Assembly: GCA_951406725.2 (NCBI GenBank)
Contig: OX597817.1
Span: forward strand, 26,908,001-26,972,000
Reading direction: 5' to 3'
DNA from: Octopus vulgaris
Taxonomy: Eukaryota
Length of the DNA stretch: 64,000 nucleotides
Shown here: positions 1-64,000 of the stretch, in pieces
How positions within the stretch are numbered: position 1 is the stretch's first letter
Layout of the letters: every line of letters starts with the position of its first letter
The notes under the pieces: model-generated
Databases searched by the model: none
What the model was told of the DNA's origin: nothing
What the model saw: the letters and a program-made list of their open reading frames with translations, nothing else
Made by a program: the position numbers and the translations under genes

Positions 1-126
1 TTTTTCTTAGCTGATTCATATGCCAACATATGTGATGTAGTCCCCCTTGTGGTTCTTTTCTAAGTTCAAACATTTCCAGCGTATTGAACAATGAGCTTTA
101 GGCACTAAAAATTTTAAACAATATGT

Positions 127-548
127 CCATCCGAGCGTGGCCGTTCACCAGCCTCGTCTGGCACCTGTGTCGGTGGCACATAAAAAACACCATCCGAGCA
201 TGGCCGTTCGCCAGCCTCGTCTGGCACCTGTGTTGGTGGCACATAAAAAACACCATCCGAGCGTGGCCGTTCGCCAGCCTCGTCTGGCACCTGTGTCGGT
301 GGCACATAAAAAACACCATCTGAGCGTGGCCGTTCGCCAGCCTTGTCTGGCACCTATGTCGGTGGCACATAAAACCACCCACTACACTCTCGGAGTGGTT
401 GGCATTAGGAAGAGTATCCAGCTGTAGAAACACTGCCAGATCTGATTGGCCTGGTGCAGCCTTCGGGCTTCCCAGACCCCAGTTGAACCGTCCAACCCAT
501 GCTAGCATGGAAAGCGGACGTTAAACGATGATGATGATGATGATGATG
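127..548 (+). mobile_element. SINE-like family A copy with 4 internal 63-bp tandem units and (GAT)n tail
   Basis: Units start at 127, 190, 253 and 316. They are followed by ggagtggttggcattaggaagagtatccagctgtagaaa (resembles the Meta-SINE domain, from recall) and the 3' end cccatgctagcatggaaagcggacgttaaacgatgatgatg. About 12 related copies occur in the window. Confidence 0.85.
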
Positions 549-1017
549 TCTATTGTTTTCCTAAAGTTTGTCAGCAGGTTTCTTAAGATTAGAAGCGTTT
601 TCATATCGACATCCTAGTCTTGCACTCTTTATTGAAGATCTCTCTGTATCTTCTATAATACACCTCAAAGGTAACTCCTTTGTCTGGTCCATACTTAAAT
701 CCCATTGTTGAGCTGGCAACATAATCTGGTGAGAACATATTTTCAGAGTTTTGAGATGACTTACTTTGCATTAATTGCAGCATTTTTTGTTGTAATAATA
801 ATTATTGTTGTTGTTGCTGTTGTTGGTTGTTCCTGCAGTTGTTGTTGCTGTTTCTGCAGTTCAAGCAAAATGGCCAACAAATCTTCCATAATTTTATGCT
901 TTTGTATACCGTAAAATTTGCCCAATATCTTTCGTGAGTTTCATAATGCCTTGTGAGTTTGCTTAATCCCTGTGGGTTTGCTTAATTCTTGTGAGTTTGT
1001 TAATTCCTCATCATCAC
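549..1017 (-). mobile_element. Gypsy-type LTR retrotransposon 5' internal region with decayed gag
   Basis: The minus strand encodes a Q/T-rich stretch then FKYGPDKGVTFEVYYRRYREIFNKECK, resembling invertebrate Gypsy gag N-termini (F.Y.P..G.TF..W..RY...F). A degenerate PBS-like gtgatgatgagga lies directly after the LTR. Confidence 0.65.
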
Positions 1018-1200
1018 TGTTGTAATCCATGTCAGATTTATAACGTCCACTCCAGTATAGCAGTATAATTAATTAGACAAGTAAGACACGACTATCTATG
1101 ACAGACTACCCCAACTTCTCAACCTCACAGTATTTGCAACAACTAGCACATACCACTCATCATGTGGGAGTAGTGTACTATTATTATTATCTCCATAACA
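1018..1200 (-). mobile_element. LTR (about 183 bp) of the Gypsy fragment
   Basis: Termini are TGTT...AACA, and it abuts the PBS-like sequence and gag remnant. Confidence 0.6.
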
Positions 1201-1980
1201 TATCCCTAATCCTTTTAATGTCTGTGATCTGGCAGAATCAGAATAAATAAATTATTTCTTTTTCTTTTCTATGCTTTATGTTCAAATCTGCTGAGGTCAA
1301 CAGCTATAGCAGTATCTGCCGCATATTTCAAACTAAAAACTCAAGAAAAAGACTGTTAAAAAAATTGTCAGACATACCAATGACTATACAACTGTATCTC
1401 TGTACATGGAGTTACAAAGAGAAACACTGGGAATAATGTAGATCCATGACTACTCCCCATACTATGATACATAGTTGAAAGCCTAGCTGCTACTTTTGTT
1501 TGGAGTAAAACTCACCTTAGAGCTGAATCTACAGAAGAAATAATTAATAACTAATAAATGAGTAAATAAATGAAGGAAATAAAATAAAAATAAAACATCA
1601 AAATAGAAACAACAGGGATCAACAGCAACAGCAAACCCATAATTTTCAGAGAATCAAGGGCCAAAAGTCTAAGGAGGACTAGTGAAATATCTGCATGAGC
1701 AGTACTACAAATAGATCTAGAATTAGATAACAGTATGAAACTGTAGTACTGCAATTTCAATATTCGATGCAGAAGTAAAAGCATTGTGTAACAATTTTTT
1801 TTTTGTTTTGTCATTAGTCAATGTTATTTCCTATTTGCATTTATCTAGAAATCAAAGGAAATGACTACTATTCCCTTCAAACTTTGCTTTTGTGACCTGG
1901 ATATCAACGTTTTGAAACTGACCTATTTTCCATTACACTTCAAACAGATCGAGCTATGAGTTGCTGAAGCAGAAATATCG

Positions 1981-2150
1981 TTATAGCAAATATGCTCAAT
2001 ACCACAGATTTGATTATCTGTTGTTTGACCTTAACCAGTTGAGCATGTCCCTTAGTAGCAGACAATATGTGCATCTCTGATCATGAGCAGAATTAGTGGG
2101 GGAGCATCAGAGCCATGTGTTGAGATGTATTCTTTTGCAGTTTGAATAAA
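1981..2150. repeat. Unclassified interspersed repeat F, partial copy
   Basis: Inverted match to about 59000-59176 (gaccttaaccagttgagcatgt...gtgcatctctgatca). Confidence 0.75.
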
Positions 2151-2856
2151 TGTAACGAATGCAAATTTTGAAGGCAATATTTACTATTTTTCATACTTTC
2201 TAGGGATTAGCAAATAGAAAATAACAGTCGCTACTCAAGGACAAAAGGCATGTTACATATTGTTATAATTACAGTTGCAAATTTACAAATGTTCATTGAA
2301 AATATGAAAGGAATAAAGAGAGAATAAATCAAAGAGAAAGGGATCAGCATAAAACAATGAAACCAGATGAGAAGGAACAATTATTTCCAGATGAAAATGG
2401 AACTCTCATAGGAAAACAACAAAGAAAACAAAAGAACAAATATGAACATGATTTATTATTCTTTGAAAATCAAACAAACAATCAGAAAATAAAATTAGCA
2501 ATTGTGGCGCCACAGACTTTCTAAGAAGTTATAAAGCAGTTAGGTACACTAATAACCAACATGCAAATAATAGATAATTAGTGAAATTGAAAATACAAAC
2601 CCAAAAGGGCTTATTCACAAGATAATCTTTTCAACACCAAATGTCTCGGAAAATGTTTACTGGTGCCTTCAGTTACAAAAGCACACAATTTTAGAAATTA
2701 TTTGTAAAACTGCATCATAGATTACCCTCACTCAAACTAGCTTGTAATCTTTTGTTTTATTTCTGCTGGGTGTTATAATGTGCCTTTTTCATGTATTTCC
2801 GTGTGAACTTGTGCAAGTATGTATACATATGTATATGTGTGTATACATATATATGC

Positions 2857-2887
<31 letters not shown>

Positions 2888-2893
2888 CATGTG

Positions 2894-2924
<31 letters not shown>

Positions 2925-2925
<1 letters not shown>

Positions 2926-3130
2926 ACGGGAAGGTTTACGAAAATAAACAAAAGACAAAGGCAGGTGAAGTACAAACAAACAAATGTATTAGTATGGCGC
3001 TCAGGAATAGAAATAGAACAATTCTTTTACGTTTCGAGCCTACGCTCTTCAACAGAAAGATACACAGAAAAGAAACAAGGAGAGAAACAAAGAGAGGAAA
3101 AAATGCATGTAGGAGCTAACGGTCCATTAC

Positions 3131-3132
<2 letters not shown>
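2925..3132 (-). mobile_element. About 200-bp microsatellite-embedded element carrying a minimal hammerhead (family HH-U6, copy 1)
   Basis: Flanked on both sides by (TA)n. Homologous to 15230-15400 and, inverted, to 55701-55890. Confidence 0.7.
3023..3060 (-). ncRNA. Minimal type I hammerhead ribozyme motif, A6U core variant
   Basis: Minus strand reads ucuuu CUGUUGA a gagc guag gcuc GAA acgu A aaaga: 5-bp stem I, 4-bp stem II, palindromic stem III, GUA site. Confidence 0.65.
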
Positions 3133-3207
<75 letters not shown>

Positions 3208-3679
3208 ATGTGTGTGTTCCTTTAAATTTCATCATACCTCCTTCTATATATTGCATAATGTCAAAATTCTCGGCAGATATTTCTCCTGGCTTTACATTCT
3301 GAGTTCAAATTCTACCAAGATTAACTTTGCTTATCATCATTTTGGAGTTGATAAAGTAAGTAGTAGCAGAAGAATTCTCTCACGTTAAATTTAAGGTCTT
3401 CTAGAAAGAATTATTTATATTTTTACCTTCATCATCATCATCATTGTCATCATCGTCATCATCATCATCATCATCATTATCATCATTATCATTACCACTG
3501 TTAGTTACATTTAATCTGCGTGAATTTGTTGCAGTCACATGCTGAGACACGTCCAGTACCCTAGAACAAGTGAAAGTTAAGAGACACTAATTATAGCCCC
3601 TCGGGAACAAGTCCTGTGAACATATCTGATAATGACAATGATCAACAAAACTCAGACAAACAGCAAATGAAAAAACTGT

Positions 3680-4315
3680 GGGAAAGAAGACGAAAGTATC
3701 AGTCACAACAGTGAATACAGTATACTAGTACAAAAGGAGTGTAGGCAAAAGAGTGCATTGAGATGTTAGCCAAGCATGTGGGTCCAAAACAATAGGAAAG
3801 TGGTATGAACACAAACCAATGACTATGATTGAAAATGAGAATTACAAGATCTTGTAGGATTTCCTAATAAAGACTGAAGCCAGACGACCAAATATGATTA
3901 TAGAGAACAAATTAAAGAAGGAGTATAAGATCAGAGATTTTGCAAGTCTTTCTTTACAATAGAGTCAGTATCAAAGAAATGGATGGGGGGGAAATGTGAA
4001 ATATCAAGATGTAGCAAGAGAGATGAGGAGACTGTGAAAGATCAGTGCCCCAGCATGGCCGCGGCCTTCAGGCTAAAACATTTTTAAGGATTTAAGGATA
4101 GTAATTGGTGCACTTGGCACAACATGCAAAATGCTACCTGAAAGACTGAAAGAGAATGGAATTGAAACTTGTATTGTCAACCTGCAGAAAAGTACTACCA
4201 TGTGTTCTGCAAGAATCTTACAAAAGACTCTTGAGGTTTGAGGAGACTTTGTCACCAAATACCATGATAAAATACCTGGTAAATGAATTAGCAGGCACTA
4301 GTGTAATAATAACAA
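3680..4315 (+). mobile_element. Decayed R4/Dong-type non-LTR retrotransposon 3' end (RLE endonuclease region)
   Basis: Translation with stops and frameshifts gives KWYEHKPMTMIENENYKIL*DF..EARRPNMII and VIGALGT...LQKST...SARILQKTLEV*, followed by a short TAA tail. Confidence 0.75.
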
Positions 4316-4346
4316 AAACAACAATAGTTATTATGATAGTCATTAT

Positions 4347-4446
4347 AAAGGTTTCAATTTTTCGTTCAATGCCAGCATTTTCAAGGGCGGGTAAGTCAAT
4401 GTAATCAACCCTAGTGTTCAGCTGGTACTTACTTTATCAGCCCTGG
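4347..4446 (-). mobile_element. SINE family C fragment
   Basis: Reverse complement of the gataaa..agtaccag...ggggtcgatgtaatcgac region. Confidence 0.6.
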
Positions 4447-4842
4447 TGACTTTCTCATTTCTCCTTCTGTTATTCTATCATCTTGCAGTGCTCCTAGATA
4501 TTTGTACCTGAAATTATTCCACAGGGCTGCAATGATGTCTCATAGCAATTTTATGCTATCAGAGTTTACTCTCCAGCCTATCTTCATAATTAGTACTATG
4601 CAGTTATTTACCCCAGGCTGCATTCCAATATCTTTACGGAATGCTCTCGCTGTTCGGATCGAAGAATTCAGGTTTGTCAAATTTTTTGTATATAGCTTGA
4701 GTTCATCCATGTAAAGTTGGTGACTTATTCTCATTTTGCACTTGGTAAACTTATAGGCAGGCCTGTATTTTCCCAGTATACTAGCCAGAGGAACTAGCAC
4801 CATGACAAAGAGTAATGGAGAAAGAGAAAGTATCTCTGGGGA
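4447..4842 (-). mobile_element. R4/Dong-type reverse transcriptase fragment
   Basis: SLSPLLFVMVLVPL...ISHQLYMDELKLY (YMDD-type motif)...DIGMQPGVNNC...YKYLG. Confidence 0.8.
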
Positions 4843-4871
4843 ATTAATATTATTATTATTATTATTATTAT

Positions 4872-5005
4872 TTTATTGTCTTTGCACAGTTTTTAACACT
4901 GGAAATGTACTACGGTGTCAGCTGTTCACTACCAGTGAACTACGGTAACACCTCTTATTTTTGGAGCACCATTCGGAGTATTGGAGCAATTCCAAGCTTA
5001 TTGTC
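4872..5005 (-). mobile_element. R4/Dong-type extreme 3' end within (TAA)n repeats
   Basis: LGIAPILRMVLQK* resembles the LGTARILRKVL ORF end. A short 3' UTR follows, with TAA-type repeats on both sides. Confidence 0.6.
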
Positions 5006-5036
5006 ATCATTACTACTACTACTACTACTACTGCTA

Positions 5037-5086
<50 letters not shown>

Positions 5087-5088
5087 CA

Positions 5089-5727
5089 AGGTGGTGAACT
5101 GTTAGAATCATTAGCAACCTAGGTGAAATGCTTAGCAGTATTTCGCTTGTCTTTACATTCTGAGTTCAAATTTTGCTGGGGTCAACTTTGCCTTTCATCC
5201 TTTCAGGGTCGATAAATTAAGTACCAGTGAAAGACTGGGGGGGGGTATCAATGTAATCGACTAGTCCCCTTCCAACAAATTTCAGGCCTTGTACCTTTAG
5301 TAGAAAAGGATTATTTTTATTATTACTTTACAGCAGCAAACTAGCAGAAATGTTAGTAGACTAGACAAAATGCATCTCATGCGTTTTTATGTTCTGAGTT
5401 CAAATGCCACCAATGTCAATTTTGCCATTCATTCTTTTGCAGTCAATGAAATAAGTACCAGTTGAATGCAGGGGTCAATACAATCGACTTTCTCACCGAC
5501 TCAGAATTGCTGGCCTTATACCAAAATAGGAAAGGATTATTGTTACTGACAGAATTGTTTGAGCACCAGATAAAATATATTGCATTATTTGTAGGTTATA
5601 GTTTGAGCTGAAATCCAGCAAATTTCAATCATGCCTTTCACTTTTTCAATAATATAAGTACCAGTCATGTACTGGATTCAATATAATTAACTAATCCCTC
5701 CTTCTGACAATTTCTGGGCGTTTGCTT
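5089..5727 (+). mobile_element. Three tandem SINE family C copies (Deu/Nin-like domain)
   Basis: Copies at about 5089-5310, 5331-5536 and 5548-5727, each with gagttcaaat (B-box-like) and a gcctttcatcctttc.gggtcgataaa..aagtaccag-like block. Confidence 0.75.
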
Positions 5728-5730
5728 TAG

Positions 5731-6131
5731 TTACTCTTTTACTTGTTTCAGTCATTTGACTGCAGCCATGCTGGAGCACCGCCTTTAGTCAAACAAATTG
5801 ACCCTGGGACTTATTCTTTGTAAGCCCAGTACTTATTCTATCGGTCTCTTTTGCCAAACCGCTAAGTGACGGGGACGTAAACACACCAGCATCGGATGTC
5901 AAGCAATGCTAGGGGGACAAACACAGACACACAAACATACACACAGACACACATATATATATACATATATACGACAGGCTTCTTTCTGTTTCCGTCTACC
6001 AAATCCACTCACAAGGCTTTGGTCGGCCCGAGGCTATAGCAGAAGACACTTGCCCAAGATGCCATGCAGTGGGACAGAACCTGGAACCATGTGGTTGGTT
6101 AGCAAGCTACTTACCACACAGCCACTCCTGC
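5731..6131 (-). mobile_element. SINE family B, full-length
   Basis: tRNA-like head gcaggagtggctgtgtggtaag, CORE-like cttgggcaagtg, internal (TA)/(TG) tract and (AGTAAAAG)n tail. Confidence 0.85.
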
Positions 6132-6716
6132 TCAAACAATATTAGTAGAAAGAAAATTTACCATATAGTGTGAGAACACAAGTAACATTTCCACCAAGAA
6201 CGGTTAAAGGCGAACTTTAGAGAGATATAGAATATTTACATGAAAACAGAAAATAGGCATCTTACCTTGAACCAGTCAGACTATAATTATAATCATCACC
6301 ATCATTTAACATCCATTGGCTATGCTGGCATGTGTTATCAAAGTCAATGACTCCTATGTACACCTGTTTCTTGCCACTTTTCTTTGTGTGTTCTTCATTT
6401 ATCCTCTTCTTTCTTCTGTTCTAGAATTCATTCTTCATATATGCATTTATTATTTATCTTCTCAAAGATGACACTTGAATACAATATACAGTAAAAGGAT
6501 ATTACTGGCAGCAACGTAGTTTAAATACAACAAAACAAATAAGCTGTATACAATGGTACATTACAGAATGCTAAGTCTTAAGAATATATTCTTGCTTAAA
6601 ACAGATTTCAATAATATTAAGAAGAGCTATTTTTTTTATATGTAAGAGACATTGATCTCATTAAGACCTTGGTAAGAATAAATACATAATTGGTAATAAC
6701 ATCTTCACCAATCCTA

Positions 6717-6930
6717 AGGCAACGAGCTGGAAGAATCGTTTGCACACCAGGCAGCACACTTAGCAGCACTTTGTCTGTCTTTATGTTCTGAGTTCCAATT
6801 CTGCCAAGGTCGGCTTTGCCTTTTATCCTTTCAGGGTTGATAAAATAAGTATCAATTGATCCCTGGGATGGATGCAATTGACTTATTCTTACCCCTGAAT
6901 TTGCTGACCTGGTGCCAAAATTTGGAACCA
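6717..6930 (+). mobile_element. SINE family C copy
   Basis: gagctggaagaatcg...gagttccaattctgccaaggtcggctttgccttttatcctttcagggttgataaaataagta. Confidence 0.75.
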
Positions 6931-7883
6931 ATATCTTCAATAATCCTCTTAACCCTTTCCTGAATTCTAGTGATCCATATGATCTGGTGTTTTGCCTCAC
7001 ATTAAGCAGATGTGAGATAAATCTCTCCTGGAAAGGACTCTGTTCTACTGCTGATAACTTCCCCAATAGAGAAATCAATTTTTGCTCTTATTAGCTAGAA
7101 GTTGATGAATCCCTTGTTAAATCAACTGTGCTACCTTTACTCGGTGTAGTAAAGTATTCTTAACTCAGTAGTACCTATCTACAGGTAGTTGGTTTGAATC
7201 AGCTGACTGCTTGAGTGTCTGACATTGATATAATTCTAAGAACGATATGATCCAGCATACTCTCAGCTGGTTACAAACAGTAAGCTAAGGGAATTATCTC
7301 AAGTGGACTTGATTTTAAATAATGATGGTATTGTTGGGGATGATGTAGTGCATCACACACACACAGAATCTAAATGAATTGCAATTTGTCTCTTAATTGA
7401 AGAAAATTTCTAATTCATCAAGAATCATTTTGTATCTGTCTCTCAGTTGGTTGCAACTGCCCTATTCATATGACCATCTGAAACCTCTTTTGAGAAGGTA
7501 CAAATCTAATCTATGTTAGGCTGGTGTATTGTCATTTGAAATGACTTTAGAGTATCTGCATGCAGAACAAACAAGGAAGAAATTAAATGCTTTCTGGAAC
7601 TCTCTTGGTGTTCTACTATTTCTCTCACATTCCTGCAAGATACTAAAGTTAATAATGTTAAATTAAAGGATGTTAACTGACATTATTAGAGATAATTGAC
7701 TTGTTAAGGATGTCTAGATTGATAATAAGATAAACAAGAAGAGCCTATTAAAATGGAATAAATTGAAACATCAAGGGAGTTCGAGTGGATATTAACGTAC
7801 GAAAATCTTGGGCTAAACTAAAGTGTAAATGTTGTTTTAAATGCAAATAACTCTAACAAAATTGTATTTTATTATATTTTTAA

Positions 7884-8092
7884 CCCTTTATGTGTAAAAT
7901 CAAATTCCATGGTTATTCCACTTGTGATAATCCAAAAAATAGTGTTGGGATTTCTGCAAATCACGTTGTCTCATTAAACTTGATATAGCTTAATGAAACG
8001 TGACATTACTCAATAAAAGATAGATTGGTATATAAAACTCCTTTCCACAGTAAAGGGTAATGAAATTTTGAGTGGTTTCTGCTGTAAAAGGG
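7884..8092. mobile_element. piggyBac-like MITE
   Basis: Ends are TTAA|CCCTTT...AAAGGG|TTAA, with a central imperfect palindrome at about 7961-8003. Confidence 0.6.
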
Positions 8093-8196
8093 TTAATGAC
8101 ATTTTATTCAGTCACAAAGGATCATACGTGTGTTTGGCATCTTGCATCACTCTATAGTTTGAGTTCAAATTCTACCTAGGTCTAGTTTACTTACTA

Positions 8197-8843
8197 ACAA
8201 GCCTATGCAAAGAGTATGGAGCAGAGTTATGAGCCACACACAAGTGTACGAGTGGTTCAGACGTTTCCAAGATGGCTGAAAAAAATGTTGATAGTGACGA
8301 ACATTCTGGGAGACCTGAAACCAGCAGAACTGAGAAAAATATTGCATATGTGAAGGGAAATCGTTGAATCACCATCCATGAGTTATCAGAGTATGTGCAG
8401 ATTGGTTATGGTTCAGTTCAGTCCATTATCCCTGAAGATTTGTGTATGAGATGCATGTCTGCCAAGTTTATGCCAAAATTGTTTTCAGATGACCAAAAAG
8501 ACACTTGGGTTTCAGTTGCACAAGATCTACTTGATTGCATTAAGAATGATAAAAACTTTTTTGAAAATTTGCGTAAGCCTTTGAGCAGGTATCACCAAGC
8601 TTTTGGCAAAATTTGATGCAGATTCTCTGTTCAACTTTCTCTGTGACGATCAATGCAACGATCCCATGCTACACACCTTCCTTCCAAGCTCTGCTGTAAG
8701 CAGTGGAAGTGAGCTAGAACCTTAAAACTTAGTGCACATGCACAGCAGTGTTCAAGGTCAATTTGTGTCAAATGGCTTTACTCTGTGTGCTTTAGCTTCA
8801 TTACTATGGCAACAGTTCGAATACTTACTGATCAGATCTCGTA
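8197..8843 (+). mobile_element. mariner-derived non-autonomous element: transposase N-terminus then an inverted 5' end with TIR
   Basis: Plus strand: MSHTQVYEWFRRFQDG*KNVDSDEHSGRP...ITIHELSE...MRCMSAKFMPKL. 8566-8843 on the minus strand: TIR tacgagatctgatcagtaagtattcgaactg, then TEKVEQRICIKFCQKLGDTC. Confidence 0.85.
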
Positions 8844-9687
8844 CTCACTAAAGTAGTGCCCCAGCATGACTACAACACAATGACTGAAACAAGTAAAAGA
8901 TAAACGGTAACAAATACTTATTTCTATGAGCTTAGGATACCACAAACATGCACTAGACTAAAACATTCAGTGTAAGGATTTCTCTCTGCTCCTCATAAAT
9001 CTTTTATAATACCACCTAACCTACAATACTCTTATATCAAAACCAAAGCAAAAACGAATGAATATGTGTCTATGTGTGTGTGTGTGACTTGAAGGTTATT
9101 GATTTCATTTGACTTAAACAGAGAATTTCCCATATCAACCACCATGGGAAATAATCAATGCATGCCACTTTGATCTTGCTACACTAGGTATTGTTCTCTC
9201 ATTGATTCAATCCCAGTTTATCTTCAGCAAATCTTACCAGATAGCAAATCTTACTAGATAGATGCTCACATACTGTCTCATTCTATTATTATTATCATTA
9301 TTATTTTTTTTTTTTTGTTAAACCTGATTTATTTAATCAGATCTGAAGATGAGAATTTTACCGCTTGGTCAAGTAAATCTGATCATTGTTAAAAAATTAT
9401 ACTGGTCATTAGTCGCAACTATGACAGAACTCAAACATTTTTGTTGGTGTCATCTTTAGCTAAGTACTAAAGAAAATGCTTGAAGAGTATGGATGTCATT
9501 TAACTACTGAACTGGTTTTTATTGAAACACAGATTTGATAAAGTCAATTACAAGGAATGAAAGTATATAATAAGAACTCTTAATTAAAACATTCTTAAGT
9601 AGTAAGTTTGATAAATAATCTGGGCACAAAATGATTATCATAAGAATCTTAATCTTTTAATTTCTCACACTTACTATCCCACAAGGT

Positions 9688-9989
9688 AAAGGCACATGGC
9701 CTAGGGGTTAGAGCAGCAGATTCTTGGTCAAGGGATGATGGGTTAGAATCTCAGGTCGGGCAATGTGTGTGTTTATGAGAGAAAACACCTAAGCTCTATG
9801 CGGCTCTGGCAGAAGGTAATGGCAAACTTCTGCTGACTCTTTTGTAACAACTTTCTCTCACTCTTTCCTCCTGCATCTGGCAGCTCACCTGCGACGGACC
9901 GGCGTCCCATCCAGGTGGGGAACCTATACACTAAAGAAACTGGGAAACCGGCCCTATGAGCCAGGAATGGCTCGAGAAGGAACAAACAA
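9688..9989 (+). mobile_element. SINE family D head with V-domain-like tail
   Basis: Degenerate tRNA-like head, cctgcgacggaccggcgtcccatccaggtgggg, and AACA tail. Same type as 51088-51402. Confidence 0.75.
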
Positions 9990-10548
9990 TTATCTCCCAA
10001 GAGTTCACTTCCCAGCCTCAAGGTTTGGGATTCAGTTCTGTCGCGTAAACCCTTGGGCATGTGTCTTCTAAAGCCCACAGCTGACCAATATCATGTGAAT
10101 GGATTTGGTAGATGGAAATTGTGTGAAATCTTTTCTAAACTGATATGCATTTTTGTGTGTTTGTGTGTGTTAATTTGTATCTACAGGAATATTCTCTTGA
10201 TGAGAAGGGTGGAACCCTTTTGGTTCCTAACTTCGAAATTGCAATAGAGGACTAACGTTTTATTTTCATTTAAGTTTTGAATCTCGTGTCACATCACCTG
10301 CTGACAGCTTTTATTGTGAAGAGATATGATATGAGTGGTTATCGTGGCTTTATAGCAGTTTTGACTGCTATTTCTAGACATGTAAGGGATTTTGCAACTC
10401 TCTCCGTTATAATTGTGATTTATTCACAATTATACTTTTCTTTTATGAAAAAATTTTTTGATTGCATGTTCTGGCCACTGATATATTCATAAATAATTTT
10501 GAATTGATTACGCTATATCCTTCGTAATCTATTTCTACATTCCTCTGT

Positions 10549-10621
<73 letters not shown>

Positions 10622-10744
10622 CAGACAGACAGAGACAGAGACAAACAATTCACGGATGGACAGACAGACACACAGCTAGATAGATAGATATTTGTGTGTG
10701 TTCACGTGCAAGCATGTCTTTGAGTTTGTTCACTAACCAGTTGG

Positions 10745-11200
10745 CATCAGCATCATCATCCTTCAATGTCTGTTTTCCATGTTGGCATGGGTCGGATGGT
10801 TTGACAGGAGCCGACCAGCTTAAGTGCTGCTCAGGCTTCATGTCTATTTTTGCACGGTTTCTCCAGCTGGATGCCCTTCCTAATGCCAACCACTTTACAG
10901 AGTGTACTGGGAGCCTTTACACAGCACTGGCATGAGTGGTTTCTATTTGGAACACACACCTACGAACCCACAAGATTAGGGATGCTCAACTCGAGAGGGT
11001 TGCAGGAGATTTTTACAGCTGGATGCTCTTCCTAATATTAACCACTCAGCAGAGTGGACTTAATGCTTTTTATGTGGCACAAGCACAAGCAAGTGGCAAG
11101 GTTTTTTATAGTTGGATGCCCTTCCAAACACCAACCACTTTACAGTGTGGACTGGGTGCTTTTAAGAGGCACCTGCACTGACAGTGTCACGAAGTACTTG
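10745..11200 (-). mobile_element. Family A diverged copy plus two additional partial cores
   Basis: cagctggatgcccttcctaat-like core is repeated at about 10864, 11016 and 11110, with a (CAT)n tail at 10745. Confidence 0.65.
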
Positions 11201-11499
11201 CAAGACACAAGAAAAAGAAATACTTTCAAGTATGAAAGGGCACTGGAGGAGGTGATCTTGTGTCAGATGAGGAAAGTTTAGAGTGAGACAGAGAGACAAA
11301 AACAGGTGTCTTGTTGCAGAGGAAGTATAAAGTTACCCAGCCGGAGAGAGAGAGAGAGATGGGGGGAGTAAGTTCACGAATAAAGATAGAAATAGGTGCG
11401 CTATTGTTATTAAAATTAAAATTATCCAAAAACACCAATTCTAGCCACTTTTTCAAATATATAATACTATACCCAAAACTTTCATTTTTTTTTATTCTA

Positions 11500-11647
11500 C
11501 TATATATATATATACATACATATATATATATATATAGAGAGAGAGACAGAGACAGAGACAGACAGAGGCAGACTGACAGACAGAGGCAGAGATAGAGTGA
11601 CAGGCAGATAGATATAGATAGGTAGATAGACAGACAGGCAGGCAGGC

Positions 11648-11697
<50 letters not shown>

Positions 11698-11800
11698 TTA
11701 GATAGATAGATAGATAGATAGATAGACAGATAGATAGACATATAGATAGACAGATAGATAGACATATAGATAGACAGATAGATAGACAGACAGACAGACG

Positions 11801-11838
<38 letters not shown>

Positions 11839-11919
11839 TAGATAGATAGACAGACAGAGAGACAGACAGAGAGACAGACAGGCAAGCAGACATGCAGGCA
11901 GACAGACAGACAGATAGGC

Positions 11920-11990
<71 letters not shown>

Positions 11991-12005
11991 AAGATAGACA
12001 CACAC
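11500..12005. repeat. Compound microsatellite (TA)/(GA)/(GACA)/(GATA)
   Basis: Direct reading. Confidence 0.95.
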
Positions 12006-12409
12006 ATGTATTCATAGAAATATAGAATAATGTTATTTCATTATTTGTAAGCTTGATTTATTCCAGTGTGTGGTTCAATTAGTGGTGTATTATAACAGGA
12101 GGCTCCATGGCAAAAAGTTTGGTTGCCTTCAGCTACAAAAAAAAAAAAAAAAAATCGGAAAAGAAAGGGAAAAGAAAAAGAGAATGGTTCAGAGATAAAT
12201 CTGTCTGTACAATAAAGATACACTAAAAATATATTTGGTTGATTAATTGAGGACATAGACATTTATTTAAGGATAGATACAATACACAAGTTGATGTAGT
12301 ATCTAAGGATAGGCTCAACACAAAATAATACACTAGAGTGTTATTTTTACTGCCTTCTTGTTTCATTCTGTCATTTCCATTGCATCTCTCTTTCTCCCGT
12401 AATCTCATG

Positions 12410-12416
12410 ATGTGTG

Positions 12417-12462
<46 letters not shown>

Positions 12463-12619
12463 TGTGTGTATGTATGTATGTGTGTATGCATGTATGTATG
12501 TGTGTATGTATGTGTGTGTATGTATGTGTGTGTGTGCATGTGCGTATGTGCGTATGTGTATGTATCCATATATATATATATATATATATCATATACATAC
12601 ATATATATATATATGTATA

Positions 12620-12656
<37 letters not shown>

Positions 12657-13150
12657 GATAGATAGGTAGATAGATAGCGATAGATATATTCATATATATA
12701 TTTATATATATATATATCAAATATATATATATGAATATACATATGTACATAAATGTAAATGTGTATATATATATATGTATAAATATATAAATATATGGTT
12801 ACATTTATCTTTATGCATGTATATATATATATGTATATATATATATATACACATATGCACATATATATATATACACACACACATATATGTATATACATGT
12901 ACGTGTGTGTGTACGTGTGTGCACGGGAGTGTGTGAGCATGTATGCATGCATGTGTGTGTGTATGTGAGTATATGTGTATATCTTTATATGCGCGTGTGT
13001 GAGTGTATGTGTGTGTGTGTGTGCATGTGTGTGGTTGTATAAATGCATAAGTATACAATATAATTCATACATCTAGGTGAAAGTGTGCATGCATGCATAC
13101 GCACAAACACAAATGCACACACTCATACACACACACACACACACACACAG
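12410..13150. repeat. Compound (TA)/(TATG)/(TG)/(CA) microsatellite field
   Basis: Direct reading. Confidence 0.9.
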
Positions 13151-13789
13151 TAGCATAACTGTTGACTTCAGAAATAATAATAGAAATTGTGAAAGCCTCA
13201 TGTTGCGTTTGAGTAATGCTAGTTACAAAATTATTGAAACCAATTATTCAGAACAGTGCTTTTACAAATAACTCGTGTTGCAATCATATTTATTTAAGAG
13301 CCAAAATTGTATAGAATTAATTTGAATTTACTGCACTTGTGACTCAGTCATGCTAGGAAGAAAATCCTTTTTCATTTATTTGTTCATCTGAGAATGAGTT
13401 GGAATACCTGAAGGCATTTTAACCTCACGAGTTCATAGTATCAGAATATATGGGTAAATTCAGTGCAATATATGTTGAGCTATTGTAGTGTAGTGGTTAA
13501 ATGTGAAACATAGATAAGCAGTGTTTGATTTCCAGAATGTTATAATTATTGCTGTTACTTGTGTAGTTGTATGGCCACAGGTGAGCTATTTTGGAGAACA
13601 GACAGTAAGAGAATTGCAAAATATCATATATGGAATATGATATGTCAAAAGATCAGAATAATTAACAGATGTGGTTTCCAGTTGATCCAATAAATGAAAC
13701 ATCTTACTCTTGAAATTAACATGGAAATGACTGAGTATTCCACGGATCTGCATACTCTTCACATAGTTCTCAGGTATAGTCAGTGTGGT

Positions 13790-14104
13790 GGAGGTGCAAT
13801 GGCTCAGTGGTTAGGGCAGCATACTCGCAGTTGGAAGGTCATGGTTTCGATTCCCAGACCAGGCATTGTGTGTGTTTATTGAGCGAAAACACCTAAAAGC
13901 TCCACAAGACTCCAGCAGGGCGTGGTAGTGACCCCTGTTGTACTCATTTGCCCCAACTTTCTCTCACTCTTTCTTCCTGTTTCTTGAGTAATGCTGCGAT
14001 GGACTAGCGTCCCGTCCACCTGTGTGGAACACATATGCCACAGAAAGTGGGAAACCGGGCCCATGAGCCTGGCTAGGTTTGAAAAGGGCGCATAAATAAA
14101 TGAA
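13790..14104 (+). mobile_element. SINE family D head with V-domain-like tail (second variant)
   Basis: ggaggtgcaatggctcagtggttagg, ggtttcgattccc and gctgcgatggactagcgtcccgtcca. Imperfect TSD tagtcagtgtg/tagtctgtgtg. Confidence 0.8.
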
Positions 14105-14125
14105 TAGTCTGTGTGACACAGAAAC

Positions 14126-14281
14126 ATTTCTACTATGGCACAAGGCTTGAAATTTGCGGGGATGGGACTAGTCGATTACATTAACCCCAGTGCACAACTG
14201 GTACTTAATTTATCGACCCGACCCCCAAAAGGCTGAAAGGCAAAGTCGACCTCGCTGGAATTTGAACTCAGAATGTAAAGT
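14126..14281 (-). mobile_element. SINE family C partial copy nested in G
   Basis: ctggtacttaatttatcgaccc...aaaggcaaagtcgacctcgctggaatttgaactcagaa, flanked by repeated gtgtgacacagaa. Confidence 0.75.
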
Positions 14282-14505
14282 GTGACACAGAATGTGAAAG
14301 GGCCCTCTCAAATACAGATGCTACTCATTTTTGCTAGTTGAGTGGACTGGAACAACATGAAATTAAGTGCCTTGCTCAAGGATTCAATGGACTGCCAGGA
14401 ATCAAATTCATGACCTTATAATCATGGGCCAAATACCCTAACCCCTTAGCCACACACCTTCACTTATATGCATATGTATGCAAGTCTGTGTATATATTCT
14501 TTTTT

Positions 14506-14931
14506 TCTTTTACTTGTTTGTCATTTGACTGCAGCCATGCTGGAGCACCGTCTTTAGTCAAACAAATGGAACCTATGACTTATTCTTTGTAAGCCTAGTA
14601 CTTAATTCTATCAGTCTCTTTTGCTGAACCGCTAAGTTACTGGAACATAAACATACCAGCATTGGTTGTCAAGCAATGGAGGGATAAGCACGGGGGATAA
14701 GCACGGACACACATAAACAAACACACACACACAAATACACACACATTTATATATATATATATATGTACAACAGGCTTCTTTCAGTCTCTGCTTACCAAAT
14801 CTGCTCAAAAGGCTGTGGTCAGCCAGAGGCTATAGTAGAAGACACTCACTCAAGGTGCTACACAGTGCGATTGAACCCGGAATCATGTGGTTGGTAAACA
14901 AGCTACTTACCACACAGCCACGACTGTGCCT
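14506..14931 (-). mobile_element. SINE family B copy
   Basis: Same head, body and tail as 5731-6131. Confidence 0.8.
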
Positions 14932-14971
<40 letters not shown>

Positions 14972-15195
14972 GTATAGGAGAGAATGGAGCTGTGTTCTTT
15001 CTGTTGTGAGTTTGCAACCCAGGGTTCAGCTCCATTCTCTCCTATACTTATACTATTAAACTTCAAATTTCCGCACTAAGGCACGGAGTATATGCCCTAT
15101 GGTCGTAATTTCAACCGTGTTCTTTCTGTTGTGAGTTTGCTACCCAGGTATCGGTTATCTCTCGAATATAATAAGATAATTCATTTATCTACTTA
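14972..15195. mobile_element. Small (TA)n-embedded element with a perfect 21-bp inverted repeat
   Basis: gtataggagagaatggagctg (14972-14992) pairs with cagctccattctctcctatac (15027-15047). The loop duplicates 15118-15148. Confidence 0.55.
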
Positions 15196-15196
15196 A

Positions 15197-15229
<33 letters not shown>

Positions 15230-15400
15230 GTTGAAATTTTTAGAAAGACAAAGACGAAGACAGGGTTATGAACAACAATCCGGTGTATTAATTTGACACT
15301 GGGGAAAATGTAAAATGAAAGTCTTTTACATTTCGAGCCTATGCTCTTCAACAGAAAGGAATAAGAGAAAATAAAGAGTGAGAGAATGAAAAAACAAAAA
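15230..15400 (-). mobile_element. HH-U6 element copy 2 (hammerhead motif at 15322-15359)
   Basis: gtcttttacatttcgagcctatgctcttcaacagaaagg. On the minus strand the core is CUGUUGA and stem III shows CpG decay. Confidence 0.65.
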
Positions 15401-15403
15401 TGA

Positions 15404-15681
15404 GTAGAGATGGCTTTTTTTGAGGGGATAATTTATATTTTAATATTAACAGTAATGTTTACAGTGAGTTACTCTGATATAAGTTTCAAGCGTTTTTTAT
15501 ATTCTTTTCCATTTTTTGTGCATATATTTTTGTACGAAAAAATCTTACAACCAGAAAAACATACATTTTTGAGTTTGAAAATCGCTGGTTGAAGCTCAAA
15601 ACTCATATCAGAGTAACTCACTTTAAGTATTATTATTAGAATTAAAATTAAAATTTATCCCCTCAAAAAAGCCATCTCTAC
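15404..15681. mobile_element. Foldback element, arms 15404-15486 / 15599-15681
   Basis: gtagagatggctttttttgaggggata...gtgagttactctgatat versus atatcagagtaactcac...tatcccctcaaaaaagccatctctac. Confidence 0.7.
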
Positions 15682-17018
15682 ATATTTTTTCAAATACTGT
15701 GTGTATATACACACACACAAACATATATACAGATAGATAGAAATATAGGCATATAGAAAGATAGCATAAGCACACAGGATACCTCTCCATGATATATGTT
15801 CTGGAAACTATGAGACATTAAACTTTCTAACACCTACAATAAAATTTGAACATTTACTATGTACTGTGTACCATCTCTCTCTGTTTTTGTATCTACCTTA
15901 CTATTGCACTTTCTCTCCCTCTCTCTCTCTCTATTTCTGTTGCTTTCTCTGTATGCATATATATGTGTGTGTATGTATGTATATATATATATATATATAT
16001 ATATGTATTTATATGTATATATGTATTATAGATTGATAGCCAGAGAAAGAGAGAGATACTTACCTGCATATATATGTGAACGTATTCATATATGTTCAAG
16101 TGAAGAATGAATGGCTGTTGGCTCTCCATTCTTATATAAACAATACTTATTATTACTTTATAGAATGTTATTCATAAGTAAAACCAAAACAGAAAGCCAA
16201 ATAAATTTCTGTGAAAACCTATTGCAGACATTTAGTAAATGTTTGTTTATTTAAAATTCCATTCTACTTCAATGTACATACATATATGCACACATACATG
16301 TGTGTGTATGAAGGACAGTGAGCATCATATGTTATTGTTATATCTCTTCTTATTGTTCATATCAATTTTGATGTGTTTATTGTAAGTTGTTATGGCACTC
16401 ATTGTTGTTGTCATTACATGATCAATAGATACAATTTGATTCTAGAATTTGTCAATATTGATCAATGAACTGTAGGCTTGCTTAGAAGATCAATCACCGA
16501 TAGAAGTTCACTTTTGAAAATCTCACTGATTACTCAAATGAACAACTGAAACAACGGCATGCCTCCCTCTTGAAGTTTTCTAAAAAAAAAAACGCAGAAC
16601 AAAACAGCTCCATGGAAACATAGCTCATTTACAAATGAAAACTGAAGAACACAAAATGATCTGTTAGATATTTGTGTCTGTTTTAATTCTAATTCTATGG
16701 ATGTCCCAATACATAGACATTCAGGGAGTTTATTTCACTGATTTACGCACACACAATACAGAAGAGGGTAGTACATTTGTAAACTATAATTAACTATTAT
16801 TCAAGCTTAGATTACAGTTGAAGTGTAAAGGGGAAAATTGCCCATGGTGAACTCTGCTATAGTAAGTCTTTACTATTCTGTATAGTGATGTGGTAAGGTG
16901 TAATTCTTTCATACATATTCTGATCAGGGACTCATTGAAAGAAAAAAATATCACACACACAGTTACTTTAGACCGTCTTGAGAGCAGAGATGTTTGTGTG
17001 TGTGTATGTGTGTGAGAA

Positions 17019-17056
<38 letters not shown>

Positions 17057-17551
17057 TGAAGGAGTGAGGGAGATAGAAAAAGAAAAATAGTGAGAGAGGG
17101 GAAAACATCTTGGAATTAGGAGTCATCAGTTATATTTTAGATGGGACTATTCATGTATAATCTTTGCCTATTACAATTTTTGTTTTCATATGCATTACAT
17201 GTCCCACACAAGGTACTAATATATGCTGGAGTCTTGTTCAGGTAAATAATCTAGACATTTGTGTGCCACTAGATAATTCAACATTTTACAATACATAAAT
17301 ACATACATGCATACATACATATATACATACATAAATGCATGCATGCATTTAAGTATATATGAGCATGTCTAGAACTGCAACTATAGGCATGAGAATACAT
17401 ACATAAAATAAAACATACAAATCTGCATGTATACATACATGCAAAAATGCCCTGTTGATGTTTTTGAAATTCTAATGAAGGGTTTTGAATCTCTATTAGA
17501 AACCAGCTCTTTCTCTATTGGCAATAAATCTTGAAATAAACCAGAATAATG

Positions 17552-17600
<49 letters not shown>

Positions 17601-19022
17601 CACACATACATAATACCCACATACATACCCACATACATACATACATACATACATACATACATACATACATACATACATACATACATACATACATACATAC
17701 ATACATACATACATACATACATACGTACACACACACATACATACATACCAAAAGCACAAGTTCTGTTGAGCCAGACTTGTTGCAAAACACATAGATTGCA
17801 GGTGAACCTGCATAATGACTCAGGGGTATCCAGGATATTGGAAAAGGCCATTTGGAAGTCCTCCATAACAATGGAAAGCTGATTTCTGTAAGTGCTTTGC
17901 CTCAAGATGGAAAAGAATGGTGCGATCAAGACAGACCTGGAAGCACATTGTGACCAGTGGTGTGCAAAAGCATCTGATGGTTGATTTGGAAAAGAACAGG
18001 TAAGGACATTTGTATCTCTTTTTATAAATTTGATCATCATATTTTACAGATTCTAATTGTGTTGTTGTATAGCATTAGGTCAGCCTTGATGCAAATGCCT
18101 ATCCATAAAGACATTTTATATTTAAGATTAATTTGTCCAAGATTTTATTTTAAACAATTGTATAAGGTTTGAATGAATCTGAATTTGGCTGTTATTTCTA
18201 GTCAGTTGAGCAATGGTTATAGATGCTCCCTTGTTTAGAGATTCTTCCCATTCTATACTATGGCATCAGAGCACTTAAATTTCAATATTATTTATATGCT
18301 ATAAAGAATGGCATATTATTGAATGGGTGTAAATAGCAACAATATAACCAACATGTCGTTAGAAATACCGCTCTTATTTAATACCTTGTACTTATATTTA
18401 CTTTATAAACCTAATTGTCACTGTTTTAGATACAATGATACAAATTAGAAGATAATTATATGGTTTTAATCATTACAGTAATTATCTGGCATATTTTTTC
18501 TTGTAATTCATTTCGAATTTTTATAAAAGAAATGCACTAAAGATTAAACTTTTTTTTTTAAATGGTAGCCACTTCAATATTATTGATTAATGATTAATTA
18601 ATTAACTAACAGCTGACCACAGAAGAGCACGTTAAGAAACTAATTATAGAGCTTTTTTTTTACTTCCATTTCTCATCTGCCTCAAGCAATGATGCATTAT
18701 GCAATAACAAAATAATAATAATTTGAGAGAGAGTAAGAAAGATAGATGATATTTCTTTAATGTTTTTTGAAAGATGTAAATCTGTTTCGTAAAATGTCAT
18801 TTACATAAGAATTATGAAAAGTGTAAGGATAGTTTACATGAATTGTTATATATAAGTAGAAAAGAAACAATGTAGTCTTTTTGTATTTTAATTCTAATTG
18901 TTTTTAAATATGGTTGTTTTGTTTATCTTATTCTCTTCAGTTTTCTGTAATTACACAAAATTTTCTTCAGTTTACATTTGTTTATTCATAAATTACATGT
19001 GTACAAGCATCTAAAAAATATT

Positions 19023-19072
<50 letters not shown>

Positions 19073-19644
19073 TGCATATATATGCATGTGTGTGTGTGTA
19101 TATATATATATATCCATGTGTGTATGTGTGTATATGTGTGTATAAATATATACATATATAATATATATTTATATATATGTATATAAGTGTATGTATATAT
19201 ATATGTGTGTGTACATATATACATATATAATATATATTTATAAGTATATGTATATATATATATATATATGTTTATATATACATACACACATATATATATA
19301 TACATATGCATATATACACGTATGAATGTATATATTTATATATATATATATATATATATTATATAATACACACATGTATATGTGTGTGTCATGTGTGCAG
19401 CATGCATGCATGCATGTGTGTGTATGTATACACATGCGCACGCGCATGTGTGTGTGCATAAAAAGAGAAGGCACAATTTTATTTTTATCATTCACACAGC
19501 AGCAGATTACATCAATATGTTACAACAGACGACTTCCTGAGAACAACTGTAGCAAAACTAAGACTCAGTAAAATAAAAATATGCAAAATTTGAACGAACG
19601 AGTTTCATAACGTCATCACAACCAACATACTAACAACAATGACA

Positions 19645-20041
19645 TCTTTATATATAAAAGTGAAGTTGTGTGTCTGTCTCCTACGATTTAGATTCCTAAC
19701 TACTCCCATATTTTGCGGTGCAGTGTAACCAAGCGGGTATCTTATAGTCGTGATTCATATCGAGCCCTTCTGGGTATTAGCACGCATCTATGATGAGTCT
19801 ACGATTTAAAAAATAATTTACATCATTTTTCCCATTTTTTAATGCATTTTTTTGCTATTATATAAGGGACGTAACTCTCTAAAAATGTCTACGATGAGTC
19901 AACGATTTAAAAAAAAATTTACCATAATTTTTTTTCCATTTTTAATGCATTTTTTTGCTATTTTTTGGCTATAACTCTCTAAAAATGCTTATATAGTTAT
20001 TTTCCTTACTAAACCCGAGCAACGCCAGGCGATACTGCTAG
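19645..20041 (+). mobile_element. Non-autonomous Helitron
   Basis: Starts TC(tttatatataaaa) and ends with a GC-rich cccgagcaacgccaggc block followed by CTAG. Inserted between A and T, with an internal duplication of about 100 bp. Confidence 0.8.
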
Positions 20042-20187
20042 TTAGTAATATAAGTATTATCAAATTCATAAATTCTTGGCTACTGAGTTCTTCTCTTTCT
20101 AATATCCTTACATTTTCTAATATTGGTGCAACTAATGATACTGTCTAATTTAAATATTCTATGAAGAGAATTTTTTAACGTTTAGTG

Positions 20188-20321
20188 CAGGAGTGGCTGT
20201 GTGGTAAGAAGCTTGCTTCCTAACTGCATGGATCCAGGTTCAGTCCCACTGAATGGCTCCTTGGGCAAGTGTCTTCTACTATTGCCTTGGATTTGGTAGA
20301 TAGAAACTGAAAGACACCTGT

Positions 20322-20325
<4 letters not shown>
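20188..20325 (+). mobile_element. SINE family B 5' half
   Basis: gcaggagtggctgtgtggtaag...ccttgggcaagtgtcttc, ending in (TA)n. Confidence 0.75.
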
Positions 20326-20370
<45 letters not shown>

Positions 20371-20372
<2 letters not shown>

Positions 20373-20842
20373 ATAAAAATGCTAAGACAGCAAAAGAATG
20401 AAAAAGACATCGATATTATGTAAATAGAGGAATTTATCTGTAAATGTAATATGTGACAATTATTCAGTAGCCATGATAAAACTCCAAGTTTCGGATGCTG
20501 GGATGGAAATCCACACCGCCATCTCTTCAGTTATTTGTCCATCAGAAAAAATGCTCTTTTTGGAACTTTTTATTTAATTTACATCTTTTTCCAGTTTCTG
20601 TTGGAATGTGTTAAAAGACTTATGAAATTTTATTTTGTTCTTAAGCTTCCGTAGGTCCGCTTTGAAGTCTTCCAAGCCTTTGATTTTTGGAAGGATTTTC
20701 TTAGATTTAATACCATAGAATATATTTTCTGTCGATGGCCGGATAACTGAAGAGATGGCAGCGTGGATTTCCTCCCTGGCATCCAAAGCTCAGAGTTTTA
20801 TCATGACTACCAAGTAATTGTCACATATTACATTTACAGATA
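20371..20842 (-). mobile_element. Penelope-like foldback element: inverted arms 20435-20543 / 20734-20842 around an ORF fragment
   Basis: Arms are clearly complementary. The spacer encodes YGIKSKKILPKIKGLEDFKADLRKLKNKIKFHKSFNTFQQKLEKDV on the minus strand, recalled as a Penelope-like pre-RT region. (TA)n lies on both sides. Confidence 0.7.
20476..20534 (-). ncRNA. Type I hammerhead ribozyme motif (CUGAAGA core)
   Basis: auaa CUGAAGA gaug...cauc c GAA acuuggagu U uuau. The mirrored plus copy at 20742-20802 has a damaged GAAA. Confidence 0.6.
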
Positions 20843-20867
20843 TATATATATGGCATCAACCATGTTT

Positions 20868-20924
<57 letters not shown>

Positions 20925-20929
20925 GGCTA

Positions 20930-21089
20930 CTCTGCTGAGTGATTAGTGTTAAGAAGGGCATCCAGCTGTAAAAATCCTGCCAAAACAGTTACGGAATTCT
21001 GGTGCAGGCTTCTGCCTGGCTAGCTCTTGTCAAACAATCCCACCCATGCCAGCATGGAAGGTGGATGTTAAACGATGATGATGATGACG
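20930..21089 (+). mobile_element. Family A 3' fragment
   Basis: gaagggcatccagctgtaaaaa...cccatgccagcatggaaggtggatgttaaacgatgatg. Confidence 0.75.
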
Positions 21090-21092
21090 ATA

Positions 21093-21320
21093 TGGCGAGC
21101 AGGCAGAAACGTTAGCACGCTTTGCAAAATGCGTAGCCGTATTTCGTCTGCCGTTACGTTGTGAGTTCAAATTCCGCCAAGGTCGACTTTGTCTTTCATC
21201 CTTTCGGGGTCGATAAATTAAGTACCAGTTACGCACTGGGGTCGATGTAATCGAGTTAATCCGTTTGTCTGTCCTTGTTTGTCCCCTCTGTGTGTAGCGC
21301 CTTGTGGGTAGTAAAGAAAC
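21093..21320 (+). mobile_element. SINE family C, well-preserved copy
   Basis: gagttcaaattccgccaaggtcgactttgtctttcatcctttcggggtcgataaattaagtaccag. Confidence 0.85.
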
Positions 21321-21488
21321 ATATATGTGTGTGTGTGTAATTGTCCTCCACCACCACTTGACAACCAGTGTTGGTGTGTTTACATCCCATAACTTAGCTG
21401 GCCAACAAAAATAGACATAGAATAAGTATCAATCTTAGCAAAAATAAGTACTGGGGTCGATTCATTTCATTAAAAATTCTTAAACACA

Positions 21489-21914
21489 GGCGCAGGAGTG
21501 ACTGTGTGGTAAGTAGCTTGTTTACCAGCCACATGGTTCCGGGTTCAGTCCCACTGCATGGCACCTTGGGCAAGTGTCTTCTACTGTAGCCTCGGGCCGA
21601 CCAATGCCTTGAGAGTGGATTTGGTAGACGGAAACTGAAAGAAGCCTGTCGTATATATATATATATATATATATATGCGTGTGTGTGTTTGTGTGTGTGT
21701 GTTTGTGTGTCTGTGTTTGTCCCCCTAGCATTGCTTGACAACCGATGCTGGTGAGTTTATGTCCCCGTAACTTAGCGGTTCGGCAAAAGAGACCGATAGA
21801 ATAAGTACTGGGCTTACAAAAAGAATAAGTCCCAGGGTCGAGTTGCTCGATTAAAGGTGGTGCTCCAGCATGGCCGCAGTCAAATGACTGAAACAAGTAA
21901 AAAGAGAAAAAGAG
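21489..21914 (+). mobile_element. SINE family B, full-length, preceded by a diverged 3' fragment at about 21325-21480
   Basis: Head, CORE-like block and tail all present. Confidence 0.85.
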
Positions 21915-22102
21915 TGCCCAAGAATAGCCACAATATAATGACTGAAACAAGCAAAAGCTAAAAGATTAAATTTCATTTTATTTGAATAATTTTTCATTAT
22001 CTCTCTTGGGCTCTATATGAAGTTACGATTTTTTTCCCAGAGATTAGGACCTCAAATAGGGTATCATGTACTTAGAGTATCCAAAATTATAATTATTTTA
22101 TT

Positions 22103-22411
22103 GCAGCGTGGAAGGTGTTTGTAAGCCATTTAAGAAACACACAAAAGCTGTTCGATTCTCTTCAACATTTAAGTTTAATTTGTCAAAATATTTTCGTCGC
22201 TATAAGACCGCGACCTGTTCACTGACAAAATGAACGGGTCGCGGTCTTATAGCGACGAAAATATTTTGACAAATTAAACTTAATTGTTGAAGGGAATTGA
22301 ACGGCTTTTGTGTGTTTCTTAAATGGCTTACAAACACCTTCCACATTGCAATTGTTTTTGTTCCAGCACACGATCTCAGATCAAATCACTTGCTATGCAA
22401 GCACATCTCCG
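22103..22411. mobile_element. Foldback element (about 120-bp arms, 9-bp spacer, about 60-bp extension) with 13-bp TSD
   Basis: Arms 22100-22221 / 22231-22352. TSD taattattttatt at 22090-22102 and 22412-22424. Confidence 0.85.
22179..22229 (-). ncRNA. Type I hammerhead ribozyme motif with compensated G3-C8 core
   Basis: uuuguca GUGAACA g gucgc ggucuuaua gcgac GAA aauauu U ugacaaa: 7-bp stem I, 5-bp stem II, palindromic stem III. Confidence 0.65.
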
Positions 22412-22699
22412 TAATTATTTTATTATTAACTAAAAAATAATTTGCATCTATTCATCTCTGAATTAATTGCTAATCACACAACATATGTTCTTCTCAGTGA
22501 ACATGTTTACCAAAAGTTTCATTTGCATCTTGCTGTACAGGAGGATAGTTCTTTGACTAGTGATGTCCTTCAGGTATGGTGTACAGGATTCTTCAAGCTA
22601 CTCTGAGGTAAGTTTGTCTAATAATGTATTTGCCAAAATACTTGGAATAATATTAGTATTAATCAGGGGAAAAGTGGGCAAAGTGCCGATCTGCACATA

Positions 22700-23127
22700 T
22701 GCACACACATACACACACACTCTCACACGGGTACACACACACACATACACTCTCTCTCACACAGGTACACACATACACACTCTCACACAGGTACACACAC
22801 ACACACACACTCTCTCTCACACAGGTACACACACACACACATACACTCTCTCTCACACAGGTACACACACACACATACACTCTCTCTCACACAGGTACAC
22901 ACACACACACATACATACACTCTCTCTCACACAGGTACACACACACACATACACTCTCTCACACAGGTACACACACACACACACATACACTCTCTCTCAC
23001 ACAGGTACACACACTCTCTCTCACACAGGTACACACACACACACATACACTCACTCTCACACAGGTACACACACACACACATACACTCTCTCTCACACAG
23101 GTACACACACACACACACACACACATA
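22700..23127. repeat. Minisatellite of variable, roughly 20-40 bp units (CA)n-(CT)n-CACACAGGTA
   Basis: About a dozen recurrences of ctcacacaggtacac. Confidence 0.9.
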
Positions 23128-23590
23128 CTCAACTTCCAGATCTTAGCTCTACTGAATTAGAAGGTCTCTTCTATTGTTGACATTACTGTTTATTAGAATA
23201 TATTATAAATATTCTATAATATTATATTATTATAGCAGCAAATTATAGTAGAGGAGGAATATATTTCTTTATTCTTTAGCAAATTATTTGATTGCTCCTT
23301 ATTTCTTCTGAATACATTGTTTGCAATTATGTTTCAACGATACATTTGTACCAAGGTTTTTCATCACTTAGACTACTCGTCTCCAATGCATAGATATTAC
23401 CATTTTTGTCATGATAAAAATATATTCTTGTTCAGAAACTACTCCAGCAACAGATTCTTGTTAATTGAAAGCCAATGAAATCTTTTTGATACTTACAATA
23501 TCAATAATCTTGAGAAAGGCATAATTGTTACTGTATTTCATTATTTTATTATTTGTTTTAGTATACCTTGTGATTTTATATGTATGTTTT

Positions 23591-24040
23591 ACGTGCCGGT
23601 GGCACGTAAAATACACCAATCTGACCGTACAACAGGCACCCATGCCAACCCCCTTGCTTGCGAAGACATGTTGGGGCAAGCGAAATCGAAATCGAATTGA
23701 ACCAGCCAGGATCCCTGGTCTGGTGGTACGTAAAAAGCACCATCCGACTCGTGGCCGATGCCAGCACCGCCTCGTCTGGCTTCCGTGCCGGTGGCACATA
23801 AAATACACCAATCCGACCGTGGCCGTTGCCAGCCTCGCCTGGCACCTGTGCAGGTGGCACATAAAAAGCACCCACTACACTCACGGAGTGGTTGGCGTTA
23901 GGAAGGGCATCCAGCTGTAGAAACACTGCCAGATAAGACTGGAGCCTGGTGCAGCCTTCTGGCTTCCCAGATCCCAGGTCGAACCGTCCAACCCATGCTA
24001 GCATGGAGAACGGACGTTAAACGATGATGATGATGATGAT
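23591..24040 (+). mobile_element. Family A copy
   Basis: Internal gtgccggtggcac units, core and (GAT)n tail. Confidence 0.85.
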
Positions 24041-24120
24041 GTATATATACATACACACACACACATATACACACATATAATTATATATATATATATGTTT
24101 ATATATATATATATATATGT

Positions 24121-24592
<472 letters not shown>

Positions 24593-25469
24593 GCATAAAT
24601 TCGGTGTGTGTTGTGTTCCGTTACTTAATAAATGAAAAAATGTATGGTAAATAAACATACACCATAACGTATTCTGAGTGTAAAACAGACAGGAGACAAG
24701 CACAGAAGGTCCCTAATTCTTAATCAGTCATCAACCAATTTTTAATACTCAGTTTTGCACCTTTAATGATAAGACTGAGAGCTTTACAATTGGTGGTGCC
24801 CACAAAAAAAAATCTTTTTGTGGAGAATTCGGGGTCAGAGCAAACAAAACAAGTTAAAACAAAGCAAAATGACCCAGAGTGTGATTTAGGATGATGGACA
24901 AGGATGAACAGTCGAGGAAAAAAAGCCTTAGGGCCAACTAGACGAGAATAGTGGGTAACACTTAGAAAATATCCTAAAGGATGGAGAGACAGAGAATTTG
25001 AAACTGGTCAGCTCAGGACCAGTGTAAAGAAAGGAAGAGAAAGGGAAGCTACGTTCTAAATCAATGATAATATAAAATCCACCTAAATTTGTTTACTTAT
25101 GGATTCATAAAATATCTCAGATTTAAAGAAACTATTATGTTGTGGTGAATTTCCAGCATTTCCAGCATTTCCAGGAGTAAAGTTCACAGAAACCTTTAGA
25201 ATATTTGATTTGTTCATATTAATTGGCTTAATATTAGTGAAAGTCTTTGAAACTATATTTTAATGTGATTAACACTTAGATGCATTTATATTGCTTCTAA
25301 AGGAAATACATTAAATAGGTTCCTTACATAAAAATAGAATATTTGAAATATTTTTTTTTACCTAGCAGCAGAGCTATATTGTGTGTGGGGGGGTTTGCAT
25401 GCATATGTGTATATGTCTATGTCTATGTATCTATCTATGTGTCTGTCTATCTATCTATCTATCTACTTA

Positions 25470-25548
<79 letters not shown>

Positions 25549-25552
<4 letters not shown>

Positions 25553-25875
25553 AAAAAAAAACACCTTTCATCAATTCAAAATGAACAATTAAATTACACC
25601 ATTTAGAAAAATACATATACGAGAAATATTAAAAATTAAATAACAATAATATACCAAATATATGTTTTTATTATTATTTTGCAATTTACTTAATCATCGG
25701 TATATTATTTATTTTATTTTTAATATTTCTATTATATGTAATTTTCTAGATGGTGCAATTTAATTGTTCAATTTGAATTGATAATTTATATATATATTAT
25801 ATTTTGTGAAATTTGATTTAGCATTTCTAAATTGAATTTTTCCCTGTAAGTTAGGAATGATATTCCCTCAAATTA
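25549..25875. mobile_element. AT-rich foldback in (TA)n, arms 25570-25655 / 25699-25782
   Basis: atcaattcaaaatgaacaattaaattacaccatttagaaaa versus ttttctagatggtgcaatttaattgttcaatttgaattgat, with an extension of about 90 bp on the right. Confidence 0.65.
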
Positions 25876-26021
25876 TATATATATATAAAAAAATAGTAAA
25901 GAGTGAAAAAACGACAGAAGGCTTAAATGTTAAAAAATATATATATTTGTGTCAAAATGTCTGGAGGATATTGGAAAAATTTTTTTCCTTTCCTTAAAAT
26001 GACATAATTTTATAATTTTTA

Positions 26022-26060
26022 AAGAAATACCGGTTTCGCGTGTAGCTTTTCAAATTTCTT
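26022..26060 (-). ncRNA. Possible minimal hammerhead with U3-A8 core and a one-base irregularity
   Basis: aagaaa u UUGAAAA gc uacac gc GAA accggu A uuucuu, within a (TA)n-flanked insert at about 25886-26333. Confidence 0.4.
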
Positions 26061-26355
26061 GTGACATTATGTTTATATTGCATGGAGTTATCGTTGTGTT
26101 TATTTTCAGGAGATTTCTAAATAAGGGGAGGTAGTGAGTGATTTCTTCCGGTGTAAGGGAGATAATCGCTTAAAAATTTTTTTCCTTTCCCTTGTTAATT
26201 TCTCTGTGTCAGTATGTTCGGATGGTTGAGTCTGGGTTCGTACTTTTCAATGAAGAATGTTTACTTGTTCAGTCTCATTTGTGTTGATGATCCGAAAGCA
26301 CATTGGTAAAATGGGAAGATTAAAAATTGTGGCATATATATATATATATATATAT

Positions 26356-26426
<71 letters not shown>

Positions 26427-26528
26427 CATATATAAATTTCCTCTATTTACATAATATTGAGGTTTCTTTCTTTTTTTTGTTATCTTACCGTTTTATCAAT
26501 ATGTATATATATATATATATATATATGC

Positions 26529-26577
<49 letters not shown>

Positions 26578-26603
26578 CATATATATACATATGTATCTAT
26601 GTA

Positions 26604-26634
<31 letters not shown>

Positions 26635-26933
26635 ATATATATGTATATATGTATATCAGTAATAATATAGGGTGAAATTAATTAATTTGGAATAATCATT
26701 AGATTTCGGCATGTAAAAGTCTCATTCGAGGAAAGTTTAAGTAATACTAAGTAATTAAGGGTTTAGCAACGAATTGCCTCACCACACACCGAATTTAGAA
26801 ATAGCAGTCAAAGAGTTATAGCTATTCTTTCTACTAAAAGGGAGATCTCAGTAAAAACACAGCACTTGAAAGGCAAACACAGACAGGTAAGAGAGAATGA
26901 AATGACGGCAATCTATCATACAATTTTAAGTCA

Positions 26934-27024
26934 CCTACGGACGTACGTTTCGAAATTAAGTTTTAGGAAAGCATAAGAATTAGATAATTATGTCTTACCC
27001 AACTTCTTTTCTCATCAGCGTAGG
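26934..27024 (-). ncRNA. Type I hammerhead ribozyme (mirror copy)
   Basis: Reverse complement of 27166-27256. Confidence 0.85.
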
Positions 27025-27165
27025 ACACTACAATTATGAATAATTGTATATTAAATTTTGAGATACTAGAAGGCATCATCTCAACTCAGTATCAGAGCGA
27101 GCTAAAGCCGTTACCAGTATCACCAAATTCAAAGTGTAATATACAATTATTCATAATTGTAGTGT

Positions 27166-27256
27166 CCTACGCTGATGAGAAAAGAAGTTGGGTAAGACAT
27201 AATTATCTAATTCTTATGCTTTCCTAAAACTTAATTTCGAAACGTACGTCCGTAGG
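27166..27256 (+). ncRNA. Type I hammerhead ribozyme, canonical core, long stem II
   Basis: ccuacg CUGAUGA gaaaagaaguu...aacuuaauuuc GAA acguacgu C cguagg. Predicted cleavage is after GUC (C27250), and stem III is the palindrome ACGUACGU. Confidence 0.85.
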
Positions 27257-27679
27257 TGACTTAAAATTGTATGATAGATTGCCGTCATTTCATTCTCTCT
27301 TACCTGTCTGTGTTTGCCTTTCAAGTGCTGTGTTTTTACTGAGATCTCCTTTTAGTAGAAAGAATAGCTATAACTCTTTGACTGCTATTTCTAAATTCGG
27401 TGTGTGGTGAGGCAATTCGTTGCTAAACCCTTAATTACTTAGTATTACTTAAACTTTCCTCGAATGAGGCTTTTACATGCCGAAATCTACTTGGTGTAAT
27501 TAATGATTATTCCAAATTAATTAATTTCACCCTATATTATTACTGATAACCATATTTTATCCCAGTAAATGACCACAGCATCTTGTCTTGGCTACACGCG
27601 GGTGGAAAGGGGTTGGTGACACAAACTTTCATTCACACTTATATATGTATATATATATATATATATATGTATGTATGAA

Positions 27680-27915
27680 AGTGGCAAAATGGACAAATTG
27701 TAACAGCAGTGGACAAAAACTTAGTCGCACTTCTTTTGAATTCCCATTCTGAGTTCAATTGCTACTAGTAAAGACTTCCCTGTTCATCTTTTTTTGTTGG
27801 TGGTGGTGGTGGGGGGGTCAGTAGAATAAATACCAGTTGAGTACTGGAGTTGATGTAATTGATTTATTGTGTCCCTGGAAATTGCTCTCCCTGTACCCAA
27901 AATTTGAAACCAATA
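27680..27915 (+). mobile_element. SINE family C diverged copy
   Basis: ctgagttcaattg...aaataccagttgagtactggagttgatgtaattga...ccaaaatttgaaacc. Confidence 0.6.
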
Positions 27916-28719
27916 TAAACATGTATGTATCTACATATATATATATATATATTGCGCAGTGGGTTTGAAAAAATTTTAAATGTACAAGCAATGAGATGCA
28001 TGCTGGATTAGTCTCGTTTGTATATTTAATAATATACATTTTGATAATGACTTCGTCTAGTGAATAATAATTTTTATTTACTAAAATAGGTCAGAAACCA
28101 TGGTCCAAGAATTAGATGGTAAATGTTTTTATTTTTCATTCCCGTCGACCATTTATCCCTAATTAGTGGTTTGGACTTCAACTGTTCTTTCTAGCGTAAT
28201 GAATTCCTATGATGGAAGCCTCTTAATGTATTTTAATGTACACTGTGTTATATGTATATATGTATGTATGTATGTATGTATACATATTTGTGCTTGTGTA
28301 TGTGTTTTTGTGTGTATGTTTATATATATATGTGTGATGATGATGATTGCTTCATCTTGAGAGATGATACCCATCCCATTAACACACACACACCATCACA
28401 CTACATAATCATTCCATTGATGAGCCCTTAGATACCTTTTAAGACCAGCTGCTGAGTAACAGGGTTTAAAACACAAGTGGCAGATATTATTCAAGTTTCT
28501 TCTATATTTTAGCCCTTTGGAATCTGATTCTGAAGGAATGTTTTTGTGAACTAGCATATGTTTTTAAGACCAGATTTTGTCTTACAAGTTTTTTGACATA
28601 TGACACAAGTCGTAAGAGGTGGTTGGCGTTCAATATCATTACCTCTCTGGGCATTACGATTTTCATGTGACTTCATATGGTTCACATATCCTGCTTTTGA
28701 CTTCAGAACACATAGGTAT

Positions 28720-30241
28720 ATGTTGGCAAAGTTTTTGTAAAACTTTTACTTAATCGGCTAACAATATGGATATTCCCCTCTGTCATCCAGGAGATTCATT
28801 GTGGTTTTAGATTAAATCATGACACAATGGACATGATTTTTTTCTACTCGTCTACTCCAGCAGAAATGCATCAAACATCGCATAGATCTTTACCAGGTAT
28901 TTGTTGATTTAACAAAAACCTTTAACACTGTTAATAGGACCATTCTTGGTAAACTTGGATGTCCACCTCAATTTATCAACTTGTTTAAGCAACTTCATAG
29001 TGATATGAAAGCACATCTTAACTTCAATGGGTCACTATCGGAACCAATTTCCATTGATAACAGAGTTGAAAAAGGTGATATTGCTGTTCCAACACTTTTT
29101 CCATATATTTTGCTCTAACTAACTTGCACGCTTTCCAAGACTGTGATATCAGCGTCTATATTCACTTCAGAACCACAGGTAAGATGTTAAATGCTTTAAT
29201 GCAAAGTCAAAAACATTCCAGGCCCTTGTTTGAGAGCGCCGTTATGCTGATGATGTAGTTCTCATTACACACACTGAGGAGGACATGCAGGCTTTTTTTG
29301 ATCTCTTCTCTAGAGCTTGTATTGCTTTTGGACATAACATCAGTCCAAAGAAAACAAAGATCATGTCCTCTCAGCCATCAGGCCAACTCTATGTGGAACC
29401 TAACAGCTTTGTCCAGGGTACAAGATTAGATGTGGTTGACGTGTTCTTCTACCTTGGCAGTACTCTCTCTAGAGATGGATCCCTTGATCCTGAAATAAAC
29501 CTGAGAATTGAAAAAGCCAGTAAAGTCTTTGGAAGGCTTGAAAATCATGTGGTCTGATAGAGGTATCACCTTTAAAACCAAGCTTAGCATCTATGAATCT
29601 TGCATTTTAACAGTCCTCCTGTACTCTTCTGAGACCTGGAAGACATATCAGCACCACATCAAGGCTTTAGAAAGATACCATCAGACTTGCCTAAGGGGGA
29701 TACAAAGCATTAAATGGAAGTCTTTAACACCAGACACCATTGTTCTTCAGCAAGCTAACACATCCAGTCTTGAAATGATCCTCCTATGCAATCAGATGCG
29801 TTGGGTTGGGCACCTTTCTAGGATGCAGGATGACAGGTTGCCAAAGCAGTTATTTTACAGGGAGTTGCAGTGTCGCATACGTCTGAGACATAAACCTAAG
29901 AAACGTTTTAGGGATGTTGTCAAAAGCAACCTTAAGGCTCTTAATGTGAAAGTTGAAGACTGGTAGCAGATGGCGCAAGATCGATTATTTTGGAAACATT
30001 ATGATCTACAATAGATGTAAAGCATTTGAAGCTCAAAGAATTGAACAATCTATCTTGAAACGAGCTCTTCGTAGACAGGTTTTAACTGCAATCCAAGACA
30101 CTTTTCTGCTTAAAAGTATTTGTAAGATTTGCAGTGGAGTTTGTTTGTCAAGAGGAGGATTTGCTAGTCATATAAGATCTCATAACAGTATTTATTAATT
30201 GAAGAGATGGCCTTCTTCTGTAAAGCAGTGGCAGTCATCAT
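28720..30241 (+). mobile_element. 5'-truncated decayed RTE-clade LINE (RT plus C-terminal C2H2 finger)
   Basis: CGFR..DTMDMIF, VFVDLTKTFNTVNR, RYADDVVL, FFYLGSTLSRDGSLDPEINLRIEKAS, LLYSSETW, MRWVGHLSRMQDDRLPKQLFY and CKICSGVCLSRGGFASHIRSH, with frameshifts and stops. Confidence 0.92.
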
Positions 30242-30257
30242 ATATATATATATATAT

Positions 30258-30558
30258 GGAGGCGCAATGGCCCAGTGGTTAGGGCAGCGGACTCGCGGTC
30301 GTAGGATCGCGGTTTCGATTCCCAGACCGGGCGTTGTGAGTGTTTACTGAGCGAAAACACCTAAAAGCTCCACGAGGCTCTGGCAGGGGGTGGTGATCCC
30401 TGCTGTACTCTTTCACCACTCTTTCTCCCACTCTTTCTTCTGTAGGCCTGCTCGCTTAGCCAGCGGGGTGGCGTCATTCGAAGGCTAAAACAATGCAAAC
30501 GCATTGTGACCAGCGATATGTAACTACATCTGATGGACTGGTTGGTCACGTGATCACG

Positions 30559-30615
<57 letters not shown>

Positions 30616-30737
30616 TATATATATACATATATATATGCTCGCTTAGCCAGTGGGGTGGTGTCATTTGAAGGCTAAAACAATGCGAACGCATTGTGACCAG
30701 CGATGTGTAGTAACATCTGATAGCCTGGTCGGTCACG

Positions 30738-30742
<5 letters not shown>
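30258..30742 (+). mobile_element. SINE family D (tRNA-like head) with tail Y, and the tail partly re-duplicated at 30637-30742
   Basis: A box tggcccagtgg, B box ggtttcgattccc, and tail gctcgcttagccagcggggtggcgtcattcgaagg...ggtcacgtgatcacg. Confidence 0.85.
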
Positions 30743-30781
<39 letters not shown>

Positions 30782-31400
30782 CATACATGCATACATCTGT
30801 GTATGTATGTAACTATGTAGAGATGATACTGAAGCAAAGTAGTATGTGAAACTCAAACAAGCCCAGTATGAATTTCCAAAATAGACAAATAACGTATAAA
30901 ACTGTAAGGTGGGAAAATTGAAGAATAGTGAAAAGGAATGGTAAAAACAAATTGAAGAAATAAGGAAATCGTGATGAATATTGAACTGGTATCATTAAGT
31001 CTGAAAAACAATTGATTAATTTTAATTGCCCCGACAAATGTCACTTCGACTGACTGAAAAAAATTAATATTGTCTCATTTCTATTTATTCCTTCTTTACG
31101 AATACAGTAATGAAAATACAAATGAAGATAGAAATATGTTGTATCTAACATTAATATTGATATGAGAAAAGAAAGAAAAATTGTCAATAAAATTATTAAA
31201 ATGTATAACAGTTTGGTGTACCATTTTCATTTGTTTTGTTCAAACCATTTTTATTTTGTTACGAAACACACGTTAATATTTTACCATTTATTGCTTATAT
31301 AACAAATGAAATATTGCTTACAATTTTGAATTAGATGTGTATTTGTTTCGGCGAGAACTTAAATAACGGACAGTTTGGTGAAAATTTTGTTATTTCTATA

Positions 31401-31770
31401 TGGAAGCACTCCGTCGGTTATGACGACGAGGGTTCCGGTTGATCCGATCAACGGAACAGCCTGCTCATGAAATTAACTTGTAAGTGGCTGAGCACTCCAC
31501 AGACACGTGTACCCTTAACGTAGTTCTCGGGGATATTCAGCGTGACACAGAGAGTGACAAGGCCGGCCCTTTGAAATACAGGTACAACAGAAACAGGAAG
31601 TAAGAGTGAGAGAAAGTTGTGGTGAAAGAGTACAGCAGGGATCACCACCATCCCCTGCCGGAGCCTCGTGGAGCTTTAGGTGTTTTTCGCTCAATAAACA
31701 CTCACAACGCCCGATCTGGGAATCGAAACCGCGAGTCCGCTGCCCTAACCACTGGGCCATTGCGCCTCCA
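31401..31770 (-). mobile_element. SINE family D head with tail X
   Basis: Same head as 30258 but a different 3' half. TSD tatttctatat at 31391-31401 and 31772-31782. Confidence 0.85.
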
Positions 31771-32236
31771 CTATTTCTATATACTTTAACTAAGACAGCA
31801 AAGTAACAGAAATGATAGGACATAGTCCAAATATCTAACAGGATGTAGATTCACGCTTCTATCATTTTGAGTTCAAATCATTCCAGAGGTGAATCTTCCT
31901 GCCATTTTCTCAAGGTGTAAAACAATATTAATAATTTACCATGCAGTGGGGTTAATTTAATAAGTTGTAGGTTCTCCATATAATCTAAAAAGCTTTATCC
32001 TATTACTTAGAAAATACCGACACACAATCTCTAGACTTACATCAACCTCATCATTATTTTCACATCTCTTTTTCCAAACTCTCTGGTGACAGAATATTAG
32101 ATATAACCAGTTGAGTCAGCTTTTCTACTGTTGGATCCTCTTCTGGTCAGTACGCCTTACTTGCTTATTTGTTACCTTCAGGTTGCAAATTTGGTTACTG
32201 CAGAAAAGAAATTATGTCACTTTCTTTCACTCAGAC

Positions 32237-32544
32237 AGTCTGAACCACTTGTACACTTGTGTGTGGCTTGTACACTCCTCTCCATACACTTTCTGCAAAT
32301 TTGCGTATGCCTCTGAACAGGTATCGCCATGACAACTTCCTCTGTGATAGTCAATGCGATGATCACACACTACACACGTTCTTTCCAAGCACTGCTCTAA
32401 GTAGCGGATGAGAGCCAGAATGTTAAAACTTAGTGCACATACACAGCAGAGTTCAAGGTCAATTTGAACCCAGCGGCTTTACACTGCATGCTTTAGCTTC
32501 GTTATTATGGCAACTGTCCGGATACTTATTGATCAGACCTCGTA
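32237..32544 (-). mobile_element. mariner 5' end (TIR, UTR, transposase N-terminal fragment)
   Basis: TIR tacgaggtctgatcaataagtatccggac and GDTCSEAYANLQKVYGEECTSHTQVYKWFR. Homologous to 8566-8843. Confidence 0.8.
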
Positions 32545-33189
32545 CATACATATGCCTACCATACAACATTCTAAACTCGTGATTACTTATGTGCACGTTT
32601 GTAAATGTGTATGTGTGTATGTGTTTGTATGTGTGTGTGCGTGCATCACATCCTATAACTGTCTCTCTACTTTTTTAGGTTCTTCCCTGTTGCTGTTACA
32701 TATTGTGAGATTTGAAATCTACGGGAAAATCTTCAAATCTGGAATGTTTAAATAAATTTTCACGTTAAATCCGATTTTGTTATTTATTTCCTTCAGAAAG
32801 ATCTCAAAAAATGTTACTGAGGTTTAAATTTTAATAAATATTACTTCGTCGAAAAACAGGATTTGGAAGCTGGCATTCTCTGCATGATAGCTGTCTATCA
32901 CAAAATGAAAGCAAAATCATTAGGAGGAGGATTTTTTTATGAAACAAACGAAAGCAAAAAATTAGATGATCAAAGTTGTAAGAACTTCTGAAGTTTTAAT
33001 AAGTTTTAATGAATAAAGTCATGTGAAATGATCGAACAGACAGGTAAATAATTTAAAAAGGAAAAAAAGTCCTCAACGAGGTTTATGCAAAAATTTTGCA
33101 CAAATCTGTCCTGATCAAAGGTATGTCCTGACGGGAAAGGTATAGTCTGACATGGAATAAACAAAATTTTATATAAGACATTCTTTTAT

Positions 33190-33224
33190 AAAAGTTGCCC
33201 GGCAACGATGGGCTATTTAGCTAG
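33190..33224 (+). mobile_element. Helitron-like 3' terminus
   Basis: gcccggcaacgatgggc hairpin followed by CTAG. Confidence 0.5.
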
Positions 33225-33579
33225 CATATATATATATATATAATTTAGAGAAAAACCTCTATTAAGAAATTCAATAGGGAAAGATGTTATTCACACCATA
33301 TAGAAAAAATTAAATATACTATAAAAAACATTATTCTAGAAATCAATATATATTGTTTGTATATATATGCGTAAATATTTGGCGAAAAATGCGAGCGAAG
33401 ATGTGTACGTTTTCATTGTGACGTATAAGTACACACTTGGGTCAGCGTGCGCACATGTGAGCGTATGACTAGCCATCTTTACGTGTTTACTATGAACTTT
33501 TAATTTTATTTTATATAAGTAGCAGAATTATAACACAGAAATTTCTCTTTATATAACGGTATTTTTTCATAGCGTTTTT

Positions 33580-33676
33580 CAGATGGCCAGATAACCGAAG
33601 AGATGGTGTTGTGGACTTCCACTTTGGCATCTGAAACTCAGAGTTTTATCTTGACTATTGAGTAATTGTAACATAT

Positions 33677-33682
<6 letters not shown>
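33580..33682 (+). mobile_element. Additional arm of the 20371-20842 family with a degenerate hammerhead at 33590-33650
   Basis: gataa CCGAAGA gatg...catc t GAA actcagagt T ttatc, ending in (TA)n. Confidence 0.7.
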
Positions 33683-33735
<53 letters not shown>

Positions 33736-35522
33736 GTAGCAGCAGCTGCAACAGTAATAATAATAGTAATCCTTGGATGGAATTTATGAATATCTTAATT
33801 CATCACTACGCACGTTTCCACAAATCACATGTTCTTTAAATTCGTAGTCTGTATTCCTAGGATGATTACAGAGCAGCCCACAGTGTCCATGGACATCAGG
33901 TAGGTCATATTCATGCACTCATTTCTTTGGGTGATATAGCATTAATGGATGTTTAACTGTGGCCAGCATAATAAAACGAGAGCTTTTATATGCATATTCA
34001 AAATGTTTCCTGTAAACGAACTTAAAGGATACATTTAAACACACACACACACCTACATATATATATATATATATATATATATAGCTGTCAAAGAATGTTC
34101 CTCAGCGTCAGCCGCCTAACTCCGTATGGCTTAGCAGCCCTCACTATTTGTTTCACTGTCCTGTGTTTGTTACCATCTTTAACCCTTTGCAAAATCCCAA
34201 ATTTATTTTGGTTTGCGGGAGCAACTGTTTTCTCGAAAGCACATATTGTCGTGAATTGCTCGTAATGTAGAGTAGATAAACAGCCAACAACTGATGAAGG
34301 GTCGTTCATTATGTTACTTATCTTGTTTTCCTTTTGTTCCTCTCATTGTTAGCAAAAAAAGTTTGTCTTCGTATTTCATGTTTTTCGAATTTCGGATAAT
34401 GTTTTCATATTTCGTGTTGTTTACGTTTTGTGACGTCCGGTACCCATATATGCACACATACACACACATATATATATATATACATATATAGGTCAGTATG
34501 TATATATATGTATGTATATATGCCTTACGCTGTGGAACATTCTGAGTTACGACTATACTGTTGTAGGTACAACATGTTCTTTGTCTATCTCCTTAACTTC
34601 TTGGAGATTTTAGGTATAATTATGCTAATGTGTCCATCTGTTCTAATTTAATTAAACTCCATATCTTTGTGCAGCTGAAGGTTTCTCTACATTTTAAATT
34701 GATGTAATGATTGCATTATTCAATTAAATGGAATTGCCTGAAATGATTGTACTGCATTACCTCTGGACATCCTTGTTGCTTATTTTGATTATAATCACCT
34801 TATTTTGAAATTGTATGGATAATACCGTACTAAATTCTGGTGCCTCAACTTAAGTACCATATTCATCTGAATCTAAATTTTTGCTGAACTGATCTCTCAT
34901 ACCTAAACTATATATATATATGGAAATGGAAATTTTTGTTCTGATTTACTATTAAGTGGTCATTCAAGAAATGGCCTCCTGAAATTGAGAAGTGGCTTAT
35001 AATATCATATAGTTTATATGCTGTCAAGCTGGATGATTAACATTTCAAGGTGGTCATTCCTTATTAATTAGTTTTGAATAGCATTAATAACTGAGCTAGT
35101 GTTTTCCTCTCCCAGTGGTTCTATTTTTCAGATTTTTTACTTCATTAGATTAAAGTATGTCAATGTTCAATGAAGAAAATAATACAATAATGATCATAGT
35201 TTATTCTAACAGGGAAACTTATATTTATATTGTTTCTTGTCTCTTGGCTGTCTCATTAAGAATCATCTCGTTTTCTGAATTCCATACTAATACTAATTAC
35301 TTATAAAATAGATATCAAAATACCTTTGAGCTAATGTTTAGATTATAGTAACAAAAAAAACTCTCTTTAATTGACTTTATGTTTGTGTTTTTAATTAATT
35401 TGTTCTATATAAAGGGGATTTAACCTTTGCCTTTACTGGCCCACTGAAACAAGTGAGATTACCATGTTTAATATTCATTCAAATTTTTTATATCTATAAA
35501 TTTACGAATCAAAAGCTTTATA

Positions 35523-35818
35523 CTCTGTTGTGTCTGGGGAGAGTCATTTTCTTCTTGTGCATTATAATGTAACACACTCTTTAGGTGCCTTATAATGTAA
35601 CATACTCACTGATAAAATTTCCACTGTCAAGACTATTGAAAAAGTTGCAAAACACAATGAAATTTTAGGAAAATAAAAATAAGAAATAAGTGGAAATTTT
35701 ACCGGTGAGTGTGTTACATTATAAGGCACAAAAAGAAAATGTCTCTCCCCAGACACAACAGAATATGCTTCAATACTCAAACTCATATAAAGAATCTTGC
35801 ACACCAAATCCAAAAACG
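35523..35818. mobile_element. Foldback element with extension and 12-bp TSD
   Basis: Arms 35524-35625 / 35689-35762. TSD aaaagctttata at 35511-35522 and 35819-35830. Confidence 0.8.
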
Positions 35819-36574
35819 AAAAGCTTTATAGTTATTTTACAAACTACAGTAATATCTAAAAACAAATTTGTCAATATATTTCTATAATTAAGTGAATAGA
35901 ATATGAAATCAGTTTCAAAATTATATTATTCCTTCATAACTTGACAAAAATCTATTGCCAGTTCTCTACTTGCTTATTTTCAACATTAATAAAATGTAAA
36001 TTTCTTTCAATACACTAATGTCTAAGAAACTCAAAACAAGAAAGTTAGGATATCTAAATTCATGTTTTCTTGTAATTTTTACAGTATTCATTCATTAGTC
36101 TATGGCCTTGCTGTGGCAACCATTTCACAGCTTCAGTCAATTGTACTGAAGTTGAGACGTTATCTGGTCGCTTTTATATCAACCGAGGACAAAGGAAAGA
36201 GAAAGTTGAAAAGATTTGAACTGGGCAGGATTTGAACTCAGAATTGAATAGACATAAAAGTCTTTATCAATTCTGCCAATCGATTCTCAAAAGAATACTT
36301 TCACTTTTATTTTATTCTTTCATTATCTTATTTTTTTTTTTTTGAGTTGATAAGTTTGCATTCGCAGTTATTGTATTTTAACATATATAAGGAACCCCCT
36401 TTGGAGGCTTAAAATTTGGGAATAAGGTTTTGTAAGGGATTATAATACTATCCATGTATAAGAAACTCACATATATTTTAACCTAATTTTTGACAAAAAA
36501 GGGCTCCTTGTACATGTTAAAATGTGGTATTTCTTCCTCCAAGTCTAAAATAGTATATCACTATTAAATAAACA

Positions 36575-36782
36575 GAAACTTCTGCATGATCACCTACTCT
36601 ACTAGAAGCAGCAACCAAAGTATCCTCAAATTGCACGTTACCATCTTAAAAATAAAAGGACACATTGGATAATATAATCCTAAATAATTTCTTCCTGAAA
36701 ATAAAGATGTAAGAATCAGAGCCGGAATATTTTTGACCATAGGTCAGCTTGATCAAAGATGACATGAAGCAACACAACAATA
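36575..36782 (+). repeat. Old interspersed repeat H
   Basis: Motifs agaaatagcagcca..., ttggataatgt, gctggaatgcctttgatcatagg and (ACA)n end. Related pieces at about 18000-18240 (-), 39250-39445, 43685-43845, 44057-44188 and 57340-57880 (-). Confidence 0.6.
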
Positions 36783-38572
36783 TCTACTACTTTATAAATG
36801 CTTAGCTACATTAGTAATGATAAAAGTCAAATTCATCTAAGGAATGGCCTCGGATGATATTTTGAAATATTTGAAAATAGATATTTCTAGTTACTTAATA
36901 CATCATGATATATATCTTTTGAACTAGCTGGGTTGCTCTTATTCATTTTTTGTTTTTTAATGCTTGAAATTACACTAAGCAAGGTTCAAAGGACACTTCT
37001 AGACAAACATTTTGGGAAAAGAAAAGTGGACAATAATTCTACCAAAGCTTTATATAGATGGTTCAAATTACTTACCTAAATATGTATCAATACATGAATC
37101 TGTAAGCAGCAAATAAAACATGACAATTATGTAACTGATAAAAACCTAAAACGAAATACAATATGATAATTGTAAAAGAACTTATGCCAAAAAATGATTG
37201 CATATGGGATTACAATAAAGGAGCTAATACAAGGAAATAAAATGGTACTAAAATAATCAATACAAATGGTAAAATACAGGGAACTACCAACATTAAGTAA
37301 TGTAGATGTTAACCCAAAATTTTAAGTAATCAGGTTTGTATTATGTGTGAAAAGACAGTTTGTTCAGCATCCCATTTTGTCTAAGGGAACTGTTTTATGC
37401 ACAGAACTGGCAATGTGTCTATAAGTTATTCAGAAAGCAAGGATAGGTTTCACTAGATTTGGCAAAGGAAGTTTTGGTAGGAAATTTCTGGACTGGCAAG
37501 GTTTGGAAATAAAATTCACATGATACCTGCCAGGGAAGTGATAGGAAAACGGTTTAAATGATACGATATAATATATATATACAAGAATTAAGATATAAAT
37601 TCAAGTTTGGCAATCATACTCATGCATTTATAAATTCGACTTAAAATGCGTATACATATATTAATACATATCTACACAAGAATATTTAAAAAATATATTT
37701 ATAAAATATAAATATATAGTAGAAATATGTTACAAAAAGAAAATATAAAATACACGTGGAAACGTACAGGTAAAATATGAAAAATCAACGAAAATGCACA
37801 TTGCAAATAAAAAAAAAAGGTTATTCATGACAGGTAACAACAAATATATACGTTTAGAATGACTGAGGTAGTAATATGAGTCATAAAAGTCATTATTATA
37901 AGATGATAATAAAGTAAGAGAATTAAACAGACCGTGGTTTACGCAAAGACATTCATCGTTTGAAGAACACCGGCTAATATGATATATATAAATATATTTA
38001 TAGATATACATAAAAATACCTGAAAATAAAACCCATGTGGGATATGTATGGAAGGAAGTGTGAGAAAAAAAGCACTAAGCAAAAGAGGACTGAAAAAATG
38101 TTTTTCGTACTGAAATTAAGAACAGTTAAGAGTTTCGATTAAAAGATCCATAGAGATCGGTATGTTTTTAAAAATATAGATGGTATATTTGAGTAGGTAC
38201 ACTTTCAACAGCCGTTTCTAAGAGCTCATGTCCTGATAAAACATATATAGGTATGTGATGGTTTGATGCATAAAGTGTATCTACATATGTTATTACGCGT
38301 AGTCTCTTTTTTGTTTGTGATTTACAAAGATTTATGTTTGGTATTATTTGACTAATTCAGTGAAGAAATTTTACATGTGATATAGAATATGATGGTAATG
38401 TAGATAAGTGCCAATCTGTTTTTTTTTCTCGTCCTAAACATGCATTGTTTTGTGTTTAGCACATCGCACACTGAACACTAGTTCAGGCTGTACAATAGGA
38501 AGAAAATGGTCAAGTAGCTTCTAAACAAACTACATCCACTAAAAAATAAACATTTTCTTTTATTTGTTTGTT

Positions 38573-38754
38573 TCAGTCAGTTTGACTGCGGCCATGCTGG
38601 AGCACCACCTTTAGTCGAACAATTTGACGCCAGAACTTATTCATTGTAAGCCTAGTACTTATTCTATCAGTCTCTTTTGCAGGGATGTAAACACACCAAC
38701 ATCGGCTGTTAAGCGATGATGGAGGGACAAACACAGACAGACGCACACAGACAG

Positions 38755-38787
<33 letters not shown>

Positions 38788-38921
38788 CGACAGTTTCCTT
38801 CTACCAAATCCATTCATATGGCTTTGGTGGGCCCAAGGCAATAGTAGAATACACTTGCCCAAGGTGACATGCAATGGGACTGTACCTGAAACCATGTGGT
38901 TGGTAAGCAAGCTCCTATGCC
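38573..38921 (-). mobile_element. SINE family B diverged copy
   Basis: tgactgcggccatgctggagcacc...cacttgcccaagg. Confidence 0.75.
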
Positions 38922-39486
38922 TACTGCAGATCTTTCTGTAACTTTTTTGTTTTATTACTGAATGTGTCACCATCCAAACTTATTCATTTTACCTTTTTAT
39001 TAATTTCAATCACTGGACTTCGGTCAAGAATGAGCACTGCCTTAAATGGCATATGTAATTTCATCAACAATTTTACTGATACTCCTTATTTATACTCCTT
39101 AGTCTATCAATCTGGCAAAGATGAAATGTAAAGCTGACTTGAGTGAGAATTTAACTCAAAAACTAAACCAAATACCTGAACATATTTTGTCCATAGTTTG
39201 CCATTCTACAATTTATTTTTTTCATAGAAATATAACAATGTCTTAGTTTCATCTTCCATGTTACTGCCTCTATAGTAACCTTAACATAGCCATTTACCCG
39301 GCTAAAAATAGCATCTGATTTTCCTTAAATCCTTCCTGAATAAGGAAGTACACATAAAATCTTGTCCTACAAACGCTATGTTTTGAAGGTCATGGACAAA
39401 CTTGTTTTGATCTACGGTCTCCCTTATAGAGCTTGCTTTAGAGCAACAAAAGTTCTATAATTCAATTGAAAAATATATATATTTTT

Positions 39487-39795
39487 AAAATACACCATCC
39501 ATTCGTGGCCATTGCCAGCCTCGCCTGGACCCCGTGCCGGTGGCATGTAAAAAGCACCATCCGTCCGTGGTCGTATGCCAGCTCCGTCTGGCACCTGTGC
39601 CGGTGGCACGTAAAAAGCACCCACTACACACACGGAGTGGTTGGCGTTAGGAAGGGCATACAGCCGTAGAAACACTGCCAGATCAGACTGGCCTGATGCA
39701 GCCTTCTGGCTTCACAGACCCCAGTTGAACTGTCCAACCCATGCTAGCATGGAAAGCGGACGATAAATGATGATGGTCATGATGATGATGACGAT
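39487..39795 (+). mobile_element. Family A copy
   Basis: Two internal units, core and (GAT)n tail. Confidence 0.85.
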
Positions 39796-40160
39796 ATTTG
39801 AAATGGGCAAAGTGTAAACTTTAAGGGAAAGCATAGATTAGAATGTATTAGAGAACTGCTAAGAGAAGTAATGTCTTAAACATTTCATATCAAAGAGAAA
39901 TGAAGAAAAGGCACAAAGGTTGTGTTTAAACAGATTTTAAGAAAATGAGAGATGAAAGGACAGTAAATTGAGAGAAAAGAAAAATTAAGCAAATATAAAA
40001 GAAATGGCAGAAGTGCAGAGAAATGGAAAAACTTAAGAGAAGTTATAAGTAGAGTAGTAAACTATAAGTAAGTAATAAACTATTGACAGGATAAATACAA
40101 GGATCACTGGCTTTCTAAATCTATTATATAAAATCCGTTCTGTCTGTCTGTCTGTCTCTC

Positions 40161-40381
40161 TTTACTCTTTACTCTTTTACTTGTTTCAGTCATTTGACTG
40201 CAGCCATGCTGGAGCACCGCCTTTAGTCGAGCAACTCGACCCCGGGACTTATTCTTTGTAAGCCCAGTACTTACTCTATCGGTTTCTTTTGCCAAACCGC
40301 TAAGTGACGGGGACATAAACGCACCAGCATCGGTTGTCAAGCAATGATAGGGGGACAAACACAGACACACAAATACACACG

Positions 40382-40436
<55 letters not shown>

Positions 40437-40598
40437 GTACGATGGGCTTCTTTCAGTTTCCATCTACCAAATCCACTCACAAGGCTTTGGTTGGCCCGAC
40501 GCTATAGTAGAAGACATTTGCCCAAGGTGCCATGCAGGGACTGAACCCGGAACCATGTGGTTGGTAAGCAAGCTACTTACCACACAGCCACTCCTGCG
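40161..40598 (-). mobile_element. SINE family B full-length
   Basis: As other B copies. Confidence 0.85.
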
Positions 40599-40973
40599 TC
40601 TGTGTGTGTGTCTTCTACGATCTCGGGCATCCTCCATCAGATTGTGCTCAAATTTGATATTTAGATACCGACGATATCAAGGCGTGTATAAATCTTGGAA
40701 AAATTACAAAAATCAATTCCAGGTGAGAAATTGATCGATAAAGCCGTGGGAATGTGCATTTGTACGTGCATGTACATCAGCTGTTGCGATCGATACTATG
40801 CGTACGCAAGAAAAGCCTATTTTTATTTCTTTATTTTTGTTGGTGTCTTAAATTTAGGTTAAATCAGTGATTCTCAAAGGGGAGGCCTATGGGACGGTCG
40901 GACAAGTTCTTTTGAGAAAATTTGGTTTAAATGTTTGACAACTGAGCACCTTCCATTGGATGGGGGCGTTTTG

Positions 40974-41020
<47 letters not shown>

Positions 41021-42878
41021 CAGACAGGAAAATATAAAAGGAATGACTATATTAGGAATTTCTACTAAATTTCTTTTAATTGTTTAGATATTTTGATTCA
41101 TAAGCATCTCATATAATGTGTTTATATTAAATCCTTAAATCCTTAAAAATGTTTTAGCCCGAAGGCCACGGCCATGATGGGGCACCACCGCTGTAACTTT
41201 TGTTGCTGCAGACTAGACTACATTATGTGGAAATACAAAATAAATGCAGAGCTAAGCTGAATTCACTTTATCGAGTTTTACTGTAGAGATTTCAAACTTA
41301 CAAATTGTATGACACAAGACATGGTTTAGGTATTGTTCCCACTAGACAGTATCTCAGACAATTGCTTTCATTCAAATACTTGGGTTGGGTTGATCGGTGT
41401 TATGCAAATGAAATTGAGAAGCTTGTTGGAAAGAGTATATTTGTGTTATCTGTTCGATTGAATAGTCCATCATCTATTTTACGAACATCGAATTTAAAAT
41501 ATATGTAGTGTTAGAAATAAATTATCTGTTGGGTGTATTATGCTAATTTGTATGAAGAGAGAGAGGCACATGTGAGTTGAGTGAATGTTTGGGCATTAAC
41601 GGTTTCAGCTGACATGTGCAAGAGAGACAAATTCAATGGTATATGGTATGAATAAGTGATATACAAAAGGACGGTAGAGGGAAATCATACTTAAAATAAA
41701 TGATAGTCAAACGATTGAGGAAAGAAATAGTGAAGTTAGATATAATGATATTTTGACTTAGTGATAAATGAAGAGAAATTTAGGCTGGTTGGCTGGCTGA
41801 ATGGCTGGCTGGTGGCATATTATATTAGATTTTCAACACAGAAATTCAATGCTAAAATAAGAATGCCATTACTGATGCTTCTGATACTCCTGTTGCATTA
41901 TATGGTAGCGGTGGTGGTGACATCAACAATGATATGGAGAAGGAGGTAGAGGAAGTGGAAGATGGGGTAATTATGATGATGATGAGGAGGATATTTGTTT
42001 TTAACAATTAAAACGCATTTACAGATAAAGTTTTTTCAGGTCATGAAATACACTTTTTGTTTTAGCGAAAGAAATTACAGCCACAAATCACCCACTTGTG
42101 GCATGATCATCAGAGACATTACATGAATTATATCATAGATAAATTTACCAATATGTCAATAGCAGGACTGATCCTGGTTTCAAAAGTAATAAATTCTGTT
42201 TTTCAAGAGAAATATATCTATTCTGCTGATCAAACTACATTTGATTCCTGATAATATTAAATGATCCTGAGAATTGGATACCATCCAAATATTCTCTCAA
42301 ACAGAGTCTGATAAGACAGACAATAATTCAAGAAATACAATAAGCTGATGATTATATAAAATTTCTTTAAAACGTTAACAAGCACTCAAGTTTCTAATAG
42401 CTGAACTATTTAAAAAGACATCTGTTTAATTTCTAAATTACTCTGAAATCATATGTGCTATTCTGCCAAACAATAAACGTTTCGAGGCAAGCTGATGTTG
42501 CGGCTAGATGGAAGGGTGTGATATTTAAAACGAAGACTTGTTACATTACTAAAATAGAAACATCAATATATCAGAAATATGTAATTTAGGGAAACAAATA
42601 TTTGCAAACCTAAAACACAATAACAATGATGAATTATCTAAATATTGTGATCTCAAGAAATAAAAGAAAAATCATTAAAATACGAAGCAAAGAAAAAAAA
42701 CAGTACAGTTTATGATTATATATATTGATATAATCATGACAGAACATAGTTCTTGTGTGAGTTTAACAACAATGTTGAATGTTAACAAACCATCCCAGAA
42801 TATGACAATAGGATTCTAGCAGAATTAATAGGAATTGTCACAGTAGTAATGATTATATTATCATTCCTTTATTTAATA

Positions 42879-42945
42879 CTAGCAGTATTGCCCGGTGTTG
42901 CTCGGATTTGTTTTCTTTTCGACCCTTTAGAATTGGAATTGAAAA
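42879..42945 (-). mobile_element. Helitron 3' end, same family as 19645-20041
   Basis: Minus strand reads ccgagcaacaccgggcaatactgCTAG. Confidence 0.65.
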
Positions 42946-43465
42946 TTATGGTAGAGAGATTTATTTTGGGTTGATATAGGAATTTTGTTATTGCATAGGT
43001 TTCAGTCACACAGAAGTAAAGGAGTAAACAAATGTGTCACAACTGATATATATGTATGTGTGCATGTGTATATATATGTGTACACATATACATACATACA
43101 ACATACATACACAGACATATATATTTATAGACACATACACATGTACACACACACACAGAGGTACAGGTAACATATGATGGGCTTTTGACAATTTCTATCA
43201 TTCAAAAGACATTGGTCAGCCTGAAGTTATAATAGAAAACACTTTTTCACAAATCATACAGTAGGACTGAATCTTAAATCATGATTGTTATAGGAACTTG
43301 TTATCTACACAGCCATGCTTTTATATGAGGCTTTGTGCATGTGCATGTGTACGTGTGTACATGTGTGTGTGTGCATGTGAGTGTACATGCATGAATGTGC
43401 AGGTGTGTATTTATATAAAAATGTGTATTACATACATATATATACAAATACACACACACACACAT

Positions 43466-43531
<66 letters not shown>

Positions 43532-44571
43532 AGACGCACACAGTATTATCTAGGTTGCAGAAATGTAAATATCTATGGAATAAATATTTCATATCCAGCA
43601 GAATATTTTTCATGTAACATTAAGGTAATTGATTCCATTTGTTCTCCCTTTTCAAGACTAAGAATGCTTCAAGCCAAAATGCATGTCTCTGCTTCATCAC
43701 TTAACCAACCAGAAATAGCAGCCATATCTCATACAAATTATGCCCTACTAGCTTAGAAAAAGGGAGATATGTAACTGGAAAAAGGAAATAAATGGACTAG
43801 TTAATGGTTGGAATGCCTTTAATTATAACAGTTCTGCTCGAACATATTAACGTGTGTATAGGATAGTATACACACATTGTATATGTGTGTATAGGATAGT
43901 ATGCTTGAACATATTAATGTGTGTAAGGATAGTAGGATATAAATATGAATGCGTATATATGTGCAGGGATGATGTGCAGTTATTGTACATATATATTTAT
44001 AATGTAGATTTTAATACAAACATGTTTAGCAATGGTGGCGCCAGATGTTTATATTCTTTGGATAATGTGATAATGTAGTCCTAAATGCACTATGTTTGAC
44101 AATATAAACGATGGGATGGTCACAGCTAGAATACATTTGATCATAAGTCTGCTCAATAAATGCTGACCTGGGGCTAAACAACAACAAAAGATACCATATA
44201 TCTATAATGATATCAAAGCTCTCTTAAGGATAGTAGGATATAATTATCTGTCAAGTGAATAGAGACTGTTTACAGTTCAAAGACAAATTTATAACATGTT
44301 TTTCTGCATAATAGAAATAGAACAGCTTATTTCTTATTTGCTATTGAGCATACCTTATTCGTTATTTAGTCTATTGTTAGGAACGTTATGGCATGATTAA
44401 ATCATTATTGGCAAATATCAAGCAACATGAAAATAACTGGATCATTTATGATCGTTTGGATGTCATATTTTTGGCTTCTGAGGTAGTAAGTAGGTTATAA
44501 TAGTTCACCTTGTTTTCGCTGGGTATAGCACAATAGAGACAGACATTAACAAGGAAACTGAAACAACTATA

Positions 44572-44984
44572 GGCACAGGAGTGGCTGTGTGGTAAATAGC
44601 TTGCTAACCAACCACATGGTTCCGGGTTCAGTCCCACTGCGTGGCATCTTGGGCAAGTGTCTTCTGCTATAGTCCCGGGCCGACCAATGCCTTGTGAGTG
44701 GATTTGGTAGAAGGAAACTGAAAGAAGCCTGTCGTATATTTGTATATATATATATAAGTGTGTGTGTATATGTTTGTGTGTCTGTGTTTGTCCCCCTAGC
44801 ATTGCTTGACAACCGATGCTGGTATGTTTACATCCCCGTTACTTAGTGGTTCGGCAAAAGAGACTGATAGAATAAGTACTGGGCTTACAAAGAATAAGTC
44901 CCGGGGTCGATTTGCTTGACTAAAGGCGGTGCTCAAGCATGGCCGCAGTCAAAATGACTGAAACAAGTAAAAGAGTAAAAGAGT
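44572..44984 (+). mobile_element. SINE family B full-length
   Basis: As other B copies. Confidence 0.85.
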
Positions 44985-45090
44985 AGCTAATCTACTTATG
45001 AATGAGTCAATTCTACCAATGCACAAAACAATTGAGGGTTTATGAAACAAATTTGGTTAAGGGGTTTAAAGAAAGAATTAGTATTATTAT

Positions 45091-45549
45091 TCCCTGTGCT
45101 TGAGGAGACCTATTGAGTCAAGTACATCAACATCAAAAAATCAAAGGGAAATCGTAGTTGTGATACCTGTGCCATTGGCACGTAAAAAGCACCATCCAAA
45201 CATGGCTGATGCCAACACCGCCTTGACTGGCTTCTGTGCCAGTGGCACGTAAAAAGCACCAATCGATCATGGCCGTTGCCAGCCTCACCAGGCACCTGTG
45301 CCAGTGGCACGTAAAAAGCACCAACTGATCATGGCCATTGCCAGCCTCACCTGGTAGATGTGTCGCTGGCACGTAAAAAGCACCCACTACACTCATGGAG
45401 TGGTTGGCATCAGGAAGGGCATCCAGCTGTAGAAACACTGCCAGATCATATTGGAGCTTGGTGCAGCCTCCTGGCTTCCCAGACCCTGATCAAACAGTCC
45501 AACCCATGCTAGCATGGAAAACAGATGTGAAACGATAATGATGATGATG
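45091..45549 (+). mobile_element. Family A copy with 5' leader
   Basis: Leader tgaggagacctattgagtcaagta is shared with 55161. Four gtgcc...ggcac-type units. Confidence 0.85.
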
Positions 45550-46920
45550 CAGATGTTTAACCCAGAATCAGTATTATTGAGCAGACATATTATCAAAGCC
45601 ATTCCAACCATGATCTTCCTTCCTCTCTGCATATCAGGAATTACATTATCTAACATATTATTTTTATTAAAGCCAACAATGTCTGGTGTAAAGAGTTTTA
45701 GCAATTACATTTAACAGGTAAAGTGACTGCATGGATTCTCTCTTGGAGAAGGTAATTGTTTTAAATTTATGTAGTTAAGAGCATATCTTCATCGTTTTGT
45801 TTTTCTTACTGATAAAAAAAATTTTGTAAAACGAAAATATTATTTAACGGTTCTCAGTATAAATAGATGAAAGGTTAGTACTTTTCTTAATAAAACATGA
45901 CTATGTAATTAAGACACTTAAAAAGTATGTAATTCTTAATTCAATCCCTCTCTGTAATTTTGGGCATACTTTCACCATTGTCAGGTGTTCTGTATTAAAA
46001 CATCATGCTGATCAAAAACAGAAGAAAATTAGGGGATGGAAAATTTGGTAGATGGAGGTCTGTTTTGATGTCTATTCTTGCACTTAATCCATCACTTAAA
46101 AACTTGTTTGATATGAGTGGAGTTAACTCTGTTAAAATAATTCAAGTTAGAGGTTTTGTCTGAGAATAAATTCCTCCCACCCACCAACCTCAGAGGTCTG
46201 AGAAAATAGGTAATATGCATAAAATCTTCCTACTCTAATAAAACCCAAACCATTGTAAAAGAACAAAAAATAAAAATAAAAATAAATAAAAAAATTGATA
46301 GAATATCTATCAAGTTTATTTCCCTTTTACTCTGAGAAAACTCACAAATGTAAGATTAAGTGATTAAAAACGACATCTAGATCAAAAGATAAAAAAATTC
46401 CTTTTATATTTAGGAAGGTGTTAAACTGATATCATTTTACCCTATTTTGGATAATAAAGGATACTTGATGTTCCTTATGATTATATTAGCTTTATATGAT
46501 GTATTCCACACATCTTTATTAATATCAATTATAATTTATTAATATGATGATATAATTAACACATAGAATCAGTATATATCACTACATTAATTAATCAATA
46601 ATTGGGTAGACAAAATGATAGATAAATTGATTAAATAGATGACTGATTGCTGACATAAGTAAAAATGTTCTCACACAGAAATCTATCAAGCCCACATGCA
46701 AATACACATATATGATTATGTATACGTGCATTAATACATGCATCTCATAAATATACATACATTCATAAATGCATGCGTGTGTGTGTAAGATAGAAACCTA
46801 CAAATGATAGATAGAAAAGTAACAGAAGGGACAAAATGAGATAATAACACAAAGGATATGATGTATTTGTGTATGTATATGTGAATTTCACACACACCAT
46901 CACATATATATGTGTGTATG

Positions 46921-46980
<60 letters not shown>

Positions 46981-47048
46981 CATATATATATACATATGCG
47001 TGTGTTTTTATTGCTATACTACAATATGACATTCCGAAATATAATACA

Positions 47049-47143
<95 letters not shown>

Positions 47144-48702
47144 TGTACATGTATGCATTTGAATAAATATGAGAATGGGTATCTGTATGTGTGTGAATTT
47201 GTGTATAAATATAAATCAAACAATTTGTCAATGAAAGTGTAATGTAAATTTTTAGTTATTTACTCTGGTTAGGCAACATAAATGTTCCCAGAGAAACCTA
47301 ATTCAATTGCATTCAAATGTAATTTGAATCAATAGAAGGCATATTTGAATTCCCTACTTCACTTCTGCCTCATATTGCTTCACCACCTGAAAATAAAACA
47401 AGCCACTTTCAATGTTCACACATCTGTACCATTGTGTATGTAAAAATTTGGCTTGCTGTTAGCTAAACCTATAAAATACACACAGAATGCTAATTAGAGG
47501 CAGTAAATAATATATATTGCTACCATATAGCATATTACTTGCTTTTCTTTTAATATTATTGTTTTTCATATAATGTATCGTTCCATAATTTTTTTGCATA
47601 CTCTATAGGTCTATATGTACATATGTGTCTGTATGTGTATCTCTGTGTGCATGTTACTGCTTTATTAAAGTGTCTATATGTGTGTGAACACATATGTGTG
47701 TAAGGCTTTAGTTTTTTCTCTTTGCTTAGGGATGCATTTGCATAGGATTATGTATTGACATATGCATTTATGTACCTTCCAAATATTAATGAAATATGTG
47801 TATCTCTATGTTCCTGTGTTTATCAGTGGGAATACATTAACATACATATATATAAGTACAAATACACTCAAATATTTGTGAGTATACTTATGCGTATAGA
47901 TCGTCAAATACACATTATTTGTATATTGTCGAGCTAAAATAAATTAGCTTTTGTTACTACTCAGAGTTTTCCACATGTTTCTATACATGTATTTGATTTA
48001 TTATATATAAGACACGATATTCATACAATGTTTTGTGATATGAAATATTTATGACTGGTCAGTGGAATATTAATATTAATATATTTAATAATCTTAAGAA
48101 ATAATAATCAAATGCAATGACATAAGAATTGAAAATTTAACATAAGGAGGAATATCATAAATTATATTACTCAAAGTACTAATCCAGCACTCACAAACAA
48201 ATCTTGTGACAAGGTGAGCATTCGCAAAATTTGAACTTGGAATGCAAAGAGATATAATTAAATACATCAAGGCATTCTAACAATTCTACCAAACAGCACA
48301 ACCATTAAAATATAAAAGATATATATCTAGAGAAAAAATATTTGAAAAAAATTATATATGTATATATATATATTTTTTTTCTCTGAAGAATTATTAAAAG
48401 AAAATTCCTTACATGTTTATATAACATTAGCAAAGGAAACATGTAATGGAGAATAAATAATACCTAAAAATTTCATTTTTCTGTTTCGTTATACATACAT
48501 ACATACACACATACACACACACACACACATGCACACATATATATAAATATAGTATGTGACAATTAGTAGTTGGTTGTCATGATAAAATTCAGTTTCAGAT
48601 ATCATCCTCTATTTTACATAATATTGAGGTCCCACTCATTCATTTGTTGTCATATTATTATTATTAAAATTAAAACACACATATATATATATATATATAT
48701 AT

Positions 48703-49002
48703 ATCACGTCATCACGTGACCGACCAAACCATCAGATGTTGTTACACATCGCTGGTCACAATGCGTTTGCATTGTTTTAGCCTTCGAATGATGCCACCCC
48801 GCTGGCTAAGTGAGCAGGCCAACAGAAGAAAGAGTGAGAGTGGTGAAAGAGTACAGCAGGGATCACCACACCCTGCCGGAGCCTCGTGGAGCTTTTAGGT
48901 GTTTTCGCTCAATAAACACTCACAGCGCCCGGTCTGGGAATCGAAACTGCGATCCTTCGACCGCGAGTCCGCTGCTCTAACTACTGGGCCATTGCGCCTC
49001 CA
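48703..49002 (-). mobile_element. SINE family D with tail Y
   Basis: Reverse-complement homologue of 30258-30559. Confidence 0.85.
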
Positions 49003-49055
49003 CATATATGGTTTTATTTCAAAGGAATATATATATATATTTCTCATTTATTTAT

Positions 49056-49449
49056 TTACTTGTTTAAGTCATTTGACTGCGGCCATGCTGGAGCACCGCT
49101 TTTAAGTCGAGCAAATCGACCCCAGGACTTATTCTTTGTAAGCCCAGTACTTATTCTATCAGTCTCTTTTGCCGAACCGCTAAGTGACGGGGACGTAAAC
49201 ACACCAGCACTGGTTGTCAAGCAATGCTATGGGGACAAACACAGACACACAAACATACACACAAATACATATAAATACATATATACAACAGGCTTCTTTC
49301 AGTTTCCGTCTACCAAATCCACTCACAAGGCATTTGTCGGCCCGGGGCTATAGCAGAAGACACTTGCCCAAGATGCCACGCAGTGGGACTGAAACCGGAA
49401 CCATGTGGTTGGTAAACAAGCTACTTACCACACAGCCGCTCCTGCACCT
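49056..49449 (-). mobile_element. SINE family B full-length
   Basis: As other B copies. Confidence 0.85.
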
Positions 49450-49509
49450 ATATATATATATATATATATATATATCTGTGTGTTATTACAATAGTGTATC
49501 TAGTTATTC

Positions 49510-50139
49510 TTAATGCAATTTGGTAGATTTAAATATGAATGTCTGATTACTGTTGTTCTTCATCATTGGAAAACACTTCCTCCCATTGATGATACACATT
49601 CGTAATACACTTGACTCACTGGTGTAAGGAGGCTTTAAGACATTGCAGTATTTTGGCCTTATAGTGTGTCTTCCCACCCAAAGATACCCTGCAAACCCAA
49701 TGAATCAAACAAGACTATAAGCTCTTTGTTTAATAAAAATCAATAAACAAATTATTTTCTCATGCATGTTGATGTCTTCTAAACTGATAATAAATCATGG
49801 TATCCCTGTAGAACAGCATGAATCCAATCAATAAATTATTTAATCATTTTTAATATATTCTAGCAGATTCGACTATGAATATCGGACCACATCAGCGAGA
49901 ACTTTGTTTGCTAATATCTATATACAAGAGCTCACCCTCTTGTTACATTCATTGGTCCAGCGAGGAAAAAATTTTGTCTGCGGAAACACATAATCAGAGC
50001 AAAACACCATGATGTCCCAAAATCCTCTTACACCATTGAAATACATGTGAATCGTATCATCTAATGGAAGGAAGTGCTTTCCAATGATGCAAACAGCAGC
50101 AGTCAGTTATTCACGGTTGAATCTGTCAGAAAATATTAA
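49510..50139. mobile_element. Old TIR DNA element with about 90-bp degenerate TIRs
   Basis: 49510-49601 versus 50049-50139 (catcattggaaaacacttcctcccatt / aatggaaggaagtgctttccaatgatg). TTAA lies at both outer ends. Confidence 0.6.
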
Positions 50140-50571
50140 GAGTGAATAGTTACGTTATTTTTCGGATTCTCACCTCACTACTCTATGCACATCCTCACAA
50201 AATACACATACATACATAAATACATATATGTGTGTATGTGTAGAAAATATTTTTTTAGCTTTATCACTTTTCTTTATTGTTAATTTTATTATTATTCACA
50301 ATTTCAATCTTCAGCTATGCTGGTTTGATAACACACATACATTTTTCTTTTCTCTTTTTTTTTAGATGCTTTTTCCTTTTTTCTTCTTTCGGTCTATTTT
50401 GACAAAGGAAAATTTTCCAAAATCTCGAGATATCTTTCTTTTCTTCTGAATGAAATACAGTGACATTATGACATTATAGGTTTTCCTTCTTATTTCTGAA
50501 ATAATTTGCCAACACAGTTCTAAGTATGGATTTCTCAGATATTACATTTCTTCTTATTTCACTCTCTTTCT

Positions 50572-50981
50572 CTTTTACTCTTTTACTTGTTTCAGTCAAT
50601 TGACTGCGGCCATGCTGGAGCACCGCCTTTTAGTCGAGCAAATCGACCCCGGGACTTATTCTTTGTAAGCCCAGTACTTATTCTATCGGTCTCTTTTGCC
50701 GAACCGCTAAGTAACGGGGACATAAACACACCAGCATCAGTTGTCAAGCAATGCTAGGGGGACAAACACAGACACACAAACACATACACACACACATATA
50801 TATATATTTACATATATACGACAGGCTTCTTTCAGTTTCCGTCTACCAAATCCACTCACAAGGCTTTGGTCAGCCCGGGCTTATAGCAGAAGACACTTGC
50901 CCAAGATGCCACGCAGTGGGACTGAACCCAGAACCATGTGGTTGGTTAGCAAGCTACTTACCACACAACACTCCTGCGCCT
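50572..50981 (-). mobile_element. SINE family B full-length
   Basis: As other B copies. Confidence 0.85.
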
Positions 50982-51087
50982 ATATTTGATAAATAAAATG
51001 TCCTACCCTTCTCCTAATCAGATGCCCCCATCTATAAGTTATTAATCATACTAACTTAAAGAGAGTACATCTCCAAGTTGACCATGA

Positions 51088-51402
51088 TTGTTGTTTGTTT
51101 TGTTTGTTCCTTCTCGAGCCATGCCTGGCTCATAAGGGCCGGTTTCCCAGTTTCTGTGGTGCATAGGTTCCCCACCTGGATGGGACACTGGTCCGTCGCA
51201 GGTGAGCTGCAAGATGCAGGAGGAAAGAGTGAGAGAAAGTTGTGGTGAAAGAATCAGCAGAAGTTTGCCATTACCTTCTGCTGGAGCCGCATGGAGCTTA
51301 GGTGTTTCGCTCATAAACACTCACATCACCCGGTCTGAGATTCGAACCCACGTTCCCCCGACCACGAGTCTGCTGCTTTAACCATTAGGCCATGTGCCTC
51401 CA
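51088..51402 (-). mobile_element. SINE family D with V-domain-like tail
   Basis: Inverted homologue of 9688-9989, with TSD catgattg. Confidence 0.8.
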
Positions 51403-51948
51403 CACATGATTGGCAGGATGTGAGATTGACATATCATGATCAAGACTCACTCTCTAATCTTAGACCATTTTTTCCGTTTACAAATTTCATCTGTACCATC
51501 TCGTAGCACTTAGTTATTAGTAAATTGGTTAAAATATTAAAGTTTACATGTCTGTGAAGTGACTATTGCTCAGCAGTGATGAAAGAATATAAATTGTTCC
51601 CTCTTTGTAGAGGTAGCCATTCATTTTGTTTGCTTAATCAGCTGAAGTTAAGAGCTGAAAAAAAGATGACAATTATCTCAGATGTAAGCTAATTTAATTG
51701 GATTGCTTCTTCTGAGAACTGAAATTGCATTACAAGCTCAATTCTGAGAATACTTCCCAGCATTTTGCAATACTTGCAGTTTTAGAATGTTGTTAAAGCA
51801 ATAAACAAAATCTACAGCTGCTTAGTAATTTTGTGCTTTATGTATATGAATGATACAAGTTCTTAGCTATATCAATCCAACTTGTTTAAAATAAAACACA
51901 AAGTCAAAGCCATCATTTACCCACAATTGGGTATGATCTGCAACTGAT

Positions 51949-52158
51949 TTACTCTTTTACTTTTTTCAGTCATTTGACTGCGGCCATGCTGGAACATCGC
52001 CTTTAGTCAAGTAAATCGACCGCAGGACTTATTCTTTGTAAGCCTAGTACTTATTCTATCAGTCTCTTTTGCTGAACTGCTATGTTACAGGGATGTAAGC
52101 AAACCAACATCAATTGCCAAGCAATGGTTGGGGGACAAACACAGACACACAAACATAT

Positions 52159-52207
<49 letters not shown>

Positions 52208-52325
52208 TACGATGGGCTTCTTCCAGTTTCCATCTACCAAATCCACTCACAATGTGCCATGCAGTGGGAATGAACCCGGAAACATGTAGTTGGTAAGCAA
52301 ACTACTTACCACACAGCCACTCCTG
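51949..52325 (-). mobile_element. SINE family B copy with internal deletion
   Basis: As other B copies. Confidence 0.8.
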
Positions 52326-52692
52326 TTTTAGATGGGTATGTAATTATGAGTAGATAGCCATGATCTTTGAACCATTACCTTTGACCCAGCAAAATACCAA
52401 GGATGTGACAGCTGAAGGGAGAGAGGAGATAACACTTATTTCAGTTGAAAAGACTGAGGTAACATGAAATGAAGTATCTTGCTCAAGGGTACGGTGTCCT
52501 TAAGCAAGGTACTTGCACAGGAATCAAAGCCATAGTATTATTGTTAGGTCAGTACTCTAAAGCACTGGACTATGCACCTTTTTAACCATTTCAATTTGGT
52601 TTGTCACTTGTGATTTGTGAAATGCAAACAATTTTGATTCCACTACACCAAACGAATTTCACTTCTTAAATAAACATATTCTAGCCTGACTG

Positions 52693-52893
52693 GCCCCCGT
52701 GCCAGTGGCACATAAAAACACCCACTACACTCTCAGAGTGGTTGGCATTAGGAAGGGCATCCAGGTGTAGAAACTCTGCCAGATCAAGACTGAAGCCTGA
52801 TGCAGCCATTTGGTTCGCTAACCCTCTGTCAAATCGTCCAACCCATGCTAGCATGAAAAGCGGACGTTAAACGATGATGATGATGATGATGAT
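52693..52893 (+). mobile_element. Family A copy (single unit)
   Basis: Core and (GAT)n tail. Confidence 0.8.
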
Positions 52894-53654
52894 GGTTAGT
52901 TGTCATCCACATCTTTCTCCATGAGATTTTATACTTTTTTGCTATTCTAAGTGTATCTAATGGGATATGTTAAAATGATAAGCCATGGGCAAGATTCATT
53001 TAACCAGCTTTCATTTTGCTTCAAAGCTATTACACTCAGAGAATACAGATCATGTTATGAGTTAAAAAAAATTATATTCCTCATAAATATGTTGACAGCA
53101 ATATTGTTTACAATTTTTAATTTACATTACTTTATTAAAGAGCAACCATTAAAAATATTTTTATCATTTAAGAGATTTCTAGAGAGTAAAATGGATTTTC
53201 AGAGGGTTAGCAACATAATATATATGTGTGTGAGTCTGTGTGATCATGTGTGTGTGTGTAGTGTGTGTGTAGCAAGTGATGTTGGGAGAAATTGGAGTGG
53301 ATTGGAGCAGGTTACAGCAGATATGTGTGAGCAGAACATCCTCCTCTCTCACCCTGTACTACTTACACACACCCCTATTGTTCCCTATGAATAGACCTCA
53401 ATACATCTCCACCACCATCTATTTCTCTCTCTCTCTCTCGCTCTCTTGCTCTGACTACCTTACCATTTCTAACTTTTTCTTACCTGCCTCTTCTTCCTTG
53501 ACCAACTGAGGTACCCATATATCACCTCAATAGTAAGACAGCTATTGCTGTCTCTCTGTTATACTTTAATCTCTTGTGTGGCACACAACTCCTTCCTCCC
53601 GTTTCAATCCCTCTCTCAGCTGAAAGGCTTGTTTTGCAAGATTCTTGGTGACCC

Positions 53655-54320
53655 CACTGATGCTGGTGCCATGCAAAAAGCAGCTGAGCTGGTGACACAT
53701 AAAAAGCAACCAGTTCACTCTGGAAAGTGCTTGGCATTACGAAGGGTACCCAACCATAGAAACTAGACTGAACAGACAACTGTAGTCTGTTGCAGTTCTC
53801 TGGCTTGCCAGCTCCTGTCAAGGAAGACAGATGTTAAATGGTGATGATGATGAATTTATAGTTTATTTCCTTTTATATCCTTTTTCCCATTTAGATTTGA
53901 TTGTTAATCATCATCATCATCATCATCGTAGTCATCGTAGTCATCGTAGTCATCGTTTAACATCTGCTTTTCAATCTGGCATGTGCTGGACGGTTTGACT
54001 GAGGACTGGTGAGCCAGAAGGTTGCACCAATCTCATCTGGCAAAGTTTCTACAGCTGGATGCCCTTCCTTACACTAACCACTCTAAGAGTGTAGTGGGTG
54101 CTTTTAAGTGCCACTGGCACGAGGGCCAGTCAGGCAGTTCTGGCAACAACCATTTCAAAAGGTGTTTTTTACGTGCTACCTGTACAGGAGCCAGTCTGGC
54201 GGCACTGACAATGACCACATTCGAATATTGTTTTTCACGTGCCACCGGCACATGGGCCAGTAAGGCGATGCTGGCAATGATCACATTCAAATGGTGCTTT
54301 TTACATGCCACCGGCATGGA
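53655..54320. mobile_element. Two diverged family A copies tail-to-tail (53655-53852 +, 53908-54320 -)
   Basis: (GAT)n and (CAT)n tails face each other, and cores occur on both strands. Confidence 0.7.
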
Positions 54321-55160
54321 ATCCAATCTGTGAATAGTGATCATTACCCAGCTTTTGGTCTGTGAATGTAAATTTGTGTTAGGTAGAATCCAGAAAGAAA
54401 GATAACAGATCTTAATTTACAAAATCAAGCAAAGAAAATCTTACAAAAACCAGTTTATAAGAACGTATGCATAAATTTTCTTGTTTTACAAAAAGTATGG
54501 TGCCATATGTTGTAGAATTTTATACAAACAGATAAAAGGGTTACCAGTAAAAATAAAATAGATCACAAACATTTATTTAAACTAGTAGAAATTATTTCAT
54601 TGATGTTAGATCGTAGGCTAACTGTTTGTTAAATGAGGGAGAAAGAGAGAGGAGAGAGAAAAGTGAGAGAAAGAGAGAGAGAAACGAGGCAGTCTAATCT
54701 GGTGACATATTAAAAAGAGAGAAAGAGAGAGAGAGAGAGTTAGATGCAGATTTATTTCTGTTCACTTAACCTAAAGATAGCTCACAGACTTTCAGTTTCT
54801 GATTGGCTAAAATAACACACATAACAAAACTGAAACCAAAAAACCAACAGCTGGATGGAGTTTCTGCAGATCAAATGTTTACTTCCTGAAGATTAAAAAA
54901 AAATCTGGTGGTTTTTGAAATGTTGTGATACATACTAAATGGATGTGAACAAAATATTTAGTGCATGTTGTTGCCTAAAGAGATGTAGGGAAAGATAAAC
55001 CATATTCAACTGGTTAGGATCCAGGTTTTCAATGTCAGTCAGCTTATTAAGCATACATGCATATGCACATACACATGCACATGCACACACACACATACAC
55101 ACATACACACATGCACACATGCACACACACACGCACATATCTGAGATTCTTATGTGAATA

Positions 55161-55515
55161 TGAGGAGACCTATTGAGTCAAGTAGATCAACATACCTGTA
55201 AAAAGCACCGTCTGAACGTGGCCGATGCCAGTGCCACCTTGACTGGCTTCTGTGCCGGTGGTACGTAAAAAGCACCAACTGATCATGGCCGCTGCCAGCC
55301 TCCCCTGGCACCTGTGCTGGTAGCACGTAAAAAGGACCCACTACACTCACGGAGTGGTTGGCGTTAGGAAGGGCATCCAGCTGTAGAAACACTGCCAGAT
55401 CAGACTGGAGACTGGTGCAGCCTCCTGACTTCCCAGATCCAGGTCGAACCATCCAACCCATGCTAGTATGGAAAACAGACGTTAAACGATGATGGTGATG
55501 ATGATGATGATGATG
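55161..55515 (+). mobile_element. Family A copy
   Basis: Leader, units, core and tail. Confidence 0.85.
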
Positions 55516-55700
55516 ACTTGGGCGTATGCAGTGAATGTTCAACCAACACACCAACTCCGCCACATATCTACAAACACAAGGAGCTCTCTCAACTCAAAAA
55601 GCCTTGTTGCTTTGTTTGTGAATGGCTTGAGTTTTCTTAAGAACTTAAATTAAAACTCAGAGGAAAACACATACATACATACATACATACATACATACAT

Positions 55701-55890
55701 TCACCATGATAGATCGCTAGCCACTAGACACATTCTTTTTCTTTTCTTGTTTCTTTCTGTGTTCCTTTCTGTGGAAGAGCGTAGGCTCGAAACATTAAAG
55801 ACTCTTTCCACTTCCCAAGCGTTATACTAATACATCTGTTTGTTTTCTACACCACCTGACTTCATCTTTTGTATTTTTGTGACTTCTCCC
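55701..55890 (+). mobile_element. HH-U6 element copy 3 (hammerhead motif at 55764-55801)
   Basis: ccttt CTGTGGA a gagc gtag gctc GAA acat T aaaga, flanked by (TACA)n. Confidence 0.65.
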
Positions 55891-55992
55891 TACATACATA
55901 CATACATACATACATAATACATACATGCATGCATACATACATACATACATACATACATACATACATACATACCTACATACATACATACATAC

Positions 55993-56350
55993 ATTATTAT
56001 GGCTGCCCCCTCGTTATCTAGTATGGCCATTGCACGAAGCTTAACTTTTACTGGTGCTGTGATCGAATGTGACTTTTTAGCCCAGCTAAAGATCTACAAT
56101 GTTTTGTACAAAGTTGACAACTAAAACCTTTACTGGTAATAGCTGGCTGTAGTTGTAACTGGCCTTCATATACCTTTGCATGTCGTTTAAGTCCTCCTGC
56201 CGAATTACACTCTCTTCCACATGCCCGACAGATATGATTAGTATGGTGTGTTACACCACCACCAGTGGCCAGGTTGTCACTCATCTGTCTCGTTTTATGA
56301 CTACGAAGATGACTCATGAGTCCAGCTTTACTGAGGGAGGGTCTTGCACA
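55993..56350 (-). mobile_element. RTE-type LINE 3' end encoding three C2H2-like zinc fingers
   Basis: CARPSLSKAGLMSHLRSH, CRACGRECNSAGGLKRHAKVY and CQLCTKHCRSLAGLKSHIRSQH*. The short 3' UTR atggcc...ggcagccataataat resembles the RTE end at 30207-30241. Confidence 0.7.
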
Positions 56351-56944
56351 TACATACATACATACATACATACATACATACATACATGCATACTACAGTT
56401 TCAAGCCATCAATGGATCTGTAAAACTTTCCAGAATTTAGCATTTGAGTATACCCTGTTGACATTGTTAAAATTCCAATGAAGGAATCTTGGATCTAGGT
56501 TAGAAACTGGTTCTTTCATGTTTTGTTAAGAAATTTTAAAAATAAAACTGAATAACATACATACACACACTCACATACACATACATGCAATGCATACATA
56601 CACACACACATGCAATGCATACATACATGTATATTTGCAAGTATGTATTGTATGTAAGTACATGGTATATTTTCGCAGTACATATCTGATACATTCCATT
56701 GACATGGCAAGAATTTTGCTTTTACATTTCTCCCATTTACCTTACCTTTATTCACAGTCATCAATTGATTCCTGGAGAGTTAATTGAAATGCATGTGCAT
56801 TCTATCCAGGAGCATATTTATCTCTCCTTCTATCTCTAAGCATTGCTTCTGCCCATTCTGAAGATTTATTGAAAGATTGACCTTTCTCTGTTGTTATTTT
56901 ACAGAATACACCTAAAAAAACATCTAAGACTTTTGATTGACCAA

Positions 56945-57146
56945 TATTTTCATTATGCTAGCAACTGCCATACGAGCACCAACAATTTGACCAATAGATC
57001 TGTCATCTTAATGAATTTTAATTACTTTTTTCTGATGATATCTGAAAAGAAACAGTAATTCATTTTAGCAAAGCATATTAAACAACACTAATAACAAATC
57101 AAAAAACATTATAGTTATTTCAAAATTATGATGCTATGATGTTAGG
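56945..57146 (-). mobile_element. Tc1-like 5' fragment
   Basis: Inverted homologue of 58480-58720 (GQIVGARMAVAS). Confidence 0.7.
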
Positions 57147-57435
57147 CCTTTGATGTCATTGTCTAAATTGGTGAGTTGAGGGTGAGTTTCCTGGCTGAGT
57201 TCAGTTATAGGAATTGCTGTATGTAAAAGAAATTAAATGAATTGACCCTGCTATAGATTGAACCCATCTTACAATCTTGATTCAGCTGGGATTTACCTGT
57301 ATTATGTGATATCCACAGTTGTTGATCTTGTTATATCTCATGTTAGTTCTGATTGAGTAGACACGTGAGGAAAGGTGTTCCTACCATGACCATCACATCA
57401 ATCTACCAGAAATTATATGACTTGAACACTATATA

Positions 57436-57787
57436 GAAATTGTAGTTGTGATACCAGTGCTGGTCGCACGTTAAAAGATCCATCCCGAACGTGCCCATTG
57501 CCAGCGCTGCCTGGACTGGCCTCCATGCCGGTGGCATGTAGAAAGCACCAACTGATTGTGGCCATTGCCAGCCTTGCATGGCACCTGTGCCGGTGGCATG
57601 TAGAAAGCACCTACTACACTCATGGAGTGGTTGGCGTTAGGAAGGGCATCCAGCTGTAGAAACACTGCCAGATCAGACTGAAGCCTGGTGCAGCCTCCTG
57701 GCTTCCCAAACCCCAGTCAAACCGTCCAACCCGTGCTAGCACGGAAAACGGATGTTAAACGATGATGAGGATGAAGATGCTGATGAT
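57436..57787 (+). mobile_element. Family A copy
   Basis: Units, core and tail. Confidence 0.85.
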
Positions 57788-58164
57788 GTACTCCTCCTTT
57801 TTTAAAATGATAGCTATTTGAAGGGGGTAGATTTGGCTGGTATTTCTAGGAGACTGAGCAACCACAGAGATGTTTCTTCATTGGCTCTGATATTTGTAGT
57901 TTTAAAATATGGTTAAAAGCAATAAACACAATTGGCAGTGAATACAATAATGTTGTACTTTAAATCAACTGACAATAGACAGCAAAGCTTTCTGTAGAAA
58001 GCAAGCTTCGTTAAACTTGAAATGAATAAAATTACTAATTCATCTTGATCCATAAATCTCACCCTATACACTTATTTAATCTGTTTGATCCATTTTTATG
58101 ATTCAATAAAAATCTCCAGATAATTATAATGACATCAATAACAACAATGAAATCTGAACAATGC

Positions 58165-58198
<34 letters not shown>

Positions 58199-58261
58199 CA
58201 TTATTATTATTATTATTATCATTATTATTACTATTACTATTATTATTATTATTTATTGACT

Positions 58262-58422
58262 TTGGACAGCCTTCTAGTCGAACAAATCGACGCTAGGACT
58301 TACTCTTTGTAAGCATAGTACTTATTCTATCATTTCTTTTGCCAAACTGCAAGCTACGGGGGATGTAAAATCGCCAACATTGGTTGTCAAGTGATGGTGG
58401 GAGAACAAATACTGGCACATAA

Positions 58423-58430
<8 letters not shown>
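58262..58430 (-). mobile_element. SINE family B partial copy
   Basis: tagtcgaacaaatcgac...ctttgtaagcatagtacttattctatc. Confidence 0.65.
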
Positions 58431-58453
<23 letters not shown>

Positions 58454-58878
58454 CAGGGGTTGGACTAAATAAGGGAAACACCTAGCATCATAGCATCATA
58501 ATTTTGAAATATCTATAAAAGTGTCAAAAGCTTGTATATTTTTATGTTTTTTTTTTATTTATTATTAGTGTTGTTTAATATGCTTTGCTAAAATTACTGT
58601 TTCTTTTCAGATATCCTTAGAAAAAGGTAATTAAAATTCATAAAATTGACAGATCTATTGGACTTTCAAAGAGGTCAAATTGTTGGTGCTCATATGGCAG
58701 GTGCTAGCATAATGAAAATAGCCGAAATGTTTGGTGTATCAAGAAGTACTCTCTCAAAAGTAATGACAGCGTCTGAGAAAAACATCCACATTGAACAAAA
58801 TTCTGGAAAAGAAAACCAAAAGATCCAGATAGGGACTGTCGAACTCTTACATGAATTATTAGAAGGGATCAACAGCAC
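58454..58878 (+). mobile_element. Tc1-like transposon 5' end with decayed transposase HTH
   Basis: Starts TA|CAGGGGTTGGAC and encodes DLLDFQRGQIVGAHMAGASIMKIAEMFGVSRSTLSKV. Confidence 0.8.
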
Positions 58879-59253
58879 ATGACCTTGCAGGTGGGGCCCA
58901 GTTAGAATTTTGTTCTGGTCGAGTAGCCCATCCCGCTCAAAAGGTCCCTGACTAAGGGTTGTTTAAGGATGTTGAAAGAACCACCCATGTTTCCAGAGGT
59001 GAATTATTCAAACCCCAAAGAATCCCTCTCAGCACATGGCTATGACGCTCCCCAACTAATTCTGCTCGTGATCAGAGATGCACATATCGTCAGCCACTAA
59101 GGCACATGCTCAACTGGTTAAGGTCAAACAACTGACAAGCAAATCTGTGGTATTGAGCAGAATATTTGCTGTAGCCCATCTTTTATACCAAGACAAAACA
59201 ATGTACATGATAATACTTCCAATCAGTTAAGATCAGAAGCCATGAGAGCCACT
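58879..59253. repeat. Unclassified interspersed repeat F, longer copy
   Basis: Inverted homology with 1981-2150. Confidence 0.7.
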
Positions 59254-59505
59254 AGAAACAAATCTCAGGTTTAGTCTTATTCTTGATCGGACTTTTGTGA
59301 GTAGCAACTAAGTTGCTCTTCTTTTCGGATTATGGCTGCTGTTGCTTAGCGAGTGGGATTGACTCAGTGCACAGCCTTTCCTCACATGGTTTTTCAGAAT
59401 ATTGAAAATGAATGGCATTCATTTGCAACAAACATATGATGCCAAAACAACGTGACTGGGAGTGTACACACACACACATTAGTATACTATGGTTTTTTTT
59501 GCAGT

Positions 59506-59618
59506 TTACTCTTTACTCTTTTACTTGTTTCAGTCATTTGACTGTGGCCATGCTGAAGCACTGCCTTTAGTCAAGCAAATCAATCCCAGGACTTATTCTT
59601 TGTAAGCCTAGTACTTAT
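59506..59618 (-). mobile_element. SINE family B 3' fragment
   Basis: Tail and body up to agtacttatt. Confidence 0.75.
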
Positions 59619-59906
59619 TCAAACAGCGTCGGCTGCGGGGTCATTCCAAAAAGCTCTACCTGCGACGATTTCATCTCAATCGAAGGAGAGGAGCTTTCTC
59701 CGTCCGGGTTGCGGATCCGTGGAACAAGCTGCCAGACGAGATGGTGAAGATGCCGACGACCGCTTTGTTCAAAGCCTCCCTGGACCTCAAGTGGCCTGAA
59801 CTCTTTACATGAACACCACCCTGTACTTAACTCCATGTCCCCCTACATGGTCTTGCTATTTGCTTTTGAGTCAAATTAGCTAACTAACTAACTAACTAAC
59901 TAACTA
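59619..59906 (+). mobile_element. CR1-type LINE 3' end with (CTAA)n tail
   Basis: RLRGHS, then a frameshift, then KLYLRRFHLNRRRGAFSVRVADPWNKLPDEMVKMPTTALFKASLDLKW, a typical CR1 ORF2 C-terminus. Confidence 0.8.
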
Positions 59907-60240
59907 ATAAAAGAAGTTACAAAAATAATGGACCAGATATTACAATTATAGATAAAGAAAAACTGAAGTTGCTTACTAATCAACCCATCATGCTTGTTTG
60001 ATTCCAGGATTGTAAAGAAAGAGGAAGAAAAACATAGAAAATACAATCCTTTAGAATTTGAAATAGGAAGAATTTGCAAACAGTAAGGGCCATGCCTATA
60101 ATAATTGGTGTGTTGGGAACAGTACACAAAGACATAAACAAATGGCTGAAAGAAATTGGAATAGAATACCCAGTAGAGCTCCTACAGAAAGTTTCTCTTA
60201 GGGCCAGCAAGGATTATCAGGAGGGGTTCTAAGCACTTAA
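59907..60240 (+). mobile_element. R4/Dong-type endonuclease C-terminal fragment
   Basis: CLLINPSCLFDSRIVKKEEEKHRKYNPLEFEIGRI and PIIIGVLGTVHKDINKWLKEIGI...LLQK. Confidence 0.7.
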
Positions 60241-60477
60241 AAGGCTGCTAAAAATGTGTGGATACTTAAGGTTACAGGTAGCACATATGTATATCGTTAT
60301 TTACTTTTGTATATATGTATATATGTATATATGTATGTATGGATGTCGTTATTTAGTTTTGTATGTATATGTGGATGTATGTATGTGTGCATACACCTTT
60401 GCGTACATACACAGAAAGGCATGTTGGTGCTTAATTCATATTTTCTTATTGTTTGTCTTTCTTTCTTTCACTCTTTC

Positions 60478-60672
60478 TTTTACTTGTTTCAGTCATTTGA
60501 CTGCGGCCATGCTTGAGCACCGCCTTTAATCAAGCAACTCGACCCCGGGACTTATTCTTTGTAAGCCCAGTACTTATTCTATCGGTCTCTTTTGCCGAAC
60601 CGCTAAGTGATGGGGACATAAACACACCAGCAGCAGTTGTCAAGCAATACTAGGGGGACAAACACAGACACA
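60478..60672 (-). mobile_element. 5'-truncated SINE B between long direct repeats
   Basis: Flanked by 60283-60456 and 60675-60820. Confidence 0.8.
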
Positions 60673-61109
60673 ATACATATGTATGTCATTATTTACTTTT
60701 GTATGTATGTCGTTATTTAGTTTTGTATGTATATATGGATGTATGTATGTGTGCATACACCTTTGCGTACATACACAGAAAGGTATATTGGTGCTTAATT
60801 CATATTTTTTAATTGTTTGTATTATTTTTTTTATATGATTTACAATGTTAGTTGTCAAATTCTGTGCATAACACACTACTTTATGATGTTAATTGGAAAT
60901 AATCTTATGAAGAATGTGATATCTCTATTTTTAGAATATCATTAATCAAAACTATTACCAAGTTTGTATAGACCCTTCGACACATAGTGTAAGGGCTTTA
61001 CGGTACTCCATACTTACTTACATTCATATATATATATCTATATACATGTGTATGTATATGTATGTGTATAGATACATATGAACATATCTCTCTCTCTCTC
61101 TCTCTCTCG

Positions 61110-61176
<67 letters not shown>

Positions 61177-61423
61177 ATATATTATATTTTATATATAGAT
61201 ATAGATATATATATAATATATAGATATATATACATATGTATGTATGTATGTATGTAAGTGAGTGTGTATGTGTGTATATATGCATGTGCTCACACATACG
61301 AACACACATCATTGAATTTTAAATATATATGTACACATAGAAGCTACATAAGTTTGTGTAAACACAAAAACATACCCATACACACACACATATACACACA
61401 CATATTCATACACAGATACATAC

Positions 61424-61468
<45 letters not shown>

Positions 61469-62059
61469 TGCATACTCACATCTATAGATGTCATTGAATT
61501 TTACATACATACTCACACATGGAAATATGTTTCCGTATTGAATATGTTCATGTGTGTCCATATATATAGAGTTTATTTGTTTGAGCAAAACGCATTCTGA
61601 TAGGTACTCTCATATGCATGCACACAAATTAAGAAAAATTTTATTCCTACACAGATACATGCACACGCATACACATGCATCATTATTTAATGTACATCAC
61701 ATTATATAAGCCATCTTCCTTAATATTAAGAAAGGAAACAGAAAAATGAATGTCATTTTTAATGCATTGTAAGAATGGAAGAATTCTTCCAGTACTAGAT
61801 ATGAAATGGGTTTTCATTCAATAAACTAAATTGATAAACTGGCAGAAGACCAACTGAAACAACAAGAATAAGTCAAAAATTAATTGATGTGTATACAAAG
61901 TGAAATAATAAAGGGAAGTTTTGTGTGTTAAAATCCAGTAAATTCACTAACTTGTTGCACTAGTCGCCACATTAATGGACCATTGTGGAGTCAGTTAGTA
62001 AAATTTATTCCACATGGCATGACATGTTCATTACAATAGTTATTAATTATTTTATGGAT

Positions 62060-62660
62060 TGGTTGAATCTTTAAAGCATTGGACAAAATGCTTTTGTGTT
62101 TGTTTCAATACTTGACATTCTAAATTCAAATCCCTCCAAGGACGACTTTACTTTTCATGCTTTTGGGGTTGGTCAAATAAAGAACCAATCGAATACTAGA
62201 GTGGATGTAATCAACTAATCAGCTCTCATCAAAATTGTTGGAATAATGCCTAAATCATGAACTTTTATCATCCCATTCTTTGGCAGTATTTTCAGAGAGT
62301 TGGACAAAATGCCTTTTTGGTATTTGTCCTAAAACATTACATTCTGAGTTCAAATTCTACTGAAGTCAACATTGTTTCCAACTATTTAGTTTTAATAAAA
62401 TAAAATGCCAGAGAGATAGATAAGATAGATAGTGCTGGGATAGATAAAATTAATTGTTCCCCTCATCCAAATTCCAGGCTTTGTACCCATGCAAGAAGTT
62501 ATTAATTTTCCATATTTGCTTCAGCTTTTTAAGATATGTGTTCAAATACTGCTAATATCATCTTTGCCTTTCATTCCTTTTGGCTTGATAAAATATTATA
62601 TTAGTCAAGCTCTAGGATTGATGGAATCAACAAAGGCCATTTCTTAATAATTACTGTTGT
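62060..62660 (+). mobile_element. Three highly diverged tandem SINE C copies
   Basis: Recurring ttggacaaaatgc and ttcaaat...ttt.c.tttcat motifs at about 62080, 62300 and 62540. Confidence 0.55.
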
Positions 62661-63070
62661 TGCCTAAATTACTATCACTATTCAAACTTTTGTGAGTGGA
62701 GTTTTGGGACACAATATAAGCTCTAATCATGGCTCTGAGGTTAAACAGATAGTTTACTGTTCAATACAACCATGGAAATATGAATAAAATTTGGTAAACA
62801 CAAATACTGTGGAAGATTGTCAAAAGGAGTGTTTCTATTCTTGGATGGGGACTTAATTCATCATATGTTTTAAACAATTTTATATAGAATTTGTGTGCTT
62901 TTAGAAGAATCCACTCTGATGCCCGTATTCGTGTCAGGTTTCCAGGCTCTAGATCATTGCTACTCAAAGTGGTGGTCCATGGACCGGTACTGGTCTGCAA
63001 GCCATCAGCTGCTGGTATATGCAACGTGACAAGTTTCCAGAAAAGAAACATTATAAAATACTTATGTAAT

Positions 63071-63488
63071 ACTCTTTTTACTCTTTTACTTGTTTCAGTT
63101 ATTTGACTGTGGCCATGCTGGAGCACCACCTTTAGTCGAGCAAATCAACCCTAGGACTTATTCTTTGTAAGCATAGCACTTATTCTATTGGTCCCTTTTG
63201 AGTGGATTTAGTAGACAGAAGCTGAAAGAAGCCCGTTGTATATATGTATATGTATATATATATGTGTGTGTGTGTGTGTTTGTGTGCCTGTGTTCATCAC
63301 CCCAACATCACTTGACAACCGATGCTGGTGTGTTTATTTCCCCGTAACTTAGCAGTTCAGTAAAAGAGACCGATAGAATAAGTACTAGGCTTACAAAGAA
63401 TAAGTCCAGGGTTCAATTTGCTCGATTAAAGGCGGTGCTCCAGCATGGCTGCATTCAAATGACTGAAACAAGTAAAAGAGTAAAAGAA
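63071..63488. mobile_element. Two truncated SINE B copies fused head-to-head (63071-63199 -, 63200-63488 +)
   Basis: Both tails point outward, giving about 130 bp of inverted homology. Confidence 0.8.
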
Positions 63489-63640
63489 ATGTAAAAATGA
63501 AGCTTAATGCCACTGACTTTATTGTCTGAAATTAATCATTAAACTGATGAATATTTTCTTCTCACAATGAATTTTAGTTGATTAAAGTTCTTGGTTCAGT
63601 ATATTAAGCACATTATACACTTCTCTCTCTCTCTTTCTCT

Positions 63641-63695
<55 letters not shown>

Positions 63696-64000
63696 CTTTG
63701 TAGCAGACCTCCCTAGATAACATCTTATTTTATTGTTTTATGATATCACACAGCTCAGAGTTCATTAAATAAAATTCTGGTTATCATATGTCTGACAGTA
63801 ATAGTAATAATTTGCTTCACTGGGGAGGTTTAATAAGACTGAAATATGTCGACGCTAGTCATTTTAGTGCCAAATATCAGACTCAATACCCACTGCATTC
63901 TATTTCCAATGAATTTATCTCAGTATGAATTTCAATACAATTTCCATTGTCGTTTCCTTTGACTTCCTTCACCAAAATGAATAATTAACTTAATGACAGT

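Follow-up and report, generated by a model that had tools for sequence, protein, structure and literature searches.

Organisation of the locus

The stretch of Octopus vulgaris DNA analysed here (the window; 64,000 nt of contig OX597817.1) consists of microsatellites, short repeats and degenerate fragments of transposons, and contains one element built around a large palindrome. Repeat search and alignment place the two arms of this element at 26654-27053 (400 nt) and 27137-27548 (412 nt), each being the reverse complement of the other, which confirms the near-perfect inverted repeat of about 400 bp recorded in a first-pass annotation of the sequence. Three differences separate the arms: a substitution, a 1-bp indel and a 13-bp indel. 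The annotation had listed a few base differences and an indel of 12 bp; the former description holds, whilst the latter figure is the net difference in arm length. Three differences in 400 bp are also compatible with the young age that had been proposed for the insertion from its high arm identity. Both outer ends adjoin TA tracts, and the element begins at 26654 as first described; its right border, however, lies at 27640 (27638 in the annotation), and the 'spacer' between the arms belongs to the element. No second copy was found within the 64-kb window by blastn or nhmmer (best E-value 0.034). The features of the locus are as follows.

26499..26653 (approximate), no strand: left (TA)n target tract, interrupted by G/C, from the sequence
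26654..27053, minus strand: left arm, ribozyme-sense on this strand, from the alignment; its 3′ end (equivalent to 27548-27555) adjoins the TA tract and is the short end
27054..27137, minus strand: 'spacer', which in ribozyme-sense orientation lies ahead of the arm within the unit and forms the 5′ start of the left unit, from joints in contigs of other copies
27129..27137, no strand: central head-to-head junction with imperfect microhomology, 7 of 9 bases equalling the natural sequence upstream of the arm
27137..27548, plus strand: right arm, ribozyme-sense on this strand, from the alignment
27549..27640, plus strand: extension of 92 nt, one-sided, by which the right unit reaches the TA tract (the long end); absent from the left arm and covered by family contigs in 4/4 runs
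27635..27640, plus strand: 6-nt overlap with the reverse complement of 27132-27137, from printed ends compared by eye; joint 27131/27640 has an overlap of 6
27641..27677 (approximate), no strand: right (TA)n target tract, from the sequence
26720/27469: substitution between the arms, from the alignment
Behind 27347: 1-bp indel between the arms, the left arm having an extra C, from the alignment
27488-27500: 13-bp indel between the arms, absent from the left arm, from the alignment

Elsewhere in the window, other inverted pairs occur at 22100-22352, 23839-24320, 20432-20845 and 30307-31734; at 89-122 nt and 83-94 % identity, these apparently consist of the short interspersed repeats that are common in this genome. 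A decayed LINE-like piece at 28554-29963 harbours a weak C2H2 zinc finger (28554-28745, minus strand) and an RVT_1 match (29234-29554, plus strand, E-value 5e-7). Likely retrotransposon remnants are a weak RVT_1 fragment at 4543-4872 (minus strand, E-value 0.007) and a C2H2 zinc-finger frame at 56051-56392 (minus strand, E-value 1e-6), and Tc1/mariner-type transposase helix-turn-helix fragments lie at 32230-32478 (minus strand, HTH_48, E-value 7e-6) and 58631-58879 (plus strand, HTH_23, E-value 3e-6). A minisatellite of CA-rich units with a recurrent ACAGGT core occupies 22660-23171.

The hammerhead motif and its long stem II

Each arm contains one type I hammerhead, the two being located on opposite strands, and a motif scan recovers all core bases and stems I-III in both; the canonical hammerhead that had been noted on each strand is therefore present with an intact core. 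Cleavage is predicted from the motif to occur at the GUC triplets ending in C27250 (plus strand) and C26940 (minus strand). The parts of the motif are listed below.

27166..27256, plus strand: type I hammerhead, predicted cut 3′ of C27250, from the motif scan
26934..27024, minus strand: type I hammerhead, predicted cut 3′ of C26940, from the motif scan
27166-27171/27251-27256, plus strand: stem I, 6 bp, from the motif scan
27172-27178, plus strand: core CUGAUGA, from the motif scan
27179-27238, plus strand: stem II region, 60 nt, imperfect, with a 4-bp base (fold -12.4 kcal/mol)
27239-27241, plus strand: core GAA, from the motif scan
27242..27249, plus strand: stem III (2 bp) closed by a palindromic GUAC loop, together a self-complementary octamer, from the sequence

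A strict descriptor matching this motif returns 2 hits in the window, namely the motifs of the two arms, and 0 in 100 block-shuffled 64-kb windows. A looser descriptor returns 3 hits, the third of which (9227-9117, minus strand, stem II of 1 bp) is not credible. No hammerhead match in the window reaches the Rfam gathering score, and when matches up to an E-value of 10 are considered for 26500-27800, the 42 weak matches include no ribozyme and fall nearly all on the TA tracts; the long stem II is probably the reason that the motif is missed. This stem II had been described as much longer than that of minimal Penelope-like (PLE) hammerheads, and its 60-nt region agrees with that description. Amongst part of the rows in the PLE hammerhead table of the Craig 2021 supplement (PMC8557442), a long loop 2 occurs in two spike-moss elements only. 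Folded alone, stem II is more stable than most of its shuffles (z -2.84; 3/200 as good), and the motif as a whole is weakly better than its own (z -1.89; 12/200 as good).

Variation amongst family members, taken from the contigs described below, suggests compensatory change at two pairs of stem II. In the first possible pair, 27181 A>G (in loose ends) accompanies 27236 U>C, and in the second a C near 27189 accompanies 27228 A>G, changes that would be compensatory if carried by the same molecule. A change at 27246, reaching up to 12 % of depth, disrupts the stem III palindrome. By hand count, the 27 positions of the core, stem I and stem III contain 0 of the 30 variable places against about 1.4 expected, a difference that is not significant.

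Several other features of this region were observed. A perfect 8-bp AT-rich hairpin lies immediately 5′ of the hammerhead in each arm (27142-27161 and 27029-27048). Stem II contains a donor-like GGTAAG (27192, plus strand), and a long pyrimidine tract ends in AG at 27325; a putative intron at 27192-27325 (plus strand) would excise the 3′ half of the ribozyme. In Penelope of D. virilis an intron overlaps the element's own hammerhead. Variability of G27325 within the family argues against a strict splice acceptor. A metagenome scan with an 18-nt ribozyme motif yielded 4 loci, of which 0/4 have an upstream core or further similarity, and these were dismissed as chance matches.

A high-copy family with a unit of about 582 nt

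Of 24 public sequencing runs listed, 20 contain the stretch wholly or partly (9 studies, four organisms). Contigs of four runs (X1, X2, X3 and X6) were aligned onto 27040-27640, where 2,156, 3,343, 1,493 and 1,358 contigs could be placed, most of them 90-99 % alike, with 30 variable places. Summed contig depths do not represent a copy number, but the number of variant contigs (1,358-3,343 per run) demonstrates more than one locus, and the stretch is thus a member of a high-copy repeat family. At a number of places, 27233, 27288, 27308, 27454 and 27502 amongst them, the family majority differs from the window whilst both arms agree; both arms therefore derive from one subfamily.

The order of the unit becomes apparent from joints within contigs of other copies (within a listing that covered 32 of 8,404 pieces and 24 of 350 loose ends). 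Joint 27131/27640, between opposite strands, is present in one X1 contig (24-letter side) and one X3 contig (34-letter side); the latter is a 461-nt record with 9 other letters and hence represents another locus. Furthermore, 4 of the 24 loose-end rows listed (15 contigs from X3 and X6, matched by eye) run across this same joint. In other copies the extension accordingly continues directly into the reverse complement of the 'spacer', and a natural joint 27054/27137, found in one X1 contig, is identical to the border between left arm and spacer in the window itself. Read in ribozyme sense, the unit runs from arm (27137-27548) through extension (27549-27640), and reverse-complement spacer (27131 to 27054) to arm again. 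Pieced together from joints in separate contigs, the family unit appears to be a head-to-tail monomer of approximately 582 nt (581 as printed, plus 1 after overlap correction) with a GC content of 35 %. Amongst the pieces listed (32 of 8,404, and 24 of 350 loose ends) no complete head-to-tail dimer is found.

With regard to coding capacity, six-frame translation of the element is full of stops, and it contains no reverse transcriptase (RT) or GIY-YIG open reading frame. The two longest frames of the unit, 27024-27224 and 26767-26973, have no match in Pfam and so lend no support to a coding remnant in the spacer, and no GIY-YIG domain is found amongst the 150 longest of 290 filtered frames of the window. 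There is likewise no LTR-like direct repeat inside 27137-27640. As judged from sequence, the unit would therefore be classed as a non-coding, hammerhead-bearing, retrozyme-like repeat.

Some further irregularities were seen within the family. Summed contig depth is highest at 27376-27500 in 4/4 runs, which may be a part common to a larger related family, and X1 loose ends before 27354 (8 contigs) suggest a variant with another upstream part. Depth dips at 27103-27144 and 27628-27640 could be alignment edge effects. An ambiguous opposite-strand joint 27137/27497 in X2, with one breakpoint exactly at the spacer end, is either a shortened unit or another inversion.

Geometry of the insertion

When the locus is read in terms of this unit, it resolves into two parts. 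The right unit (arm plus extension, 504 nt, plus strand) has its 3′ end at the right TA tract, the left unit (spacer plus arm, minus strand) has its 3′ end at the left TA tract, and the 5′ ends of the two meet at 27137. The start of the left unit coincides with the end of the right one, 6 nt being shared between them (27635-27640 versus 27132-27137), and the two parts are therefore consecutive on a template of 1.7 units of which the 5′ part has been flipped. An independent start would land no more than 10 nt from the end of the other unit at 21/582 positions. By its sequence, the locus appears to be a 1.7-unit copy with an inverted 5′ part, displaying the geometry of twin priming.

At the central junction, exact homology amounts to 1 nt. 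Over 27129-27137, 7/9 positions equal the bases that naturally precede the arm, a level reached by 3/572 antisense 9-mers of the unit, which makes this a plausible annealing patch. No contig crosses the window's own central junction (27137/27138) amongst the 32 of 8,404 pieces and 24 of 350 loose ends listed. Other spacer-to-arm head-to-head junctions make up 4 of the 8 joint rows listed, one starting at 27548 and three at neither outer-end site; the sides of these four joints are 26-28 letters long, below the 31-letter bar of the tool, and fixed start sites for priming are accordingly weakly supported. On the short side, (AT)n is reached behind 27555 in 15 X2 contigs, within 7 nt of the outer end of the left arm. 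A 13-bp direct repeat (26644-26656 and 27640-27652) flanks the insertion and is a possible target-site duplication; it is not diagnostic, as such a repeat is expected by chance in a TA tract and would arise from 32/67 of the in-phase end points that the left tract offers.

Comparison with known elements

The comparisons that follow are with portions of the cited papers. The unit resembles metazoan non-LTR retrozymes (PMC7229834; Li 2026, bioRxiv 10.64898/2026.07.22.740005) in its type I hammerhead with a 6-bp stem I and a 2-bp stem III with tetraloop. It further shares with them a non-coding unit of low GC content, head-to-tail joining, high copy number and a proposed PLE-driven mobility (PMC7229834). 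Its 582 nt exceed the 150-450 bp of Cervera & de la Pena 2020 (PMC7229834) and lie inside the 51-972 bp range of Li, Clavereau & Pollet 2026 (10.64898/2026.07.22.740005), where retrozymes are described as PLE-dependent tandem units. Unlike in those elements, a 60-nt imperfect hairpin here replaces loop 2, and this copy is inverted rather than tandem, a word ('inverted') that occurs 0 times in the main text of PMC7229834. In the same Li 2026 study, 8/9 Xenopus dimers were without cleavage, and 'active' is defined there by two consecutive tandem units with complete hammerheads, whereas the hammerheads at the present locus are inverted. What is claimed is family membership, and not that this copy is an active source; the likeness is known from sequence, with cleavage and circles being predictions.

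The layout of the insertion, on the other hand, is that of endonuclease-bearing PLEs, including the Hydra clade. Their insertions display an inverted 5′-truncated copy at the 5′ end, a one-sided tail of 30-40 bp and a (TA)n bias, with Hydra-clade elements, one of them from Octopus bimaculoides, lying almost all within (TA)n (Craig 2021, PMC8557442). The one-sided extension here is longer, at 85-92 nt. A sense-strand type I hammerhead is also a PLE feature, and opposite-strand hammerhead pairs are already known in these elements (PMC4209133). The inverted 5′-truncated layout and the (TA)n flanks support the link to PLEs made in the first-pass annotation. Unlike PLEs, the element lacks an RT/GIY-YIG frame, and it has no motif in common with the PLE sequences considered in the Craig 2021 supplement (PMC8557442), in which 0/8 short exact motifs of the unit were found. 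A connection to Hydra-1_Obim or to Naiads was discarded on the same 0/8 result. Neither the 150 longest of the 290 filtered frames of the window nor the eight motifs in the supplement point to a driver PLE.

Two described mechanisms provide close parallels. In vitro, the PLE protein of PAc Poseidon cuts and extends both strands at AT-rich DNA (Frangieh 2024, PMC11167929). It uses two internal RT start sites on its RNA; uncleaved RNA is the main substrate and ribozyme cleavage is dispensable (PMC11167929). The present locus is similar in having a short and a long end attributable to two start sites and an AT-rich target where both strands would be cut and extended, and differs from the account in PMC11167929 in its end-meets-start inversion and non-coding template, as well as in enzyme and host. 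In L1 twin priming, the second DNA end primes inside the RNA, giving an inverted 5′ part and weak junction microhomology (Meyer 2010, PMC2837659), both of which are seen here. Unlike the L1 copies described there, this element has no poly(A) tail and shows a 6-nt overlap instead of an internal deletion. With a repeated unit as template, its two parts also share sequence and so create a long palindrome.

Predicted folding of the RNA

It had been proposed that a transcript from either strand would contain one ribozyme plus its full antisense, and this is so for read-through RNA. It had also been proposed that self-cleavage and long double-stranded RNA would compete during folding, and here the predictions are one-sided. 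Read-through RNA folds into a hairpin of -721 kcal/mol, compared with -583 kcal/mol when the ribozyme is constrained to form, a gap of approximately 138 kcal/mol. On either strand the antisense arm is synthesised first, and the 5′ strand of stem I is predicted to be paired to it before the cut site is transcribed. The balanced competition is thus not upheld, and a competition switch at this locus is, on these models, unlikely. In contexts other than read-through RNA, pair probabilities for stem I are 0.93-0.99 when 27137-27640 is folded alone and 0.04 in 27054-27300, i.e. in a transcript starting in the spacer.

With regard to the double-stranded RNA itself, it had been suggested that it could feed ADAR or RNAi. 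There is precedent for RNAi, as inverted Penelope copies in transgenic flies gave siRNAs matching the inverted regions (PMC3681739). Read-through RNA is accordingly predicted to form a 400-bp hairpin that blocks the ribozyme and, as a by-product, is a possible ADAR or Dicer substrate, making the locus a predicted source of double-stranded RNA, conditional on read-through transcription.

Dimeric cleavage through the stem III palindrome, as suggested for this motif, is plausible. For the isolated motif, the active monomer fold lies 3.2 kcal/mol above the minimum, which is a misfold pairing the core with the cut site, and the self-complementary stem III octamer forms a duplex of -9.8 kcal/mol; this duplex could rescue the active fold in a dimer, a mode of cleavage that has been proposed for metazoan hammerheads (Cervera & de la Pena 2014, PMC4209133). 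Against this, the two ribozymes lie on opposite strands and therefore cannot pair in cis, and invertebrate hammerheads with a 2-bp stem III, in coral and mussel retrozymes, are described as cleaving as monomers or single motifs (Cervera & de la Pena 2020, PMC7229834).

Origin of the inverted copy

The locus is probably a 1.7-unit retrozyme-like copy, the 5′ part of which was inverted by a Penelope-like enzyme priming one RNA from both DNA ends of a cut TA tract. Under such a scheme, a tandem source locus would be transcribed into a multimer, or into RNA that is cut by the hammerhead and ligated into a circle, and a PLE protein acting in trans would nick both strands of (TA)n. One DNA end would then prime at the short end (27548-27555) and copy 483 nt up to the priming site of the other (27635-27640), the second DNA end would copy 504 nt, and the two cDNA ends would join via the imperfect microhomology at 27129-27137. 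The template held two intact ribozyme sites, and was therefore either a multimer that had stayed uncut or a circle copied for more than one turn. Of these, the linear multimer is marginally favoured, as the 1-bp indel that distinguishes the arms is frequent within the family: the extra C accounts for approximately 31-42 % of depth at its place in 4/4 runs. It is possible that this C instead arose by slippage after copying of a circle. Neither the substitution nor the 13-bp deletion appears in the list of family variants. The most fitting view of the palindrome is that it arose incidentally when a 582-nt repeat unit inserted, rather than serving as a device.

The alternatives largely concern the step at which the two parts came to face each other. 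Were the unit the terminal repeat (pLTR) of an autonomous PLE, the locus would be two 5′-truncated 3′ ends set head to head, derived by dual priming from a single RNA or from two. Inverted 5′-truncated copies with one-sided tails are the standard PLE layout and Octopus bimaculoides is recorded with a Hydra PLE that targets (TA)n (both Craig 2021, PMC8557442), opposite-strand hammerhead pairs 100-700 bp apart are reported from Schistosoma (PMC4209133), an indel that is a common variant suits two templates, and the 326 loose ends beyond the 24 of 350 listed could hide junctions into a coding frame. In other copies, however, the extension enters the unit's own start and not a frame, and independent truncation would reproduce the end-meets-start arrangement at only the 21/582 positions given above. 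The 95-nt Hydra-1_Obim hammerhead row in PMC8557442 has a different sequence and a short stem II, and the part of the supplement compared contains none of the eight unit motifs; a pLTR origin is for these reasons rather unlikely. An identical order of parts would also result if a head-to-tail 1.7-mer had inserted first and its 504-nt 5′ part had been inverted later, in place, at the DNA level, and the inverted 6-nt duplication at both breakpoints would fit a staggered-break inversion. Such an event needs one breakpoint exactly on the edge of the element, and both the other head-to-head junctions of the family (4 of 8 joint rows listed) and the published frequency of inverted copies amongst PLE insertions, as presented in PMC8557442, point to the insertion step instead, leaving inversion in place improbable.

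That the palindrome is an artefact of assembly or library preparation (a foldback chimera, or a misjoin in a repeat) has to be considered given that high-copy repeats are difficult to assemble, that the best run contains 0.73 of sampled words and that the central junction is without a contig amongst the 32 of 8,404 pieces listed. The arms nevertheless differ at three places, the inversion ends at the edges of the element without including the flanks, exact homology at the junction is a single nucleotide and the geometry fits a biological mechanism, making an artefact very improbable. Least probable of all is a regulatory switch maintained by selection, with self-cleavage competing against hairpin formation. 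Both ribozyme cores are intact, and siRNAs did arise from the inverted Penelope copies of transgenic flies (PMC3681739); yet intact cores are expected in any young copy, folding favours one side by the margin given above with the antisense arm first on both strands, and no host gene is recognised around the site amongst the frames of the window.

A more far-reaching version of the preferred reading, that of one RNA primed from both DNA ends, can be offered tentatively, as something that may well not hold. Here, two PLE reverse transcriptases would simultaneously copy a single circular ribozyme RNA of 582 nt, beginning at two fixed starts approximately 90 nt apart, with one halting exactly at the start of the other. 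Each insertion would then be a perfect palindrome, whose read-through RNA would shut off the ribozyme and feed double-stranded RNA to editing or RNAi, and the long stem II might be a new type I subtype maintained under covariation.

Significance

The element is a new family of a known class, the retrozyme-like repeats, in an insertion layout already published for PLEs. The 582-nt family may be unreported. Amongst open-licence papers retrieved by literature search and considered by their titles and the beginnings of their abstracts, none describes it or twin priming of retrozymes. As a single locus its value is modest, with the layout having been published, the enzyme being deduced and the RNA being predicted. 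It does, however, touch on two matters that the portions of the literature cited here state to be open, namely the origin of inverted and tandem PLE insertions (Craig 2021, PMC8557442) and whether PLE enzymes copy animal retrozymes from circles (Li 2026, 10.64898/2026.07.22.740005; PMC7229834). A young copy in which the arms meet end to start constitutes a readable record of a PLE insertion step and, if two enzymes were indeed to copy one circle, the element would seed its own silencing.
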